A stretch of 64,000 nucleotides of DNA from an uncultured Spirochaetia bacterium (GTDB lineage: Bacteria > Desulfobacterota_D > UBA1144 > Nemesobacterales > UBA2774), in NCBI GenBank assembly GCA_964618635.1, contig CAZUDM010000012.1:2315-66314 (forward strand), written 5' to 3'. The translations under genes were made by a program, and so were the position numbers. A model generated the notes under the pieces. That model was given only the letters and a program-made list of their open reading frames with translations. It made no database searches and was not told where the DNA came from. Shown piece after piece: positions 1-64,000 of the stretch. Positions within the stretch are counted from its first letter, which is position 1. Every line of letters begins with the position of its first letter.

Positions 1-2
1 AG

Positions 3-78
3 TACAGCGAGCTCTTATCGGAGCTCGGGCTTTCGAAGAAGATTTCGGGCGTCGAGATTTACGCCGAAGAGAAAAACT
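3..78 (+). CDS. 3' end of an unidentified CDS, truncated by the window edge (frame 3 ends ...ELLSELGLSKKISGVEIYAEEKN*)
   Basis: Frame 3 is open from the window edge to a TGA stop at 76-78. A GAGGGAGG ribosome-binding site for the next gene follows at 79-86. No homology could be assessed. Confidence 0.25.
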
Positions 79-97
79 GAGGGAGGTATCACCACCT

Positions 98-931
98 GTG
101 AGTAAGCAGATAATGAGGCTCGGGCACAGCCCCGACGCGGACGACGCGTTCATGTTCTACGGCGTAGCGAAGGACAAGGTTACGTCCGACAGTATAGAAT
201 TCGTACACGTGATAGAAGACATACAATCACTCAATAAAAGAGCGCTCAACAAAGAACTGGAAATGACGGCCATATCGGCGCACGGGTATCTGAAAGTCCA
301 GGACGATTACCGGATACTCGCGAGCGGCGCGAGCATGGGCGAGGGCTACGGGCCGATAGTGGTGGCAAGGGAAAGGCTCGACAGCCTCGCCGGAAGGAAG
401 ATAGGCGTTCCGGGGATGCTGACGTCGGCGTATCTTCTCCTCTGCATTTACGCCGACGGGTTCATACCCGTCGAGATGCCGTTCGACGAGATAATGCCGG
501 CAGTCGCGAATGGAGAAATTGAGACAGGACTTCTCATACACGAGGGACAGCTCACTTATAAAGAGGCCGGGCTCGAGCTCCTGTTCGACATAGGAGAGCT
601 CTGGGCGAGGGAGACACCCCTTCCCATGCCGCTCGGGCTTAACGTCGTAAGAAGGGACATACCGGAAGACCTCCAGAGGGAGATACTGCGCGTCCACAAG
701 GGGAGTATCGAGTACGGGCTCAGCCATAAGGACGAAGCGCTCGAATACGCCCTCGAATTCGGACGCGGGATGAAGGAGGACGTGGGCGAGAAGTTCGTTC
801 TCATGTACGTGAACGATTATACCGTGGACCTCGGCGGGAAGGGAAAGGCCGCCCTCGAGTATCTCTTTAACAGGGCGCACGAAAAGGGAATCATAAAAGA
901 GCAGCCGAGACTCGACGTACTGGAATTATAA
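98..931 (+). CDS. mqnD: Menaquinone biosynthesis via futalosine, MqnA/MqnD family (likely 1,4-dihydroxy-6-naphthoate synthase MqnD)
   Basis: The N-terminal motif MRLGHSPDADDAFMFYG matches the MqnD LGxSPCPNDTFxF signature of the VitK2_biosynth periplasmic-binding-like fold. GTG start 11 nt after the GAGGGAGG ribosome-binding site. 277 aa. Confidence 0.5.
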   Translation: MSKQIMRLGHSPDADDAFMFYGVAKDKVTSDSIEFVHVIEDIQSLNKRALNKELEMTAISAHGYLKVQDDYRILASGASMGEGYGPIVVARERLDSLAGRKIGVPGMLTSAYLLLCIYADGFIPVEMPFDEIMPAVANGEIETGLLIHEGQLTYKEAGLELLFDIGELWARETPLPMPLGLNVVRRDIPEDLQREILRVHKGSIEYGLSHKDEALEYALEFGRGMKEDVGEKFVLMYVNDYTVDLGGKGKAALEYLFNRAHEKGIIKEQPRLDVLEL

Positions 932-937
932 ATTACC

Positions 938-977
938 TCACCTCGCCGGGCGGATAGAAAGCCCGCCGGCGAGGTGA
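938..977 (+). terminator. GC-rich stem-loop after mqnD: 12-bp perfect stem tcacctcgccgg/ccggcgaggtga with a 16-nt loop, no U-tract
   Basis: The inverted repeat is read directly from the sequence. No poly-T follows, so it may be a factor-dependent terminator or an RNA-stability element. Confidence 0.3.
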
Positions 978-1064
978 TTCCGACCTGCCCCAAGCCATAG
1001 AGAATTTTATTTACAACTCATTTATAGTCACCCGCTTAATACCTAACCGTTTGGAACGCAGCTG

Positions 1065-1093
1065 TTGGTAATACCGCATACGTCTCCTATAAT
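1065..1093 (+). promoter_or_regulatory. Putative sigma-70 promoter for the aldehyde dehydrogenase gene (-35 TTGGTA, 17-nt spacer, -10 TATAAT)
   Basis: TTGGTA lies at 1065-1070 and TATAAT at 1088-1093, about 35 nt upstream of the ATG at 1128. Confidence 0.35.
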
Positions 1094-1127
1094 TAGAAAT
1101 AAAGTCTGTACATAACGGAGCCTCATC

Positions 1128-2561
1128 ATGCCTAGAGAGTTCGGATATCTCGTAAACGGAAAGTGGGAGACGGGGGAGAAGAAAAGGGAGATAAAGAGCC
1201 CATATAACGGGGAAGTCGCCGGCGTTATAAACATACCGGCAAAGAAAAACGCACTGGAGGCGATAGGGTATGCCGAGGAAGCGTTTCGTAAGTTCAGGAC
1301 GAGCCCAAGCCACGAGCGGAGAAGGATACTGAGAAACATTGCCGACGGCATCGAGAAGAGAAAAGAGGAGTTCGCGAGGACCTTAGTCCTCGAAGGCGGG
1401 AAGCCGCTCAAGACAGCGCGTGTCGAGGCGGGCCGCGGGACAGCGACCTTCTCTGCCGCGGCTGACGAGGCCGGGAGGTTTGGCGAGGGAGAGCTCGTGC
1501 CGATGGACCTCGTGCCGGGGACGGAGGGAATGTTCGGCATGGTGAGGCGCTTTCCGTTGGGCGTAGTTGCCGGTATCTCGCCGTTTAACTTTCCGCTTAA
1601 TCTCGTGGCGCATAAAGTCGCACCGGCCGCGGCGTCGGGGAACGTTATGATACTTAAGCCCGCTTCGCAGACGCCCCTTTCGGCGCTCATGCTGGGGGAG
1701 GTAGCGATAGAGGCCGGGCTTCCGGCGGGCGTCCTTAACATACTGCCCCTTCCGGGCGCGGACATAGAGCCTGTGCTGGAAGACGACCGTATAAGGAAGG
1801 TTTCGTTCACCGGGAGCGACGAGATAGGCTGGGAGCTCATGAAGAAGTTCTCGAAGAAGAAGGTGACTTTAGAGCTCGGGGGGAACGCCGCGACTATCAT
1901 TGACGAGGACCCGCCGGACATTGCGTTTGCCGCGTCGAGGAACGCGTGGGGCGCTTTTTACCAGGCGGGGCAGAGCTGTATTTCCGTCCAGAGGATGTAC
2001 GTTCACGAGAAGGCATTCGACAGTTTTCTTGAGAGGTTCGTCGAGGCGACACGGAAGTTAAAGACAGGCGATCCGATGCTGGAAGACACTGACGTCGGCC
2101 CTGTCATAGATACCGATGCGGCGGACAGGATAATGGAATGGATAGAGGAGGCTGTCGAAAGCGGCGGGAAGATACTGACCGGCGGGAATAGGGACGGGAA
2201 TATCATACAGCCTACCGTGCTCGTCGACGTTCCACCTATATGCAGGGTCGTCCGGGAAGAGGTGTTCGGGCCGGTGGTCTGCGCCGAGAGGTACAGGGAT
2301 TTCGACGACGTGCTCGCGAAGGTGAACGATTCCCGCTACGGGCTTCAGGCCGGCATATTCACGAAGGATTTGAAAAAAGCCTTCAAGGCGTACTCGGCGT
2401 TAGAGGTGGGCGGCGTCATCGTGAACGACTATCCGAGCTTCAGGGTGGAGAATATGCCCTACGGCGGCGTCAAGGATTCGGGCGTCGGGAGGGAGGGGCT
2501 CCGCTACGCCATTGAAGAAATGACCGAGTTGAAACTCCTGGCGGTGAACCTGAATTACTAG
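1128..2561 (+). CDS. NAD(P)+-dependent aldehyde dehydrogenase (GapN/lactaldehyde-dehydrogenase-like)
   Basis: 477 aa. Aldehyde dehydrogenase hallmarks are present: FTGSDEIGWELMKK, ELGGNAATIID, and the catalytic Cys in QAGQSCISVQRMYV. Confidence 0.85.
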   Translation: MPREFGYLVNGKWETGEKKREIKSPYNGEVAGVINIPAKKNALEAIGYAEEAFRKFRTSPSHERRRILRNIADGIEKRKEEFARTLVLEGGKPLKTARVEAGRGTATFSAAADEAGRFGEGELVPMDLVPGTEGMFGMVRRFPLGVVAGISPFNFPLNLVAHKVAPAAASGNVMILKPASQTPLSALMLGEVAIEAGLPAGVLNILPLPGADIEPVLEDDRIRKVSFTGSDEIGWELMKKFSKKKVTLELGGNAATIIDEDPPDIAFAASRNAWGAFYQAGQSCISVQRMYVHEKAFDSFLERFVEATRKLKTGDPMLEDTDVGPVIDTDAADRIMEWIEEAVESGGKILTGGNRDGNIIQPTVLVDVPPICRVVREEVFGPVVCAERYRDFDDVLAKVNDSRYGLQAGIFTKDLKKAFKAYSALEVGGVIVNDYPSFRVENMPYGGVKDSGVGREGLRYAIEEMTELKLLAVNLNY

Positions 2562-2578
2562 CCGAATGATGCCCGGCT

Positions 2579-3232
2579 TCATCCCATGATCTTATCGACG
2601 AGGCCCATGCGTGATAGCAGTCTCCGTGTAACCGTATCGCTTTCGACGGACGTGAACTCCTTTAAATCTTCGGGATGGTCTATGTCGAGCGCGATTCGCG
2701 GATTCTCGAAAGACTCGATACGCACCCCGCGGCGCTCGGCCTCGCCCCTGTGCTTCCTGAAGCTGTCGTGGCCGAACATCGAGGGAAAGGCGTCGGGCGG
2801 GTTCCTGAGTATGGCGTTCGTGCCCATGTAGTCCCTTGCCGGGACTAAAACAGCCGATGGCGGCGGGAGCTCCTTTTCCAGAACCGCGTCGATGTCGGCG
2901 GCTGTGATTAGGGGCGCGTCGCCGGGGATCACCAACACGGACGTGGCGCCCATTTCCTTGCAAGCGCGCGACGCTTCGTCGACAGACAGGCTCTCGCCCT
3001 TCTGCTCCGTTTCTTCGAGCACCTCTATGCCGAGGCCGCGTGCTATCTCGGCGGCCCTTTTATCCATCGTGACGACGAGTTTTCTGTCCGGAAGGCGCGC
3101 CGCACCGAGCGCATTCAGCACGTCTTCCAGCATGGCGTATGCGATGTCGGTCCTCACGTCCTGCGGGAGGAGCGATGAGAGCCTGTTCTTTGCCTGAGAC
3201 AGGTCTTTTACAGGGACAATGACAAATTTCAT
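2579..3232 (-). CDS. cofC: 2-phospho-L-lactate (or PEP/3PG) guanylyltransferase CofC/FbiD, coenzyme F420 biosynthesis
   Basis: The start MKFVIVPVKDLSQAKNRLS is typical of CofC (MxxIIPVKxLxxAKSRL). The product is about 217 aa from the internal ATG at 3232. The ORF track's longer 3292 start lacks family support. Confidence 0.7.
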   Translation of the reverse strand: MKFVIVPVKDLSQAKNRLSSLLPQDVRTDIAYAMLEDVLNALGAARLPDRKLVVTMDKRAAEIARGLGIEVLEETEQKGESLSVDEASRACKEMGATSVLVIPGDAPLITAADIDAVLEKELPPPSAVLVPARDYMGTNAILRNPPDAFPSMFGHDSFRKHRGEAERRGVRIESFENPRIALDIDHPEDLKEFTSVESDTVTRRLLSRMGLVDKIMG

Positions 3233-3414
3233 GATTCTATCCGCTGCCGGACGGAGTACGAACAGCGTGTTCACCCCCCGGCCGAAAAACACGTTATGAT
3301 ACCTGTATTTGAGAAAAGTCTATAACGGACTGCCGGCGCCGTGCCGGGGCTTTCCTGAATAGATGCGGGGCGATTGGATAAGATGCGCGCCCGCAAGTTA
3401 TACTAGACTTAAGA

Positions 3415-6306
3415 ATGCCGCCGATGCCTGACCCGAATGTACGAACAGAGCTCGAAAAGGAGCTCGCCGCCGAGCTCGAATGCGAGATACGATTCGACAG
3501 GCTGAGCAGGGTCCTCTACAGCACCGACGCGAGCAATTACCAGATAGAGCCCGTCGGCGTCGTCATACCCCGTAGCGTAGATGATGTTTTCAAGGCGGTC
3601 GGGTGCGCGGCGAAGCATGAAATCCCGATTCTGCCGCGCGGCGGCGGGACGAGCCTGGCCGGGCAGGCCGTTGGGAAGGCGCTCGTCCTCGACTTTTCGA
3701 AATACCTGAACAGGATCGTAGAGATCGACGCCGGGGCGGGGATCGTCCGCGTGGAGCCCGGGATTTATATAGAGGGACTAAACCGCAGCATCGCGCACAC
3801 GGGGCTCATGTTCGGCCCCGACCCTTCGACGGCGAGGATAGCCACCATTGGCGGGGCCGTGGGGAATAATTCCACCGGGGCACATTCGATCCTTTACGGC
3901 ATGGCGGGGGATAACGTCGCCGCGGCGAAGGTGATTTTATCTGACGGCGGTGAGGCGAGGCTCCGGGCGTTCACTAATGGAGAGACACTAAAATCTGACA
4001 GCGCAGAGGGAGGACTCCTCTCAAAGCTCCGGCAGATAAAAAATGAATTTTCCGGGATCATAGAAACCGAATTTCCGAAGCACTGGCGGAGGGCGTCGGG
4101 CTACAGTCTCAACTACTTTCTCGAAGAGCCCTTCAATCCTGCCAAGCTCCTCGCCGGCTCGGAGGGGACGCTCGGTATCGCTTCGGAGCTTACGCTCAGG
4201 CTCGTCCCGAGGCCGAAGCACACGCGCCTCGCGGTGCTCGAATTCGCAAGCGTCGCCTCGGCCATGGAGGCTGTGACGCCCATTCTCACGCGTGAGCCGT
4301 CTGCAGTCGAGCTGATAGACTCGATGATCATAGGGCTCGCGCGCAGGCTGCCCGGGCTCGGGCGCAGGCTGACGTTTACGGGCGAAGACCCGGAGGCGCT
4401 TCTCGTCGTCGAGTTCTACGGCGAGACGGAGGCCGAAGCGGAGAAGAAGACGCGCGGGCTGGCGGCGTTTCTGGGGGAGAAAAAAATCGGATGCGGCGTG
4501 ACGTACGCCGATACGCCCGGGGAGCAGGCGGACGTCTGGGCCATACGCCGGGCGGGGCTCGGGATACTCATGAGCAGGCGCGGTGATTACAAGCCCATAC
4601 CGTGCATAGAGGACGTCTCGGTGCCCGTCTTGAGACTTCCGGAATACGTCGCCGACGTGACGGAGCTCATAGGGAGGTTCAGCACCAGGGCCGGATTCTA
4701 CGGGCACGCGAGCGCGGGCTGCCTTCACGTGAGGCCGCTCGTCAATCTGAAAACCCGGGACGGGGTTGCCGCCATGAAGGAGCTCATGGATGGGGCCTTC
4801 GGGCTTGCCCTCAAATACGGCGGCGTGATGAGCGGCGAGCACGGGGACGGGCTCCAGAGGAGCTACCTCAACGAGAGGCTCTTCGGGCCGGGACTTTACA
4901 GCGCCATGCGGAAGCTGAAGGAGGCTTTCGACCCGCGCGGTCTCATGAACCCGGGGAAGATCGTCGACTCCGCGCCGCCTGACAGTGACATGAGATTCGG
5001 GCCGGGATACTCGCCGTATGAAATTCGGACTTACCTCGACTGGTCTTCGGACGAAGGATTTTTAGGCGCGGCGGAGATGTGCAGCGGGCAGGGTGTGTGC
5101 CGAAAGCTCGGCGAGGGGATAATGTGCCCCTCCTACATGGCGACCCGCGACGAAAGAGACACGACGAGGGCTCGGGCGAACGCCCTCCGCGCTGTCCTCT
5201 CGGGAAGGGCCGAAAAAGAATTTCTCACGGGGAGCGAGATGCGGGAGGCGTTCGAGCTCTGCATCTCGTGCAAGGCCTGCAGGAGCGAGTGTCCCTCGGC
5301 CGTCGACGCGGCGAAGATGAAGAGTGAATTTCTCGCGCATTACAACGACGTTCACGGTATTTCACTCAGGGACCGCATATTCGGGAACATACACGGTATG
5401 AGCAGGGCGGCGGCAATTTTCCCAAAGCTCTCCAATGCAATTGTGGCAAGCGGGGCCGGGAAAAGCATACTGTCACGTCTCGGCATAAGCGGTAAGAGGA
5501 CTCTGCCGGCCCTGTCGCAGGAGAGCTTCACCGACTGGTTCCGAAAAAGGCCCCGGAAGCCGCGCGGTGCGGAGAGGGGAAAGGTTCTTTACTTTCACGA
5601 TACGTGGGTGAGCTACTACCAGCCGGAGGTCGGGAAGGCCGCAGTGAAGCTGCTGGAGGCCGCCGGGTTCGAGGTTATCCTCGCCGTGAAGCGGGCATGC
5701 TGCGGGCGGCCGATGATAAGTAAAGGTATGCTCAAGGAGGCGAAGAAAAATGCCCGAATAAACGCCTCGCTATTGGCTGAATATGCGAGGAACGGTATTC
5801 CGGTCGTCGGGACCGAGCCGAGCTGTGTATTGACGTTCAGGGACGAGTACCCGGACCTCCTTCCGGGTGACGAGGACGCCACTGTGCTCGCGAAAAATTC
5901 GTACCTCCTCGACGAGTTCTTATTCGGCGAGGCGGGAGACGCGATGAGTCTTATGAAATGGAAAACCGCCGGAGAGGACATTCTCTATCACGGGCACTGC
6001 CACCAGAGGGCGGTGACCGGCATTGGCGCGCCGGTGGGGCTCCTCGAGATGGCCGGGTGCGGGGTTACGGAGACGAACGCCGGGTGCTGCGGGATGGCGG
6101 GGAGCTTCGGCTATGAGAGCGAGCATTACGCCATATCGAAGGCCATAGGCGAGGACCGTCTCTTCCCCGCCGTCAGAAACGCGGCTGCCGGGACCGTCGT
6201 AGCGGCATCGGGCGTTTCGTGCAGGCACCAGATAGAGCACTTTACGGGGAGGCGTGTGAGGCACGTCGCCGAGGTGCTTGCCGAGAGGATAGACGAGGAT
6301 AATTAG
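3415..6306 (+). CDS. FAD-linked oxidase fused to an Fe-S/CCG domain (GlcD+GlcF-type, YdiJ-like 2-hydroxyacid/lactate dehydrogenase)
   Basis: 963 aa. The N-terminus carries a PCMH FAD-binding domain (ILPRGGGTSLAGQAV). The C-terminus carries 4Fe-4S motifs CxxCxxCxxxCP (CISCKACRSECPS) and CCG-like cysteine clusters (CCGRP, CCGMAG). Confidence 0.8.
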   Translation: MPPMPDPNVRTELEKELAAELECEIRFDRLSRVLYSTDASNYQIEPVGVVIPRSVDDVFKAVGCAAKHEIPILPRGGGTSLAGQAVGKALVLDFSKYLNRIVEIDAGAGIVRVEPGIYIEGLNRSIAHTGLMFGPDPSTARIATIGGAVGNNSTGAHSILYGMAGDNVAAAKVILSDGGEARLRAFTNGETLKSDSAEGGLLSKLRQIKNEFSGIIETEFPKHWRRASGYSLNYFLEEPFNPAKLLAGSEGTLGIASELTLRLVPRPKHTRLAVLEFASVASAMEAVTPILTREPSAVELIDSMIIGLARRLPGLGRRLTFTGEDPEALLVVEFYGETEAEAEKKTRGLAAFLGEKKIGCGVTYADTPGEQADVWAIRRAGLGILMSRRGDYKPIPCIEDVSVPVLRLPEYVADVTELIGRFSTRAGFYGHASAGCLHVRPLVNLKTRDGVAAMKELMDGAFGLALKYGGVMSGEHGDGLQRSYLNERLFGPGLYSAMRKLKEAFDPRGLMNPGKIVDSAPPDSDMRFGPGYSPYEIRTYLDWSSDEGFLGAAEMCSGQGVCRKLGEGIMCPSYMATRDERDTTRARANALRAVLSGRAEKEFLTGSEMREAFELCISCKACRSECPSAVDAAKMKSEFLAHYNDVHGISLRDRIFGNIHGMSRAAAIFPKLSNAIVASGAGKSILSRLGISGKRTLPALSQESFTDWFRKRPRKPRGAERGKVLYFHDTWVSYYQPEVGKAAVKLLEAAGFEVILAVKRACCGRPMISKGMLKEAKKNARINASLLAEYARNGIPVVGTEPSCVLTFRDEYPDLLPGDEDATVLAKNSYLLDEFLFGEAGDAMSLMKWKTAGEDILYHGHCHQRAVTGIGAPVGLLEMAGCGVTETNAGCCGMAGSFGYESEHYAISKAIGEDRLFPAVRNAAAGTVVAASGVSCRHQIEHFTGRRVRHVAEVLAERIDEDN

Positions 6307-6313
6307 CCGCTGA

Positions 6314-7570
6314 TTAGAAGGAATTCGGAAACGGGATTCCGTCCTTTTTGTAGAGCACTTTGCCTGCAGTCATGACCATGCCGAGGTTCGCGGATGCGGA
6401 CGAGATTACGGAGAGGTAAGGGTCCCTGAAGCTTCCCGGCGTATCGATATATATGAGGTCGGCCTCCTTGCCCGGGTCGATACTGCCTGTTTTTTCTTCG
6501 AGGTAGAGCGCGCCCGCGCCGCCGAGCGTCGCGGCATGGATCGACTTGAATGCCGCTTTCTCACCAATCGCCTGAGACATGAGGAGGTGAAACGCACGGA
6601 GCTCCTCGAAGAAGTCGAGGTTGTAATTGCTCGAAAGGCCGTCAGTCCCGATGCCGAGCCTTTCGACGCCGGAATAATATGCGAAGGGCGGCGCTCCAGC
6701 CTGGAGGAAGAGATTACTCCGGGGACAGAGAACTATGCCGAGCCCGAGGCGCGAGATCTCGTCGGCTTCTTCCTTTCCGGCCTGCACCATGTGTATGAGC
6801 GTTACACTGTCGCCCTCGGACAGACCCATCTTCGAGAAGTAGGCAAACGGACTTTCGGCCGCGGGCCTTTTGAAAGACTCCTTCCTTATAAGCGGGAATA
6901 TCTTACTCTCTATCTTATTGGCGCAGCATTTTACGAACTCGACCTCGTCGGGGCTTTCGGCGAGATGCATACCGAACGGGACGCCGTTCTTGTGATGGGC
7001 TCGAAATACCTTCCGGAGGAGCCTCGGGCTGCATGAATAGGGGGCGTGCGGGAAGGCCCTCTCTTCGACGAGTCCGTCTCCGGACTTGAAGTTAAAATCC
7101 GTCCTGTGCTCGTTACTGTCGAGAATCTCCCTGAAGAGTACCGCCCTCAGGCCCGACTGTTCGAGTATGGGCTTGTCGAGGCCTCCGTAGGAGGATATTT
7201 CGCCCACCGTCGTCACGCCGGACGAGACGAGGCTCTTCACGCCCTCCGATACCGACGCCGCTATCGTCTCTTCGAGTATGGGCGTTCCCTTGGAGACGAT
7301 AAGCTGCTCCAGCCATCCGGTGAAGCCCGTGAACGCCCCTATCTCTGCCTGCGTCCAGCCGAGCTCGAGGTGTGTATGGCCGTTAATAAATCCGGGTAGC
7401 AGTATTCCGTTTCCGAGTTTTATTTCGGGTACCGATCTGTGTTTCTTCAAGAGGGCAGTGGTTTTCGCTACTTCCCTGATTTTTCCGTCGGAAACGAGGA
7501 CCGAGGCGCCGCTGAGGGGCTTTGAGGAAACGGGAAGCACGGTTCCCGCCGAGAGTATGAACGTTTTCAT
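6314..7570 (-). CDS. Metal-dependent amidohydrolase, MtaD/chlorohydrolase family (possible aminodeoxyfutalosine or MTA/SAH deaminase)
   Basis: 418 aa. The PGFINGHTHLELG metal-binding motif is characteristic of amidohydrolase family 1. Confidence 0.75.
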   Translation of the reverse strand: MKTFILSAGTVLPVSSKPLSGASVLVSDGKIREVAKTTALLKKHRSVPEIKLGNGILLPGFINGHTHLELGWTQAEIGAFTGFTGWLEQLIVSKGTPILEETIAASVSEGVKSLVSSGVTTVGEISSYGGLDKPILEQSGLRAVLFREILDSNEHRTDFNFKSGDGLVEERAFPHAPYSCSPRLLRKVFRAHHKNGVPFGMHLAESPDEVEFVKCCANKIESKIFPLIRKESFKRPAAESPFAYFSKMGLSEGDSVTLIHMVQAGKEEADEISRLGLGIVLCPRSNLFLQAGAPPFAYYSGVERLGIGTDGLSSNYNLDFFEELRAFHLLMSQAIGEKAAFKSIHAATLGGAGALYLEEKTGSIDPGKEADLIYIDTPGSFRDPYLSVISSASANLGMVMTAGKVLYKKDGIPFPNSF

Positions 7571-7625
7571 GGCAACGATTTAACCGGCCGGCGGCCGGGA
7601 AAAGAGTATTCGATTTAAAGACCCG

Positions 7626-8498
7626 TCATTCGGCGGGGAGTGATTTTATCCTGTCGAGAAGGTCGCGGCTGAGCGTGCCGGACGTGACCTCTTCGACGGC
7701 GCCCCGCATCTTTATCGTCCAGTCTTCCCTTATCTCGATATCGAGCTCTCCGCCGGGCATGGACACAGTCAGCTTTTTGGCTGTAAGGCCGTTCCTGACG
7801 CATGCGGCCGCGACGGCGCACGAGCTGCTTCCGGAGGCGAGCGTGTATCCCGCCCCCCTTTCCCATATGAGAATCGAGACCTTTTCCGGGGTGAGCACCT
7901 TCACGAACTGGACGTTTATCCTGTTCGGGAAGAGCTCGTGGTTTTCGAGGAGGGGGCCGAGCTTACGTGTGAAGCCTTCGTCGAGCTCGTCGACGAATAC
8001 GATGCAGTGCGGGTTGCCTACGGAGACGGCCGTGAACCTCGCTATCTCGCCGTTGACCCTTATCTCCTCGTCTACGACCTCGCGCTCTTCGCCCGCGACG
8101 GGTATGTCCTTGCTGTTAAATACGGCCTGCCCCATCTCGACTGTGACGAAGGGGACTCTGCCGTCTTCCGAGACTTCGAGCTCGGCCGTTACGACGCCGC
8201 CGAGCGTATCGATTTTAAACGTTTTATTCTGCGTTTGGCCGTGCTCGTAGAGGTATTTCGCGAATATCCTGAGGCCGTTTCCGCTTTTTTCGGCTTCGCT
8301 GCCGTCGGGGTTCAGTATGCGGAGCCCGAAATCGGCTCTCGGGGACTTGGTTAGAAGTAATATGCCGTCGGAGCCGACGCCGTAGTTCCTGTCGCAGAGG
8401 AGCCTCGTCACGCCCGGCGTTACCGTGAACGATATGGCCGAGGAGTCGAGTACGAAGTAGTCGTTGCCGAGCCCGTGTGATTTTACGAATTCGTCCAT
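7626..8498 (-). CDS. dapF: Diaminopimelate epimerase
   Basis: N-terminal HGLGNDYFVLD plus two pseudo-symmetric Cys-containing halves. 290 aa. Confidence 0.85.
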   Translation of the reverse strand: MDEFVKSHGLGNDYFVLDSSAISFTVTPGVTRLLCDRNYGVGSDGILLLTKSPRADFGLRILNPDGSEAEKSGNGLRIFAKYLYEHGQTQNKTFKIDTLGGVVTAELEVSEDGRVPFVTVEMGQAVFNSKDIPVAGEEREVVDEEIRVNGEIARFTAVSVGNPHCIVFVDELDEGFTRKLGPLLENHELFPNRINVQFVKVLTPEKVSILIWERGAGYTLASGSSSCAVAAACVRNGLTAKKLTVSMPGGELDIEIREDWTIKMRGAVEEVTSGTLSRDLLDRIKSLPAE

Positions 8499-8571
8499 AA
8501 ACCTGTCCTTGTATTTTTCTTAATTTTAACAGATTATCGGGACCAGGGGATGAAAAAAGCCCGCCGTCGGA

Positions 8572-9249
8572 TTATTCCAGCAAAACCCTGCCCGTGAGGC
8601 CCGAGCTTCTGAGCCTGGACGCCGTTCTTTCGGCTTCGTTCTCGTCCGAGAACCGCCCTACCCTGACCCTGAAGTATTCGCCGCCGCCGAGCTTTACCGT
8701 TTCGACGCGGACGTCGTCGTAGTCGGGATCGAGCCGGCGCTTTAAGTACATGGCGTTCCCCTGGTCGCTGAACGAGCCCACCTGGATCGTGTAATGTGGG
8801 TCGAAGTAGCTCGTGCTCGCGCTGCGCGCCGAGGGCGAGGAAACGACCTCCACCTTGACCTTGACCGTGCCCGGCCCGATCATGCCTATGGCCTTTGCGG
8901 GGGCGTGAGAGAGATCGATTATGCGGCCTTTTACGAATGGGCCCCTGTCGTTTATCTCGACTATGACGTCGCGGCCGTTTTCGAGGTTCGTGACCCTTAC
9001 CACTGTGCCGAGGGGAAGGGTTTTGTGGGCCGCCGTGTAGGCATACTTGCTGAACCGCTCGCCGCTCGCGGCGTAGTTGTCATGCTCGTCTATGCCGTAC
9101 CACGACGCTATGCCTATCTGGGTGGAGCCTTCCTCGACGACGTACCCGCCCTCGGGAGCTTTGGGTACACGGGTGGTGTCTACCGTTTTCTTAGCGCACG
9201 AGAAGGCGACTGGCAGAATCAGCAATAATAGAATTATTCTATTATTCAT
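8572..9249 (-). CDS. rlpA: Septal ring lytic transglycosylase RlpA-family lipoprotein with a C-terminal SPOR domain
   Basis: Signal/lipobox ...AFSCAKK. The double-psi beta-barrel (DPBB) core is IASWYG...ASGERF...LPLGTVVRVTNLENGRDVIVEINDRGPF. The C-terminal SPOR domain is YTIQVGSFSDQGNA...RVRVGRFSDENEAE. Confidence 0.8.
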   Translation of the reverse strand: MNNRIILLLLILPVAFSCAKKTVDTTRVPKAPEGGYVVEEGSTQIGIASWYGIDEHDNYAASGERFSKYAYTAAHKTLPLGTVVRVTNLENGRDVIVEINDRGPFVKGRIIDLSHAPAKAIGMIGPGTVKVKVEVVSSPSARSASTSYFDPHYTIQVGSFSDQGNAMYLKRRLDPDYDDVRVETVKLGGGEYFRVRVGRFSDENEAERTASRLRSSGLTGRVLLE

Positions 9250-9292
9250 TATTCCTCGGCCCCGAATCGTTCAGGGAGCCTTACCACGCCTG

Positions 9293-9688
9293 CTACAGCG
9301 AGGAGCCCGGCGTCGAGCCGTCGGGGAAGGAGATGACCTCGATGCTCACCCTCGCCGTGCCCCTGCTCACTATTCCGAGCATGCTGGCGGCGGCGCGGGA
9401 AAGATCGACGATGCGGCTCTTGATGTATGGGCCGCGGTCGTTCACCCTCACGACAACCTCTTTACCGTTCCGGAGATTCTTCACCTTGATTACGGTGCCG
9501 AAGGGAAGGTCTCTGTGAGCGCCGGTGAATTCGTGCATGTCGTAGGACTCACCGCTCGCAGTCGGTCTCCCGTGGAAACTGTTTCCGTACCACGAGGCAT
9601 TTCCGTACTGGCGAAACTCCTGCGCTGAAACGTAAGACACAAACGGGAACAGAAAAAACAAAAACAGTAACGTGACGATCTTCATCAT
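9293..9688 (-). CDS. RlpA-like double-psi beta-barrel (DPBB) protein, short paralog without a SPOR domain
   Basis: 131 aa with a signal peptide. GNASWYG...TASGE...LPFGTVIKVKNLRNGKEVVVRVNDRGPY parallels the adjacent rlpA core. Confidence 0.65.
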   Translation of the reverse strand: MMKIVTLLFLFFLFPFVSYVSAQEFRQYGNASWYGNSFHGRPTASGESYDMHEFTGAHRDLPFGTVIKVKNLRNGKEVVVRVNDRGPYIKSRIVDLSRAAASMLGIVSRGTARVSIEVISFPDGSTPGSSL

Positions 9689-9796
9689 AAAACACCAAAC
9701 GATAACGCGTAGGTTAGTTTTAAACTATTTTCACCGACTTTTCTTGAGATTGTCAAGGATTCGAATAAAATACTCCAAATTAAAAAAGGACCGCCA

Positions 9797-10984
9797 ATGC
9801 ACAGAATACCGGAAGATTTTTCGCTCATAAGAAGGCTCCCTCCATACGTTTTCACCATAGTCAACGACCTTAAATCGAAAGCGAGAGCGAGAGGAGAGGA
9901 CATAATCGACCTCGGAATGGGCAACCCGGATCAGGCGACGCCCGAGCACATCGTTAAAAAGCTCCTCGAAGCGGCGGTGGACCCGAGGGCGCACAGGTAC
10001 TCGGCTTCGGCCGGGATACCCAAGCTGAGGCACGCGATCGCCGACTGGTACAAACGGAGCCACGGCGTCGAGCTCGACCCCGACAGCGAGGTTGTCGTCA
10101 CTATAGGCTCGAAGGAAGGCATATGCCACCTGATGCAGTCGATACTGTCGCCTGGCGATACAGTGATAGTGCCGAACCCCGCATACCCCATACACATATA
10201 TTCGGTGATAATATCGAGGGGCGACGTTCACAGCGTGCCGTTTAATATTGAATCGAGTCTTCTCGAAGGCATAGAGAAGGCCGTGAAAGAGACCTGGCCG
10301 AAGCCGAGGGTTCTCATGATCTCGTTCCCGAACAATCCGACGACAAAGGTCGTCGACCTCGATTTCTTCAAGGACGTATACGAGCTCGCTCGCGAGGCGG
10401 GGCTGATAGTCGTCCACGATTTCGCCTATGCCGAGCTATGCTACGACGGCTACAAGGCGCCGAGCTTCCTCGAAGTGCCCGGGGCGAAGGAGCTGGGAGT
10501 CGAGTTCTACTCACTCTCCAAGACCTACAACATGCCGGGGTGGCGTGTCGGGTTCATGGTCGGTAACGCGAGGATCGTATCCGCGCTCAAGCGCATAAAG
10601 AGCTACATGGACTACGGCATATTCACCCCCGTGCAGGTGGCTTCCATAGCCGCACTTAACGGAAAGCAGGACTGCGTCGACGACATAAGAGAATTTTACA
10701 AGTCGAGGCGCGACAAGCTCGTGGACGGCCTTTCGAAGGCCGGATGGCAGATTCCGAAACCCAAGGGGACGATGTTCGTATGGGGCGAGATTCCGGAGGA
10801 ATTCAGGGGCATGGGCTCTCTCGAATTTTCCAAGCTCCTCGTCGAGAAGGCAAAGGTCGCCGTGTCGCCGGGTATAGGATTCGGGAATTACGGCGAGGGG
10901 CACGTGAGGTTCGCGCTCGTCGAGAACGAGAAGAGGATAATGCAGGCCGTCAGGGGAATAAGAAGGTTTTTAAAGGGCTCATAA
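9797..10984 (+). CDS. PLP-dependent aminotransferase class I (AlaA/AspC-like)
   Basis: 395 aa. The class-I aminotransferase signatures DLGMGNPD, NPTT and SLSKTYNMPGWRVG are present. It resembles E. coli AlaA block-wise. Assignment as DapL could not be confirmed. Confidence 0.8.
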   Translation: MHRIPEDFSLIRRLPPYVFTIVNDLKSKARARGEDIIDLGMGNPDQATPEHIVKKLLEAAVDPRAHRYSASAGIPKLRHAIADWYKRSHGVELDPDSEVVVTIGSKEGICHLMQSILSPGDTVIVPNPAYPIHIYSVIISRGDVHSVPFNIESSLLEGIEKAVKETWPKPRVLMISFPNNPTTKVVDLDFFKDVYELAREAGLIVVHDFAYAELCYDGYKAPSFLEVPGAKELGVEFYSLSKTYNMPGWRVGFMVGNARIVSALKRIKSYMDYGIFTPVQVASIAALNGKQDCVDDIREFYKSRRDKLVDGLSKAGWQIPKPKGTMFVWGEIPEEFRGMGSLEFSKLLVEKAKVAVSPGIGFGNYGEGHVRFALVENEKRIMQAVRGIRRFLKGS

Positions 10985-11013
10985 GAGAACCGTTACGCGC
11001 GACCGGCGGCGAA

Positions 11014-14000
11014 TTAGTAATCGAAGTTGAAGAACACGTCCGCGCCTGTCTCGTCCCCGATCTCGCTTTCGAGCGTCAGAAAATCGAAGACCCTGTACTC
11101 GATAACGGCCCTGTTGGCGGTCGCCGTCGAGGAAAGAAGCCCCGGGCTCAGGAAGTATCTCTCGTAGAAGAACCGCTCGTAGGAAAATCTCTCGTAGCCG
11201 ATGTAGAAATTTTCGGTGAGGTACTTGCCGATTTCGAGGTGTGTGTCCTTAAAGCCCGTCTGGCTGCCTTTTATAGTCATGACGTCTATGGCGAGGTCGT
11301 CGCCTATAGCCTGCCGGAGCTCGCCGACAGCCATTGTTCCGAGCACCTCGCCCGCCTTTTCCTGGAACTGGACCCTTTCGTCCGTGCCCAGCTTTTCGGA
11401 CGACGTGCCGAAAACGAGGTATGAGACGATGTCGTTCTCGTCGAGGGGCGGGTCGCTCGTGAGCTGGATCTTGGGCTTTTCCGCCGTGCCGGAGACGTTG
11501 ATGTAGACCTCGACGCTCGATACTTCGTAGGTCGCCCTGAGGTCGAGAAACGGGTCTACGATCTTCTTCCCGCGGAAGCTTACAGTGCCGCTCTCTATAT
11601 TGAAGAGCCTCCCCATAAACTGGTAATCGCCCCTCACAACGTCTATGTTGCCCGTTATGACGTAGGGCTCTTTATAGTTCTTGTCGACGTCGAGGCGGCC
11701 CTGCACTTCTATGTTCGCGCCGCTTCCCTTTATCCACGACTGCCTCGGGATGTCGACGTCGAGCTCGAGTGCCACGAATTCTTCGACGAAGTCGTCCTTG
11801 GTAGCGCCCGTATATACGAACTCGTCCTTTTCTTCGTCTTCGTCGATAAAGCGTATATTCTCGATTTCCTTAATGGGCTTGTCGGGAACAATAGCCTTTA
11901 AGTTATTGACGGTGATGTCGCCTTTTATGAGAGAGGCCGGGAATGTGCCGCTCACGTCGATGCTGCCGTCGAGGTTTGCCGTGACGTCGTTGGGATAGGT
12001 TCGGACGAGCATTCCCTTCATCGTCCCCTTCCCGCTGTAGGAGAGGTCCCTGAAATCGATCTTGCCGCTGAAAGAGCCCTCGCCCTGGCCGCCTGTTTTA
12101 ATAGCGACGGGGCGGAGGGTGCCGTAGGGACCGCCCAGGTCCATCACGGCGTGCTCGATTTCGATGTCGTTTCTAAGCATGAGAAGGTCGAGGACCGTAT
12201 CCCTGAGCTCTATTCTTCCCGATATGTCCGGCTCGCCGCCCGAGCTGGTTGCGGTTACGTCGACGAGGAGCTTTCCCTTTAGCTCCTGTATCTCGGGGTT
12301 CAGGATCATGAGCGGGCTTATGTCGATTCCCTTCGACTTTACCCTGGCCGTATAGCTCGCCCTCTCCAGGGCTTTTTCCATGCCGGAGCCCAAGGGTATG
12401 CGTGCGTCGGCGACTGCCGAGAGAACCTCCTCGCCGCCGTCCCTCACCCTGAGGTCGAGCTCGAGGTCGTCCCCGAAATGGATGAGTGAAAGGGTGAGCT
12501 CGTCGCTTTTGAACTCCTTGTATTCGAGGTTTTTCGCCGAGGCCGCGATTCTTATAGTCGGCTTTCGAACCGTGCCCCCGACGTTTACGTCGCCGGTGAC
12601 GCTTCCCTTAACGGAAAACCTGGCTTTGAGGAGTGTCGAAACGTCTGAGAGGTCCAGTTTTTCGAGTTTTATCCCCGCATTTATCGCATCGCCGGGGCCG
12701 AGCGTCAGCTCGCCGAGGACGAAGTTCTCCTTGTGGTAGAGATTAAACGAGCTGACCGAGAAGCCGCTCTTTTTAAGCGAGGCATGGATCGGCCGTCTGT
12801 TTTCGAAGAGGGAGTCCTTAAAGGCAAGTTTTATTTTCGGTATCTCGATCGATTTTTCTTCGGTATCGAGCCCCGAAGCCCTGAACTCGGCCTCGTATTT
12901 TCTATCGGGCGCTTCTTTTACGTGAAGCGCGCCGTGTACTTCGCGGCCTACGCTCCCGGCGTCAAAATCTGCCGCCAGCAATTTACGGCCCTGAATTTCG
13001 ATGCCCCTGAGCCCGCCTTTCGCACTCATTTGAAGATCGGAGGGGTCGAGGTTGGTTTCGGCGGAGAGCTCTATTTTTTTGACTGCAAGCTTATGATTCC
13101 GGGACGAAAAATCCGCTCCTTTCACGCTCGCCGTGAGCCTTGGCTTTTCGAACGTGCCTCTGATATAGCCTTCGGCGCTCAGGCTGCCGGAGAGGTCGTC
13201 TCCGGGGAAAAGGCTCGACAGAGCGCCGAGGTCGCCAACTTTGAGGCCGTACCGGATACCCTTCTCCGCGCCGGTTCCGAGGCTCCCCGAAGCCTTTGCC
13301 GAAAGCCGCCCGGTCTCCAGCGAAAGGGTCCTGATGTCGAGTGTCGAGGGTGTGAATGAAAAGTCCACCACACCCCGGTCGAGCCTGAGGGCTTTTATCA
13401 CGGACGGGGATATATCGCCCTTTACGGACACCTGAAGGCCGTCGGGAGGCTTCCTTTTAGGTATCATGGAGCCCTTTACGTGGAGCTTCGAATTAAAATC
13501 CGTTTCGTTTGGGAAGTCGGTCAGTATGTTGGCGAAGTTGGCTTTGGCGGACGAAGTATCGAGGTCGAATTCTATTTTGTCGGGCCGGATGGTTATGGGG
13601 CCCGAAAGTGTTATTTCGCCGGTCTCGGCGCCGCTCATCCTGAAGCTTTCGAGGGCGACGTCGATTGCCGGGGGCTCCTTCCCTTTCCAGCGGGTCTTTA
13701 CATTAAGGCGGGAGTCTACCGAGGCGTTCACATCCTTTTTGAGCTCCCTGGGACTGCCCTCGGGCTGTGTTTTGTCGAAGATTTCCAGCAGGCGCGACGC
13801 CGACGCGGAATCGACCGAGAGATCGATGTCGGCGCTGTTTTCCTTTCCGGGAGATTTTATTTCGGAAAGCTCGAGCGTGCCTTCGAAGTCGGCCTTGCCG
13901 AAGCTTGAGGAGAGCTTTCCATCTGCGAGCCTGACAGTAGTATTCTCGACCATAACTTTCCGAACGGAGCCGTCGACGTTTTCTCCCAGTATCACCGAAT

Positions 14001-14910
14001 CCAGGAGGTCGAGCTTTCCCGAGGCATCGAACTTCTTCCATTTTTCGGACGACCCTCTCGCGCTTACCTTGACGCCGAGCCTCCCGAGCTCGCCCGCGTC
14101 TATGTTTTTAATGGTGCCGCTCAGCGTGAACGTCGGGTTCATGAGATTTTTCATGATGCCCGAGGCGTTTATGCGGGCGCCCCGGAAGCTGAAAAAGGCG
14201 CGCTTCACGTCGAGGACGTCTATTTTCTCCTTGTTGGAATAGACGGCCTTCCCGCTTATCTTATCGAAGTAGAATTTTTCGGGGTTGTTCGTATTCGGCA
14301 CCGCCGTGAAGACGGCGTCTTTTACTACGAATTCGGCGTTGTCCGTTATCCTGACGAGGTTTACGGCGACCTCGGCGCTCGGGAGCTCGAAAACGGAGTG
14401 CTGATTCTTCGGGATGTCGTGAATCGTCATCCTGGCGTTTTCGACGTACCCGCTCTTGATGAAGATGTTCCAGTCGGGGTTGGGCTTCTTCTCCTTGATT
14501 ATGAAACGCTCTCCCAGCTTCGTGAAGTTCCATGAATCGCCGCCGTAGTGGACGAGGTGTATAGTGAACCCGGAAACCCTGACCTCGTGGAGCGGGACAA
14601 CTTTACTGAAGAGCATCGAGCCGTCGAGGATGAGGGGGAGGGAATAGTCGATGTAAACCTCGTCGCAGGAGATGAACCTCTCCCCGTCGATGTCGAACGT
14701 CACGTCCTTGAGCGATATACCCTTTAGAAAATTGCCTTCTATTCTGCCGATCTTGAAATTCTGGGCCGTGAGCGAGGTAACTATCGAGTTGGTCGTGAGC
14801 TTGACGAACTGGCGGAAGTAGTGTGTCTGGATGAGGATTACTGCGATGCCGGCGAGAATTGCGAGTATGACGAGAAATAATCCTATGGGTATGAGGACTT
14901 TCGAGCGCAT
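11014..14910 (-). CDS. AsmA-like/TamB-family giant inner-membrane-anchored protein (translocation and assembly module subunit B-like)
   Basis: 1298 aa. A single N-terminal TM helix is followed by a long beta-rich body. The C-terminus ends in an amphipathic aromatic strand (...DVFFNFDY). No adjacent tamA. Confidence 0.55.
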   Translation of the reverse strand: MRSKVLIPIGLFLVILAILAGIAVILIQTHYFRQFVKLTTNSIVTSLTAQNFKIGRIEGNFLKGISLKDVTFDIDGERFISCDEVYIDYSLPLILDGSMLFSKVVPLHEVRVSGFTIHLVHYGGDSWNFTKLGERFIIKEKKPNPDWNIFIKSGYVENARMTIHDIPKNQHSVFELPSAEVAVNLVRITDNAEFVVKDAVFTAVPNTNNPEKFYFDKISGKAVYSNKEKIDVLDVKRAFFSFRGARINASGIMKNLMNPTFTLSGTIKNIDAGELGRLGVKVSARGSSEKWKKFDASGKLDLLDSVILGENVDGSVRKVMVENTTVRLADGKLSSSFGKADFEGTLELSEIKSPGKENSADIDLSVDSASASRLLEIFDKTQPEGSPRELKKDVNASVDSRLNVKTRWKGKEPPAIDVALESFRMSGAETGEITLSGPITIRPDKIEFDLDTSSAKANFANILTDFPNETDFNSKLHVKGSMIPKRKPPDGLQVSVKGDISPSVIKALRLDRGVVDFSFTPSTLDIRTLSLETGRLSAKASGSLGTGAEKGIRYGLKVGDLGALSSLFPGDDLSGSLSAEGYIRGTFEKPRLTASVKGADFSSRNHKLAVKKIELSAETNLDPSDLQMSAKGGLRGIEIQGRKLLAADFDAGSVGREVHGALHVKEAPDRKYEAEFRASGLDTEEKSIEIPKIKLAFKDSLFENRRPIHASLKKSGFSVSSFNLYHKENFVLGELTLGPGDAINAGIKLEKLDLSDVSTLLKARFSVKGSVTGDVNVGGTVRKPTIRIAASAKNLEYKEFKSDELTLSLIHFGDDLELDLRVRDGGEEVLSAVADARIPLGSGMEKALERASYTARVKSKGIDISPLMILNPEIQELKGKLLVDVTATSSGGEPDISGRIELRDTVLDLLMLRNDIEIEHAVMDLGGPYGTLRPVAIKTGGQGEGSFSGKIDFRDLSYSGKGTMKGMLVRTYPNDVTANLDGSIDVSGTFPASLIKGDITVNNLKAIVPDKPIKEIENIRFIDEDEEKDEFVYTGATKDDFVEEFVALELDVDIPRQSWIKGSGANIEVQGRLDVDKNYKEPYVITGNIDVVRGDYQFMGRLFNIESGTVSFRGKKIVDPFLDLRATYEVSSVEVYINVSGTAEKPKIQLTSDPPLDENDIVSYLVFGTSSEKLGTDERVQFQEKAGEVLGTMAVGELRQAIGDDLAIDVMTIKGSQTGFKDTHLEIGKYLTENFYIGYERFSYERFFYERYFLSPGLLSSTATANRAVIEYRVFDFLTLESEIGDETGADVFFNFDY

Positions 14911-14922
14911 GGCGAGTACCTT

Positions 14923-15300
14923 GAATTATAACACAACGACCGGCCGGAAGGAGGCGTAGAAAGCCGGTTTTAGAGCTTTCCGCCCTGGAGTCGGCAGGAC
15001 CGGGAAACCGGTAAATAAAGAGCCCGGGACGCTGCGGCGCGTCTTCCCGCGCGGCCGGTCTCGGGGAATTATAACACAACGACCGGCCGGAAGGAGGCGT
15101 AGAAAGCCGGTTTTAGAGCTTTCCGCCCTGGAGTCGGCAGGACCGGGAAACCGGTAAATAAAGAGCCCGGGACGCTGCGGCGCGTCTTCCCGCGCGGCCG
15201 GTCTCGGGGAATTATAACACAACGATCGGACGGAAGGAGGCGTAGAAAGCCGGTTTTAGAGCTTTCGGCGCCGGAGTAGCCCGGCCCGGGAATCCGGCAG
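14923..15300. repeat. 143-bp direct tandem repeat: 2 identical copies (14923-15065, 15066-15208) plus a diverging partial third copy
   Basis: Read directly from the sequence. The unit is gaattataacacaacgaccggccgg...ggccggtctcgggg. Each unit has terminal inverted repeats gaccggccg/cggccggtc and internal hairpins. On the minus strand each unit carries TGTTATAAT. The spurious ORFs 14603..15079 and 14926..15222 share the same MCYNSPRP N-terminus because of this repeat. Confidence 0.9.
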
Positions 15301-15424
15301 GAACTCAGTGCCCCGAGGGCGCAGCGGCACGCTCCTTCACGCGGTCGATCGCAGCCCGCAGCAACTTGCTAAGGTGCGCCCGGTCAGGATAATATTTTAG
15401 AACTCTGGAGTAACCCATTTTCCA

Positions 15425-17023
15425 ATGCCGAAACTCACTATCGACGGGATAGAAATCGAGGTCGAAGACGGGCTTAACCTGATACAGGCCGCCGCACGCG
15501 TGGGCGTGGACGTGCCGCATTTCTGCTATCATCCCGCCCTCAGCATAGTCGCCCAGTGCAGGCAGTGCCTCGTCGAGGTCGAGGGCGTGCCGAAGGTCAT
15601 GCCGGCGTGCAATACCTTCGTGAGAGACGGATTAATCGTAAAAACCAATACGGAAAAGGCCGTAAAGGCGAGAAAAGCCACTGTCGAGTTCACACTCATA
15701 AACCATCCGCTCGACTGTCCGATATGCGACAAGGGCGGCGAGTGTCCGCTTCAGCTGACGACCGTGAAGCACGGGCCGGGGTACAGCAGGTTCGACGGGC
15801 CCGAGGAAAAGAAAGTCCGGAGGAAATACTATCTCAGTGACAGGATACTCTACGACCCGAACAGGTGCATCATGTGCACGAGGTGCGTCCGGTTCACGGA
15901 AGAGGTGACGGAGACGGGCGAGCTCGGGTTCGAAGGCCGTGGATTCAGGAAAAAGATAGTCGTATTCCCGGGCAAAAACCTCGACAATGAGCTTTCGGGA
16001 AACGTTACGGACCTCTGCCCCGTCGGCGCTCTTCTGAACAAAGACAACCTCCACGAAGAGAGGGTATGGTACTGGAAATTCACCGACAGCGTGTGCTCGT
16101 TATGCAGTAACGGGTGCAACATAACGGTCGGTGTCGATCCCAGGAAGGGAAGGGTTTCGAGGGTGAGGCCCAGAATCAATTTGGACGTCAACGACTACTG
16201 GATATGCGACAGGGGAAGGTACGAGTTCAAGGACGTTCAGGAAGGCTCGACGCGCCTTAAGGACCCGATACTCAGGAAAGGCGAAGGCTTCGTGAAGTCC
16301 GACTGGGTTGAAGCTTCGGCGGCGGCCGCAGACGGGCTCGCCTCCGCAAGCGGAAAATCTTCGGGCTCCGTTGCCATATTGGGCTCGCCGATGCTGACGA
16401 ACGAGGAGCTCTACCTCCTTAAAAAGCTCGGGGAGAGATTGGGAAATGTGAGGGTCGTTTCTAACTCCCTCGAGCCGGAAGGTGAAAAGCTCTTCGGGCT
16501 TATAAGCAGCGATCCTAACCCGAATTCGAGAGGCGTCAGGGACATGGGGCTCGAATACGGACCCGAAAAGGTCAAAGAACTAATAGAATCGATAATAAAC
16601 GGCGGGATTAAGACCCTTTACGTCGCGGGTGAAGACCTTTTAGGCTTCGTATCCGAGGACGAGGAGCCGAGGCTCCGTGAAGCGCTTTCGGGGCTCGACC
16701 TTCTGATAGTCGAAGACTACAGGGTTACGGAAACGGCCAAGCTGGCCCACGTAATACTGCCCGGGGCGACCCCCTACGAGAAAGACGGGACGTTCACGAA
16801 CGACACCGGACGCGTCCAGAGGATAAGGGAGGCGATAGCCCCTCCCGGCGTGGCAAAGCCCGACTGGGAGATAATCTCTTTCATAGGAAGCCTCGTTAAT
16901 CCTGAAGGCTTTAACTACGGCCATCCTTCGCTCGTCATGGAAGAAATTTCCGCCGCCGTTCCGGCTTATGCGAAGCTCAACTACGAGAACATAGGCGTCC
17001 TCGGCGGGAACGCCGCTTCATAG
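15425..17023 (+). CDS. nuoG: NADH-quinone oxidoreductase subunit G (short form, 532 aa)
   Basis: N-terminal 2Fe-2S and 4Fe-4S cysteine motifs (CYHPALSIVAQCRQCLVEV; HPLDCPICDKGGECPLQ). A molybdopterin-oxidoreductase-like region follows. Confidence 0.8.
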   Translation: MPKLTIDGIEIEVEDGLNLIQAAARVGVDVPHFCYHPALSIVAQCRQCLVEVEGVPKVMPACNTFVRDGLIVKTNTEKAVKARKATVEFTLINHPLDCPICDKGGECPLQLTTVKHGPGYSRFDGPEEKKVRRKYYLSDRILYDPNRCIMCTRCVRFTEEVTETGELGFEGRGFRKKIVVFPGKNLDNELSGNVTDLCPVGALLNKDNLHEERVWYWKFTDSVCSLCSNGCNITVGVDPRKGRVSRVRPRINLDVNDYWICDRGRYEFKDVQEGSTRLKDPILRKGEGFVKSDWVEASAAAADGLASASGKSSGSVAILGSPMLTNEELYLLKKLGERLGNVRVVSNSLEPEGEKLFGLISSDPNPNSRGVRDMGLEYGPEKVKELIESIINGGIKTLYVAGEDLLGFVSEDEEPRLREALSGLDLLIVEDYRVTETAKLAHVILPGATPYEKDGTFTNDTGRVQRIREAIAPPGVAKPDWEIISFIGSLVNPEGFNYGHPSLVMEEISAAVPAYAKLNYENIGVLGGNAAS

Positions 17024-17039
17024 TATCGAGAGATAGATA

Positions 17040-18101
17040 ATGATCTGGGTCGAATTCGGAATCGCATTCGTAAAAATCGCGCTCGTGCTCTTCGTCGTCC
17101 TGACGCTGGTGGCGTATCTGACGCTCGCGGAAAGGAGGGTGAGCGCGTTCATACAGGACAGGCTCGGCCCGAACCGAGTAGGCCCGTTCGGCTTCCTTCA
17201 GCCGCTCGCGGACGGTGTGAAGTTCATATTCAAGGAAGACATAATACCGACCCACGCGGACAAGCCTTTTTACATAATCGCGCCCGCGTTCGCCCTCGTT
17301 ACAGCCATCATCGCCCTCGCCGTGATTCCCATAGGCAAGGGATTCAGCACGGATTTCTTCGGCTTGCTACCGGAACAGATATTCATATCGTTCCAGATAG
17401 CGGACCTTAACGTCGGGGTGCTTTACGTGCTCGCGATAGGCTCTCTGAGCGTTTACGGCGTCGTGCTCGGCGGATGGGCGTCCAACAGCAAGTATTCGTT
17501 TCTCGGAGGCCTCAGGGCGGCCGCTCAGATGATAAGCTACGAGCTCGCCATGGCGGTGTCCATACTTGGCGTAATCGCGTGGACAGGGTCTTTAAGGCTG
17601 ACCGACATTATCGAAGCTCAGGCCGGCTGCTGGTTCGCCATTCCGCAGATTATCGGATGCATAGTTTTTGTGACCGCAGCATTCGCGGAGACGAACAGGC
17701 TGCCGTTCGACATGCCCGAGGCCGAGCCGGAGATCGTGGCCGGCTATCATACGGAATACAGCAGCATGAAGTTCGCTATGTTCTTCATGGCCGAGTACAC
17801 GCACATGATTGTCGTATCGTGCCTCGCCGTCGCGCTCTTCTTCGGGGGATGGTACCCGCTCCCGTTCGGCGGCTGGTTCGGTATAGACATAGACAAGTAC
17901 TGGTTCCTGCCGCCCCTCGTATTCGTCGGGAAGGTTCTCGCGTTCCTCTTCTTCTTCATATGGGTGAGGTTCACGCTGCCGAGATTCAGGTACGACCAGG
18001 TGATGAGCCTCGGCTGGAAGGTGCTGTTCCCGCTGGCCGTCGCGAACCTCCTCATCGTAAGCGCCGCCATACTGGTGCTCCAGCACTACGGATATATGTA
18101 A
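17040..18101 (+). CDS. nuoH: NADH-quinone oxidoreductase subunit H
   Basis: The conserved NuoH/ND1 N-terminus is present (LTLAERRVSAFIQDRLGPNRVGPFGFLQPLADGVKF). 353 aa. Multi-TM. Confidence 0.9.
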   Translation: MIWVEFGIAFVKIALVLFVVLTLVAYLTLAERRVSAFIQDRLGPNRVGPFGFLQPLADGVKFIFKEDIIPTHADKPFYIIAPAFALVTAIIALAVIPIGKGFSTDFFGLLPEQIFISFQIADLNVGVLYVLAIGSLSVYGVVLGGWASNSKYSFLGGLRAAAQMISYELAMAVSILGVIAWTGSLRLTDIIEAQAGCWFAIPQIIGCIVFVTAAFAETNRLPFDMPEAEPEIVAGYHTEYSSMKFAMFFMAEYTHMIVVSCLAVALFFGGWYPLPFGGWFGIDIDKYWFLPPLVFVGKVLAFLFFFIWVRFTLPRFRYDQVMSLGWKVLFPLAVANLLIVSAAILVLQHYGYM

Positions 18102-18190
18102 TCCCCTTCTTCCGGCTAGAGATAACTTTCCGGACAATCCAGAAATTCGACCTTAAAACTGAAATCGCGGGAGATTGCTGCGCGCGGGGA

Positions 18191-18562
18191 TTATCTGGAC
18201 TCGACGAGGCTTATTTTGTCGTCGAGGTTCGGGACCATACAGAGGAATTCGAAGCTCTCGCCGCCCGTGACTTCGTACCAGTGCGGCACTCCGGCGGGGA
18301 TGAAGAGGACGTCGCCCGTGCCGACTTCGAAGATTTCGTCGCCGATGCCTATCTTCGCCCTGCCCCTGAGGACGAACTGCTCGTGCTCTATCGTGTTCGT
18401 GTGAGCGGGGATGCCGCCGCCGGGCTCCATTATGAAGCGCCTCATGGCGAAATTCGGGCCTTCCTCGGGGCCGATGAGCACCTGCCGGGAAACAGACGTC
18501 CCGGCGCTCACCTTTTCGACGGGTACGTCGTTCATCTTCTTTACAGACGGCTTAGCTGTCAT
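18191..18562 (-). CDS. Cupin-domain protein
   Basis: 123 aa. Cupin_2 motifs G(x)5HxH...and PxGxxH (GGIPAHTNTIEHEQF...FIPAGVPHWYE). It begins 3 nt after the gyrB stop. Confidence 0.7.
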   Translation of the reverse strand: MTAKPSVKKMNDVPVEKVSAGTSVSRQVLIGPEEGPNFAMRRFIMEPGGGIPAHTNTIEHEQFVLRGRAKIGIGDEIFEVGTGDVLFIPAGVPHWYEVTGGESFEFLCMVPNLDDKISLVESR

Positions 18563-18564
18563 GA

Positions 18565-21036
<2,472 letters not shown>

Positions 21037-21220
21037 TCACTACCTCCGAGTAATCAACGAGGGGGGAAATTAAATCTAAAATAGTATACCATGCGGAGAC
21101 AAAAAGGCAAATAAAATCAGGGGGTTTAATCGCATTCCTACCGGAAAGACGGGCTCTCGGAACCAGCCGTCAACAAAGGCAATTTTGAGGGCCCCTGAAA
21201 GAGGCCGCAGCCGGGCGCGC

Positions 21221-21775
21221 TCAGACCTTGGGAGGGGTTATCCCGACCTGCTTCTGGTACTTGCCCTTTTTGTCGGCGTAGGAGACCTCGCACATCTCGT
21301 CCGCCTCGAAGAAAAGGACCTGCGCGATGCCCTCGTTCGCGTAAATTTTCGCGGGGAGAGGGGTCGTGTTGGATATCTCGAGCGTTACGAAGCCCTCCCA
21401 TTCGGGCTCGAAGGGCGTGACGTTCACTATTATGCCGCAGCGGGCGTACGTGGACTTACCGACGCAGAGGGTTATCGTGCTCCGGGGTATGCGGAAATAC
21501 TCGACCGTTCTGGCCAGCGCGAAGGAATTGGGCGGGATCATGCAGTAATCGGCCTTTATCTCGACGAAGGACTTGTCGTCGAAATTCTTGGGGTCGACGA
21601 CGGAGTTGAAGACGTTCGTAAAGACCTTGAACTCGTCGCTCACGCGTATGTCGTACCCGTAGGCCGAGAGGCCGTAGGATATCGCCCCGTCCCTCACCTG
21701 CCCGTCGACGAAAGGCTCTATCATTCCGTGCTCCGTGGCCATTTTCCTTATCCATCCGTCGGATTTTACGCCCAT
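21221..21775 (-). CDS. dcd: dCTP deaminase
   Basis: 184 aa. Dcd/dUTPase-fold motifs are present ([27 protein letters not shown]). Confidence 0.85.
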
Positions 21776-21917
21776 GCTAAAACTCCTCGCTGTGTGGTAT
21801 CGGTAACGCAGAGGGAAAGCATAGTACCACAGACGGCGGATTTACTCAATTCTGCGTAGAATGATAGCGAATGCACCGGAAATCAAGCGCCGGGACTGCG
21901 CGCTGAACGGAAGATCG

Positions 21918-22937
21918 TCAGGTGAACTGCCGTAGAAAGCGGACGTCGTTTTCGAAAAAGAGGCGTATGTCGTTAATGCCGAACTTGAGCATGGTTATCC
22001 TTTCGATCCCCATACCGAAGGCGAAGCCCGAGTATTTCGAGGAATCGTACCCGACGCTCTTGAAGACCTCGGGGTCAACCATGCCGCAGCCGAGGATCTC
22101 GAGCCAGCCCGTGTCCTTGCAGACCCTGCACCCCTTGCCGCCGCATATCATGCACTGCATGTCTACCTCGGCGCTGGGCTCTGTGAACGGGAAGAAGCTC
22201 GGGCGGAACCTCACGCCTATTCCCTCGCCGAATACGAGCCTTACGAACTCGGTGAGAACGCCTTTGAGATCGCCGAACGTTACGTGCTCGTCCACCAGGA
22301 GCCCCTCTATCTGGTGGAACATCGGGGTGTGGGAGACGTCGCTGTCGTTCCTGTAGACCCTTCCGGGGGCGATGATCTTCACGGGGGGCTTCAGCTTCTC
22401 CATCACGCGAATCTGGACGGGGGATGTGTGCGTCCGGAGAACGACGTCGTCCGAGATGTAGAACGTGTCCTGCATGTCCCTCGCCGGATGGTTTTTGGGG
22501 ATGTTGAGCGCCTCGAAGTTGTAGTAGTCCGTTTCGACCTCGGGGCCCTCGGCGACCTCGAACCCCATCCTCTCGAATATGGAGACTACCTCCTCCATGA
22601 CCTGCGTAACGGGGTGTTTCGCGCCGGCGGGGAGGCCCTTTCCGGGAAGTGTGACGTCTATTCTCTCCTCGAAGAGGGAGCGGTTCTTCTTTTCCTCCCT
22701 TATGGAATCGAGCCTCGACTCGACGAGCTCCTCGACGAATGTTTTCGCCTCGTTTACGAGCTGCCCCATCTTCGGGCGCTCTTCGGGCGAGAGGTCCTTC
22801 ATACCCTTCAGTATCTCTGTAATGACGCCCTTTTTCCCGAGGAATCTCGCCTTTAAATTCTGGAGCGCCGCCTCGTCGGAGACTGAGCCAAGCTCCTCGC
22901 GCGCCTGTTTTTTTAGTTCGTCGAGCTTCTCGATCAT
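21918..22937 (-). CDS. pheS: Phenylalanine--tRNA ligase alpha subunit
   Basis: Class II aaRS motifs are present (FRPSFFPFTEPSAEVD; GCGMVDPEV). The likely start is MIEKLDELKK, at 22937. No pheT is adjacent. Confidence 0.9.
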   Translation of the reverse strand: MIEKLDELKKQAREELGSVSDEAALQNLKARFLGKKGVITEILKGMKDLSPEERPKMGQLVNEAKTFVEELVESRLDSIREEKKNRSLFEERIDVTLPGKGLPAGAKHPVTQVMEEVVSIFERMGFEVAEGPEVETDYYNFEALNIPKNHPARDMQDTFYISDDVVLRTHTSPVQIRVMEKLKPPVKIIAPGRVYRNDSDVSHTPMFHQIEGLLVDEHVTFGDLKGVLTEFVRLVFGEGIGVRFRPSFFPFTEPSAEVDMQCMICGGKGCRVCKDTGWLEILGCGMVDPEVFKSVGYDSSKYSGFAFGMGIERITMLKFGINDIRLFFENDVRFLRQFT

Positions 22938-23069
22938 TAAGCTGCTCCAAATGGGTCTTCGAAAATCACAATAATCTACCATATCGGCGCGGGACATCTA
23001 CCTTATTAGAGAAAAGGAAGCGCCGGGGGGATGCGCAGCGCGGGGCCGGACAGAAAAAGGAGAGCTGAA

Positions 23070-23594
23070 TCAGCGCACGGCCGCCGCCACGGTTATCACG
23101 ACCATCGCGACCGCTATGGCGCCCTTTGAAATCGTGCCCGCGACCCTGCCGAGGAAGGCCCCCCAGCCGGACTGTATGGACTCGTCGAGGCTCTTTCCGA
23201 GGAGGAGCTCTACCGCTATGGCACCCGCGAACGCCCCGACGAATGCGCCTACGACGGCCCCTATGCCGAAGAAGAACGGGGCCCCCATTATGCCGCCGGC
23301 TATAGCGCCGACGATGGAGCCGACTATAGCCCTGTTACTCGACTTGTATTTCTTAGAGCCGGCTATCCCAAGGAGGAATTCTATAAGCTCGCCTATGAGG
23401 ACGAGCACGACGAGTATGACGATTACCCTTACCGTGATTTCCTCGAAGCCCCCGTACCAGCCGTAGAGCAGCGACGCGGCCAGTATTATAAAGGTGCCGG
23501 GGAGACCGAAGACGAGCGACGCCAGGCCGATGAGGGCCGCCAGAATGTAAGCCGCGAATACGACGTAATCCATCATGCGTATAGGTTTACACAC
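23070..23594 (-). CDS. DUF456 family membrane protein
   Basis: 174 aa (168 aa from the second ATG at 23576). Multi-TM with a GLPGTFIIL motif and Gly/Ala-rich helices typical of DUF456. Confidence 0.55.
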   Translation of the reverse strand: MCKPIRMMDYVVFAAYILAALIGLASLVFGLPGTFIILAASLLYGWYGGFEEITVRVIVILVVLVLIGELIEFLLGIAGSKKYKSSNRAIVGSIVGAIAGGIMGAPFFFGIGAVVGAFVGAFAGAIAVELLLGKSLDESIQSGWGAFLGRVAGTISKGAIAVAMVVITVAAAVR

Positions 23595-23653
23595 GGCGGT
23601 GTATTTACAACATGCATTTTAGGAGAAGGAAATGGGTTACGGCAAGGGGATGT

Positions 23654-25096
23654 TCAGACGACGGCGTGCTTACGGGCATAGAGGAAGTAGATCACGAACC
23701 CGGCCGCCATCCAGATAATCAGCCGGAGCCACGTATCCATCGGAAGGGCGGCCATCTGAACGAGGCTCACGAGGATTCCCATTATCGGCACGAAGGGGAA
23801 GAGGGGGGCTTTGAACGGTCTTATGAGGCCAGGCTCCCTGTATCTGAGCACGAGCACTCCAGCACACACGATCACGAAGGCGAGTAATGTTCCTATAGAG
23901 ACGAGCTCCCCCAGTATCCCAATCGGGAAGATGCCCGCGAAGAAGGCCGCCACGACGCCGGTGAGCGCCGTCGCGAAAACGGGGGTTCTGAATTTCGTAT
24001 GAACCTCGGCGAATTTTTCGGGAAGCATTTTGTCGCGCGACATCGCGTAGAATATCCTCGTCTGCCCGAAGAGGAGCACCATGACGACGGAAGTCAGCCC
24101 CGCGATAGCGCCTATCTTTATGAGCGGGCGGAGCCAGGAGAGCTCCTCGCCCATGAAATCGACGGCGACGGCTATGGGGTCGGGCACGTCGAGCATGTCG
24201 TATTTGACGACGCCCGTAAGCACGAGGGCGACTGCGATGTAAAGGAGCGTGGCGACGAAGAGCGAGCCGAGGATGCCGATGGGGACGTTCCGCTGCGGGT
24301 TTTTCGTTTCCTGGGCCGCCGTCGAAACGGCGTCGAAGCCTATATACGCGAAGAATATCACACCCGCCCCGCGCAATATCCCGCTCCATCCGAAATGCCC
24401 GAACATGCCTTCGTTGGGAGGTATGAAGGGCTCCCAGTTTTCCCTGTTGATGTAGAGGAATCCGACTCCTATGAACACGACAAGGACCACCAGCTTCAGT
24501 ATGACGATGAGGCTGTTGGCGGTCGCCGATTCGCGTATCCCGAGGACGAGCACCGCCGTAGCCGCGAGCACTATGAACACGGCAGGAAGATTTAACGCAG
24601 CGCCCGTAAAGCCCCAGCCGTGAATATGGTCGAACGATAGCGGGGCCTTGGCGACTATCTCGGGGACGATAACGCCGAAGTCCTTTAAAAAGCTCACCAT
24701 GTACCCCGACCAGCCGACGGAAACCGTCGAGCTTGCGAAGAGGTATTCGAGAATGAGGTCCCACCCTATAATCCAGGCAATGAACTGCCCCATGGTGGCG
24801 TAGGAGTAGGTGTAGGCGCTTCCGGAAACGGGGATCATGGACGCCATTTCGGCGTAGCAGAGCCCCGCGAAGACGCATCCTATCCCGGAAAGAACGAATG
24901 AAAGGGAAATAGCCGGCCCCGCGTACTGAGCGGCGGCCTGCCCGGTTACGACGAAAATACCCGCCCCGATGATGATGCCGATGCCAAGGCTGACCAGATC
25001 GAGCGGACCGAGCACGCGTTTCAGTCCGCGTTGCTCGTCGTCCGCTTCTTTTGCTATCCGGTCAATGCTTTTCCTTTTAAAAAGGCTCCCTGCCAT
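23654..25096 (-). CDS. APC-family amino acid permease (cationic amino acid transporter-like)
   Basis: 480 aa with 12 predicted TM helices. The N-terminal GIGIIIGAGIFVVTG motif is characteristic of the APC superfamily. Confidence 0.8.
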   Translation of the reverse strand: MAGSLFKRKSIDRIAKEADDEQRGLKRVLGPLDLVSLGIGIIIGAGIFVVTGQAAAQYAGPAISLSFVLSGIGCVFAGLCYAEMASMIPVSGSAYTYSYATMGQFIAWIIGWDLILEYLFASSTVSVGWSGYMVSFLKDFGVIVPEIVAKAPLSFDHIHGWGFTGAALNLPAVFIVLAATAVLVLGIRESATANSLIVILKLVVLVVFIGVGFLYINRENWEPFIPPNEGMFGHFGWSGILRGAGVIFFAYIGFDAVSTAAQETKNPQRNVPIGILGSLFVATLLYIAVALVLTGVVKYDMLDVPDPIAVAVDFMGEELSWLRPLIKIGAIAGLTSVVMVLLFGQTRIFYAMSRDKMLPEKFAEVHTKFRTPVFATALTGVVAAFFAGIFPIGILGELVSIGTLLAFVIVCAGVLVLRYREPGLIRPFKAPLFPFVPIMGILVSLVQMAALPMDTWLRLIIWMAAGFVIYFLYARKHAVV

Positions 25097-25131
25097 TCAC
25101 ACGCCCTGCGGAAGTTGATACCATCCGCAGT

Positions 25132-27255
<2,124 letters not shown>

Positions 27256-27693
27256 TTCAACTCTCCTTTGAGTTTATTTGATCCTTGTTTTTTCGTGAAT
27301 TGGGGTAATGGAGCGATTGATAAAAGGGGGAATTCGGACAGCCCGGCGGAGCTTCTGAATCGACCGGGAAGAATACGCAAAACACCGAACTGAGCTATCG
27401 GTATCCGGTAAGCACATTTAGAACGGAGCAAAGATGACTTCAACCCATCCCCTCCAAAGATTTGGAGGAAACATATACAACTGCATATCAATGTCAAGTA
27501 TTTTTTCAATTACGGCAAATAGTGCGGCGTGTATAATCACGCGGGCCCGGCGCGCAAAACTTTTTTAAGATTCACGCCCCGAAAACGCAGAAAGCGGATA
27601 GGATTCGAGGGAATAAAGTGCTAAAATTATTGCGCTCCGGTTTCACTCCCCGTGAGGCATCAGAAGTAAAAACAAGAGAAGGGACGAGATATT

Positions 27694-29523
27694 ATGACAA
27701 TACATGCCATGCCGCTTGTCGTGGGCGCCCTGTGCGTGATGGTTATTTTCTACCGTTACTATCACGGCTTCATAGCAGCCAAGGTCGCGGCTCTGGACGA
27801 TTCGAGGAAAACCCCCGCCTACACGATGTACGACGGACAGAACTACTACCCGACGAACAAGTGGGTTCTGTTCGGGCACCATTTCGCCGCCATTACGGGA
27901 GCGGGGCCGCTGATAGGCCCCGTGCTCGCGGCGCAGTTCGGCGTCCTGCCGGGATACCTCTGGATTCTCGTAGGGGTCGTCGTGGCGGGGGCCGTGCACG
28001 ACTTCATAATATTCTTCGCGTCCGTAAGGCACGGCGGGAAATCCCTCGCCGAGATAGCGAAAACGGAGATAAGCCCCGTGACCGGATTCGTCGCCTCGAT
28101 CGCCGTCCTTTTCATACTGGTCGTCGCGCTCGCCGGGCTCGGGCTCGCGGTCGTGAACGCCCTCGCCGAAAGCTCCTGGGGCGTCTTCACCATAGGCTGC
28201 ACCGTGCCAATAGCCTTCTTCATGGGCCTTTATATGTACAGGTTCAGGAAGGGACGGATAGTGGAGGCGACGGCGATAGGCGTGGTGCTCCTGATACTCG
28301 CCGTATTTTTCGGGAAGGATGTCGCCCACTCCTCTCTGGCCCCCTATTTCTCACTCTCGAAAACGAGCATAACGCTCATTATTCTCGTCTACGGTTTCAT
28401 CGCTTCGATACTCCCCGTGTGGCTTCTTCTCTGCCCGAGGGACTACCTGAGCTCGTTCATGAAGATAGGGACCATAGCCTTTCTGGCAGTGGGAATCATC
28501 CTCGTAAACCCCGAGCTCAAGATGCCTATCGTGACGGATTTCGTCAAAGGCGGCGGGCCGATAATCCCGGGGGCAATGTTCCCCTTCGTTTTCATTACGA
28601 TAGCCTGCGGCGCGATTTCGGGCTTCCACGCGCTCGTGGCGTCGGGGACTTCCCCAAAGATGGTAACCAAAGAATCGGACATAAAAACGATCGGGTTCGT
28701 CGCGATGCTCATAGAAGGGTTTATCGCCATACTGGCGCTGATCGCTGCCACCGCCCTCTTCCCCGGCGACTACTTCGCGATAAACGTCCCCGACCCGATA
28801 TTCCAGACACTCGGGCACCAGGTCGTCAACCTCGAGCATTTGTCTCATCAGGTGGGCGAGAATCTCGCGGGAAGGACAGGCGGCGCGGTATCGCTGGCCG
28901 TGGGCATGGCGCAGATATTCACGGCCCTTCCCGGCATGGGGCACCTCATGGATTACTGGTATCACTTCGCGATAATGTTCGAGGCGCTTTTCATACTGAC
29001 TACGATAGACACCGGGACGAGGGTCGCGCGCTTCATGATCCAGGAATTCGGGGGGAGGTTCTATAAGCCTTTTGAGAAGGTCGATAATCTTCCGTCGGCC
29101 ATAATAGCCAGCGCGCTTATTTCAGTCGCGTGGGGATATTTTGTCCTCACGGGGAGCATAAGCACGATATGGCCCATGTTCGGGACAGCGAACCAGGTGC
29201 TCGCGGGTATCGCGCTTTGCGTCGGAACGACGTTTATAATAAGACACGGGAAGGCTAGGTACGCCTGGGTCACCATGGTGCCGATGGCTTTCGTCATGGC
29301 AACAACTCTCTCGGCCGCGTGGATGAATATTACGGACAATTTCCTCCCGATGACGCAAAAGGAGGGATTTGTGCATCAGGGATACGTGAATATAGCCTTT
29401 ACGGTCGTGATGATGCTCTGCGCGATAATTATAATAATCGACTCCGTACGGGTATGGATACAAAAACTATACGTCGAAAAAAGACAGGCGCAGCTCGGAG
29501 ACAAAGGTGCCGTCCATGACTGA
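27694..29523 (+). CDS. cstA: Carbon starvation protein A family peptide/pyruvate transporter
   Basis: 609 aa. The CstA N-terminus [21 protein letters not shown]...[29 protein letters not shown] is present. Confidence 0.9.
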
Positions 29524-29911
29524 TCACTCGTCCGTCATTATCGTGAGGGAAAACGATTCCGGCGGGGGATGCATATGCTGCTCGGGAGGAATCGGGGAGC
29601 ATGCCAAGAAAGACCCGTCTTACGGACGCATAAGAACCCTTGCGGAGGAATGCGGAAGGCTTCACAGGGAGATAAGGGAAAGGTTCGGCGAGGACGAAGT
29701 CGAGATAATACAGATAGAGCCCAAGGATTATATATATGTGATGCCGAAAGTGCTAAAGGAGATTTTCACGCACGGCCGGCCTATCATACCATCCATTAAA
29801 ACGCTTTTACTCTGGGAGTCCATCCCGGCGGTTATCGTGAACGGCAAGACAGTGAGCTCAGGACGCGTTCCCGCAGTGGAAGAAATCGTAAAAGAGCTGG
29901 GCCGGGACTGA
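29516..29911 (+). CDS. ArsD-like thioredoxin-fold small protein with a [10 protein letters not shown] motif, translationally coupled to cstA
   Basis: 131 aa from the ATG at 29516, which overlaps the cstA TGA as ATGACTGA. The C-terminal [27 protein letters not shown] parallels ArsD LPLLLLDGETVMAGRYPKRAELARWFG. The N-terminal CxCC resembles the ArsD metal-binding Cys cluster. Confidence 0.4.
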
Positions 29912-29922
29912 CGAGCCCCCGG

Positions 29923-30840
29923 TCAGACCGGAAGCCCCTTCCATTTCCTCCACCATATGACTATCGCGCTCGCTATGAATATCGTCGAATACGAACCGGC
30001 AAGGCAGCCTACAATCATTACAAAGGCGAAATCATGAATGACGGAGCCGCCGAAGAAGAAGAGCGGGATCAGGACGAGGAAAACGGTTAAGTTGGTGAAC
30101 ACCGTCCTCGACAAGGTCTGGTTGATGGAAAGATTGACTATGTCTCTAAAGCTGCCGGCGACCCCCTTTTTGAGATTCTCTCTTATCCTGTCGAATATGA
30201 TTATGGTGTCGTTGACGGAGTAGCCGATTATAGTAAGGAGCGCCGCGACTATGGTGAGAGTAAAGTCCTTGTCCATGAGAGACAACGCACCGAGAGCTAT
30301 GAAGGCATCGTGGAAAACCGCGATAACCGCACCGAGGGCGAAGGCAAGCTCGAATCTCAGCATAACGTAGACGAGTATCCCTACGCAGCCCAGAAGAACG
30401 GCGAGTATAGCTTTGGTTACCAGCTCGCTTCCGACGTTGGGACCTATATAATCCACCCGCAATATGGTCCCCCCTTCAAATACCGGGTTCGATTTAACAA
30501 GCCCTTCGAGGGTCTTCTGGAAATCCTGTATGCGCTCGAACTGTACGACGTCCGAGGAGAACCTTATCAGGTATTCCCTGTCCCCCTCGATGCCGACGCG
30601 CTGAACCATATCTGTCGGATAACCGGTTTCTTCCAGTGCATCCCTTATGTCGTCGGCACTGATGTCTTTCGCGAGCTTTATCTGAATTTCCGTGCCGCCC
30701 GTAAATTCCACGCCCCATTCAGGTCCCTTGTGATATATCAAAGAGCCTAAAGAAATGACTATAGCCAGCAGCGATATCAAAGCTGCGGGCTTCATCATCT
30801 TAACAAAATCTATTTTTGTATTAGGTTTGATTAAATCCAA
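29923..30840 (-). CDS. secF: Protein translocase subunit SecF
   Basis: 305 aa. SecF topology and motifs are present (WGVEFTGGTEIQIK). It lies downstream of secD. Confidence 0.9.
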   Translation of the reverse strand: MDLIKPNTKIDFVKMMKPAALISLLAIVISLGSLIYHKGPEWGVEFTGGTEIQIKLAKDISADDIRDALEETGYPTDMVQRVGIEGDREYLIRFSSDVVQFERIQDFQKTLEGLVKSNPVFEGGTILRVDYIGPNVGSELVTKAILAVLLGCVGILVYVMLRFELAFALGAVIAVFHDAFIALGALSLMDKDFTLTIVAALLTIIGYSVNDTIIIFDRIRENLKKGVAGSFRDIVNLSINQTLSRTVFTNLTVFLVLIPLFFFGGSVIHDFAFVMIVGCLAGSYSTIFIASAIVIWWRKWKGLPV

Positions 30841-30865
30841 GTCCTTACACCCTCCTGGGTTCTCT

Positions 30866-32460
30866 TCAAATGCTTAACTTAATGACTTTTTTGTTCTGGT
30901 ATATGTATTCCGTTATAACCCTTGCGACGATTACGTTGCTGAACACAGTCGAAACGATACCGATCGAAAGGGTCGCGGCGAAGCCTTTTATCGGCCCGGT
31001 GCCGAACCAGAACAAGATAATCGCTGTAATGAGCGTGGTAATGTTGGCGTCGAGAATGGTCCAGAGAGACCTCTCGAAACCGGCGTCAATCGCCGCGATC
31101 GGCGATTTACCCGCACGGAGCTCCTCTTTCATCCTCTCCAAAATGATGATGTTGCCGTCGACGGCCATACCCATCGTTAAGACGAGGCCGGCTATACCGG
31201 GCAGGGTAAGCGTAACGCCGAACGCCGAGAAAAACCCCATTATAAAGAGCATGTTGAGCGCCAGAGCGATATTGGCCACTACGCCCTGGAGCTTATAGAC
31301 AACGACCATGAATATTATGACGAGTATGCCGCCGAGAATCATGGAATTCATTCCGCTATCGATAGAGTCCTTCCCAAGCGAGGGACCCACCGTTCTTTCC
31401 TGCTCGACGGTAACGGGAACAGGCAGCGAACCCGAACGAAGGACGAGCGCGAGGTCGTTCGCCTCTTCGCTCGTGAACTTGCCCGTTATCCTTCCCTGGG
31501 TCGAAATCCTGTCCTGAATAGTCGGGGCGGATTTGATGGTGCCGTCGAGAACTATTGCCAGCCGCTGCCCGATGTTGTTCTCCGTGAGCTCGCCGAACTT
31601 GCTGGCGCCCGCTCCCTTGAAGCTGAAGCTGACTGCCGGCCTTCCGAATTCGTCGAATGTAATCCTGGCGTCGGAAAGGGATTCCCCCGTTACCGGCGAT
31701 TCTATGGAAGCTACGAAGAATTTTTCGTTTTCGATGCCGGTATTCCCCGGTATCAGCACGAGATTCTGTGCCGCGAGGTCTTCGGGCTTCGACACGCCGT
31801 ACTTGGCGAGGAGGGTATCCGCCGATGCGCCGGTATCTTTTACTATCTTGAATTCGAGCACCGCCGAGCGCTTTATGATGTCGATGACCCTCTGCCTGTC
31901 CCTGTCCGTAGCGCCGGGAACCTGAATCAGCACCCTGTCGGCGCCGGCTTTCTGTATGGAAGGCTCGACGAGGCCGAGCTCCTGTATCCTGTTTTCTATG
32001 ACCTGGCGGACCTGGTCAATCGCCTTTACCTCGGCGTCGCGTACATAAGCCCCCCTAAGCGTAAACGAGAGAGAAAGATCGCTCGCGCTTATATCGGCCC
32101 TGTCGGTGAAATTTTCGTCGGCGAGGGCCCGGGCCTTGTCGAGGTCGGCCTGGGAATAAAACTCCAGCGTCAGAGTGCTGCCCTTGAGCTGCGTATCCTT
32201 GACAAGGATCTGATCGTTCTTCAGCTCCTGGTTCATGAAGTCCCTTATGTTTGAAAGCTCGTGGACAATGGCCGCCTCCGTATCGACGCCCACCAGAAGG
32301 AATATGCCGCCCCTGAGGTCGAGGCCGAGATTGATGCCCCTGTCGGGGAAAATCCTGCCCCACCATTTGGGAAGTGCATCCCCCGCCACACTCGGAAGGA
32401 GGAGGAGCAGGGATAAAACGGTGACGACGAGTATTGTGATAATCCAGCCCTTGGAAGCTC

Positions 32461-32464
<4 letters not shown>
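30866..32464 (-). CDS. secD: Protein translocase subunit SecD
   Basis: 532 aa. LGLDLRGGIFLLVGVD is present near the N-terminus. The classic yajC-secD-secF order is kept. Confidence 0.9.
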
Positions 32465-34003
<1,539 letters not shown>

Positions 34004-34795
34004 TTAGAGGCCGAGGACGTCCTTCATGGTATAGGGGCCGGGCGGCTTCCCGTAAACCCACTTTACGGCCCTGACTACGCCCTTGGCGAAGTTGTCCCTG
34101 TTCTGCGCGCGGTGCGTGAGCTCGATCCTTTCGCCGTCGCCGAGAAACATAACGGTATGCTCGCCCGCGACGTCGCCGCCCCTTATGGATTGAATGCCTA
34201 TCTCGTTCTGCCTGCGCTCCCCTATTCTCCCGTATCTTTCATATCTGGCGGACTGGTCGAAGTCCCTGCCGAGCCCTTCAGCTGCGGCCCTGCCGAGCAT
34301 TATCGCGGTGCCGCTCGGGGAATCGAGCTTGTGCTTGTGATGGGCCTCGACTATCTCGACGTCGTATTCGTCGCCGAGCGCCCTCGCAAGGAGCTTCGTG
34401 ATCTCGAAGACGACGTTTACGCCGACGCTCATGTTAGGAGCGATCACGCAGGGGAATTTCAGGGACAGTTTTTCGAGCTTCTCCTGCTCGTCGTCCGTGA
34501 ACCCCGTCGTTCCTATGACCATGGCCTTGCCGTTGGAAGCCGCGTATCTTGCGTTCTCGAGCGTAGGCTTGGGAGCGGTGAAATCGACGATGACGTCCGC
34601 CTTCGAGGAGGATTCGTCCATGTCGGCCGTGACCTTTACGCCGAGCTTCCCTATGCCGGCCACGATGCCGGCATCCTTCCCGATCGCGGAATGGCCCTTT
34701 ATCTCCCTCGCTCCGACTATCTTGACAGATTCGTCACGGCTTAAAAAATAAAGAATTCTCTGCCCCATTCTCCCCGCTGCGCCCATTACGGAAAC
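34004..34795 (-). CDS. dapB: 4-hydroxy-tetrahydrodipicolinate reductase
   Basis: The Rossmann motif VMGAAGRMG and the motif EIVEAHHKHKLDSPSGTA are present. Likely start is the ATG at 34795 (MLKVSVMGAAG), 8 nt from the stop of the upstream lipoprotein gene. The longer ORF start at 34927 would overlap that gene. Confidence 0.85.
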   Translation of the reverse strand, partial: VSVMGAAGRMGQRILYFLSRDESVKIVGAREIKGHSAIGKDAGIVAGIGKLGVKVTADMDESSSKADVIVDFTAPKPTLENARYAASNGKAMVIGTTGFTDDEQEKLEKLSLKFPCVIAPNMSVGVNVVFEITKLLARALGDEYDVEIVEAHHKHKLDSPSGTAIMLGRAAAEGLGRDFDQSARYERYGRIGERRQNEIGIQSIRGGDVAGEHTVMFLGDGERIELTHRAQNRDNFAKGVVRAVKWVYGKPPGPYTMKDVLGL

Positions 34796-34803
34796 TTTTA
34801 ACA

Positions 34804-35337
34804 TCAGCTGGCCGGCTGCTCCTGTATCGTTGGTGCATTCTGCTGTATTGGTGCGTTCTGTTGCGTCGGTGCTTTCTGCGGTATTTCGAGGCAGTTCTTG
34901 ATGCAGTTCCCGGAGGTTATTTTCCATTTTTCGTCGAAGAGACCGAGGTCGTACTGGCTGTTCTGCATGAGCTCGACTACCTGCCCTGTCGTCGGCGATT
35001 TAATTTTCTGATTGAGCTCGACGACGACGATGGCTGTCCTGTCGAATATTTGTGTCCCGAGTATGCGGTAATTCAGAATGGTGAGCTGATTGTCTTTTAC
35101 CGTATTCTGCATCTGTATGACGTAACCCTCTTTGTCGGAGTAGGGGGCATATACATACTGATATGCCTTCTCGAACTTCTCGTCCTTTATGGCCTTCAGA
35201 AACTCCTCTACCACTTTCGTCGGGGAAGGTTCTATGGCCTTTCTCTCGGGGATAATAGGCTCCGCTTTTCCCCCGCCGCACGAGAGGAGAGCCATGAATA
35301 CGATTAAAACAGCGACGTGATTTCCGAAGCTCTGCAT
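34804..35337 (-). CDS. Hypothetical lipoprotein with a Q/P-rich C-terminal tail
   Basis: 177 aa. The lipobox is ALLSCGGG. The C-terminus carries a degenerate repeat APTQQNAPIQQNAPTIQEQPAS. Confidence 0.45.
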   Translation of the reverse strand: MQSFGNHVAVLIVFMALLSCGGGKAEPIIPERKAIEPSPTKVVEEFLKAIKDEKFEKAYQYVYAPYSDKEGYVIQMQNTVKDNQLTILNYRILGTQIFDRTAIVVVELNQKIKSPTTGQVVELMQNSQYDLGLFDEKWKITSGNCIKNCLEIPQKAPTQQNAPIQQNAPTIQEQPAS

Positions 35338-35539
35338 ATACCGCTCTTTTTATTGCTCGTAATTCCGTCAATTAGAATAAGTAGTTGCGGCGGATATATC
35401 AAGAAATATTTGGTTAAGGGAATATGTGCCGCACCGGAATCGGCCCTTTTATAAAGAGACGGCGCTCCGGTATAATCCTTGGAAATACGGCAAAGAGCTT
35501 CATGCGGTCAGAAGCCCTTGCCGGAACAGCCAGCGATAT

Positions 35540-36076
35540 ATGAGCAGTCTCAATCAGCCAAAGCCCGTGAGGCTCATCGTGGGGATAATACACATCCCCG
35601 GAGCGAAAATAGAGGAGTGCATGGAGGAGCTTGGCCGGGAATTCGGCGAGGAGGCATACAGGAGCGACCCCCGCCCGTTCGACGGGACGAGTTATTACGA
35701 GGAGGAGATGGGAAAGGGGCTCCAGCGCATATTTACCGCCTACAAAAGACTCATTCCCCGCGAGTCCATTAAGGATGTGAAGATATTTACAAACGAGGTG
35801 GAAAAGGTATTTTCATACGGCGGCGGGAGGACGATAAACCTGGACCCCGGATACATTGCGGAGGAGCATCTGATACTCGCCACGGGGAAGGGGTTTTCTC
35901 ACCGCCCGTATCTTGGCGGCGGGGTTTACGCCGATTTAACTCTTATGTATGTTAACGACGAATGGAAGCCTCTCGACTGGACCTACCCTGATTACAGGAA
36001 CGCCGGGACGATGGAGCTTTTCAGGAAGCTAAGAAGCGAATATTCGAAACAGCTCAAAGAGGAATACAGGCGATGA
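35540..36076 (+). CDS. Hypothetical protein (possibly DUF4416 family), translationally coupled to yicC
   Basis: The ORF track gives 35426..36076. The later start MSSLNQPKPVRLIVGII is preferred because a CCGGTATAAT -10-like element lies at 35468-35479, inside the longer ORF. The stop overlaps the yicC start (ATGA). Confidence 0.35.
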   Translation: MSSLNQPKPVRLIVGIIHIPGAKIEECMEELGREFGEEAYRSDPRPFDGTSYYEEEMGKGLQRIFTAYKRLIPRESIKDVKIFTNEVEKVFSYGGGRTINLDPGYIAEEHLILATGKGFSHRPYLGGGVYADLTLMYVNDEWKPLDWTYPDYRNAGTMELFRKLRSEYSKQLKEEYRR

Positions 36077-36942
36077 AGAGCATGACGGGATTTGGAAAGA
36101 GCTCGGCCGACACCGGGTACGGGAAGGTGGCGATAGAGGCGCGCTCTGAGAATCACAGGTATCTCGACGTCAAGCTCCAGCTCCCCGATGCGCTGTCCGC
36201 CATAGAGCCCGACCTTTCCGACATCGTAAGAAAGCTCCTTCACAGGGGAAAGGTAAGAATAACCGTCTCGCTCGAAGGGCTTCAGAACGGCGCGCCGTCT
36301 CTCAACATCGAGCTCGCCAAGCAGTTCAGAAAGAACCTCGAAAAGCTGGAGAAAGAATTGGGGATAAAAGAGGATATTCGCCTCGACCACTTTCTCGCGT
36401 TGAGGGAGATATTTTCCCCGGAGCAGAAGACGAAGCCGGATGCAAAGGACGTAAAGAATATAGAGGGCGCGCTCGTAAGCGCCATCAGGAAGCTCAACGC
36501 GGCGAGAGTTTCCGAGGGGAAGAAGCTCGAGAAAGACCTCATCCGGAGAATCGGCAAGATAGAGCGGCTCACCCGCTCCATACAAAGCAAGAGAAAGGAC
36601 TTCATGAAAACCGCCTCGGCGAAGCTTAAGGAGAGGATTTCGAAGGCCCTTGAAGACGTGCAGGTAGACGAGGGCAAGCTCTACCAGGAGGCCGCATTTC
36701 TGACTGAGAGGAGCGACATTACGGAAGAGATCGTCAGGCTTAACGCCCACACGGTTAAGTTCAGGCAGACTATAAAGGACGGGGGGTCGGTCGGCAGGGA
36801 GCTCGATTTCCTCCTCCAGGAGATGAACAGGGAGGCTGGGACTATATCGGCCAAAGCCAAGGACGCCGAGATTTCCCACATCACCATAGACCTCCGCTCG
36901 GAGCTCGAAAAGATAAGGGAGCAGATACAGAACATAGAATAG
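36073..36942 (+). CDS. yicC: YicC-family stress-induced protein/endoribonuclease
   Basis: 289 aa. The N-terminus is MKSMTGFGKS...ARSENHRYLDVKLQLP. The C-terminal helical domain ends ...EKIREQIQNIE. Confidence 0.85.
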   Translation: MKSMTGFGKSSADTGYGKVAIEARSENHRYLDVKLQLPDALSAIEPDLSDIVRKLLHRGKVRITVSLEGLQNGAPSLNIELAKQFRKNLEKLEKELGIKEDIRLDHFLALREIFSPEQKTKPDAKDVKNIEGALVSAIRKLNAARVSEGKKLEKDLIRRIGKIERLTRSIQSKRKDFMKTASAKLKERISKALEDVQVDEGKLYQEAAFLTERSDITEEIVRLNAHTVKFRQTIKDGGSVGRELDFLLQEMNREAGTISAKAKDAEISHITIDLRSELEKIREQIQNIE

Positions 36943-37084
36943 GGGCATCATTACGCTGGGCCTACGAGCCGTTCGTGCCCACAGGCGGCGGGTTGAAAGG
37001 GTTTTTTCGCTATGTTATGATTCCATTCCGCTGAATTAAGATAAATCCACATTTGAAAGGTTATTCCCGAGGAGTGAATAAACA

Positions 37085-37954
37085 ATGAGTATCCTGGTCA
37101 ACCGGAACAGTAAGGTCATCGTACAGGGCATCACGGGGAGCGCGGGCCTCTTCCACGCCACGCAGTGCAGGGACTACGGCACTAACGTGGTCGGCGGGGT
37201 TACGCCCGGAAAGGGGGGGACGGAAGTAGAGGGGTTCCCTGTATTCGACTCTGTTTCCGACGCCGTCGAGAAAACGGGGGCGGATACGTCCCTCATATTC
37301 GTTCCGGCGGCCTTCGCGATGGACTCGATGGTCGAGGCGATAGACGCCGGCGTCGGGCTCGTTATCTGCATCACGGAAGGCGTTCCGACACAGGATATGA
37401 TAAAGGTCAAGAAATACCTCTCGGGAAAGAAGTCGAGGCTCATCGGCCCCAACTGCCCCGGCGTAATGACACCGGGAGAGGCGAAGGTCGGCATCATGCC
37501 GGGCTACATACACATGCCAGGGCGCGTCGGGATCATATCCCGCAGCGGCACGCTGACCTACGAGGCCGTCTGGCAGCTCTCGAACCTCAAGATCGGGCAG
37601 TCGACGTGCGTCGGCATCGGCGGCGACCCGATAATCGGCTCGACGTTCATAGACATTCTCGGGCTCTTCCAGGAAGATAAGGACACGGACGCCATAATCA
37701 TGATAGGCGAAATCGGCGGAAGCGCCGAGGAAGAAGCGGCCGAGTTCATAAAGAGTAACGTCACGAAGCCGGTAGTTGCCTTCATCGCGGGCTCGACGGC
37801 GCCCAAGGGAAAGAGGATGGGCCACGCAGGCGCCATCATTTCCGGAAGCTCCGGAAGCGCCAGGGATAAAGTTGCCGCGCTCGAAAGGGCCGGCGTCAGG
37901 GTGAGCCCGAGCCCTGCCGAGATGGGCGAAACCCTTAGGGACGCTATAAATTAA
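37085..37954 (+). CDS. sucD: Succinate--CoA ligase [ADP/GDP-forming] subunit alpha
   Basis: 289 aa. Contains the CoA-binding motif [12 protein letters not shown] and the catalytic-His region GHAGAIISG. No sucC lies upstream. Confidence 0.9.
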
Positions 37955-38906
37955 GCTTTATATAGAGATCGATATTTTCCCGGAGCCAGTTGTAGTGCTC
38001 CGTCAGCCCTTCCCTGATACCGAAGACGGGGGAGTAGTTAAAATCCCTCTCCGCTTTTGACACGTCGGCCGAGGTGTGCCGCGCGTCGCCCCTTTCGGAG
38101 TCCTTGTAATCGATCTTTATCTTCGCGCCTGAAATTTCCTCTATGAGGCGTATCGCGTCGATGAGCTTTATCCGCGTCCCGCCGCCTATGTTGTAGCTCT
38201 CGCCGTTTACGCCGTCGGAAAAAGCCCGGAGATTCGCTTCCACGGCGTCGGCGACGAACGTGAAGTCGCGCGTCTGCTCGCCCGTGCCGAAGACCGTTAT
38301 TCCGCCGCCGGTTATCGCCGCCCTCACGAACCTGTGAAAGGCCATGTCGGGGCGCTGGCGCGGGCCGTAAACGGTGAAATACCTGAGGGAGACGACGGGC
38401 ACGCCGTAGCCTTTGTAGTAGAGCGTCGCGAGGTTCTCGCCCGCGAGCTTCGTCACGCCGTAAGGCGAGACGGGCCTCAGCTGAACGTCCTCCCTCGTCG
38501 GGAACGCCTCTGCGTCGCCGTAGACGGAAGAGGACGAGGCGTAGACGAATTTTTTGAGATTTCTGTCCTTCGCGGCTTCGAGGAGGAGCTGTGTGCAGGA
38601 GATGTTGTTCTTTACGTACTCGCTGAACCTACCGCCCCAGCTGGTCCTTACGCCGGCGATGGCGGCCTGGTGGTATACGCCCTCGACGCCGGAAAGGAGC
38701 TCGCCCAGGTCGAGGTCTATAATGTCTCCCTCGACGAATTTGAATCCCGGCTTTCCGAGGAGGGATTTCATATTATTCTCTTTAATCTCGCGTGGGTAAA
38801 AGTCGAGGAACGAGTCCACGCCGAGGACGCTGTGGCCGTCCGCCAGAAGCCTTTCAGCGAGGTGTGAGCCAATGAATCCCGAAACCCCTGTCACCAGTAT
38901 TCGCAT
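37944..38906 (-). CDS. NAD-dependent epimerase/dehydratase (extended SDR; UDP-sugar 4-epimerase/decarboxylase-like)
   Basis: 320 aa. The N-terminal [12 protein letters not shown] Rossmann motif and a YxxxK catalytic region are present. Confidence 0.8.
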
Positions 38907-38955
38907 GTTGTAAAGCCGCCTCCCGGAAGTTATTTATTCCCCGCGCGGCCGCCGT

Positions 38956-38984
38956 TTGACAAAAATCCGGAGGGGAAATAGATT
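38956..38984 (+). promoter_or_regulatory. Near-consensus sigma-70 promoter (-35 TTGACA, 17-nt spacer, -10 TAGATT), giving an almost leaderless transcript for the 38994 gene
   Basis: TTGACA lies at 38956-38961 and TAGATT at 38979-38984. The ATG at 38994 lies about 9 nt after the -10, with no Shine-Dalgarno sequence. Confidence 0.45.
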
Positions 38985-38993
38985 TGTATACGA

Positions 38994-39458
38994 ATGAAAA
39001 CCGGAATAATAATACCCCTCATTTTACTCGCGGTCACTGCGGCCCCGGTCGTATCCTCGGCCATACCCCGGCCGTGCTCAGAGGATGAGCTTCTCGAAAG
39101 CTCGGACTATGCGGTGGAAGGGACAGTGACGAAGGTCGAATGCGGGGAGGCGTACGACTCCGGGGAATGCAGATCCATAGACGGAGAGAGCGGCTTTAAG
39201 CCGGAGATGGTTGCGAAATGCACTGCAACCGTATCCGTCACGAAGAGCTTAAAGGGAGACTACGCCCCCGGAAGCGAGGCGCCTTTGCCGTTTTTGAAGG
39301 TCGTCTCTCCGTGCGAGAACGGGAGCCATATTATTCCCGGAAGCCCTAAAGCGAGCCTCTCAGATAGCATGCTTGTAAGGTATTACAACTCCGGAACGTG
39401 CAGGTACTCGAATCTCGAAATTCTCCCCACCCCTACTCCCGGGCCCCAGAATAAATAA
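38994..39458 (+). CDS. Secreted cysteine-rich hypothetical protein (8 Cys; signal peptide)
   Basis: 154 aa. The signal peptide is MKTGIIIPLILLAVTAAPVVSSA. No recognisable domain. Confidence 0.5.
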   Translation: MKTGIIIPLILLAVTAAPVVSSAIPRPCSEDELLESSDYAVEGTVTKVECGEAYDSGECRSIDGESGFKPEMVAKCTATVSVTKSLKGDYAPGSEAPLPFLKVVSPCENGSHIIPGSPKASLSDSMLVRYYNSGTCRYSNLEILPTPTPGPQNK

Positions 39459-39515
39459 TCCATTTTTTCCGAAAGCCCGGTATAATTCCGAAAGCGTTAC
39501 CCAGGGGTCGTTCAC

Positions 39516-41099
39516 ATGCCGCTAAGCTCCTTTGAGCTCGAAATATTCAGGAACATACTGAGCTCGATAGCCGAGGAAATGGGAGTCGTCCTCGTCAGGG
39601 CCGCGTTCTCGCCGAATATAAAAGAGAGGCGGGACCTCTCCTGCGCAATATTCAAGACGGACGGCGAGATGATAGCCCAGGCCGCGCACATACCCGTGCA
39701 CTTGGGATCGATGAGCTTTGCGGTGAGGGCTATAATCGACGAGCCGGATACAGCGCCGGGCGACGTATTCATACTGAACGATCCGTATAAAGGCGGGACA
39801 CACCTACCCGACGTCACCTGCATTGCTCCCGTATTCATCGGCGGGAAGCTGGAATTTTACGTGGCGGCGCGGGCCCACCACGCCGACATAGGCGGCCTTA
39901 CGCCCGGCTCTATGCCGCTTTCGACTTCGATACACGAGGAAGGGCTACTGATCCCGCCTTCGAGACTCTACAGGAAAGGACAGCAAAACGAGAAACTATT
40001 CGACGAAATCCTCTCTGCAACGAGGGACCCCGAGGAAAGGGAGGGTGACCTCTGTGCGCAGCTGGGATCACTCGAGCTCGGGGTTAAGAGGCTGAATCAC
40101 GCGGCGGAAAAATATTCGCTCCGGAAGATAAAGGATGCCGGCGACGAGCTCCTTTCGTACAGCGAGAAGATGATGAGGGAGGTCATCAGGCAGATACCCG
40201 ACGGCAGGTACGAATTCTCGGACTTTCTCGACGACGACGGGGCAGGAACGAAGAACATACCGATAAAGGTCGCTATAGACATTAAAGGCGGCGGGGCCGT
40301 CGTCGACTTTGCGGGCACGTCGAAGATGGTGAAGGGGTGCGTGAATACACCGCTGAGCGTTACGACGGCGGCCGTCGTCTACGTATTCCAGTGCATGGCT
40401 CCGACGGAGATGCCGTTAAATTCCGGGCCGCTCCGCGCGATACGTATCGCCGCCGAAAAAGGCTCGATACTGCACGCGAAGTACCCGGCCGCCGTCGTGG
40501 GCGGAAACACGGAGACCTCGCAGCGCGTCGTGGATGTGGTGTTCGGGGCGCTGTCGAATGCGGCGCCTGAAAAAATCCCTGCGGCCAGCGCGGGCACTAT
40601 GAGCAATACTACGTTCGGGGGCGTAAATCCCGCTACAGGAAAGAAGTTCGCCTACTACGAGACTATAGCCGGGGGGATGGGCGGAAGATACGGGAAGGAC
40701 GGCGTGAGCGCGGTGCAGACGCACATGACGAATACGCTCAACACACCTATCGAGGCCCTCGAGAGGGAGCTCCCGGTGATGATAGATTCCTACAGCGTCA
40801 GGAGGGGGAGCGGAGGCACGGGGCGGTACAGGGGCGGGGACGGTATAGTGAGGGAGTACAGGTTCCTTACGGATGCTGTTCTGTCGATCATAACCGAGAG
40901 GAGAACGCACTCTCCCTACGGCGTTGAAGGCGGAGGGAGCGGGAAAAGGGGCAGGAACACGCTCACGAGACGCGGAAAAAATATACGGATTGCACCGAAG
41001 GCGACGCTGGAAATAAAGAAGGGGGATGTCCTCGGCATAGAGACGCCGGGGGGCGGAGGATGGGGGAAAGCTCCGAAACGAGGCGGTGCGCGCAGATGA
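39516..41099 (+). CDS. hyuB: Hydantoinase B/oxoprolinase family protein (HyuB-like), no HyuA partner
   Basis: 527 aa. The conserved N-terminus FELEIFRNILSSIAEEMGVVLVRAAFSPNIKERRDLSCAIF...AHIPVHLGSM matches PF02538. Confidence 0.8.
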   Translation: MPLSSFELEIFRNILSSIAEEMGVVLVRAAFSPNIKERRDLSCAIFKTDGEMIAQAAHIPVHLGSMSFAVRAIIDEPDTAPGDVFILNDPYKGGTHLPDVTCIAPVFIGGKLEFYVAARAHHADIGGLTPGSMPLSTSIHEEGLLIPPSRLYRKGQQNEKLFDEILSATRDPEEREGDLCAQLGSLELGVKRLNHAAEKYSLRKIKDAGDELLSYSEKMMREVIRQIPDGRYEFSDFLDDDGAGTKNIPIKVAIDIKGGGAVVDFAGTSKMVKGCVNTPLSVTTAAVVYVFQCMAPTEMPLNSGPLRAIRIAAEKGSILHAKYPAAVVGGNTETSQRVVDVVFGALSNAAPEKIPAASAGTMSNTTFGGVNPATGKKFAYYETIAGGMGGRYGKDGVSAVQTHMTNTLNTPIEALERELPVMIDSYSVRRGSGGTGRYRGGDGIVREYRFLTDAVLSIITERRTHSPYGVEGGGSGKRGRNTLTRRGKNIRIAPKATLEIKKGDVLGIETPGGGGWGKAPKRGGARR

Positions 41100-42319
41100 C
41101 GGAATATCCGAAGCTGAGATACATAGAGGCGATACCTTCGGAGGCCGAGGGGGAAAAGGTTATATACCTGAGAGACCCTCAGAACCCCGGGGGCAACGTG
41201 CTCGCTGTTTCGCCGGGGACGGTTCTCGCCCTCACGCTTTTTAACGGGGAGAACAGCGTCGATGACGTATGCAGGATTCTCTCCCAAAAGTACGGAGGCG
41301 ACGTCAGGAAAGAGGACGTCGAGAATCTCGTGGCGAAGCTCGACGAGGCGCTTTTCCTCGACAGCAAGCGATACAGGGATTACAGGAACGGCGTCGAGCG
41401 CGAGTTCAGGGAATCGGACGTGAGGGAGCCGGAATTCGCGGGGCTCTCCTATCCTGCGTCAGCGCCGGAGCTGGAAGAATGGTTCGCTGCGTTCCTTAAA
41501 GAAGCTGGCGGCGGAAATGCAGCCAACGGGAACGGGAGACTGAAAGGGATAATATCTCCCCACATAGACTACAGCCGCGGAGGAGTGTCGTACGCCAGGG
41601 CGTATGCCGCTCTTCCCGAGAGCGCGGCGGACGTCTTTATCATATTCGGGACCTCTCATTATGCGCTGGTGGACAATCCGTTTATATTGACGCGAAAAAA
41701 TTTCAGGACGCCCCTCGGCGAGGCGAAGACGGACAGGAACATAGTAGGGAGGCTCGAGGCCGCGTGCGGGTGGGACCTCTTCGAGGGCGAGATTTCGCAC
41801 CGTACGGAGCACTCTATAGAATTTCAGGTCGCGTTCCTCCAGCACATGCTGAACGGCAAGAGGGGCTTCACGATAGTGCCAGTATTGTGCAATTCCTTTC
41901 ATAGAATGGTGATGGAAGGAATCTCCCCTTCAGAAGACGGGCGCGTGTCGAAGTTCCTGGAGGAGATGAAGGTGATAACCTCGGGACTCGGGGACAGGGC
42001 GTTTATAATAGCGGGGGCCGACATGGCTCACGTCGGCCTCAAGTTCGGAGACAGCGAGAGCGTGAACGAGGCCACGCTCGGCGTGATAAGGGAAAGGGAC
42101 CTCTCGTCCCTCGCCTTCGGCGAAAAAATGGACGCCGAGGGATTTTACAGGTCCATAGAGGCCGAGAAGGACTGGCGGAAGATATGCGGGCTCTCGCCCA
42201 TATACGCCGCGCTATCGACAATGGAAGCAAAGAAGGGCGTTTTACTCGACTACGACCAGGCGCTGGAGCCCGATACCGGCTCCGTCGTCAGCTTCGCCAG
42301 CATGGGGTTTTACCGGTAA
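41096..42319 (+). CDS. Fusion protein: N-terminal PqqD-like RiPP-recognition element (RRE) domain plus a Memo1-like (AmmeMemoRadiSam system protein B family) domain
   Basis: Start MTEYPK (ATGA overlap with hyuB stop). Residues ~105-407 align block-wise to human MEMO1 (GIISPHIDYSRGG/IIFGTSHY/EHSIEFQ/FTIVPVL/ICGLSPI). Residues ~20-95 align to PqqD (LFNGENSVDDVCRILSQKYGG...VRKEDVENLVAKLDE vs [21 protein letters not shown]...[15 protein letters not shown]). Confidence 0.7.
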   Translation: MTEYPKLRYIEAIPSEAEGEKVIYLRDPQNPGGNVLAVSPGTVLALTLFNGENSVDDVCRILSQKYGGDVRKEDVENLVAKLDEALFLDSKRYRDYRNGVEREFRESDVREPEFAGLSYPASAPELEEWFAAFLKEAGGGNAANGNGRLKGIISPHIDYSRGGVSYARAYAALPESAADVFIIFGTSHYALVDNPFILTRKNFRTPLGEAKTDRNIVGRLEAACGWDLFEGEISHRTEHSIEFQVAFLQHMLNGKRGFTIVPVLCNSFHRMVMEGISPSEDGRVSKFLEEMKVITSGLGDRAFIIAGADMAHVGLKFGDSESVNEATLGVIRERDLSSLAFGEKMDAEGFYRSIEAEKDWRKICGLSPIYAALSTMEAKKGVLLDYDQALEPDTGSVVSFASMGFYR

Positions 42320-42422
42320 TCCCGAATCCGTATAACATACGGGCGAATCATCAGGCATTATAATCTCTACAATCTGATAAAGTCGGGCGGTGCGGCGACG
42401 CCGCAAGCCGCGCACATAACTT

Positions 42423-43400
42423 ATGGATACCGGGATGCCGAAAGACCTTTTCATACTCGACGCGCACGAGGACATCGCTTTTCATCTTAACTACTTCGAC
42501 AGGGACTTCGTAAACCCCGAGTCACCCTGCATGATAACGCTTCCGTGGCTGAAAGAAGGAAAGGTGAGGCTTTTGTTCAACACGATATTCGTTCACCCGA
42601 AGCATAAGCCCGGGAAGACTATCGAGTCGGCGCTCGCCCAGTTCGACACGTACGAGAAAATCTACCGCGAGCACGCGGACGAGGTGTTTCATGTTAAGAC
42701 GGCAAGCGACCTGGACGATATAGAGCGAAGCCCGCGCACAGGGTTCCTTACGCTCATGGAAGGGGCGGACCCTGTGGAATCGCCGGAGAAGCTCGGCGAG
42801 TTCTACGAGAGGGGCGTCCGGATCATCGGGCTCTCCTGGAACGACAAGAACATTTACGCGTCGGGAAACGATACGGGCGAGGGCCTCTCGGAAGAAGGGA
42901 AGAGGCTCATCGGGCAGATGAACAGGCTTGGGATAACGCTCGACCTCTCACACATAAACGAAAAGGGGTTCTGGGAGGCGATAGAGCTGACAGAGCTGAT
43001 ACCGATTGCGTCGCACTCGAACGCGAGGGCCGTAACCGACCATCCGAGAAACCTCAGGGATGAGCAGATAACGGCCATAGCCGGGCGGGGCGGAGTTGTG
43101 GGGCTCGTGTTATATAACCAGTTCCTCAAAACCGGCGAGGGGACGCCGACTCTCGAAGACGTTTTCACTCACGCGGATTATGTTGTGAATCTCGTCGGCG
43201 AGGACCACGTCGGCATCGGGAGTGACATGGACGGGGCGCGTATAGAAGACTTTCCCGAGGGGCTGAGAAGGATTTCGGACCTTCCGAAGATCGCCGGTTT
43301 TTTCCTGGAGAAGGGCTATTCCGAAGAGAGGGTGAGAAAGATAATGGGCGGGAATTTTCTAAGGGTGATGAGGGAAAATCTCCGCCGTGCTTCCGCCTGA
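42423..43400 (+). CDS. Membrane dipeptidase, peptidase family M19 (renal dipeptidase-like)
   Basis: 325 aa. The M19 metal-binding motifs are present: DAHED, SHSNARA, GIGSDMDG. Confidence 0.8.
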   Translation: MDTGMPKDLFILDAHEDIAFHLNYFDRDFVNPESPCMITLPWLKEGKVRLLFNTIFVHPKHKPGKTIESALAQFDTYEKIYREHADEVFHVKTASDLDDIERSPRTGFLTLMEGADPVESPEKLGEFYERGVRIIGLSWNDKNIYASGNDTGEGLSEEGKRLIGQMNRLGITLDLSHINEKGFWEAIELTELIPIASHSNARAVTDHPRNLRDEQITAIAGRGGVVGLVLYNQFLKTGEGTPTLEDVFTHADYVVNLVGEDHVGIGSDMDGARIEDFPEGLRRISDLPKIAGFFLEKGYSEERVRKIMGGNFLRVMRENLRRASA

Positions 43401-43425
43401 TCCGAATCCCGGGCGGGTTCGGGAA

Positions 43426-43743
43426 TCATTCGCTCGATTTAACCGCGCTCAGAATTTCCCGGGCCTTCTTTCTGTTGTAATCGTCCGCTTTACCCATTAT
43501 AAAAAACCAGTCGATTATCCAGAGTATCCCGAACAGCCCCGCCGTCAGGAGCTTTAGTATTCCCATACCTATGCTGCCGACATAGAAACGGTCGATCCCG
43601 AGCGTGCCGAGGAGTATCGACAGTATAAGGGCGATGGTCCTGTCTTTCTTGCTCGAATTGTATTGCGAGAGGAAGAGCATTTTCTGCTGGTCGGTCAATC
43701 CCTGCTGCATTGTCGCAAGCTCCATCGGGCTCAGGTCGGCCAT
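43426..43743 (-). CDS. TM2 domain-containing membrane protein
   Basis: 105 aa. The TM2 signature ILSILLGTLGIDRFYVGSIGMGILKL is present. Confidence 0.7.
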   Translation of the reverse strand: MADLSPMELATMQQGLTDQQKMLFLSQYNSSKKDRTIALILSILLGTLGIDRFYVGSIGMGILKLLTAGLFGILWIIDWFFIMGKADDYNRKKAREILSAVKSSE

Positions 43744-43927
43744 GTCGATTCTCCTTTTAGTACGGTTTTGAGCTCAGAGACCGGTATGTAGAGCGCAGGT
43801 AATATGGATTCCGTTCCCGCGAATCAGGGAGCTCTCCGGTAATTATAGAACAATGGATCGAGATTCACACAAAAAATTCTCGACGCATCGAAATCACAAT
43901 CACGGAGTGGACATGCAGTGCCCGGGT

Positions 43928-44959
43928 TTAGTCGCCCGCTTCGATCCTTCTTATAAGGGCGTCGGCGAATTCCGTCGTGCTTAACTTCCCGCCCAGATCG
44001 CGCGTCTTGTCCCCTTCCTGGAGCGCCCGGTCGTATGCGTGCTTTATCCTGTCGGCGCACTCGAAGAACTCCTCGCGGCCTTCCGTGTCGGCGATGTGGT
44101 TCAGCATCATTACGCCCGACATCAAAAGCGCGAGCGGGTTCGCTACGTTCTTTCCCGCTATGTCCGGGGCGGAGCCGTGCACCGCTTCGAATACCGCCTC
44201 CCTGTCGCCGATGTTCGCACCGGGCACCACCCCGAGCCCGCCTACGAGACCGGCGCAGAGGTCGCTGATAAGGTCGCCGTAGAGGTTCTCGAGAAGAAGG
44301 ATGTCGAACTGCGAAGGGTCCTGAACGAGCTTCATGCAGCCCGCGTCGATAATCATTTCCTGGTATTCGATGTCGGAGTATTCGAGGCTCGCTTCCTTGG
44401 ACTTGCTTATGAAGAGGCCGTCCGTCATCTTCATGATATTCGCTTTGTGAAAAACGGTGACCTTTCTCCTGTGGCGGTGGCGTGCATACTCGAACGCCCA
44501 GTGCGATATGCGCGAGCAGGCCTTTTCCGTAGCCACTTTCATGCTCATGACGACGCCGGGGGTGACGACGTTCTCTACGCCGCTGTAGAGCCCCTCTGTG
44601 TTCTCGCGTATGATGACTATGTCGACGTCGCTGAAGCGCGTCGTAACGCCCGGGAGGTTCCTCACCGGCCTCACGGCTGCATACAGGTCGAGGATTTTAC
44701 GGAGCTGTACGTTAACAGACGTGAAGCCCTTTCCTATGGGCGTCGTGCACGGCCCCTTGAGGGCGACCTTGTGCTCCTTTATCGCGTCTATGGTTTCCGC
44801 CGGCATCACGTGAAGCCCTTCTTCAAGGGCCGCAAGACCGGCCAGGTGCTCTATCCATTCTATGTCGGCGCCAGATGCCGCTATGATTTTTTCCACCGCC
44901 GCGGTAATTTCGGGGCCTATTCCGTCGCCCGGGATGATTACGATTTTGCGTGTGCTCAT
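43928..44959 (-). CDS. Isocitrate/isopropylmalate dehydrogenase family (NAD-dependent isocitrate dehydrogenase-like)
   Basis: The N-terminus is MSTRKIVIIPGDGIGPEI and the motif NLYGDLISDLCAGLVGGLG is present. About 343 aa from the internal start. The longer ORF start at 45019 is unsupported. Confidence 0.75.
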   Translation of the reverse strand: MSTRKIVIIPGDGIGPEITAAVEKIIAASGADIEWIEHLAGLAALEEGLHVMPAETIDAIKEHKVALKGPCTTPIGKGFTSVNVQLRKILDLYAAVRPVRNLPGVTTRFSDVDIVIIRENTEGLYSGVENVVTPGVVMSMKVATEKACSRISHWAFEYARHRHRRKVTVFHKANIMKMTDGLFISKSKEASLEYSDIEYQEMIIDAGCMKLVQDPSQFDILLLENLYGDLISDLCAGLVGGLGVVPGANIGDREAVFEAVHGSAPDIAGKNVANPLALLMSGVMMLNHIADTEGREEFFECADRIKHAYDRALQEGDKTRDLGGKLSTTEFADALIRRIEAGD

Positions 44960-45104
44960 GGTGGATATTGAACCCTGATTTTGGGAGGTTATCAATTCCC
45001 TGAAGTGAAACCGGGTCATTTAATAAATCGGGAGCGCGAAAAGGACACGGAAAGAAAAGATTTCAGTGCAGATGCGGCATATTACAGCAAGGCGCCGGAG
45101 ACCC

Positions 45105-46358
45105 TCAGAACCTGCACGTTATCTTGAAGCCGTAGTAGTCGTAATCGTTCGTGACGCCAGCTGCGTACGTGAATGAAAAGTCTATGGCGTTCACGTAGGA
45201 GTCCGCTATTCTCTTCACTGTCGCCACGCCAAGGCCCATGTCGTAAAAGGTGTTGAGGTAGAGCTCGTTGCCCCAGAACTGTGTGAAATTGAAGAAGAGC
45301 TTGAACGCGGCGGGGTTGCCGAGGACGTTGAAATCGAGCTGCTGAGTGAGGTCGACGCCGTTCCTGAGAACATAGTTCGTGAGCTCGTAGCTGAGATCGT
45401 AGCCCTTTATCTTTATGCCGTCTATTGTCGTCGACATGCCGCCGAGCGTCCCGAAGCCGAGGTGTGTCGAGCCCATCTTGTAATGGAAATAGTTCGTGAG
45501 GCTGCCCGATACGAGCACGGCGAGCGCGCCGACGTCGAGGGACCCTACGCCGCCCGCCCTCACCATGGGCGTCAGGCTCCACCACCTCGTCGGTCGGAAC
45601 TGGACGCCCGTTCCGAAGGAGGCCATGTAAGACCATGCGCTCTCCGTCCGCGTGAGCGTTATGGGGAGATCGAAGATGATGGAGAGCTTCGGTACGCTTT
45701 TGAGATTCCACTTGTAGTTAATGGGAACGTTTACGACCTGTCCGCCGAATGCGCCGGCGTCGAAAAACCCGTACTCGGCTCCGAACGTGAACTGGTTTTT
45801 GATGCCTTCGATACGGCCCGAGGCGCTTATGAACGGCCCCGTTATTCCGGCGTCGAAGTCGGAGAGGAACATCCTCGTCTGGAGGCTGTTCGGGTTTCCG
45901 GCGACGGGGTCGACAGGCGAGTACCTGACCAGGAGCTGGAGGAGTGTGGTCAGCTTGGCGTCCGACGCGGACGCCGATTCATAGTTTCCCTTGAGCCAGT
46001 CCTCGAAGAGCTCCTGGCTCTCGTCCCTCGTCTCTCCCTCGAAGACGATTTCGAACCTCGTGCCGGGGACCCTGAAGATAAGGACGGGGGAATTTTCCGG
46101 ATACTCGATTACAACGCCGAGGCCCCTGAGGTCGACCCTGGCGAACACCGCCGAATTTGGGGTGTAGTCCGGGAAGAATTCCTCGAGAGACTTGTTGTCG
46201 AAGAAGTCGACTATCTTGAATATCTTGTTGGTCCCCTGGAAAACGCTATCGTCGTTGACCTCCATATCGGCTATGAAAAGGTCCCTTGCGCCGGAAGGGA
46301 GAGCGGAAAGTCCGTAAAGCGCGAGCACGAGCCACAATATGGCTATTCTCATGTGCAT
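45105..46358 (-). CDS. Hypothetical outer-membrane beta-barrel protein
   Basis: Signal peptide MRIAILWLVLALYGLSALPSGA. Alternating amphipathic strands. C-terminal ...GFKITCRF ends in Phe, as in OM beta-barrels. Start chosen at MHMRIA. Confidence 0.45.
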   Translation of the reverse strand: MHMRIAILWLVLALYGLSALPSGARDLFIADMEVNDDSVFQGTNKIFKIVDFFDNKSLEEFFPDYTPNSAVFARVDLRGLGVVIEYPENSPVLIFRVPGTRFEIVFEGETRDESQELFEDWLKGNYESASASDAKLTTLLQLLVRYSPVDPVAGNPNSLQTRMFLSDFDAGITGPFISASGRIEGIKNQFTFGAEYGFFDAGAFGGQVVNVPINYKWNLKSVPKLSIIFDLPITLTRTESAWSYMASFGTGVQFRPTRWWSLTPMVRAGGVGSLDVGALAVLVSGSLTNYFHYKMGSTHLGFGTLGGMSTTIDGIKIKGYDLSYELTNYVLRNGVDLTQQLDFNVLGNPAAFKLFFNFTQFWGNELYLNTFYDMGLGVATVKRIADSYVNAIDFSFTYAAGVTNDYDYYGFKITCRF

Positions 46359-46517
46359 GTATTCATCCTCCCACAAGACGGTCGTGCGCGGGGATACGCA
46401 GACCGCTCCATAATTACACAGCAAATCGGATTTAACTTCAAGATGTGAAAATCGCGAGGAGCAAGATTAAACAGGATGGAAATGGGCCCGGAGTGGATAT
46501 CCGGGCCCTGGATTCTT

Positions 46518-47174
46518 TTATCTTTCGCTTCGCCTTACGCTCGCGAACTGCCTTGCGGCCTCGGGAAGGACCTTCTCGATGTTCTCGGGCGTGGGCTCGA
46601 TGTTGTTGATCTCGACTATGGCTTTCGCCATGCCGCGTATTATCACGCTCCTGTCGGCGTTCTCGGCGTTAAAGGCCTGTGTCTGCTCGGGCGTGAGAGA
46701 GCCCCTTTGAATGAGAAGGCCCTGATCGCCTTCGGCGACGAGTCCCTGGGATACCATCTGCCTTATAGTGGCCAGTCTCTGGGAGCGTCTCTTGTAGGCG
46801 GCGATCACGTCCGGCATGCTCCTTATCTTCTCGGTTATCTGCTGGGCGATATTGCCCTGCGCCCAGGCGTACTCGCCGAAGTCGAGCGATATTTCTTTCT
46901 TGAGGGCGATGACCTTGCGCTCCGAAAGCACGGGCTTGTCGGGATAGCTCGCCTTACTCTGCGGGCCGGGCGTTGGTTTTGCCGCCGGAGACGCCTCACC
47001 CGAAGGCTTCTCAGCCGGGGGCTGCGCCAGGAACTCCTCTTCGAGGCTCGAATACGCCTCCCTGACCTCTTCCGCCGGGAAGTAGACGTTGACTGTTATC
47101 GTCGCGCAGGAGGCGGCGTAGAAAGAGACCGCCAAAAGAAGAAACTTAAGATGTGCAAGCTTTAATATTTCCAT
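46518..47174 (-). CDS. Lipoprotein with an N-terminal YnbE-like segment and a C-terminal DUF1318 (YdbL-like) domain
   Basis: Lipobox AASC. CATITVNVYFPAEEV parallels E. coli YnbE (CTPRIEVAAPKEPITINMNVKIE). A P/A/E-rich linker follows. The C-terminal ~100 aa (RSQRLATIRQMVSQGLVAEGDQGLLIQRG...VIIRGMAKAIVEIN) fits DUF1318. Confidence 0.5.
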   Translation of the reverse strand: MEILKLAHLKFLLLAVSFYAASCATITVNVYFPAEEVREAYSSLEEEFLAQPPAEKPSGEASPAAKPTPGPQSKASYPDKPVLSERKVIALKKEISLDFGEYAWAQGNIAQQITEKIRSMPDVIAAYKRRSQRLATIRQMVSQGLVAEGDQGLLIQRGSLTPEQTQAFNAENADRSVIIRGMAKAIVEINNIEPTPENIEKVLPEAARQFASVRRSER

Positions 47175-47187
47175 TTCGTCTCCTCGC

Positions 47188-50100
47188 TCAGTTGGTTTCG
47201 ATCGTCGGGCCGCCCGACTGGGACCTTCGGGCTATCTCCCTTATCACCGATACAAAATGGGCTATGGATATCGAGTTCCTTATCGGGTCGGACTGTATAG
47301 ACAGGTTTTTAAAGCCCAGTATGGAATTCGATATTTCGAGCTTTTTGAACGTTATAACGCCGTCATTAATATAACCTGAAATCTCTCCCGTATCATAGCT
47401 CCGGTTGGAGCCGAGTATGAGCCTCTCCTTCGCGCCGAGCTGATCGAGAAGCGCCTTGCCGATAGTCCTCTGCTCCTTGGGGGAGCTGACCGACCAGAAT
47501 TCGAACGGCCCGTTTATCGTTCCGAGCTCGCCGCCTTCGCCGGTAAGCCATATAAGACCGTTCATGCGGCCCGTGATGTATTCCTGAACGGGGGAGAGCC
47601 GCCGCGAAATGCCCTGGAGGCTTACGTCGTTAAAGAGGAAGGAGAAGTTGTACGCGCTCTTTCCGCCGCCGTAGTCGAAGAGTCCCGTGCCGTAAAGCCT
47701 GCCGCCGAAGAAATCCGATACGAGCCTTGCGATGGTCAGCTTCTCATTGTCGGCTTCGAGCTCGCACTGAACGTTCTGGAACTTGAGTATCCCGTACTCG
47801 ATTTCGCCTATCCTGAGATGGTCGAGCTCGCCTGCCGGAGGGGGGGCGTCCCGAAGGGATTTATGGTACCTGTTGTAGACGTCCCTCCCGAGCTCGAGAC
47901 CGGTGTCGAGAAAGGCGGCGAGGGGATTCTCCGCCGTGCCGCTCTCCTTTATCGTCACCGAGCCGTTTATGCCCCTGACGCTGAGGAGTGCGCCGCCCAT
48001 GTACCCGTCGTAGGAGGCGTTTTTGAGGGTGACGTCGCCCTTCCACGACATCTCGGGGCTGAAAAGGTTTACGAATTCAGCGCGCATGGCCGCGCTCCCG
48101 TCGAGCCTCGCATCCCTGACAGATGGCGGAGCAAAGGGGGCCACGAGCCGGGAAAGGCTTTTAAGGGAGACTTCGGGCATCGAAAGCCCGGTCCGTATCG
48201 GGCCGGAAAGTATATTATCCATCTCTCCCTCGACTCTCAGGGTTGTACCCTCACTATCCCTTATAAACCCCTCCCTCACTGATAAGGTTTCACCGGACGT
48301 GGCGGCGTCGAGCCCGGCCTGAAGGATGGTCTGTCCAGTGCCGTCAGGGACTGTAAGGCCGTTAAGCTCGATCCTGCCGCCGCCTTCGGGAAGCGATCCG
48401 GGCACGAGCTGTCCCGAATAATTTATACGTGCGGAGCGTATTGGAATGTCCCGGGTTCCCGACTTTATTACGGCGTTATCGAGGCCGATATTGACCGCGA
48501 GCCCCGTTCTTTCGCCGGATGTCAGTATGTCGACCTTGCCTCCGAGCTCGCCCCCGCGGAGCCTTCCGGAAATGCCGCTTATCGAGACGCCTTCCGGAGC
48601 CGGCGAGATATTCAGGGAGAGGTTTTCGATCGTTTCGGAGGTGATTGTAGTCGACGGGGATTTTATGACGCCTTCCCATCCCTTTTCGTTCTTCGAGGAA
48701 TCGAGTATCGTGAAGCGGCCGGTCATGCCTTCGGACTTTATCCTGTCGTTGATCGCGGAGAAAACGCCGCCCGAGAAGTTTATCTCGTACGGGTATCCGC
48801 CCTGCCCCTTCCCGAAAACGACCCCGGCCCTCTCGGAGGTAAACACCCCTATCGTGCTTATTTGAGCCTCGACGGCGCGTATGTCCACGGAATCGCCCTT
48901 GTAATCGTATTCTGCCGATATAGCCGGGAGCTCGATGCCGTTGAAAACCCCGTCGCCGCCCTCTATGGTGCCCGAGAATCCATTCCTGCCGCTGTCATTT
49001 ATCACGAGGTGCTCTCTGAAGCTTCCGAGTGCGGCGTCCATGCCGAGCACCCTGAAGCCAGAGCCGCGTGAGTTCATTTCAAGCGCCCAGTCGCCGCCGA
49101 GGTCGATCGCAAAGCCGAGGTCTTCAATCTGTCCGCGCTCGATAAAGTAATCGGCAAAGGACAGGTTTTCGTAGCTGAGAGATTTGTCTTTCACGGAGAT
49201 TTTTCTGTGAGGTTCGGGAGCGCCGCCCCCTGCTTCCGCCGCGCCGGAAGTATATTCGACCCTCACAGGCGCGCCGGTTGCCGCTTTCGACAGATTAAAG
49301 TTCCTTCCCTCCCCAAGGTTTATTTCGAGGCCGTTTACGACGAACGATACGTCAACGCCATATTCGCCTTCACTTCCTTTAAAATCCGCACTCAGGGATT
49401 CCGCACTGCCCCCGATATCGAGGGGAACGAGACCTTCCGGAATTTTGGAGAGGTCGAGATTCTGCCCGGCGATCTTGCCGGAGAGCCCGCTCTTTCCACC
49501 TGAGACGTCAAGCCCAAGAGAGCCCGATATTCCGCCGCCGAGGTACTTCGCGTTTAAATTCTCAAGTTTGAATTCCGCATTATTAAACGATTCGCGCGCC
49601 GCAGCGCGGACTCCCGTCGAAACGTCTTTCATTTCCCCGGCAGTACTGGAGCCGACTGATTCGGCGGAGCATTTGCCGGACGCGCCGTGAGTGAAAGGAC
49701 TGCCCAGGGCCTGCGATACATCGAGCGCGCAGCCGAGACCTCTAACGTCAATCACGCCGTCTCCATATTCGAATCCTGCGTTCTCCACCAGGAGCTTTCC
49801 TGCAAGAGCCAGGTCGTTCTTTTTGAGCGATCCCGTGATTTTTAAATCCAATGCCCTTGCGCGGCCGGAGATTCTATCGGCGTCGAGCCACGGCAGGCGT
49901 TTCACGATGTTGGAGAGATTCCCCTCGCCCGAGCTGCCGGCGAGGTCGAAAACGGCGTCGCCCGTAACGTCCCTGATTTCTCCATTGAAATTTCCCGTCA
50001 GGACGCCGAGCACGTCGAAACCTAACTTCTCGAAAGATACGACGCCGGCATCGCTGTCGAAATCGAGAATGTAGCCGAGCTCGGCGAGCCGCGGGGCTTC

Positions 50101-50889
50101 CTTATTATCATCGGCGGCCGAGAGCGTGACGGAGCCCGACGACTTTACAGTCGCCGCCGCCCGGAATTCTATCTCGGCCCTGGCCGACACATCGGCGTGC
50201 TCTCCGCCGTCTTCGTCCGGGATGGGAATACCGCTCAGCTTGCCCGCGGTGAGGACGAATTTGCCGTCCGTCTCGCCGCTCCTTAGCATTACGGAGCCGG
50301 ATATTTCTGTATCGACGCCTTTTACGTTAATATCCCCCGCGGCGTGCACTTCGTCGTAGTCCCTTTCGCCGCTTCTCTTGACGATGAGAACGTTCATCGA
50401 TTTGGACGTCAGCACGAAATCCGGAGAGACCTCGAAGACGGCATCCCTCAGCCTCACCCGTTCGACTTCTACGGATACGCCGCCCTCCCCGCCGTCGCCC
50501 TTGATGAGATTCATGAGCCTGTCGGCTGCTTCGGAGTCGTACCTGACGACGGGCTCCTCGACGTATACGTCGCCGATGCTTATCCTGCGCCCGAATATGG
50601 AGGAGATTATCGAGGGGCTAACCGTTACGCCGCCGATTTCCGCGTAGGTTTTTCCGCCGTCGGGGGAATACATGCCGAGCCCCTTTACCCTGAGCCTGAA
50701 AAGCGGGTCGAAGGAGGCGCCGTCGTAGCGGATCTTGTAACCCAGCTTGCCGGCGAATTCTTCCAGGTAGGCCGGGGCCTCGGTCCCGAGCTTCTGATTG
50801 AGAAAGATGTTCAGGGAAACGAGCGCGGCGCACAGGACAAGGAGCAAAAGGAGTATTAGCTTTACATACCCTTTCTTGAATACCGCCAT
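47188..50889 (-). CDS. AsmA-like giant membrane-anchored protein, YdbH-like
   Basis: 1233 aa. N-terminal TM anchor (LILLLLLVLCAALVSLNIFL) and a long beta-rich body. Gene order matches the E. coli ydbH-ynbE-ydbL operon. Confidence 0.55.
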   Translation of the reverse strand: MAVFKKGYVKLILLLLLVLCAALVSLNIFLNQKLGTEAPAYLEEFAGKLGYKIRYDGASFDPLFRLRVKGLGMYSPDGGKTYAEIGGVTVSPSIISSIFGRRISIGDVYVEEPVVRYDSEAADRLMNLIKGDGGEGGVSVEVERVRLRDAVFEVSPDFVLTSKSMNVLIVKRSGERDYDEVHAAGDINVKGVDTEISGSVMLRSGETDGKFVLTAGKLSGIPIPDEDGGEHADVSARAEIEFRAAATVKSSGSVTLSAADDNKEAPRLAELGYILDFDSDAGVVSFEKLGFDVLGVLTGNFNGEIRDVTGDAVFDLAGSSGEGNLSNIVKRLPWLDADRISGRARALDLKITGSLKKNDLALAGKLLVENAGFEYGDGVIDVRGLGCALDVSQALGSPFTHGASGKCSAESVGSSTAGEMKDVSTGVRAAARESFNNAEFKLENLNAKYLGGGISGSLGLDVSGGKSGLSGKIAGQNLDLSKIPEGLVPLDIGGSAESLSADFKGSEGEYGVDVSFVVNGLEINLGEGRNFNLSKAATGAPVRVEYTSGAAEAGGGAPEPHRKISVKDKSLSYENLSFADYFIERGQIEDLGFAIDLGGDWALEMNSRGSGFRVLGMDAALGSFREHLVINDSGRNGFSGTIEGGDGVFNGIELPAISAEYDYKGDSVDIRAVEAQISTIGVFTSERAGVVFGKGQGGYPYEINFSGGVFSAINDRIKSEGMTGRFTILDSSKNEKGWEGVIKSPSTTITSETIENLSLNISPAPEGVSISGISGRLRGGELGGKVDILTSGERTGLAVNIGLDNAVIKSGTRDIPIRSARINYSGQLVPGSLPEGGGRIELNGLTVPDGTGQTILQAGLDAATSGETLSVREGFIRDSEGTTLRVEGEMDNILSGPIRTGLSMPEVSLKSLSRLVAPFAPPSVRDARLDGSAAMRAEFVNLFSPEMSWKGDVTLKNASYDGYMGGALLSVRGINGSVTIKESGTAENPLAAFLDTGLELGRDVYNRYHKSLRDAPPPAGELDHLRIGEIEYGILKFQNVQCELEADNEKLTIARLVSDFFGGRLYGTGLFDYGGGKSAYNFSFLFNDVSLQGISRRLSPVQEYITGRMNGLIWLTGEGGELGTINGPFEFWSVSSPKEQRTIGKALLDQLGAKERLILGSNRSYDTGEISGYINDGVITFKKLEISNSILGFKNLSIQSDPIRNSISIAHFVSVIREIARRSQSGGPTIETN

Positions 50890-50898
50890 GCTAAGATA

Positions 50899-51402
50899 TT
50901 AAATGACCGGGTATCTATTTAAAAGCGGCAATTGTGAGCGCTGGTTAAGAGAGTTTAAAGGGACGTCGGGATTTTTGACCGGGTCTATCGTTCTGGCCCT
51001 TATGACGTTCTTGATCTTGTAGAGAAAATAACTCTTCTCCTTCCAGAACCTGCCCATTATTCTTATTTCGTCGCCCTTCGTAATGCGGGTTCCGTCGTCC
51101 TCGAAGTAAACGTTGACTACCTTGTTCCCGGAATCCTTCAGCTCGAATACGGCGAACCTTTCGCCCTTGGGCGAGCGCTTGTAATCCACCTTCGCCACCT
51201 TCCCTTCGAGCGACACCTTCAGCGTGTCGAACTTTTTGGGGTTGGCGACGACCTCGGCAATGGTAGCGTTTATGATGTTCGACCCTCTTCCGGGGGGATC
51301 GTTGTCCACGGGCTCGTTTTCACCCTGCGCGCCTGCGTAGGCCACGGGCATCGACAATAAAACCAGTATCAACAAGGCAATTATTTTCATTAGCGCATTC
51401 AC
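50899..51402 (-). CDS. Secreted hypothetical protein (possible YgiW/BOF-like OB-fold)
   Basis: 167 aa with a signal peptide. ATIAEVVANPKKFDTLKVSLEGKVAKV resembles BOF/YgiW OB-fold periplasmic proteins. Weak assignment. Confidence 0.35.
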   Translation of the reverse strand: MNALMKIIALLILVLLSMPVAYAGAQGENEPVDNDPPGRGSNIINATIAEVVANPKKFDTLKVSLEGKVAKVDYKRSPKGERFAVFELKDSGNKVVNVYFEDDGTRITKGDEIRIMGRFWKEKSYFLYKIKNVIRARTIDPVKNPDVPLNSLNQRSQLPLLNRYPVI

Positions 51403-51566
51403 TTCCTTTTAAAGCCTTACCCCGATAGTATATGCATTGAGCTCCTATATTCCAGACCCGAAGACCGAAATTCACATCCGCGGACGACGCAGGATTAATC
51501 GGGGAAGGGTTAAATAATTCCCCGCAAACGGTTAGAATTGCAGGAGAAAAAGAGGGGGATACCGAT

Positions 51567-52367
51567 ATGCCGTCGATCTTCGTTAGAAAACTTAACGGGC
51601 TTTTAAAAACGGAGCTGATGGGGAAGGTCATACACTACCACGAGGAGACGGGCTCGACGAATTCGGTGCTTTACAGGCTGGCCGAGAACGGCGCTTCGGA
51701 GGGGACAGTCGTCGCCGCCGACATGCAGACCGAGGGCAAGGGGAGGCTCGGGCGGAAATGGATCTCGCCGCCGGGCGTTAACCTCTACATGTCGGTCCTC
51801 CTCCGGCCATCCATCCCCGCTTACGAGGCTCCCCTTCTCACGTTCACCGCCTCGATAGCGCTCGTGGAGACGATGAAAAAAACGGGCATACGCGAGCCGC
51901 TCATAAAATGGCCGAACGACATAATCATCGGGGAAAAGAAAGTAGCCGGTGTGCTCACAGAAATGAAGCCCAGGGGAGACAGGGCCGAATTCGTAATAGT
52001 GGGCATTGGGGTGAACATCAACATGACCGCGGAATCCATAAGGCGCGGGATGGGCGAGGCGTCTAAAACGGCGACTTCTCTCATGGAGCACCTAGGAAGG
52101 GAAGTCGAGCGCGCCAAGTTCACGGCCGACCTTCTTTTAGAGCTCGAAGCCTGGTACCGGACATTCAACAGGCGCGGGAAGGCCTCGATACTCGGCGAAT
52201 GGGCGGAGAGGTGGGGGGCGCGCGGGAAGAGGGTGAGGGTGAGCCTCGAAGACAAGACAGCCTTTCAGGGAATCGCCGAGGGCATAGACGGCGACGGGCA
52301 CCTGCTCGTGAGGAAGGACGACGGCGAGATCGTGACAGTCGTCGCGGGGGACGTCAGCACGCTCTAG
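51567..52367 (+). CDS. birA: Biotin--[acetyl-CoA-carboxylase] ligase (class I, no HTH domain)
   Basis: 266 aa. The motifs GRLGRKW, KWPNDIIIGEKKVAGVLTE and a C-terminal SH3-like region are present. Confidence 0.85.
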   Translation: MPSIFVRKLNGLLKTELMGKVIHYHEETGSTNSVLYRLAENGASEGTVVAADMQTEGKGRLGRKWISPPGVNLYMSVLLRPSIPAYEAPLLTFTASIALVETMKKTGIREPLIKWPNDIIIGEKKVAGVLTEMKPRGDRAEFVIVGIGVNINMTAESIRRGMGEASKTATSLMEHLGREVERAKFTADLLLELEAWYRTFNRRGKASILGEWAERWGARGKRVRVSLEDKTAFQGIAEGIDGDGHLLVRKDDGEIVTVVAGDVSTL

Positions 52368-52713
52368 CCGGGAATTCGTCCGGCGGGGTGCGGACGAGCT
52401 TCAATATTTCGTCACGCACGTTTTCCATGAGACACGTCCATTCGCTTACGAGCGAAGCGTCGTTTTCGGGGAGGGTTTTTCTGATTTCGATGCCGGAGCG
52501 GGTCGGCTTCACGCGGCAGTCCTTATAGGTTTCGTTTATCATAGCGCCGAACCTGTAAAGCGCTTTCACCGTGTCGCCGTCCGCGCCGCTGAACCTGGAG
52601 ACGAGGACGACTTCCTGATCGAAACCCTCGAAGACGAGGTTCCAGAGGCTTGCGCCGGATTCCATTCCGAAAGAGAGGGTTATTTTCTCGGGCTCTGTAG
52701 TTTCGTTCCCCAT
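52354..52713 (-). CDS. Hypothetical protein
   Basis: 119-aa ORF convergent with birA (14-nt overlap). No recognisable domain. It is the last gene of a minus-strand lipoprotein-TPR-hypothetical string. Confidence 0.3.
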   Translation of the reverse strand: MGNETTEPEKITLSFGMESGASLWNLVFEGFDQEVVLVSRFSGADGDTVKALYRFGAMINETYKDCRVKPTRSGIEIRKTLPENDASLVSEWTCLMENVRDEILKLVRTPPDEFPARAC

Positions 52714-52817
52714 TTGATACCCCCCGTTTTACCGGCCCCGAAGCGAACGTGAAGCTTAGAACGGCGCCGGAACGGGATCACTCGTTCCGGCGCGTCGGAT
52801 TTGAATTTCAGTCGATT

Positions 52818-53831
52818 CTACTGACCGCCGCCGAGGGCCGCGATCCTTTCCCTCGCCGTAGCCGCATAGCCCGCGTACTGTCCCTGTTCGAGCGACATTT
52901 CGAGGAACTTCCTGTAATACATGATGGCCTGCTGGGCGTTGTTCTCCCTGTCGTATCCCTGTGCTATGAAAAAGTAGGAGTCGGGATAATTCGGGTTGAG
53001 AGTTATGGCCTCTTTCTGCCGGGCGATGTTCTGGTTGAACTGGTTCAGGTAGAAGTAGGTGATTCCGAGGTTCATGTATGCCGGCGCGTACTTTGGATTG
53101 AGCTGTATCGCCTTCTCGTACTCGGATATTGCGGCATTGTAGTTGCCCTGCGTCCTGAGCACCGTGCCGAAGAGGTTGTGAATCTGCGCCGAGGGGGCAA
53201 GCTCCGCGGCCTTTTTGAAATACTCGCTCGCCTGTCCGTAGGAGCGCTTCTTGAAGAAGTAGGCGTTCCCGAGCCCTATGTATGCCGGGATGTAATCCGG
53301 GTCGAGCTCGAGGACTTTCCTTATCTCGGGAGAATCGGGATTCTCGCCGCTGGCCGACCAGAGGACGAACATCGCCTCGGGGTTATTCGGATTCTGCGAG
53401 AGAACTTTTTTTGCCGTGGCTATCGCCTCTTTCTCCCAGCTGAGATGAAGGTAGCTGTAGGCGAGGGCGACCTGTGTCTGCTCGAGATTCGGACCGAGCT
53501 CGAGCGCCTTTACGATATTGTTGTACGACTGGTTATAGAAATCCTCGTAGTCTTCCTTTACCTGATACCTGTAATAACCCATGAACGAATAAACTTCGCC
53601 AAGGCCGGCATAAGCGGCGGCGTCCTTCGGGTTGGCCTGGAGCGCGCGGTTGTAAAGCGATATGGCCTCCTCGAATCCTTCCGGTGTGAACTTTAAAAAC
53701 GCCTCCCTTCCCTGCTTGTCGAGCGCGGCCGCATCCTGCGCCGATGCCTGTAAGGAAAAGAGCTGCGAGACCCCGAAAACAGCGGCGGGGAGCAGCATGT
53801 AAAGAATAAATTTTCTCATCACTACCTCCAT
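52818..53831 (-). CDS. Secreted tetratricopeptide (TPR) repeat protein
   Basis: 337 aa with a signal peptide. It contains multiple TPR units (AxxYxxLGxxYxxxGxYxxAIxxYxKALELDP-like). Confidence 0.7.
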   Translation of the reverse strand: MEVVMRKFILYMLLPAAVFGVSQLFSLQASAQDAAALDKQGREAFLKFTPEGFEEAISLYNRALQANPKDAAAYAGLGEVYSFMGYYRYQVKEDYEDFYNQSYNNIVKALELGPNLEQTQVALAYSYLHLSWEKEAIATAKKVLSQNPNNPEAMFVLWSASGENPDSPEIRKVLELDPDYIPAYIGLGNAYFFKKRSYGQASEYFKKAAELAPSAQIHNLFGTVLRTQGNYNAAISEYEKAIQLNPKYAPAYMNLGITYFYLNQFNQNIARQKEAITLNPNYPDSYFFIAQGYDRENNAQQAIMYYRKFLEMSLEQGQYAGYAATARERIAALGGGQ

Positions 53832-53861
53832 TGGGTTTACCCTCAGAAAGATTATAAATTC

Positions 53862-54395
53862 TTAATGGTAAGTCTCAAGTATGTACTTGACGATTTCCTC
53901 GGCCAGGCTCTCGTATATATCCTTCGCCATGAAGCCGAGGGAGCTGAAGCCGTTTACCTCACCCGAGGAAATCTCATCCCCCGTGGCCTTGTTGACGAGA
54001 GCGATCTTTATGGTTACCGAGACCTCGCCGAACTTGAGGGCGCCGCCCTCGAACGAAACGTCGGAGCTCGGCCTGTATTCGCTCACCTCTCCCAGGACGA
54101 CTATAGTGTCGGACGCCGGGATGTTGTCGATGTTGCCGAATTTAACTTCCTTGAACTTGTCCTTCGATTCGAGGAGCGCAGCCGCCTGCTCGGGGACCTT
54201 CGTAAGGGCCTCTTCGGGGAAGTTTACGATCTCGGTTTCGATCGCATTGAACTGAACGGCCTGGTACTGCCCTAGCTTCGTCGTCGTGGGGGTGAAATAG
54301 GAAGTAGTCTTAATATTGGTACAGCCGGGGATCGAGAGCGCAAGCAAGGCCAGCGATAATATAGCGGTACGGACGTGATTATTCGCTCTACTCAT
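53862..54395 (-). CDS. Hypothetical lipoprotein
   Basis: Lipobox LSIPGC after MSRANNHVRTAILSLALLAL. No recognised domain. Start chosen at MSRANN (54395). Confidence 0.4.
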   Translation of the reverse strand: MSRANNHVRTAILSLALLALSIPGCTNIKTTSYFTPTTTKLGQYQAVQFNAIETEIVNFPEEALTKVPEQAAALLESKDKFKEVKFGNIDNIPASDTIVVLGEVSEYRPSSDVSFEGGALKFGEVSVTIKIALVNKATGDEISSGEVNGFSSLGFMAKDIYESLAEEIVKYILETYH

Positions 54396-54503
54396 TATAA
54401 AACCTGCCTCCTTTATAAATAAGTAGTATAAAATAGCATACTTCCCGGATTTGATAAACATCAGCCGGGCAAAATCGATATATCGTTATTAAAACAGAAC
54501 GCG

Positions 54504-54548
54504 TGACATATTTTGTCAGACGTTGCGCAGCAGTGACAAAATGTGTCA
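54504..54548 (+). promoter_or_regulatory. Two TGACA-N5-TGTCA palindromes (54504-54518 and 54534-54548), the second preceded by TTGCGCAGC. Putative enhancer-binding-protein site for pilin gene 1
   Basis: Read directly from the sequence. The site lies about 125 bp upstream of the sigma-54 -24/-12 element. A conserved 30-nt block is shared with the upstream region of pilin gene 2. Confidence 0.5.
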
Positions 54549-54658
54549 CATAGTGCAGGTTTTGGGATATTCTTAATTTGACCGATGATCTTACCCTTAG
54601 AATAAACTATCGTTAAATAAAGGTATGTTATATACAGCGACCCCGAAAAAAGAGCAGA

Positions 54659-54674
54659 TGGCACGGGCTTTGCA
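54659..54674 (+). promoter_or_regulatory. Sigma-54 (RpoN) promoter TGGCACG-N4-TTGCA for pilin gene 1
   Basis: tggcacgggctttgca is an exact match to the -24 GG / -12 GC consensus spacing. The ATG lies 44 nt downstream, behind an AAAAAGGAGG Shine-Dalgarno. Confidence 0.7.
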
Positions 54675-54717
54675 ACCATTTCAATTAAATTTAATTCCGA
54701 AAAAGGAGGTTATCGAT

Positions 54718-55302
54718 ATGTCACGCAAGTTAAACAGGTGTAAGAAGGATGAGAAAGGTTTCACGCTCATAGAGCTTCTGGTCGTTGCAGCTATTATCGG
54801 CATACTACTCGCGATTGCTATACCTAACCTTATGAAGGCCAGGATGTCGGCGAACGAGGCGAATGCGAGGAAGTCCATGCAGACCCTGAGAGACGCCGAA
54901 GGCGAGTACTTCGAGCAGGATCTCGATGATGCGGGCGGAAGGGATTTCACCGACGAGATCGGTGACTTAGACACACCGGGCACTCTTAGAAGTCCGGGCG
55001 ATACCGGCGAAGAGGAAGACGCCCTCATAGACAGCAGCTTCGAAGGGGCAGACATGGCAAATGACTGCTCGGACCCGAAGGCTGGATATTGTATACAGTG
55101 GGACGAAGAAGTAGTCGCTAACGAAACGACCGGTCTTTTCGACGACTTCGGCTGGCAGACGAGTATGACCAGCTTCAACAAAACCGGCAGAAGGGACTTC
55201 TCCGTATACGGCGACGGCGCGATAAGGTGTACCGTGAGCACGCAGGAGACGAGTGCGGTGGGCACCTTCGAGGCGAATCGTGAAAGTCCGGGATGCGACT
55301 GA
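54718..55302 (+). CDS. Type IV pilin / pseudopilin-like protein (prepilin with N-methylation motif)
   Basis: The leader MSRKLNRCKKDEKG precedes the class III signal FTLIELLVVAAIIGILLAIAIPN. It has an acidic central region and two C-terminal Cys pairs. The start chosen is the internal ATG at 54718, not the ORF-track start 54625. Confidence 0.8.
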   Translation: MSRKLNRCKKDEKGFTLIELLVVAAIIGILLAIAIPNLMKARMSANEANARKSMQTLRDAEGEYFEQDLDDAGGRDFTDEIGDLDTPGTLRSPGDTGEEEDALIDSSFEGADMANDCSDPKAGYCIQWDEEVVANETTGLFDDFGWQTSMTSFNKTGRRDFSVYGDGAIRCTVSTQETSAVGTFEANRESPGCD

Positions 55303-55340
55303 CGCAGCTTCGGCTTTAGCGTAATCAAGATAGAACTACT

Positions 55341-55377
55341 AGGGAGGGATTCCGAACGGAACCCTCCCTTTTTTTAT
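55341..55377 (+). terminator. Rho-independent terminator after pilin gene 1
   Basis: Stem agggagggatt / aaccctccct with loop ccgaacgg, followed by ttttttt. Confidence 0.75.
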
Positions 55378-55418
55378 ATCTGTCGTAGCCTATTGCTTAC
55401 AGAGAAGCAATCTTGGAA

Positions 55419-55444
55419 TTGCGCAGCTTTGACAAAATTTGTCA
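55419..55444 (+). promoter_or_regulatory. TTGCGCAGC plus a TGACAAAATTTGTCA palindrome. Putative enhancer-binding-protein site for pilin gene 2
   Basis: Same motif and spacing as upstream of pilin 1. It lies about 132 bp upstream of the sigma-54 element at 55562. Confidence 0.5.
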
Positions 55445-55561
55445 TATCATTTTAAGAAAACATTCCGAGAGTCCAGAACGGCTATTTGCAGATGTAATTT
55501 AAATTAATAATAACAAGACATTAGAAGATCTTTAGAATAAAATAAGCCCTAGCGACGTTTT

Positions 55562-55577
55562 TGGTATACAAATTGCA
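55562..55577 (+). promoter_or_regulatory. Sigma-54 promoter TGGTATA-N4-TTGCA for pilin gene 2
   Basis: tggtatacaaattgca has exact -24 GG / -12 GC spacing. The -24 element is the TGGTAT variant. Confidence 0.55.
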
Positions 55578-55618
55578 ACATTATTTTGCAGGAAGCTTCG
55601 CAGGAAATGCCAAGGGTC

Positions 55619-56215
55619 ATGAACAAGTTTCGTAAGGCGAGTCACAATAAGGGTTTTACGCTTATCGAGCTGCTCGTAGTGGCGGCGATTATAGGCATCC
55701 TGCTGGCGATAGCGATTCCTAATCTCCTGAAGGCACGCATATCCTCGAACGAGGTAAACGCGAGAAAAGCGCTCCAGACACTCAAGGACGCCGAGTACGA
55801 ATACTTCGAACAGGACCTCGACGACGACGGGACGAGAAACTTCACGAATCTTGTCGGCTCGATGGGAGCGGCGGGAAGTCTCAGGGACCCGGCGGGAACC
55901 GACGACGAGCAGGACGCCCTCATAGATATTACGTTCGAGTACGCAGTTGTGGAAGACGGCAGCGCAGCCGGAGAAGCGGACTGCACCGACCCCAAGGCCG
56001 GGTACTGTCTTTCCTGGAGCGACGATGCCGAAGTCGACGACGTCGCACTCCAGGGCGACTTCGGATGGGAGGCCTCGATGACGAGCGCCAAGGTTAATGG
56101 CAGGAAAGATTTTTCGGCTTTTGCCGACAAAGTCATAAAGTGTACGGTCACGACTCAGGACTCCGGCTCCGTCGGCACGTTCCAGTCGTCGAGAACCGAT
56201 TCGGACTGCGACTAA
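55619..56215 (+). CDS. Type IV pilin / pseudopilin-like protein, paralog of the 54718 gene
   Basis: MNKFRKASHNKG|FTLIELLVVAAIIGILLAIAIPN. It has the same architecture and Cys pattern as pilin 1. Start chosen at the ATG with an AAGGG Shine-Dalgarno. Confidence 0.8.
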   Translation: MNKFRKASHNKGFTLIELLVVAAIIGILLAIAIPNLLKARISSNEVNARKALQTLKDAEYEYFEQDLDDDGTRNFTNLVGSMGAAGSLRDPAGTDDEQDALIDITFEYAVVEDGSAAGEADCTDPKAGYCLSWSDDAEVDDVALQGDFGWEASMTSAKVNGRKDFSAFADKVIKCTVTTQDSGSVGTFQSSRTDSDCD

Positions 56216-56305
56216 ATCTTACAAAACCACTTACGGATTTACAGACGTCTTCTTACAAAGCTGTTGCTTCAAAAGACCTGAGGGCATATATTTAGATGTC
56301 TCGTT

Positions 56306-57256
56306 ATGTCTGATGCGCTTCGTATTACAAATCTCGTAAAGGATTACAAGACCGGCTTTTTCGGGAAGATGACCCGGGTGCTCAGGAACGTGACGTTCTC
56401 GGTGGAGCGGGGGGAGATCTTCGGATTCATAGGCCCGAACGGCGCGGGCAAGACCACCACCTTTAAATCTATACTCGGGTTCGCGAAACCCACGGAAGGA
56501 AGCATCGAGCTTTTAGGCAGGGATTCGGAAGATCCCGACGCCAAGCGCAAGATAGGCTACCTTCCCGAAAACCCTTACTTCTACGATTATCTCACAGGCG
56601 AGGAGCTGCTTATATACATGGGCGAGCTTCATGGGCTCGGGCGCAAATTCCTGGAAGTGAAGGCGGGCGAGCTTCTGGAGAAGGTGAGAATGTCCCACGC
56701 CAGAAAGGTGCAGATGAGAAAGTACTCGAAGGGCATGCTCCAGAGAATAGGGATCGCGCAGTCGCTCATAAACGACCCCGAGTTCATAATCCTCGACGAG
56801 CCGATGAGCGGGCTCGACCCGATAGGAAGGCGGGAGATAAAGGACCTGATACTGGAAGAGAAGAGAAAGGGTAAGACAATACTTTTAAGCTCGCACATGC
56901 TTTCCGACGTCGAGGCGCTATGCGACCGCGTCGGGATAATAATGGGCGGAACGCTCATAAAGACCGGAAGCCTCGGCGAGCTGCTCAAGGAAATCCACAC
57001 GGATTACGAGATGCACGTCGAGGGCTCTCCCGAGGAGGTGAAGGGCTCCGTCAGGGGGATGCCCGTCGAGATGGAGCACAGGGCCGGATACATCGTGCTC
57101 AAATTCGACGAGGACATAAGGCGCCAGGTGATCGAAGCCGTCGCGAAAACGCCGGCCGGAATCATATCGCTTCATCCGGTGAGAAGGTCGCTCGAAGGAC
57201 TCTTCGTCGAGGAGGCGAAGAAAGAGAGCCCCGTGCGTGAAGGTGCGGGAGGATGA
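56306..57256 (+). CDS. ABC transporter ATP-binding protein (ABC-2 type)
   Basis: 316 aa. Walker A GPNGAGKTT, signature MLQRIGIAQSL, Walker B IILDEP. Confidence 0.85.
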   Translation: MSDALRITNLVKDYKTGFFGKMTRVLRNVTFSVERGEIFGFIGPNGAGKTTTFKSILGFAKPTEGSIELLGRDSEDPDAKRKIGYLPENPYFYDYLTGEELLIYMGELHGLGRKFLEVKAGELLEKVRMSHARKVQMRKYSKGMLQRIGIAQSLINDPEFIILDEPMSGLDPIGRREIKDLILEEKRKGKTILLSSHMLSDVEALCDRVGIIMGGTLIKTGSLGELLKEIHTDYEMHVEGSPEEVKGSVRGMPVEMEHRAGYIVLKFDEDIRRQVIEAVAKTPAGIISLHPVRRSLEGLFVEEAKKESPVREGAGG

Positions 57257-57303
57257 CCACCTTCAGCTATAACGAGAGCGGAATACAATTGGTATAAGGC
57301 GAG

Positions 57304-58107
57304 ATGAGAAGGATTCTAAGCGTTGCGCACAATACGTTCATCGAAGCGATAAGGGACAGGGTACTCTACAGCCTGGTCCTCTTCGCTCTCCTTATGATAG
57401 TGAGCTCTCTCGTGTTCGCCAGCATATCGGCAGAGCAGTACAACAAGATCGTAAAGGACCTCGGGCTCACCGCCATTTCGATAATCGGAATACTGCTTTC
57501 CGTCTTTCTAGGCATAGGACTCGTCTACAAGGAGGTCGAGAAGAAAACCGTTTACAACATATTCTCGAAGCCGGTAAGAAGATACGAGTTTATACTCGGG
57601 AAGTATCTCGGGCTTGGCCTCACGCTTTTCGTCATCACGCTCGGAATGGCGCTCATACTTTTCCTTATAGTCCTTTACATAGAGATAAAATACGCGGGGC
57701 TGATAAAGTTTTACTACGGCGGGCATTTCTACGCGGAATTTTTTAACGCCATATATTTCGAATACCTGGAATTCCTGATTATAATCGGGATCGCGCTCGT
57801 TTTTTCCAGCTTCACGACTCCTGTCATGAGCGCGCTCTTCACCTTTTTCGTTTTCGCCATAGGGAGATTTTCAAGCGACATAAGGCTCTTCGCGGAAGAG
57901 GTCAAGAATCCCGTCACGGCTGTTTTCTCAGAGGTGATTTACAGGGTGATCCCGAACCTCGAGAAATTCGACGTCAGGAACGAAGCCGTCTACGGGGGCG
58001 TCGTAAACCCTGACCTCATACTCTATACGACCGTCTACGCCATCATATACAGCGCCGCGCTCCTGATACTCGCGATAATCATATTCGAGAAAAAAGAATT
58101 CAAGTAA
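57304..58107 (+). CDS. ABC-2 family transporter permease
   Basis: 267 aa. Six predicted TM helices. Sits directly downstream of the ABC ATPase. Confidence 0.7.
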   Translation: MRRILSVAHNTFIEAIRDRVLYSLVLFALLMIVSSLVFASISAEQYNKIVKDLGLTAISIIGILLSVFLGIGLVYKEVEKKTVYNIFSKPVRRYEFILGKYLGLGLTLFVITLGMALILFLIVLYIEIKYAGLIKFYYGGHFYAEFFNAIYFEYLEFLIIIGIALVFSSFTTPVMSALFTFFVFAIGRFSSDIRLFAEEVKNPVTAVFSEVIYRVIPNLEKFDVRNEAVYGGVVNPDLILYTTVYAIIYSAALLILAIIIFEKKEFK

Positions 58108-58115
58108 GTGACGCC

Positions 58116-59207
58116 GTGAAACAAGGTAGAACGACGACCATACTGGGCCTTCTCGCCATCGCCGCGCTCATTGCGGTCTCTATACCGTTTCAGGTGAGGA
58201 TAGACGACATAAGGGGGAAGTTCCGCTCGGTCGAGGAGAGCCTTTATCTAACCTCTTCGTCCCTCAAAAAAATCTCACTCGGATATACGGAGCTGCTCTC
58301 GGACATATACTGGATGAGGGCGATCCAGTATTTCGGGAGTAGAAAAACCGGGGAGCAGAACCCGGAGCTCCTCTACCATTACTTCGACATAATAACCGAC
58401 CTCGATCCGCGGTTCGTTAATGCCTACAGGTACGGCGGCACGTTCCTCGCCGAGCCCGAGCCGTTCGGGCTCGGGAAGTTCGACATGGGCGTCTCGCTTC
58501 TGGAGAAAGGGAGGAAGAACAACCCCGAAAATTTCAGGCTGCCACTCGAAGAGGCGTTTCTCTACTACTTTTACCCGAAGGACTACGGGAAGGCGGCCGA
58601 GCTTTTCAGAGAGGCCGCCGAAACCCCCGGGCTCTCCAGGTCGAGGCAGGCGTCCGTCAAGGGAATGGCGGCCGCGGCGCTGGCAAAGGGCGGGAACAGG
58701 GATCTCTCGAAGGAGATCTGGCAGATAATCTACGAGACGAGCCCGAGCGAGGGGAGACGTAACTTCGCGTTCCGGAACCTCCAGGAGATCGAGACCATGG
58801 AAATGGAGGACGAGCTCACGGCAGCGCTTCTCGAATACCGAAAGAGATATGGAAAGCTGCCGGGCTCGGTCAAAGAGCTTGCGGCCGCCGGGTACGTCAA
58901 AGGCGGTATTCCCGAAGCTCCTATAGGCGGGGAGTTCGTAGTCGCGCCCGACATCGATGCGGTGCGCAATACCGAGCTGGCATCGAGAAAGTTAAAGGAA
59001 GCGCTTGCATTTCTCAACGGCAAGTCCAACAGGTTCAGGAAAATATACGGCGAGTACCCGAGGGATTTAAAAGAGCTCGAGGTGTTCGTGAAAACCGAGA
59101 CGACGGGAGAGTACCCCGTACATCCCATGGGAGAAGAATACCTTTACAACCCCGAGTCCGGAATAATCGAGTCGAAATGGAAGTACGAGAAAGAAGGGGA
59201 GCAGTAA
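58116..59207 (+). CDS. Hypothetical N-terminally membrane-anchored protein (helical/TPR-like), last gene of the pilin-ABC string
   Basis: 363 aa. The N-terminal TM helix is TILGLLAIAALIAVSI. No recognised domain. Confidence 0.4.
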   Translation: MKQGRTTTILGLLAIAALIAVSIPFQVRIDDIRGKFRSVEESLYLTSSSLKKISLGYTELLSDIYWMRAIQYFGSRKTGEQNPELLYHYFDIITDLDPRFVNAYRYGGTFLAEPEPFGLGKFDMGVSLLEKGRKNNPENFRLPLEEAFLYYFYPKDYGKAAELFREAAETPGLSRSRQASVKGMAAAALAKGGNRDLSKEIWQIIYETSPSEGRRNFAFRNLQEIETMEMEDELTAALLEYRKRYGKLPGSVKELAAAGYVKGGIPEAPIGGEFVVAPDIDAVRNTELASRKLKEALAFLNGKSNRFRKIYGEYPRDLKELEVFVKTETTGEYPVHPMGEEYLYNPESGIIESKWKYEKEGEQ

Positions 59208-59211
59208 GCGC

Positions 59212-59688
59212 TCAGGAGATTTCGAGGATAATGAATTCCCTTATTCCCCCGGGGGCGTGAACCGTTACTTCTTCTTCAACGCTCTTTCCGATGAGCGCCC
59301 TGCCTATGGGAGAGGTAATGGAGATGAACCCGTTTTCCGGCTCGGACTCGTCCGGACCGACGAGATGGTAGGTGACAGTCTCACCCGTATCGAGGTTTTC
59401 GAGCCTGACCCATACGCCGAAAGTTACTCTGTCTTTATTCCTGAGCTCCGCCGGGTCTATCACCTCCGCCCTGCTGAGCTTGCTTTCGAGCTCCTGTATC
59501 CTGCCCTCGACGAATGACTGCCTCTGCTTCGCGGTTTCGTACTCGGCGTTCTCCGAAAGGTCTCCGAGTGACCTCGCATACTCGATAAGCTTGATGACCT
59601 CCTGCCTTTCGACGGTTTTAAGCCTCTTCAGCTCATCCTGGAGCTTTTTATAGCCGTTCGGTGTCATCGGTACTCTTTCAATCGACAT
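59212..59688 (-). CDS. greA: Transcription elongation factor GreA
   Basis: The start is MSIERVPMTPNGYKKLQDELKRLK. The motif GDLSENAEYETAKQRQSFVEGRIQELE is present. 158 aa from the internal start. The ORF-track start at 59784 is an unsupported extension. Confidence 0.9.
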   Translation of the reverse strand: MSIERVPMTPNGYKKLQDELKRLKTVERQEVIKLIEYARSLGDLSENAEYETAKQRQSFVEGRIQELESKLSRAEVIDPAELRNKDRVTFGVWVRLENLDTGETVTYHLVGPDESEPENGFISITSPIGRALIGKSVEEEVTVHAPGGIREFIILEIS

Positions 59689-59794
59689 AATGCCATCTCC
59701 CTTGGCCGGCGTCTCGGGCGGCCTGACTGATACTCCGGATAAACCGCAAACTCGTGTAAACGGATTAAGTAAATTATACAACAATCGGAGGTAA

Positions 59795-62700
59795 TCAGTA
59801 ATAGTCCTGAAGGGCCTTGACCCTGAGCCCCTCCTTAATGAGGGCCTCTATCGCCCCGACTGCCGCTATAGCCGCCGAGACAGTCGTGAAGTAGGGAACC
59901 CTCTGTGTCAGCGCCGTTCTTCTTATAGTGTAAGACTGCTCGATCTCCCTCTCGCCAAATGTCGTGTTTACGACGAGCTGCACCTCCCCGTTCTTCATGT
60001 GGTCGACGACGTTGGGCCTTCCCTCGACGACCTTCTTCACGACCGTGCATTCTACGCCTATATTTTTGAGCCAGGCCGCCGTACCCGTAGTCGCCAGTAT
60101 CCCGAAGCCGAGGTCCGAGAGCTTTTTCGCGAATTCTGAAAGCCTGGGTTTATCGTCGTCCTTGACGCTCACGAAAGCAGTGCCCGAGAGAGGGAGCTTC
60201 CCGCCCGCCGCCATCTGCGCCTTGGCGAACGCCATCCACTTCTCGCTGTCTATGCCCATGACCTCGCCCGTGGATTTCATCTCGGGGCCGAGTATCGTGT
60301 CGACGCCCGGAAACTTGATGAACGGGAACACGGATTCCTTGACGCACACGTGCTTCGGAATTATCTCGTCCGTAAAGCCGAGCTCTTCCAGAGTCTTTCC
60401 GGCCATGACCTTCGTGCCCAGCATCGCCAGCGGGACACCTATCGCCTTACTGACGAATGGGACCGTCCTGCTCGCGCGGGGATTGACCTCTAGTATGTAG
60501 ACCTTGTCGTTCTTTATTGCGAACTGTATGTTGACGAGCCCTACGACGTTAAGCGCGAGCGCGAGCTCCTTCGTCTGACGTTTTATTTCGTTCACGACCC
60601 CGGGCTTTATCGAGAACGGAGGCAGAACCATTGCGCTGTCGCCGGAGTGGACGCCCGCTTCTTCTATGTGCTCCAGGACACCGCCTATGACGACCGTTTT
60701 GCCGTCGGATATGGCATCGACGTCCACTTCCTTGGCGTCGTTAAGGAACCTGTCGATGAGGACGGGATGGTTGGGCGCGACCTTCACGGCTTCCGTGATA
60801 TATCGCTTTAACGATTCCTCTGTGTAGACGATCTCCATCGCCCGGCCTCCGAGAACGTAGGACGGCCTTACGACTATAGGGTACGTTACTTCGCCGGCTA
60901 TGCGTAGGGCCTCCTCCTGGCTCCGGGCGATGCCGCTTTCCGGCTGCCTGAATCCGAGGCGCTCGATGAGGCCCCGGAACCTTTCTCTATCTTCGGCGAG
61001 GTCTATGCTGTCGGGGGAGGTGCCGATGATTTTGACGCCCCTCTCTTCGAGCGGAATCGCGAGCTTGAGCGGTGTCTGCCCGCCGAGGTGAACTATAACC
61101 CCTTCGGGCTTTTCCCTCTCGATTATGGCGAGCGTGTCTTCGAGCGTGAGCGGCTCGAAGTAGAGCCTGTCGGAGGTGTCGTAGTCGGTGCTGACGGTCT
61201 CCGGGTTGCAGTTGACCATTATCGCCTCGAACCCTTCTTCCCTAAGTGAAAAGGAGGCGTGAACGCAGCAGTAGTCGAACTCGATGCCCTGCCCTATCCT
61301 GTTCGGGCCGCCGCCGAGAATGACGACCTTGCGTTTGTCGGACGGCGGGGCCTCGTCTTCCGTTTCGTATGTCGAATATAAATAGGGCGTATACGCCTCG
61401 AACTCCGCCGCGCACGTATCGACCATCTTGTAGACGGGAATTATGCCAAAGCCGCGTCTCATCTCCCTCACGTCGTTTTCGGATTTTCCGAGAAGAGCCG
61501 CGATTCGGATATCCGAAAAGCCGTACTCCTTTGCCCTCCTGAGGAGCGGGGCATCGGGGCTGCCGGAAGAGGCCTTGAGGCTCTCTTCCATGTCGATTAT
61601 CTGGCGGAGGTTCCTGAGAAACCACCTGTCTATGCGCGTGAGTGAATATATCTCCTCGATGTCGAGGCCCGAGCGGAAGGCGTCCGCGAGGTACCAGAGC
61701 CTGTCGGAGTTGGGTGTCCTGATCTTGTCCTTTATAAGCTCGACGTCCGTCGTCCTGGGCTCGAAGCCGTAGGAATCTATTTCGAGCGACCTTATCGCTT
61801 TTTGAAGGGATTCCTTGAACGTCCTTCCAATTGCCATGACCTCGCCCACGGATTTCATCTGCGTCGTGAGCGTTTTATCTGTCTGCGGGAATTTTTCGAA
61901 CGTGAACCTCGGAATTTTCACGACGACATAATCTATAGTCGGCTCGAACGAGGCCGGCGTGTAGCGTGTGATGTCGTTCGATATCTCGTCGAGGGTGTAG
62001 CCGACTGCGAGCTTGGCCGCTATCTTGGCTATCGGAAATCCCGTGGCCTTCGACGCGAGCGCCGAGCTTCGCGACACGCGCGGGTTCATCTCTATGACGA
62101 CTACGCGCCCGTCCTCGGGGTTGACGCCGAATTGAATGTTGGAGCCCCCGGTGTCGACGCCTATCTCCCTTATTATCGCTACCGACGCGTCCCGGAGGCG
62201 CTGGTATTCCTTGTCGCTCAAGGTCTGCGCGGGGGCGACGGTTATGCTGTCTCCCGTGTGGACGCCCATGGGATCGAAGTTTTCTATGGAGCAGATTATG
62301 ACGACATTGTCCATGCTGTCGCGCATCACTTCGAGCTCGTATTCCTTCCAGCCGAGGACGGATTCCTCGATGAGGACTTCGCTCACGGGGCTGAGATCGA
62401 GGCCCGATTTCGCGAACTCCTCGAACTCCTCCCTGTTATACGCGACGCTCCCGCCTGAGCCGCCGAGGGTGAACGACGGGCGGATGATTACGGGGAAGCC
62501 GACCTCTTCCATCACTGCCCACGCCTCTTCCATTGTGTGCGCGACCCCGCTCTTCGGGACGTCGAGGCCTATCTTGAGCATAGCGTCTTTGAAGAGCTCC
62601 CTGTTCTCCGCCTTCTTTATCGCGGGGAGCTTCGCCCCTATGAGCTCGACGCCGTATTTGTCGAGCACTCCCGATTCCGCGAGATCGACCGCGAGGTTAA

Positions 62701-62986
62701 GCGCCGTCTGGCCGCCGAGCGTCGGCAGGAGCGCGTCGGGCCTTTCCTTCTCGATTATCTTTTCCACGATTTCCGGAACCAGGGGCTCGATGTACGTGCG
62801 GTCGGCGAACGTCGGGTCGGTCATGATCGTCGCGGGATTGCTGTTGACGAGGACGATCCTGTATCCCTCTTCCTTGAGGGCCTTACACGCCTGCGTGCCC
62901 GAGTAGTCGAATTCGCACGCCTGGCCTATGACGATAGGTCCCGAGCCTATGAGGAGTATGGTCTTTATATCTTCCCTTCTGGGCAT
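59795..62986 (-). CDS. carB: Carbamoyl-phosphate synthase large subunit
   Basis: 1063 aa. Duplicated ATP-grasp halves and an MGS-like C-terminus are present. The N-terminus is [26 protein letters not shown]. Confidence 0.95.
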
Positions 62987-63200
62987 ATGGTTCCTGCCTG
63001 TGGAAACGAGAGTTTTTGCGGGTTCGAAATGACAGGGCTCGCCGGGCGGGCGCGCCCTCTATTTGAAGCCTATCATTTATACCTGTGAATTCACCTTCTA
63101 GCAAATGATAGGGAGGGCGAATCGAATCGAAAAAGGTAATGATGAAGGCATGTAGACGACGCCGTGACAACAGGATGCAAAGTGGGTGTGTTAGGCCGCG

Positions 63201-63923
63201 TCATGCCCCGGTCTGTGGCCCGATGCTCTTCTGAACGTCCCTCTTTCTGAGCTCAGACATAACGTGGAACATCCTCTGTATCGCCGTGTAAGACGAGAAG
63301 ATAAGCATTAAAATCAGGGACAGCTTAAGGAGATAATCGGCCGGCGGGAATCCCATCCAGCCTGCGACAATATTGCCGAGGAAGTTGAATACGGATAAGA
63401 CGCCCAGGTAGACGACCCTTTCAGTCCTCTGCATGATGCCGAGCTCGCACTTTACGCCGAGCCCTTCGGCGCGGGCCCTCGTGTAGCTCACCATCGTCGT
63501 CGAGACGAGTATCAGAAACACCACGTAGGCGAATATGGAGTCACGGTAGAAGCTGAGAAGGCCGAGATATATGAAGGCTTCGGAGAACCTGTCGAGGCAG
63601 GAATCGAAGAACGCCCCGCTCTCGCTGCTGAGGCCCTGCGCCCTTGCGACGCGTCCGTCGAATATGTCGAACGTCGAGCCGGCGAGCACCAGCACGCCGC
63701 CGGCGAATATCCATCCGTAGTGATAGGCGAGGCCGGTTATGGCCGCTACGAGCAGGGTAGAGACGGTGAGGACGTTCGGGTGGACCTTTATCTTCAGGAG
63801 ATAGTCCTCTATGGGCAGCATCAGGAGGAGCCACCAGGTCTTAATACCGCTCCCGAGGAGCTTCGTCGACTCCGGGCCCTTCTTGTTTTTAGACCTTTCT
63901 CTAATCTCTTCGGGATTAGTCAT
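63201..63923 (-). CDS. CDP-alcohol phosphatidyltransferase family protein
   Basis: 240 aa. The motif D(x)2DGx2AR (FDIFDGRVAR) is present, plus multiple TM helices. Confidence 0.75.
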   Translation of the reverse strand: MTNPEEIRERSKNKKGPESTKLLGSGIKTWWLLLMLPIEDYLLKIKVHPNVLTVSTLLVAAITGLAYHYGWIFAGGVLVLAGSTFDIFDGRVARAQGLSSESGAFFDSCLDRFSEAFIYLGLLSFYRDSIFAYVVFLILVSTTMVSYTRARAEGLGVKCELGIMQRTERVVYLGVLSVFNFLGNIVAGWMGFPPADYLLKLSLILMLIFSSYTAIQRMFHVMSELRKRDVQKSIGPQTGA

Positions 63924-64000
63924 ATAAGCAGTTGTTCCTGTTACAAAACCTGATTTAAAGAATGAATAACAATATCCGTTTTAGCTCCCGCAGGCAAGGA

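Follow-up and report, generated by a model that had tools for sequence, protein, structure and literature searches.

A two-domain RRE::Memo protein from a Dadabacteria-lineage genome belongs to a large, catalogued but uncharacterized family, and what looks like a three-gene operon around it is synteny of the lineage

Memo proteins are conserved from bacteria to humans, where MEMO1 has been implicated in cancer cell motility and in iron handling, and the biochemical function of the family, including that of human MEMO1, has been an open question since 2004. A phosphopeptide is reportedly bound in the active-site cleft of human MEMO1. The human protein binds iron and copper through the metal ligands H49, H81 and C244, and in the crystal structure of MEMO1-Fe a glutathione molecule lies beside the metal and touches H192; none of the members of the family has a known enzymatic activity. 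The AmmeMemoRadiSam system, whose protein B is represented by the model TIGR04336, is defined by two partners, AMMECR1 and a radical SAM enzyme. RREs are peptide-docking winged helices; those of RiPP pathways, of which discrete and fused examples were compared here (PqqD, the lasso B1 proteins TfuB1 and TbiB1, PbtF, LynD, NisB and TigE), are encoded in biosynthetic clusters beside a precursor, proteases or exporters. Fusions of an RRE to Memo-like proteins (PF01875) were named by Bregman et al. (mSystems 2025; PMC12710340) as a high-confidence AlphaFold-predicted fusion that is 'unprecedented in RiPPs', and the supplement of that paper contains an RRE-Finder model for them (RREFam044 'Memo_RRE', with a cutoff of 20 bits). 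The mention is a passing one and gives no substrate, context or function.

The window (the whole 64-kb stretch of DNA analysed here) comes from the Dadabacteria/Thermodesulfobacteriota lineage and encodes a protein of this kind. The features considered are as follows.

38956..38984, + strand: promoter-like site TTGACA-17-TAGATT, ending 9 nt ahead of the ATG of the secreted-protein gene
38994..39458, + strand: secreted protein of 154 aa with a signal peptide and six Cys (from the sequence and nine orthologues)
39516..41099, + strand: HyuB-family (hydantoinase B/oxoprolinase) protein of 527 aa (PF02538, E = 2.6e-208)
41096-42319, + strand: two-domain RRE::Memo protein of 407 aa
41096..41365, + strand: RRE (PqqD-like winged helix) domain, residues 1-90
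41366..41422, + strand: linker helix from the RRE to the Memo domain, residues 91-106 (H91-106)
41423..42319, + strand: Memo (LigB-superfamily) catalytic domain, residues 110-407 (PF01875)
41561-41563, 41657-41659 and 42185-42187, + strand: predicted metal ligands H156, H188 and C364 of the Memo domain (from alignment to MEMO1)
42423..43400, + strand: Peptidase M19 dipeptidase, cytoplasmic (PF01244, E = 6.6e-88)

The 41096-42319 protein is a true RRE::Memo fusion with an intact catalytic core, as the sequence-only reading had proposed for both the RRE-like N-terminal extension and the Memo domain. The AF2 models (pLDDT 87-88) of the N-terminal domain contain three strands (β1 11-17, β2 20-26 and β3 35-38) and three helices (α1 40-46, α2 55-66 and α3 72-84) in the winged-helix RRE topology, including β3-α3. 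Bona fide RREs head the list of structural matches of this domain and make up most of its first 25 entries; several of them were solved with bound leader peptides, and in a sequence-profile comparison PqqD and PaaA were the first matches. On predicted fold and on similarity to solved RREs the domain is classed as an RRE. The Pfam profile PF05402 covers residues 46-85 at 16.8-19 bits, which is below its gathering score of 23.4; it matches ten of 28 diverse family members at E < 1, and a precomputed match is present in 14 of the 120 closest homologues. The window protein also has weak NCBIfam matches to other RRE-bearing proteins (ApyI, PqqD and the daptide protease). The JmjC ribosomal-protein hydroxylases MINA53 and NO66 also have a winged-helix domain, but their catalytic fold is a cupin rather than LigB, and their winged helix matches the N-terminal domain less well than true RREs do.

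The Memo domain (PF01875, E = 4.7e-43, residues 111-403 in the profile search) aligns with human MEMO1 (PDB entries 3BCZ and 7KQ8; Foldseek E of 2.7e-16, TM of 0.77-0.79, 24-25% identity). The MEMO1 ligands H49, H81 and C244 align with H156, H188 and C364, which are invariant among 20 homologues, as are D158, H239 and H312; H239 is the residue that aligns with MEMO1 H192. Profile, LigB-type fold and MEMO1-equivalent ligands together place the domain in the Memo family. The two proteins differ in the RRE, which is absent from MEMO1, the bacterial protein being longer by about 105 N-terminal residues.

Homologues of the window protein are named AmmeMemoRadiSam system protein B by NCBI, and the window protein itself scores 112 bits against TIGR04336 (cutoff 26). 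The partners that define that system are both absent: the ORFs that were scanned along the 64-kb window include neither an AMMECR1 nor a radical SAM gene, in line with the earlier reading. In 61 loci from other phyla, a radical SAM gene accounts for two of the 118 immediately flanking genes, and the 25 families listed for those neighbours do not include AMMECR1. The protein B model is matched while the co-located partners are missing, and the name is probably an over-annotation that is wrong for the RRE-Memo subfamily.

In the sequence-only reading the gene combination looked undescribed; Memo-RRE fusions were in fact already catalogued by RRE-Finder with a dedicated HMM (PMC12710340), and the shared architecture suggests that the window protein belongs with the Memo_RRE seed family. 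It is a member of a catalogued but uncharacterized RRE-Memo family. The RRE profile matches 1,566 clusters at 50% identity, and the full-length matches are nearly all of 400-430 aa. Of six short matches (100-350 aa) that were examined, half are clear truncations of Memo fusions and the other three have no Pfam match; the short matches are read as fragments from short contigs rather than as stand-alone RREs. Fusions of this type occur in at least 598 species genomes and at least ten phyla, and their gene tree tracks taxonomy at the level of phyla. The family is large and mostly vertically inherited, and its members are usually encoded alone amid unrelated housekeeping genes. In this it differs from the RREs of RiPP pathways, and no comparable context was found except for a 30-aa ORF in one planctomycete clade. 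Identity across phyla is 31-34% for the RRE and 40-42% for the catalytic domain; that the RRE is nearly as conserved as the catalytic domain argues for a conserved ligand.

The genes flanking the fusion in the window give the appearance of an operon. The PF02538 match of the upstream protein is full-length (model positions 3-518 of 519), and its best NCBIfam match, the caprolactamase beta subunit, reaches 268 bits, far under the equivalog cutoff of 1000. The stop codon of hyuB and the start codon of the Memo gene overlap by 4 bp (ATGA), the coupling pointed out in the sequence-only reading, and this overlap is confined to the nearest relatives of the window. That reading had also described HyuB as lacking its HyuA partner, which holds locally, in the window and the lineage loci: HyuA was found neither in the set of ORFs that was scanned along the 64 kb, nor by tblastn in the window or 98 loci (the source locus of the HyuA query aside), nor beside eight related HyuB genes, nor near HyuB in about 25 related genomes. 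The HyuB subunit is thus present with no adjacent HyuA. The HyuA/HyuB-type ATP-dependent lactamases and carboxylases with which it was compared (N-methylhydantoinase, 5-oxoprolinase OplAB, caprolactamase and acetone carboxylase) pair with an ATP-binding HyuA whose gene is normally adjacent, whereas the steady neighbour of the window-type HyuB is the M19 dipeptidase. The PF01244 match covers positions 4-319 of 319, and the translation contains the HxD, SHS and DHPRN motifs, which we take to be zinc ligands; whole-domain profile and motifs support a predicted M19 dipeptidase. Both flanking enzymes had been assigned to these families before the profile searches. The true start of the M19 gene is more likely to be 42435 (MPKDLFILDAHED) than 42423, which leaves a gap of about 115 bp after the Memo gene that contains TATAAT and a GC hairpin.

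The secreted protein at the head of the string has six cysteines, not the eight first counted, and all six are invariant in nine orthologues. It has no match in Pfam or NCBIfam, a GT9-like glycosyltransferase takes its place in three loci (L014, L016 and L017), and it is probably outside the enzyme set. The promoter-like site assigned to it is present (ten of 12 consensus matches), although the region has three sites of this quality where 2.3 would be expected; eight Dadabacteria-lineage loci share an invariant -35 TTGACA and a conserved -10 region. Leaderless transcription of the gene is plausible.

Within the lineage, HyuB lies upstream of RRE-Memo in 17 of 18 loci and M19 adjoins it downstream in 19 of 19. 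In the 61 loci from other phyla neither HyuB nor M19 lies within 10 kb of the fusion; the 118 immediate neighbours have matches to 142 Pfam families, each seen at most three times, and include neither HyuB nor M19. The gene-neighbourhood comparison thus bears out the hyuB/M19 context inside the lineage only, the neighbours elsewhere being effectively random. The whole region is syntenic within the lineage, including the housekeeping genes sucD, yicC, an epimerase gene and icd. HyuB and M19 are adjacent without Memo in L103 and L105, and in L099 a CMD-family gene stands in place of Memo between them. Opposite-strand genes separate hyuB from Memo in L011, L014 and L101; HyuB is still near Memo in these loci and in L102 despite gene insertions. 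In L019, where all other synteny is lost, Memo and M19 are adjacent without HyuB, and a functional Memo-M19 link may therefore exist. Since the link between HyuB and M19 holds with or without Memo, the two can at best be optional accessories of it rather than partners that it requires. What looks like a three-gene operon is synteny of the lineage, not a portable module, and the orphan HyuB-M19 pair poses a small puzzle of its own. Non-recurrent housekeeping neighbours, together with a tree that tracks phyla, set the RRE-Memo loci apart from RiPP biosynthetic gene clusters.

A different arrangement was found in one planctomycete clade, in which a conserved 30-aa ORF (PIREIAPPAWPLPLI) lies directly upstream of RRE-Memo on the same strand in nine of nine genomes. 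In Singulisphaera sp. GP187 (L077), for example, the ORF occupies 9781-9873 and the RRE-Memo gene 9989-11209. A search starting from the peptide located RRE-Memo 75-150 bp downstream in 17 of 18 metagenome loci. The codon differences of the ORF (1,283 synonymous versus 310 non-synonymous) are a coding signature, and Shine-Dalgarno sites are present. A promoter-like TTGACG-17-GAGAAT with a conserved -35 overlaps its stop codon, which suggests a separate promoter for the enzyme gene, downstream of the ORF. The ORF-to-Memo spacer contains no terminator and no consistently stable structure (inconsistent RNA-folding z-scores of -2.9, 0.0, -1.1 and -2.8). Clustering of 2,653 small ORFs within 1.5 kb of the fusion returned mostly shadow frames and low-complexity noise, and the planctomycete peptide was the only cluster judged to be genuine and intergenic; tblastx of the flanks agrees, detecting no conserved small ORF beside RRE-Memo in other phyla. 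A peptide HMM, run on the window and all loci, and the clustering both failed to reveal a planctomycete-type ORF in the lineage of the window, and the scan for precursor peptides suggested by the sequence-only reading found nothing conserved near the window gene or in the lineage. The planctomycete ORF is a candidate cognate peptide of RRE-Memo.

The best explanation of these observations, to which we assign a probability of roughly 0.55, is that RRE-Memo is a two-domain metalloenzyme in which the RRE docks a peptide or protein tail for modification at the Memo metal site. The RRE is tethered through one helix to a Memo/LigB-fold domain that keeps the 2-His-1-Cys Fe/Cu site of human MEMO1. A linear peptide or protein tail may be captured as an added β-strand against β3/α3, and one of its residues would then be presented to the metal site, where it would undergo a modification that is redox or oxygen-dependent. 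In the planctomycete clade the likely ligand would be the product of the 30-aa ORF encoded immediately upstream. The gene in the window has an orphan hyuB on one side and an M19 dipeptidase gene on the other, in a slot that is specific to its lineage. More tentatively, RRE-Memo enzymes could be peptide modifiers with a genetically encoded substrate, which in the Isosphaeraceae-type clade would be the 30-aa peptide M..PQPIREIAPPAWPLPLIA..PRGPRR.A. For the lineage of the window the target would then be a peptide or protein tail that is conserved but not linked to the gene, and M19 and HyuB might recycle the products.

Several alternatives were weighed against docking and modification. It is doubtful that hyuB, RRE::Memo and M19, whether or not the secreted protein is included, make up the dedicated peptide- or small-molecule-tailoring module of the sequence-only reading, in which RRE-Memo modifies a substrate that is also processed by the amide/lactam hydrolase-type enzymes. 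The 4-bp overlap, the near-constant flanking genes of the lineage, the adjacency kept in L019 and the nearness of HyuB in loci with insertions all speak for it, but the overlap is limited to the nearest relatives, the linkage is confined to one lineage in which housekeeping genes are syntenic too, and HyuB and M19 are absent from the 61 other-phyla loci. The opposite-strand insertions count against it, a RiPP-type precursor ORF, protease and exporter are all absent, and HyuB and M19 are adjacent even without Memo, which therefore leaves a three-gene module weakly supported. The same three proteins could instead form a gamma-glutamyl or thiol-peptide salvage route resembling the glutathione cycle, with a ring-opening step of the oxoprolinase type, cleavage of Cys-Gly-type dipeptides and a Memo protein binding iron-glutathione. 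5-Oxoprolinase (HyuA/HyuB-type) and M19 dipeptidase are enzymes of the gamma-glutamyl cycle, and the residue contacted by glutathione in MEMO1 aligns with the invariant H239. However, HyuB is not expected to work as an oxoprolinase without the ATP-binding HyuA, which was not found nearby in any genome examined; the HyuB-M19 pair does without Memo and the RRE is left unexplained, making salvage very improbable.

The winged helix might instead serve dimerization, partner-protein binding or regulation, as in the JmjC ribosomal hydroxylases and PKMT methyltransferases, with a small molecule or a folded housekeeping protein as the target of the Memo domain, or with that domain handling iron or copper. 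This would suit a vertically inherited family encoded alone, with no RiPP-like context, and a human relative that binds iron and copper with no known enzyme activity. It is nevertheless rather unlikely given that the top structural matches are bona fide RREs, several solved with leader peptides, that sequence profiles match PqqD and PaaA first, and that one clade has a conserved small ORF coupled to the gene. That ORF could itself be a cis-acting regulatory leader, a proline-rich, W-containing stalling uORF rather than a substrate, which we regard as possible. It is always directly upstream on the same strand and is rich in APP/PP motifs, which are of a kind that stall ribosomes, and amino-acid conservation is typical of arrest peptides as well. 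The promoter-like site at its stop codon, the spacer with neither terminator nor consistently stable structure, the peptide-docking domain of the enzyme and, in L064, in-frame read-through of the ORF into the enzyme point away from a leader.

The lessons of the window itself are mainly cautionary and concern the protein name and the apparent operon. For the family, the permanent tether between a Memo domain and a peptide-docking module is an argument for peptides as the targets of at least this branch, and the tightly coupled 30-aa ORF of the planctomycete clade makes a concrete candidate enzyme-substrate pair. If the substrate is indeed genetically encoded, the Memo family would, with this pair, for the first time have a member with a defined substrate and hence with a reaction that can be assayed.

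The window comes from a Dadabacteria/Thermodesulfobacteriota-type bacterium and is made up of housekeeping genes (secDF, tgt, dapB, yicC, sucD, icd, gyrB, pheS, carB, nuo genes and tamB). Four plus-strand genes lie at 38994-43400:

38994-39458, plus strand, secreted protein of 154 aa with a signal peptide and no Pfam or NCBIfam match
Plus strand, HyuB-family protein, full-length PF02538 match (E 2.6e-208)
41096-42319, plus strand, RRE-Memo fusion protein of 407 aa, PF01875 Memo match at residues 111-403 (E 4.7e-43)
Plus strand, M19 dipeptidase, PF01244 match (E 6.6e-88)

All four had been proposed in the sequence-only reading, as had the ATGA overlap between the end of hyuB and the beginning of Memo, and all are present; the 41096 start is backed by alignments of homologues. 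For the M19 gene, 42435 is the probable start. Memo and M19 are thus separated by roughly 115 bp (42320-42434), in which a perfect TATAAT (42359-42364) is followed by a GC-rich hairpin (about 42385-42410); in most relatives this spacing is only about 10 bp. The secreted protein, which had been credited with eight cysteines, has six, all invariant across nine orthologues. It belongs to a lineage-restricted family, with orthologues in loci L001-L018 of the window's lineage; a GT9-type glycosyltransferase stands where it would be in L014, L016 and L017. Its promoter-like site (TTGACA-17-TAGATT) ends 9 nt before the ATG and has a -35 that does not vary among eight related genomes, so that a leader that is very short, or missing altogether, is plausible.

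The identification of the N-terminal extension of the fusion as an RRE was borne out by the AlphaFold2 topology and by structural matches to RRE proteins. The sequence support is consistent though weak. The PqqD match (PF05402, residues 46-85) reaches 16.8 bits against a gathering score of 23.4. The marginal NCBIfam matches are confined to RRE-bearing proteins (ApyI, PqqD and daptide protease), and a PDB search with a cross-phylum profile of residues 1-110 placed PqqD (5SXY) and PaaA on top (E 0.06-0.1). PF05402 is touched by 10 of 28 diverse family members, and the closest 120 database homologues include 14 with a precomputed match to it. The question is settled by the predicted structure, in which the extension is an RRE fold. 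The AlphaFold2 model is confident (pLDDT 87 and pTM 0.82 for the full protein, pLDDT 88 for the isolated domain) and the two predictions agree, with strands at 11-17, 20-26 and 35-38, helices at 40-46, 55-66 and 72-84 and a linker helix at 91-106. LynD, ThcOx, MccB, MibB, TglI, TbtB and NisB are among the structural matches, below the top ones, and DNA-binding winged helices score no higher than 5.3.

The Memo core had been described as complete, and all of the MEMO1 metal ligands are indeed kept. In Foldseek the domain matches MEMO1 (E 2.7e-16, TM 0.77-0.79), followed by LigB-type extradiol dioxygenases. H156, H188 and C364 align in phmmer with MEMO1 H49, H81 and C244, which are crystallographic Fe/Cu ligands (PMC11081632), and H239 aligns with H192, which touches bound glutathione in the crystal structure (PMC11081632). 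Because these metal-ligand residues and H239 are invariant across 20 homologues, the catalytic core looks intact. No Memo protein has a known reaction (PMC11081632).

Over 1,500 database proteins match the fusion, the best 120 being full length (about 408 aa), and of the 185,579 species genomes searched at least 598 encode a relative. The best 80 of these genome matches align with the query from its N-terminal residues on and come from Thermodesulfobacteriota/Dadabacteria, Planctomycetota, Acidobacteriota, Verrucomicrobiota, Spirochaetota, Methylomirabilota, Omnitrophota, Poribacteria and others; Kolteria novifilia and Singulisphaera sp. GP187 are cultured planctomycete carriers. A profile of the RRE only retrieved 1,566 clusters at 50% identity (789 with E <=1e-10) among 1.84 billion representatives, with full-length matches of 400-430 aa; six shorter matches were checked, and three proved to be clear truncations of Memo fusions, while the other three have no Pfam match. 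The only match of other architecture is the 986-aa database protein P0285, which lacks a Memo domain and combines an RRE (residues 1-109) with weak TPR matches around 604-664. Identity across phyla is 31-34% in the RRE versus 40-42% in the catalytic domain, so that conservation of the RRE comes close to that of the enzyme core. A neighbour-joining tree built from 79 members of the family branches in line with taxonomy, which indicates that RRE-Memo is vertically inherited, unlike mobile biosynthetic clusters.

The fusion is not undescribed. RRE fusions to "Memo-like proteins (PF01875)" were predicted with high confidence, and called "unprecedented in RiPPs", by Bregman et al. 2025 (PMC12710340), and the RRE-Finder model table includes RREFam044 "Memo_RRE" (PMC12710340). 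A literature search for the fusion found no further paper discussing it; the window gene adds a member to a family that is catalogued bioinformatically and has never been studied. Homologues (database proteins P0016, P0018 and others) carry the NCBI name "AmmeMemoRadiSam system protein B" because the TIGR04336 cutoff is just 26 bits and the fusion protein scores 112 bits. No AMMECR1 or radical SAM partner accompanies the window gene, as the sequence-only reading had noted, so for the RRE-Memo subfamily this name is probably an over-annotation.

HyuB and M19 flank RRE-Memo only in the window's clade (L001-L019, 51-80% identity), where M19 lies 3' in 19 of 19 loci and HyuB 5' in 17 of 18; sucD, yicC, the epimerase gene and icd are likewise syntenic there. 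Among 61 loci from other phyla, neither was found within 10 kb, apart from L061, which has an ordinary HyuA-HyuB pair at a distance of 7 kb. Across these loci the 118 immediate neighbours spread over 142 Pfam families, of which TP_methylase is the most frequent with three occurrences; radical SAM occurs twice and AMMECR1 is absent among the families listed. Recurrence is seen inside individual phyla and involves unrelated housekeeping genes (cobalamin methylases, hut genes, Mrp/DUF59 and sulfatases). In three Deltaproteobacteria/Binatia-type loci (L034 1372-2801, L041 402-1852 and L048 8087-9609) genes for an Mrp/NBP35-type Fe-S carrier ATPase and a stand-alone DUF59 protein (FeS_assembly_P) lie directly 5' of RRE-Memo; DUF59 is the other RRE fusion partner termed unprecedented by Bregman et al. 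2025 (PMC12710340).

Eight relatives were surveyed from the HyuB side (66-73% identity), none with HyuA beside HyuB. The trio is complete in L104, and in L101 and L102 HyuB is followed by three genes (two on the opposite strand) and then Memo-M19. M19 comes directly after HyuB, without Memo, in L103 (6001-8588, with a 4-bp overlap) and L105 (5001-7597), and in L099 (6001-9292) a CMD-family gene stands at the position of Memo. In L106 (5001-8616) Memo and M19 are both missing, and a 68%-identical HyuB precedes a radical SAM protein of 292 aa and a luciferase-like monooxygenase. HyuB-M19 without Memo accounts for three of the eight contexts, and RRE-Memo is therefore an optional occupant of this slot; L019 keeps the Memo-M19 pair alone. 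An obligatory three-enzyme module does not fit these arrangements. The pattern is that of a stable syntenic block with gain or loss now and then, and at most a loose functional association. The local operon is a lineage-specific arrangement rather than a new system, and the orphan HyuB-M19 pair forms a small and puzzling system in its own right. The HyuB of L099 / L100 (P0240) is labelled "Candidatus Caldarchaeum sp.", an archaeon, and sits in bacterial Dadabacteria-type synteny (rpsB, tsf, pyrH, frr, sucD, epimerase); the contig is probably mis-binned.

A listing of small ORFs beside the fusion yielded a 30-33-aa ORF in nine planctomycete loci, L064 and the first eight below:

L077 (Singulisphaera sp. 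GP187), 9781-9873
L054, 4065-4160
L071, 9772-9888
L074, 3006-3107
L079, about 9760-9862
L080, 9716-9820
L067, about 632-727
L057, 9793-9885
L081-L098, also present

The ORF lies 60-175 bp 5' of RRE-Memo on the same strand, with the consensus M..PQPIREIAPPAWPLPLIA..PRGPRR.A. Shine-Dalgarno-like sequences precede its ATG, conservation drops sharply past the stop codon, the third position varies in 14 of the 15 core codons and 20 distinct DNA versions differ by 1,283 synonymous versus 310 non-synonymous changes; judged by these features, the ORF is coding. The nine loci form one clade in the enzyme tree. A metagenome scan for REIAPPAW gave 18 confirmed loci, with RRE-Memo starting 75-150 bp downstream in all but L084, which is rearranged with repeats downstream. 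In L064 (9785-10060, a Planctomycetaceae MAG) the sequence MRPKPIREIAPSAWPLPLIALPPR... runs in frame and stop-free into RRE-Memo; this is a true fusion of peptide and enzyme or else an indel in the assembly. An NCBIfam search with the peptide gave no match. The sequence-only reading had proposed a scan of nearby small ORFs for a candidate precursor; no equivalent was detectable in the window, its lineage or other phyla. A promoter-like TTGACG-17-GAGAAT overlaps the stop codon (e.g. L077 9870-9898), and the TTGACG is kept in L054, L071, L077, L067, L074 and L079 with a -10-like hexamer about 17 nt on, which suggests that RRE-Memo has its own promoter immediately 3' of the peptide gene. The ORF could instead be a cis-acting leader peptide regulating RRE-Memo; the site over the stop codon, together with a spacer in which no terminator is predicted, argues somewhat against this.

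We favour, with a probability of about 0.55, a Memo enzyme that acts on a peptide or protein and does not require HyuB and M19 as partners. The tailoring module of hyuB, RRE::Memo and M19 originally proposed is improbable given the 61 loci of other phyla, where the fusion largely stands in random contexts without either gene. A similarly doubtful alternative gives the winged helix a non-substrate role; in its favour, the winged helices of PKMT/Rv2067c protein methyltransferases (8.1 and 7.3) and of the JmjC hydroxylases MINA53 (6.9) and NO66 (4.6), which are non-RiPP proteins, also match well. Least credible, and very unlikely, is a glutathione-cycle-like reading, which would tie together an oxoprolinase-type HyuB, a Cys-Gly-type M19 dipeptidase and the glutathione beside the MEMO1 metal (PMC11081632).

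In an enzyme of this kind the RRE would dock a linear peptide or the tail of a protein, and the docked ligand would be modified at the Memo site. High RRE conservation across phyla suggests that this ligand may be conserved in most of them; in the planctomycete clade it seems to be a dedicated peptide, encoded adjacently. By analogy with the LigB superfamily, the reaction may depend on Fe(II) and O2 and take place at an aromatic or thiol-bearing residue, for which the nearly invariant Trp of the small-ORF peptide would, speculatively, be the obvious candidate target. No report of the small ORF coupled to RRE-Memo in Isosphaeraceae-type planctomycetes appears to exist in the searchable literature; this ORF would open the long-standing question of Memo function to experiment.

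Follow-up and report, generated by a model that had tools for sequence, protein, structure and literature searches.

In an uncultured Dadabacteria-like bacterium, two tandem genes for type IV pilins each follow a -24/-12 element, and a TGACA-N5-TGTCA palindrome lies further upstream of each. This arrangement raises the question of which activator switches the two genes on. The PilS-PilR/sigma-54 circuit is known to act at the major pilin gene (PMC6528607; PMC6058289). In commensal Neisseria, pilE requires RpoN and IHF, together with Npa, a PilR homologue bound at an upstream activator sequence (PMC6528607). The PilR site of Pseudomonas aeruginosa is TGTGACACTTTTTGACA, and N. meningitidis pilE carries TGACAAAAAATGTCA approximately 112 bp upstream of its -24/-12 element (PMC6755734). 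Published PilR consensus sequences are mixed and include TGT-N11-ACA, and TGT-N11-AGA with GTCT elements. No usable sequence was found in the literature on the PilR motifs of Geobacter, Lysobacter, Rhodanobacter, and P. syringae. To our knowledge, a PilS-PilR circuit has not been described in a Dadabacteria-like lineage. In this study, we examined the pilin locus in its 64-kb window (the whole stretch of DNA that was analyzed), in orthologous loci, and in metagenomes.

The pilin genes and their flanking elements

The tandem pair of paralogs described in the original prediction was borne out. Both genes encode the prepilin N_methyl motif (PF07963 and TIGR02532, above threshold), and their products are 55% identical (Table 1). 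The class III signal peptide ends in G and is followed by FTLIE with Glu5 and a hydrophobic alpha-1 helix, as in type IV (a) pilins. The best NCBIfam and PDB matches of pilin 1 were Myxococcus PilA and the Geobacter pilin, in the N-terminal part only, and its relatives form a large family in Dadabacteria/Thermodesulfobacteriota MAGs. Four invariant cysteines are present (C117, C125, C171, and C193). The predicted structure of pilin 1, a poor model (pLDDT 65), consists of a helix (residues 17-66) followed by beta strands; a Foldseek search of this model against the PDB gave only noise. A profile search of the genome contigs with the full pilin alignment was dominated by the universal GFTLIELLV motif and returned no orthologues. 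The type IV pilus assembly genes pilB, pilC, pilD, and pilMNOPQ were not recognized among the subset of window ORFs that was scanned. Both start codons lie one base earlier than implied originally. Homology with the orthologous locus L088 makes a second in-frame ATG possible for pilin 2.

Table 1. Coordinates of the pilin locus features within the window
Feature	Position	Strand	Description
Divergent conserved neighbours	52818..54461	-	337-aa TPR protein (52818-53831) and 199-aa lipoprotein (53862-54461)
Enhancer site A for pilin 1 (predicted)	54504..54518	+	Palindrome TGACATATTTTGTCA; 140 bp 5' of the -24 element
Enhancer site B for pilin 1 (predicted)	54534..54548	+	Palindrome TGACAAAATGTGTCA; 30 bp past site A, 110 bp 5' of the -24 element
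Putative sigma-54 promoter of pilin 1	54659..54674	+	TGGCACGGGCTTTGCA; TGGYAY-N5-TTGCW match; predicted transcription start ~54685
Ribosome-binding site of pilin 1	54703..54710	+	AAGGAGGT; read from the sequence; GGAGGT core invariant in the orthologue alignment
Pilin 1	54718..55302	+	194-aa type IV prepilin; leader ...EKG/FTLIELLVV; PF07963 N_methyl
Intrinsic terminator after pilin 1	55342..55375	+	GGGAGGGAUUCC-GAAC-GGAACCCUCCC, then seven U; hairpin 55342-55368
Enhancer site for pilin 2 (predicted)	55430..55444	+	Palindrome TGACAAAATTTGTCA; 117 bp 5' of the -24 element; inside the shared block 55419-55444
Putative sigma-54 promoter of pilin 2	55562..55577	+	TGGTATACAAATTGCA; TGGYAY-N5-TTGCW match; predicted transcription start ~55588
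Pilin 2	55619..56215	+	198-aa paralogue of pilin 1; PF07963 N_methyl; alternative in-frame start 55607
ABC transporter ATPase	56306..57256	+	PF00005; probably co-transcribed with pilin 2
ABC-2 family permease	57304..58107	+	PF12679; synteny kept in every orthologous locus
363-aa membrane-anchored accessory protein of the ABC module	58116..59207	+	No family match; syntenic in all orthologous loci

TGACA-N5-TGTCA occurs exactly three times in the window (0.02 expected) and TGGYAY-N5-TTGCW exactly twice (0.10 expected). Every one of these matches precedes a pilin gene. The elements predicted before both genes are all present, and chance alone would give far fewer. A 26-nt block, TTGCGCAGCnnTGACAAAATnTGTCA, is shared by the two upstream regions (54523 and 55419; 0 expected). 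A block of 30 nt had been described as duplicated upstream of gene 1; what is duplicated there is the 15-nt palindrome, in two copies 30 bp apart. Perfect -24/-12 elements had also been claimed for both genes. This description fits promoter 1, which is a perfect TGGCAC-N5-TTGCW consensus with GG and GC 10 nt apart. Promoter 2 keeps GG and GC, but its -24 element is TGGTAT, two positions off the consensus. An IHF consensus scan found nothing convincing between the enhancer and promoter 1, and a single, unconvincing one-mismatch match (55511) before promoter 2.

Pilin 1 is followed by a strong intrinsic terminator (-30.4 kcal/mol, z = -4.1; hairpin and seven U), as predicted, which a simple terminator scan missed because of a bulge. 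GC-rich hairpins stand at the same position in the orthologous loci, most of them followed by a T run. In the region after pilin 2, nothing terminator-like was found; hence, the proposed read-through from this gene into the ABC genes is plausible. These genes encode an ATPase, an ABC-2 permease, and an accessory protein beside the pilin, with synteny in 11/11 loci, and form a PilGHI-like module; PilGHI are ABC-transporter-like proteins (PMC6060248). The likeness to M. xanthus pilA-pilG-pilH-pilI is one of gene content, a pilin followed by such a module, and gene order may differ. On the other side of the pilin genes, nearly every orthologous locus keeps the lipoprotein and the TPR protein in synteny, and the latter matches PilW/Tgl below threshold.

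Conservation in orthologous loci and in metagenomes

A comparison of the region upstream of pilin 1, covering 11 orthologous loci whose genomes range from 39 to 62% GC, shows conservation at just four features: both palindromes, the -24/-12 element, and the ribosome-binding site. Complete Dadabacteria-type genomes with an orthologous locus include ENA ERZ25072999 ctg321914_67x_c (2.67 Mb), ERZ25039558 contig_17617 (2.79 Mb), and ERZ25071330 ctg580741_527x_c (3.12 Mb). Mean column identity is 0.82 at site A (orthologue form TGACAAAWTTTGTCAC), 0.77 at site B (orthologue form gACAAAAAnTGTCAC, at a spacing of 29-30 bp), 0.86 at promoter 1, and 0.94 in the ribosome-binding site region (54702-54710), versus 0.44-0.55 in the spacers. 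A full promoter 1 match lies 57-63 nt 5' of the ATG in 10/11 loci; in L091, the -12 element is TTGTA, and L093 is without a recognizable palindrome. No further palindrome or -24/-12 match was found in ten 10.6-kb orthologous loci. Neither the window nor these ten loci showed rpoN or an activator gene, and the existence of both proteins is therefore assumed. Since the window holds no activator gene, the activator is placed outside it, as originally proposed, and rpoN would likewise lie outside.

Metagenomes were scanned for the composite of palindrome, N110-140, and TGGYAY-N5-TTGC, which gave at least 122 matches in at least 120 loci. Among the matches listed, a prepilin gene follows the composite directly in 96 of the 113 that were assessable. 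Judged by their N-terminal sequences, the pilins after these listed matches are of proteobacterial, Geobacter-like, Acidobacteria-like, and Dadabacteria types. The gap from palindrome to -24 element peaks at 118-120 bp among the matches listed, and the window's 110, 140, and 117 bp differ from this peak. Seventeen listed matches do not precede a pilin gene; about half of the 12 inspected lie inside genes and are chance-like, and those at L112, L115, L127, and L134 may be true targets other than pilins. The composite thus marks pilin genes throughout metagenomes, and its elements are conserved islands in the 11 orthologous loci, which upholds the original reading of the elements as sigma-54 promoters with enhancer sites.

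Of the 66 listed matches with 1.5 kb or more of DNA before them, 22 have the 3' end of a co-oriented activator gene a short distance upstream. The encoded proteins belong to the NtrC family, and most have the C-terminal helix (S/T)(F/Y)RxxR(Y/H)R. Their NCBIfam matches were AtoC, NtrC, and ZraR, all below threshold; NCBIfam is without a PilR model. One locus, L190, has the order PilS (6TM_PilS), PilR (REC, Sigma54_activat, HTH_8), palindrome, promoter, pilin, ABC module, and PilD. Its ABC module, between pilin and pilD, is homologous to that of the window, with identities of 46% for the ATPase, 37% for the ABC-2 permease, and 26% between the 363-aa protein and a TPR-containing ORF in the same position.

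Alternative readings of the elements

The elements of pilin 2 could be a decaying duplicate, with promoter 1 alone at work and with pilin 2 and the ABC genes transcribed from another promoter or by read-through. The non-consensus -24 element of promoter 2 would suit such decay, and of the nine loci in which a start was called for the second pilin, four (L083, L084, L091, and L093) are without this promoter. The shared 26-nt block suggests that the region was duplicated along with the gene, and in the single-pilin locus L081 the ABC genes lie downstream of one pilin gene with a P1-type promoter. However, TGGTAY-N5-TTGCW and the palindrome have been kept in the other five loci (the window (W), L086, L087, L088, and L094) despite diverged intergenic surroundings. 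The palindrome is kept in L086 and L088, and partly so in L087 and L094. The intact GG and GC dinucleotides also speak against decay, read-through past the strong pilin 1 terminator is unlikely, and tandem pilin genes, each with a palindrome and promoter of its own, recur in unrelated lineages (L098 and L161). We therefore consider a defunct promoter 2 unlikely, and read both promoters as functional candidates.

A second question is what binds the palindrome. The original prediction had held that the activator may be lineage-specific, since the palindrome differs from NtrC sites. In its stronger form, this would mean an enhancer-binding protein unrelated to PilR, with a merely coincidental likeness to other pilin promoters. 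It accords with such a protein that neither the window nor any Dadabacteria-type locus shows a pilR gene linked to the pilins, and that the missing NCBIfam model makes a direct PilR assignment impossible. Nevertheless, an equal palindrome stands at an equal distance from the -24/-12 element before the pilins of several unrelated lineages, and in the 22 listed loci noted above, which belong to different pilin lineages, it directly follows pilR-like genes, including the PilS-PilR pair of L190. TGACA-N5-TGTCA also agrees with the P. aeruginosa PilR site at 9/10 core bases and with that of N. meningitidis class II pilE at 10/10 (sequences from PMC6755734). The distances of 110 and 140 bp at promoter 1 and 117 bp at promoter 2 fall within the 80-150 bp expected of PilR-type sites. 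The palindrome is thus a widespread PilR-type site, the idea of a lineage-specific activator was not sustained, and a binder unrelated to PilR is quite improbable.

That the palindromes are instead repressor operators or parts of a sigma-70 promoter, with -24/-12 matches arising by chance, is hardly credible: weak TTGTCA-18-CAAAAT matches do overlap the palindromes, but they score 9/12 and are over 170 nt away from the start codon, and the sigma-70 scan gave four matches in all, near the shuffled mean of 1.9, whereas the -24/-12 element is at a fixed distance in 10/11 loci, has a single further match in the 64 kb, and belongs to a composite that is tied to activator genes in nature.

Proposed control of the two pilins and its implications

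Judged from the sequence evidence, both pilins are in all likelihood controlled by sigma-54 promoters that a PilR-type response regulator of the NtrC family, encoded outside the window, switches on. We read palindrome and promoter as a PilR-type enhancer and a sigma-54 pilin promoter, an ordinary case of the known circuit with no new mechanism. Activator dimers would bind TGACA-N5-TGTCA at two sites 30 bp apart before pilin 1 and at one site before pilin 2, centred approximately 145-175 bp upstream of the predicted transcription starts. The bound activator would form an ATPase ring and reach, by looping, the closed sigma-54 holoenzyme, which would pass into the open complex. Pilin 1 appears to be a unit of its own, and its consensus promoter, strong ribosome-binding site, and strong terminator give the profile expected of an abundant major pilin. 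Pilin 2 probably heads an operon with the ATPase, the ABC-2 permease, and the accessory protein of the PilGHI-like module, because it has the weaker -24 variant (TGGTAY) and no terminator.

The locus resembles the pilin genes under PilS-PilR control (pilA of P. aeruginosa, G. sulfurreducens, and M. xanthus, and Neisseria pilE under Nps-Npa) in having a -24/-12 promoter directly before a type IV pilin gene and an inverted repeat with a TGACA/TGTCA core approximately 110-140 bp upstream. It departs from them in several respects. Neither pilS nor pilR is linked to the pilins of this locus, unlike in Geobacter and Myxococcus, where the two genes sit immediately upstream of the pilin gene. At promoter 1 the site is doubled, at a spacing of 30 bp, each of the tandem pilins comes with a copy of the module, and no IHF site was recognized. 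The geometry of the NtrC sites at glnAp2 is well established, and the present sites share with it a dyad, an A/T-rich 5-bp centre, two sites approximately three helical turns apart, and a position over 100 bp 5' of the -24/-12 element; the half-site (TGACA versus TGCACC) and the target genes differ.

A wider proposal, which we put forward tentatively and hold to be somewhat short of an even chance, is that one deeply conserved PilR operator, approximately 119 bp upstream of the -24/-12 element, is common to Proteobacteria, Geobacter-like Desulfobacterota, Acidobacteria-like bacteria, and Dadabacteria. It would be read by the co-conserved helix (S/T)(F/Y)RxxR(Y/H)R, and the two pilins of Dadabacteria would be under an unlinked PilR, acting through promoters of deliberately different strength (TGGCAC versus the conserved TGGTAY). 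If this were true, the conserved operator would be far more uniform than the mixed published consensus sequences, PilR regulons would be predictable in uncultured phyla, and Dadabacteria would make pili of two types or adjust the ratio of their pilins.

Among the matches listed, the composite predicts a pilin gene approximately 85% of the time, across distant pilin lineages, and is therefore useful for the annotation of pilin genes and PilR regulons. For this uncultured candidate phylum, the analysis provides a sequence-level prediction of how type IV pilins are switched on, in which the enhancer sites, the promoters, the terminator, and the operon boundary are placed precisely.

Tandem pilin genes and their upstream regions

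Two tandem pilin genes lie on the forward strand of the window, and the features around them are listed in the table. TGGYAY-N5-TTGCW occurs only twice in the 64 kb window (0.10 copies expected) and TGACA-N5-TGTCA only three times, at 54504, 54534, and 55430 (0.02 expected). The tandem pilins, -24/-12 elements, and upstream palindromes of the original prediction were confirmed. The pilin start codons are present, but one base earlier than had been implied. Both elements had been called perfect; promoter 1 is a perfect consensus, but promoter 2 is not. Upstream of pilin 1, the 15-nt palindrome is present twice, 30 bp apart, but the 30-nt block is not duplicated there as claimed. A 26-nt block, TTGCGCAGCnnTGACAAAATnTGTCA, is common to 54523 and 55419. 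The strong terminator expected after pilin 1 was recovered as a hairpin that a simple terminator scan overlooked because of a bulge; no structure was found in the 90 nt downstream of pilin 2 (z = -0.3). A search for an IHF site at promoter 1 was negative, and no frame of the window encodes an enhancer-binding-protein motif (GAFTGA, Walker A).

Features of the pilin region and neighbouring genes (window coordinates)
Feature	Position	Strand	Description
AsmA/YhdP-like protein, 1233 aa	47188-50889	-	Precomputed Pfam matches of syntenic orthologues, not of the window protein
Biotin-protein ligase	51567-52367	+	Precomputed Pfam matches of syntenic orthologues, not of the window protein
Promoter 1	54659	+	TGGCACGGGCTTTGCA, begins 59 nt 5' of first ATG
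Pilin 1	54718-55302	+	ORF, 194 aa, prepilin leader ...KG/FTLIELLVVAAIIGILLAIAIPNL
Terminator hairpin after pilin 1	55342-55368, then seven U	+	-30.4 kcal/mol, z = -4.1
Promoter 2	55562	+	TGGTATACAAATTGCA, begins 57 nt 5' of second ATG
Pilin 2	55619-56215	+	ORF, 198 aa, prepilin leader ...KG/FTLIELLVVAAIIGILLAIAIPNL

Full-length identity between the two pilins is 55%, and the N-terminal methylation motif PF07963 scored above threshold in both. A protein search revealed a large family of full-length homologs (60-100% identity), whose named sources are metagenome-assembled genomes of Candidatus Dadabacteria or Thermodesulfobacteriota. In the family alignment, the N-terminal helix and four cysteines are invariant. 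Conservation of the pilin 1 family is unusually high for a pilin (63-88% full-length identity among 18 aligned orthologues from other genomes). The family has an acidic C-terminal domain, for which neither sequence nor fold comparison gave a match among pilins of known structure. Of the curated families and solved structures, Myxococcus PilA and the Geobacter pilin matched best, over the N-terminal part alone and with scores under the family cut-offs. A low-confidence structure model (pLDDT 65) shows a long helix and then strands, as expected; a fold search with it was uninformative. No further prepilin was found in any frame of the 64 kb window. An alternative in-frame start of pilin 2 is possible at ATG 55607 (MPRVMNKF...), with which the called start of one orthologue (L088) aligns; given an inferred transcription start at ~55588, the leader would be only ~19 nt.

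Genes for a 199-aa lipoprotein and a 337-aa TPR protein (52818-54461, minus strand) diverge from pilin 1, and their synteny extends to nearly every orthologous locus. Below threshold, the TPR protein matches PilW and Tgl, which are TPR lipoproteins involved in pilus biogenesis; it may be a pilotin-like factor of the window's pilus system. The AsmA/YhdP-like and biotin-protein ligase genes (47188-52367) are unrelated to the pilin promoter finding.

Conservation in orthologous loci

Ten further loci were obtained by exact protein look-up, giving 11 with the window, from genomes of 39% to 62% GC. Leftward, the gene order is lipoprotein and TPR protein; rightward, it is one or two pilins, ABC ATPase, ABC-2 permease, and a ~356-aa protein, and greA and carB come next, 3' of the ABC module, in most loci. 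TGGCAC/T-N5-TTGCA is located 57-63 nt upstream of the pilin 1 ATG in 10 of the 11 loci. The exception, L091, has TTGTA at -12 (4945-4965, GC 62%: TGGCACGTTACTTGTA), GT replacing GC. In L093 (4581-5000, GC 39%), the promoter is kept and the palindrome is unrecognisable, with only ...AAAAAATTCAC. Conservation of the palindrome upstream of orthologous pilins, on which the original prediction had been staked beforehand, was found. The pilin 1 upstream alignment contains four islands: site A (TGACAAAWTTTGTCAC, mean column identity 0.82), site B 29-30 bp downstream of A (gACAAAAAnTGTCAC, 0.77), the -24/-12 element (TGGCACgngcnTTGCA, 0.86), and the ribosome-binding site (AAGGAGGT, 0.94); the spacers have no consensus (0.44-0.55). 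No additional palindrome or -24/-12 match occurs across the ten 10.6-kb orthologous loci. Neither rpoN nor pilSR was found in these loci or in the window.

Upstream of pilin 2, TGGTAY-N5-TTGCW and the palindrome are kept in the window, L086, L087, L088, and L094 (palindrome partial in L087 and L094), and both are absent in L083, L084, L091, and L093. A less likely possibility is that promoter 2 is a decaying duplicate, since it is missing from four of the nine loci in which a second pilin start was called; retention of the TGGTAY variant in five diverged loci and the terminator 3' of pilin 1 weaken this reading. Terminator-like hairpins follow pilin 1 in orthologues as well. A sigma-70 promoter or repressor operator in the palindrome region has no support.

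The palindrome-promoter composite in metagenomes

Metagenomes were scanned with the pattern TGACAWWWWNTGTCA-N{110,140}-TGGYAYNNNNNTTGC. At least 122 matches in at least 120 stretches were obtained, against a roughly estimated chance expectation of only a handful. Nine of the 122 matches listed were too near a contig end to judge. Among the matches listed, a prepilin gene lies directly downstream in 96 of the 113 assessable, and these pilins fall in several unrelated classes by N-terminal sequence, among them a class with AYQDYTIRAQVSEG, as is typical in gamma- and beta-proteobacteria, a Geobacter-like class (NFIAYRNKSFC), an Acidobacteria-like class (GFSLIELLIVVAIIL...NLMRSRMAANE), and, in L097, the Dadabacteria type. 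The palindrome to -24 gap has a sharp maximum at 118-120 bp, which accounts for 32 of 58 distinct pilin sites among the matches listed; this non-uniformity within the searched 110-140 bp range suggests that helical phasing is strict in many lineages. The window's own gaps are 110, 117, and 140 bp, versus this peak.

The duplicated architecture of the window recurs in an unrelated lineage: L098 (397-1548) and L161 (two matches ~880 bp apart) carry two proteobacterial-type pilin paralogues in tandem, each paralogue having a palindrome and a TGGCAC-N5-TTGC promoter to itself. Possible PilR targets other than pilins are four intergenic matches, L112:4789-8672, L115:1181-2088, L127:941-1899, and L134:1112-1578, which precede genes for a 1201-aa secreted protein (beside a kinase/regulator pair), for two signal-peptide proteins, and for a 75-aa protein. 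Of the other non-pilin matches listed, about half fall within genes and look like chance.

In published systems, the Pseudomonas aeruginosa upstream activator sequence is quoted as TGTGACACTTTTTGACA (PMC6755734), alternatively as TGT-N11-ACA (PMC8035640) or TGT-N11-AGA with GTCT elements (PMC6058289). TcTGACAaaaaaTGtCA, which PMC6755734 places ~112 bp 5' of the -12/-24 sequence in Neisseria meningitidis class II pilE, is the same palindrome as the window's. In commensal Neisseria, pilE activation is described as involving RpoN, IHF, and Npa, a PilR homologue bound to an upstream activator sequence (PMC6528607). Judged by this distribution, the palindrome is not lineage-specific. A lineage-specific activator had originally been suggested as a possibility; in the form of one unrelated to PilR, it is contradicted by the literature and by the metagenome matches.

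Among the matches listed, a same-strand activator gene ends just upstream of the palindrome in 22 of the 66 that have 1.5 kb or more of DNA upstream. Most linked activators share a C-terminal helix, ...LLG(L/I)(S/T)(F/Y)R(Q/S)(L/F/M)R(Y/H)R..KLG. NCBIfam, which has no PilR model, places them in the NtrC/AtoC/ZraR group below equivalog thresholds. A high-GC (69%) metagenomic locus, L190:1636-10420, contains a full pilus cluster, in this order: PilS (6TM_PilS, PAS, HisKA) and PilR (REC, Sigma54_activat, HTH_8); palindrome, sigma-54 promoter, and pilin; ABC ATPase, ABC-2 permease, and TPR protein; the prepilin peptidase, PilD, and then a minor pilin of GspH/FimU-like type. The locus's ABC ATPase, ABC-2 permease, and TPR protein are 46%, 37%, and 26% identical to the window's trio; hence, the window's ABC genes are tied to pilus biology. 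Myxococcus PilGHI are ABC-transporter-like proteins of a pilus cluster (PMC6060248).

Proposed regulation of the pilin genes

The sequence comparisons establish the motifs, how rare and how conserved they are, and that they are associated with pilin and pilR genes. In the proposed mechanism, a PilR-type response regulator encoded elsewhere would bind as dimers to the palindromes, whose centres lie some 145-175 bp 5' of the inferred starts (~54685 and ~55588), oligomerise, reach the sigma-54 holoenzyme by DNA looping, and drive open-complex formation. Pilin 1, which has a consensus promoter, two sites, a strong ribosome-binding site, and a terminator, is probably the major pilin, expressed in abundance. 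Pilin 2 lacks a terminator and has a weaker -24 variant that is conserved; it is probably the first gene of an operon that includes the PilGHI-like ABC module. On sequence grounds, a well-preserved PilR-type enhancer and sigma-54 promoter module, present twice, is the predicted driver of type IV pilin genes in this Dadabacteria-like genome. The module is an example of an already known type of control; it is chiefly of use in annotation, since pilin genes are predicted across phyla by the composite motif.
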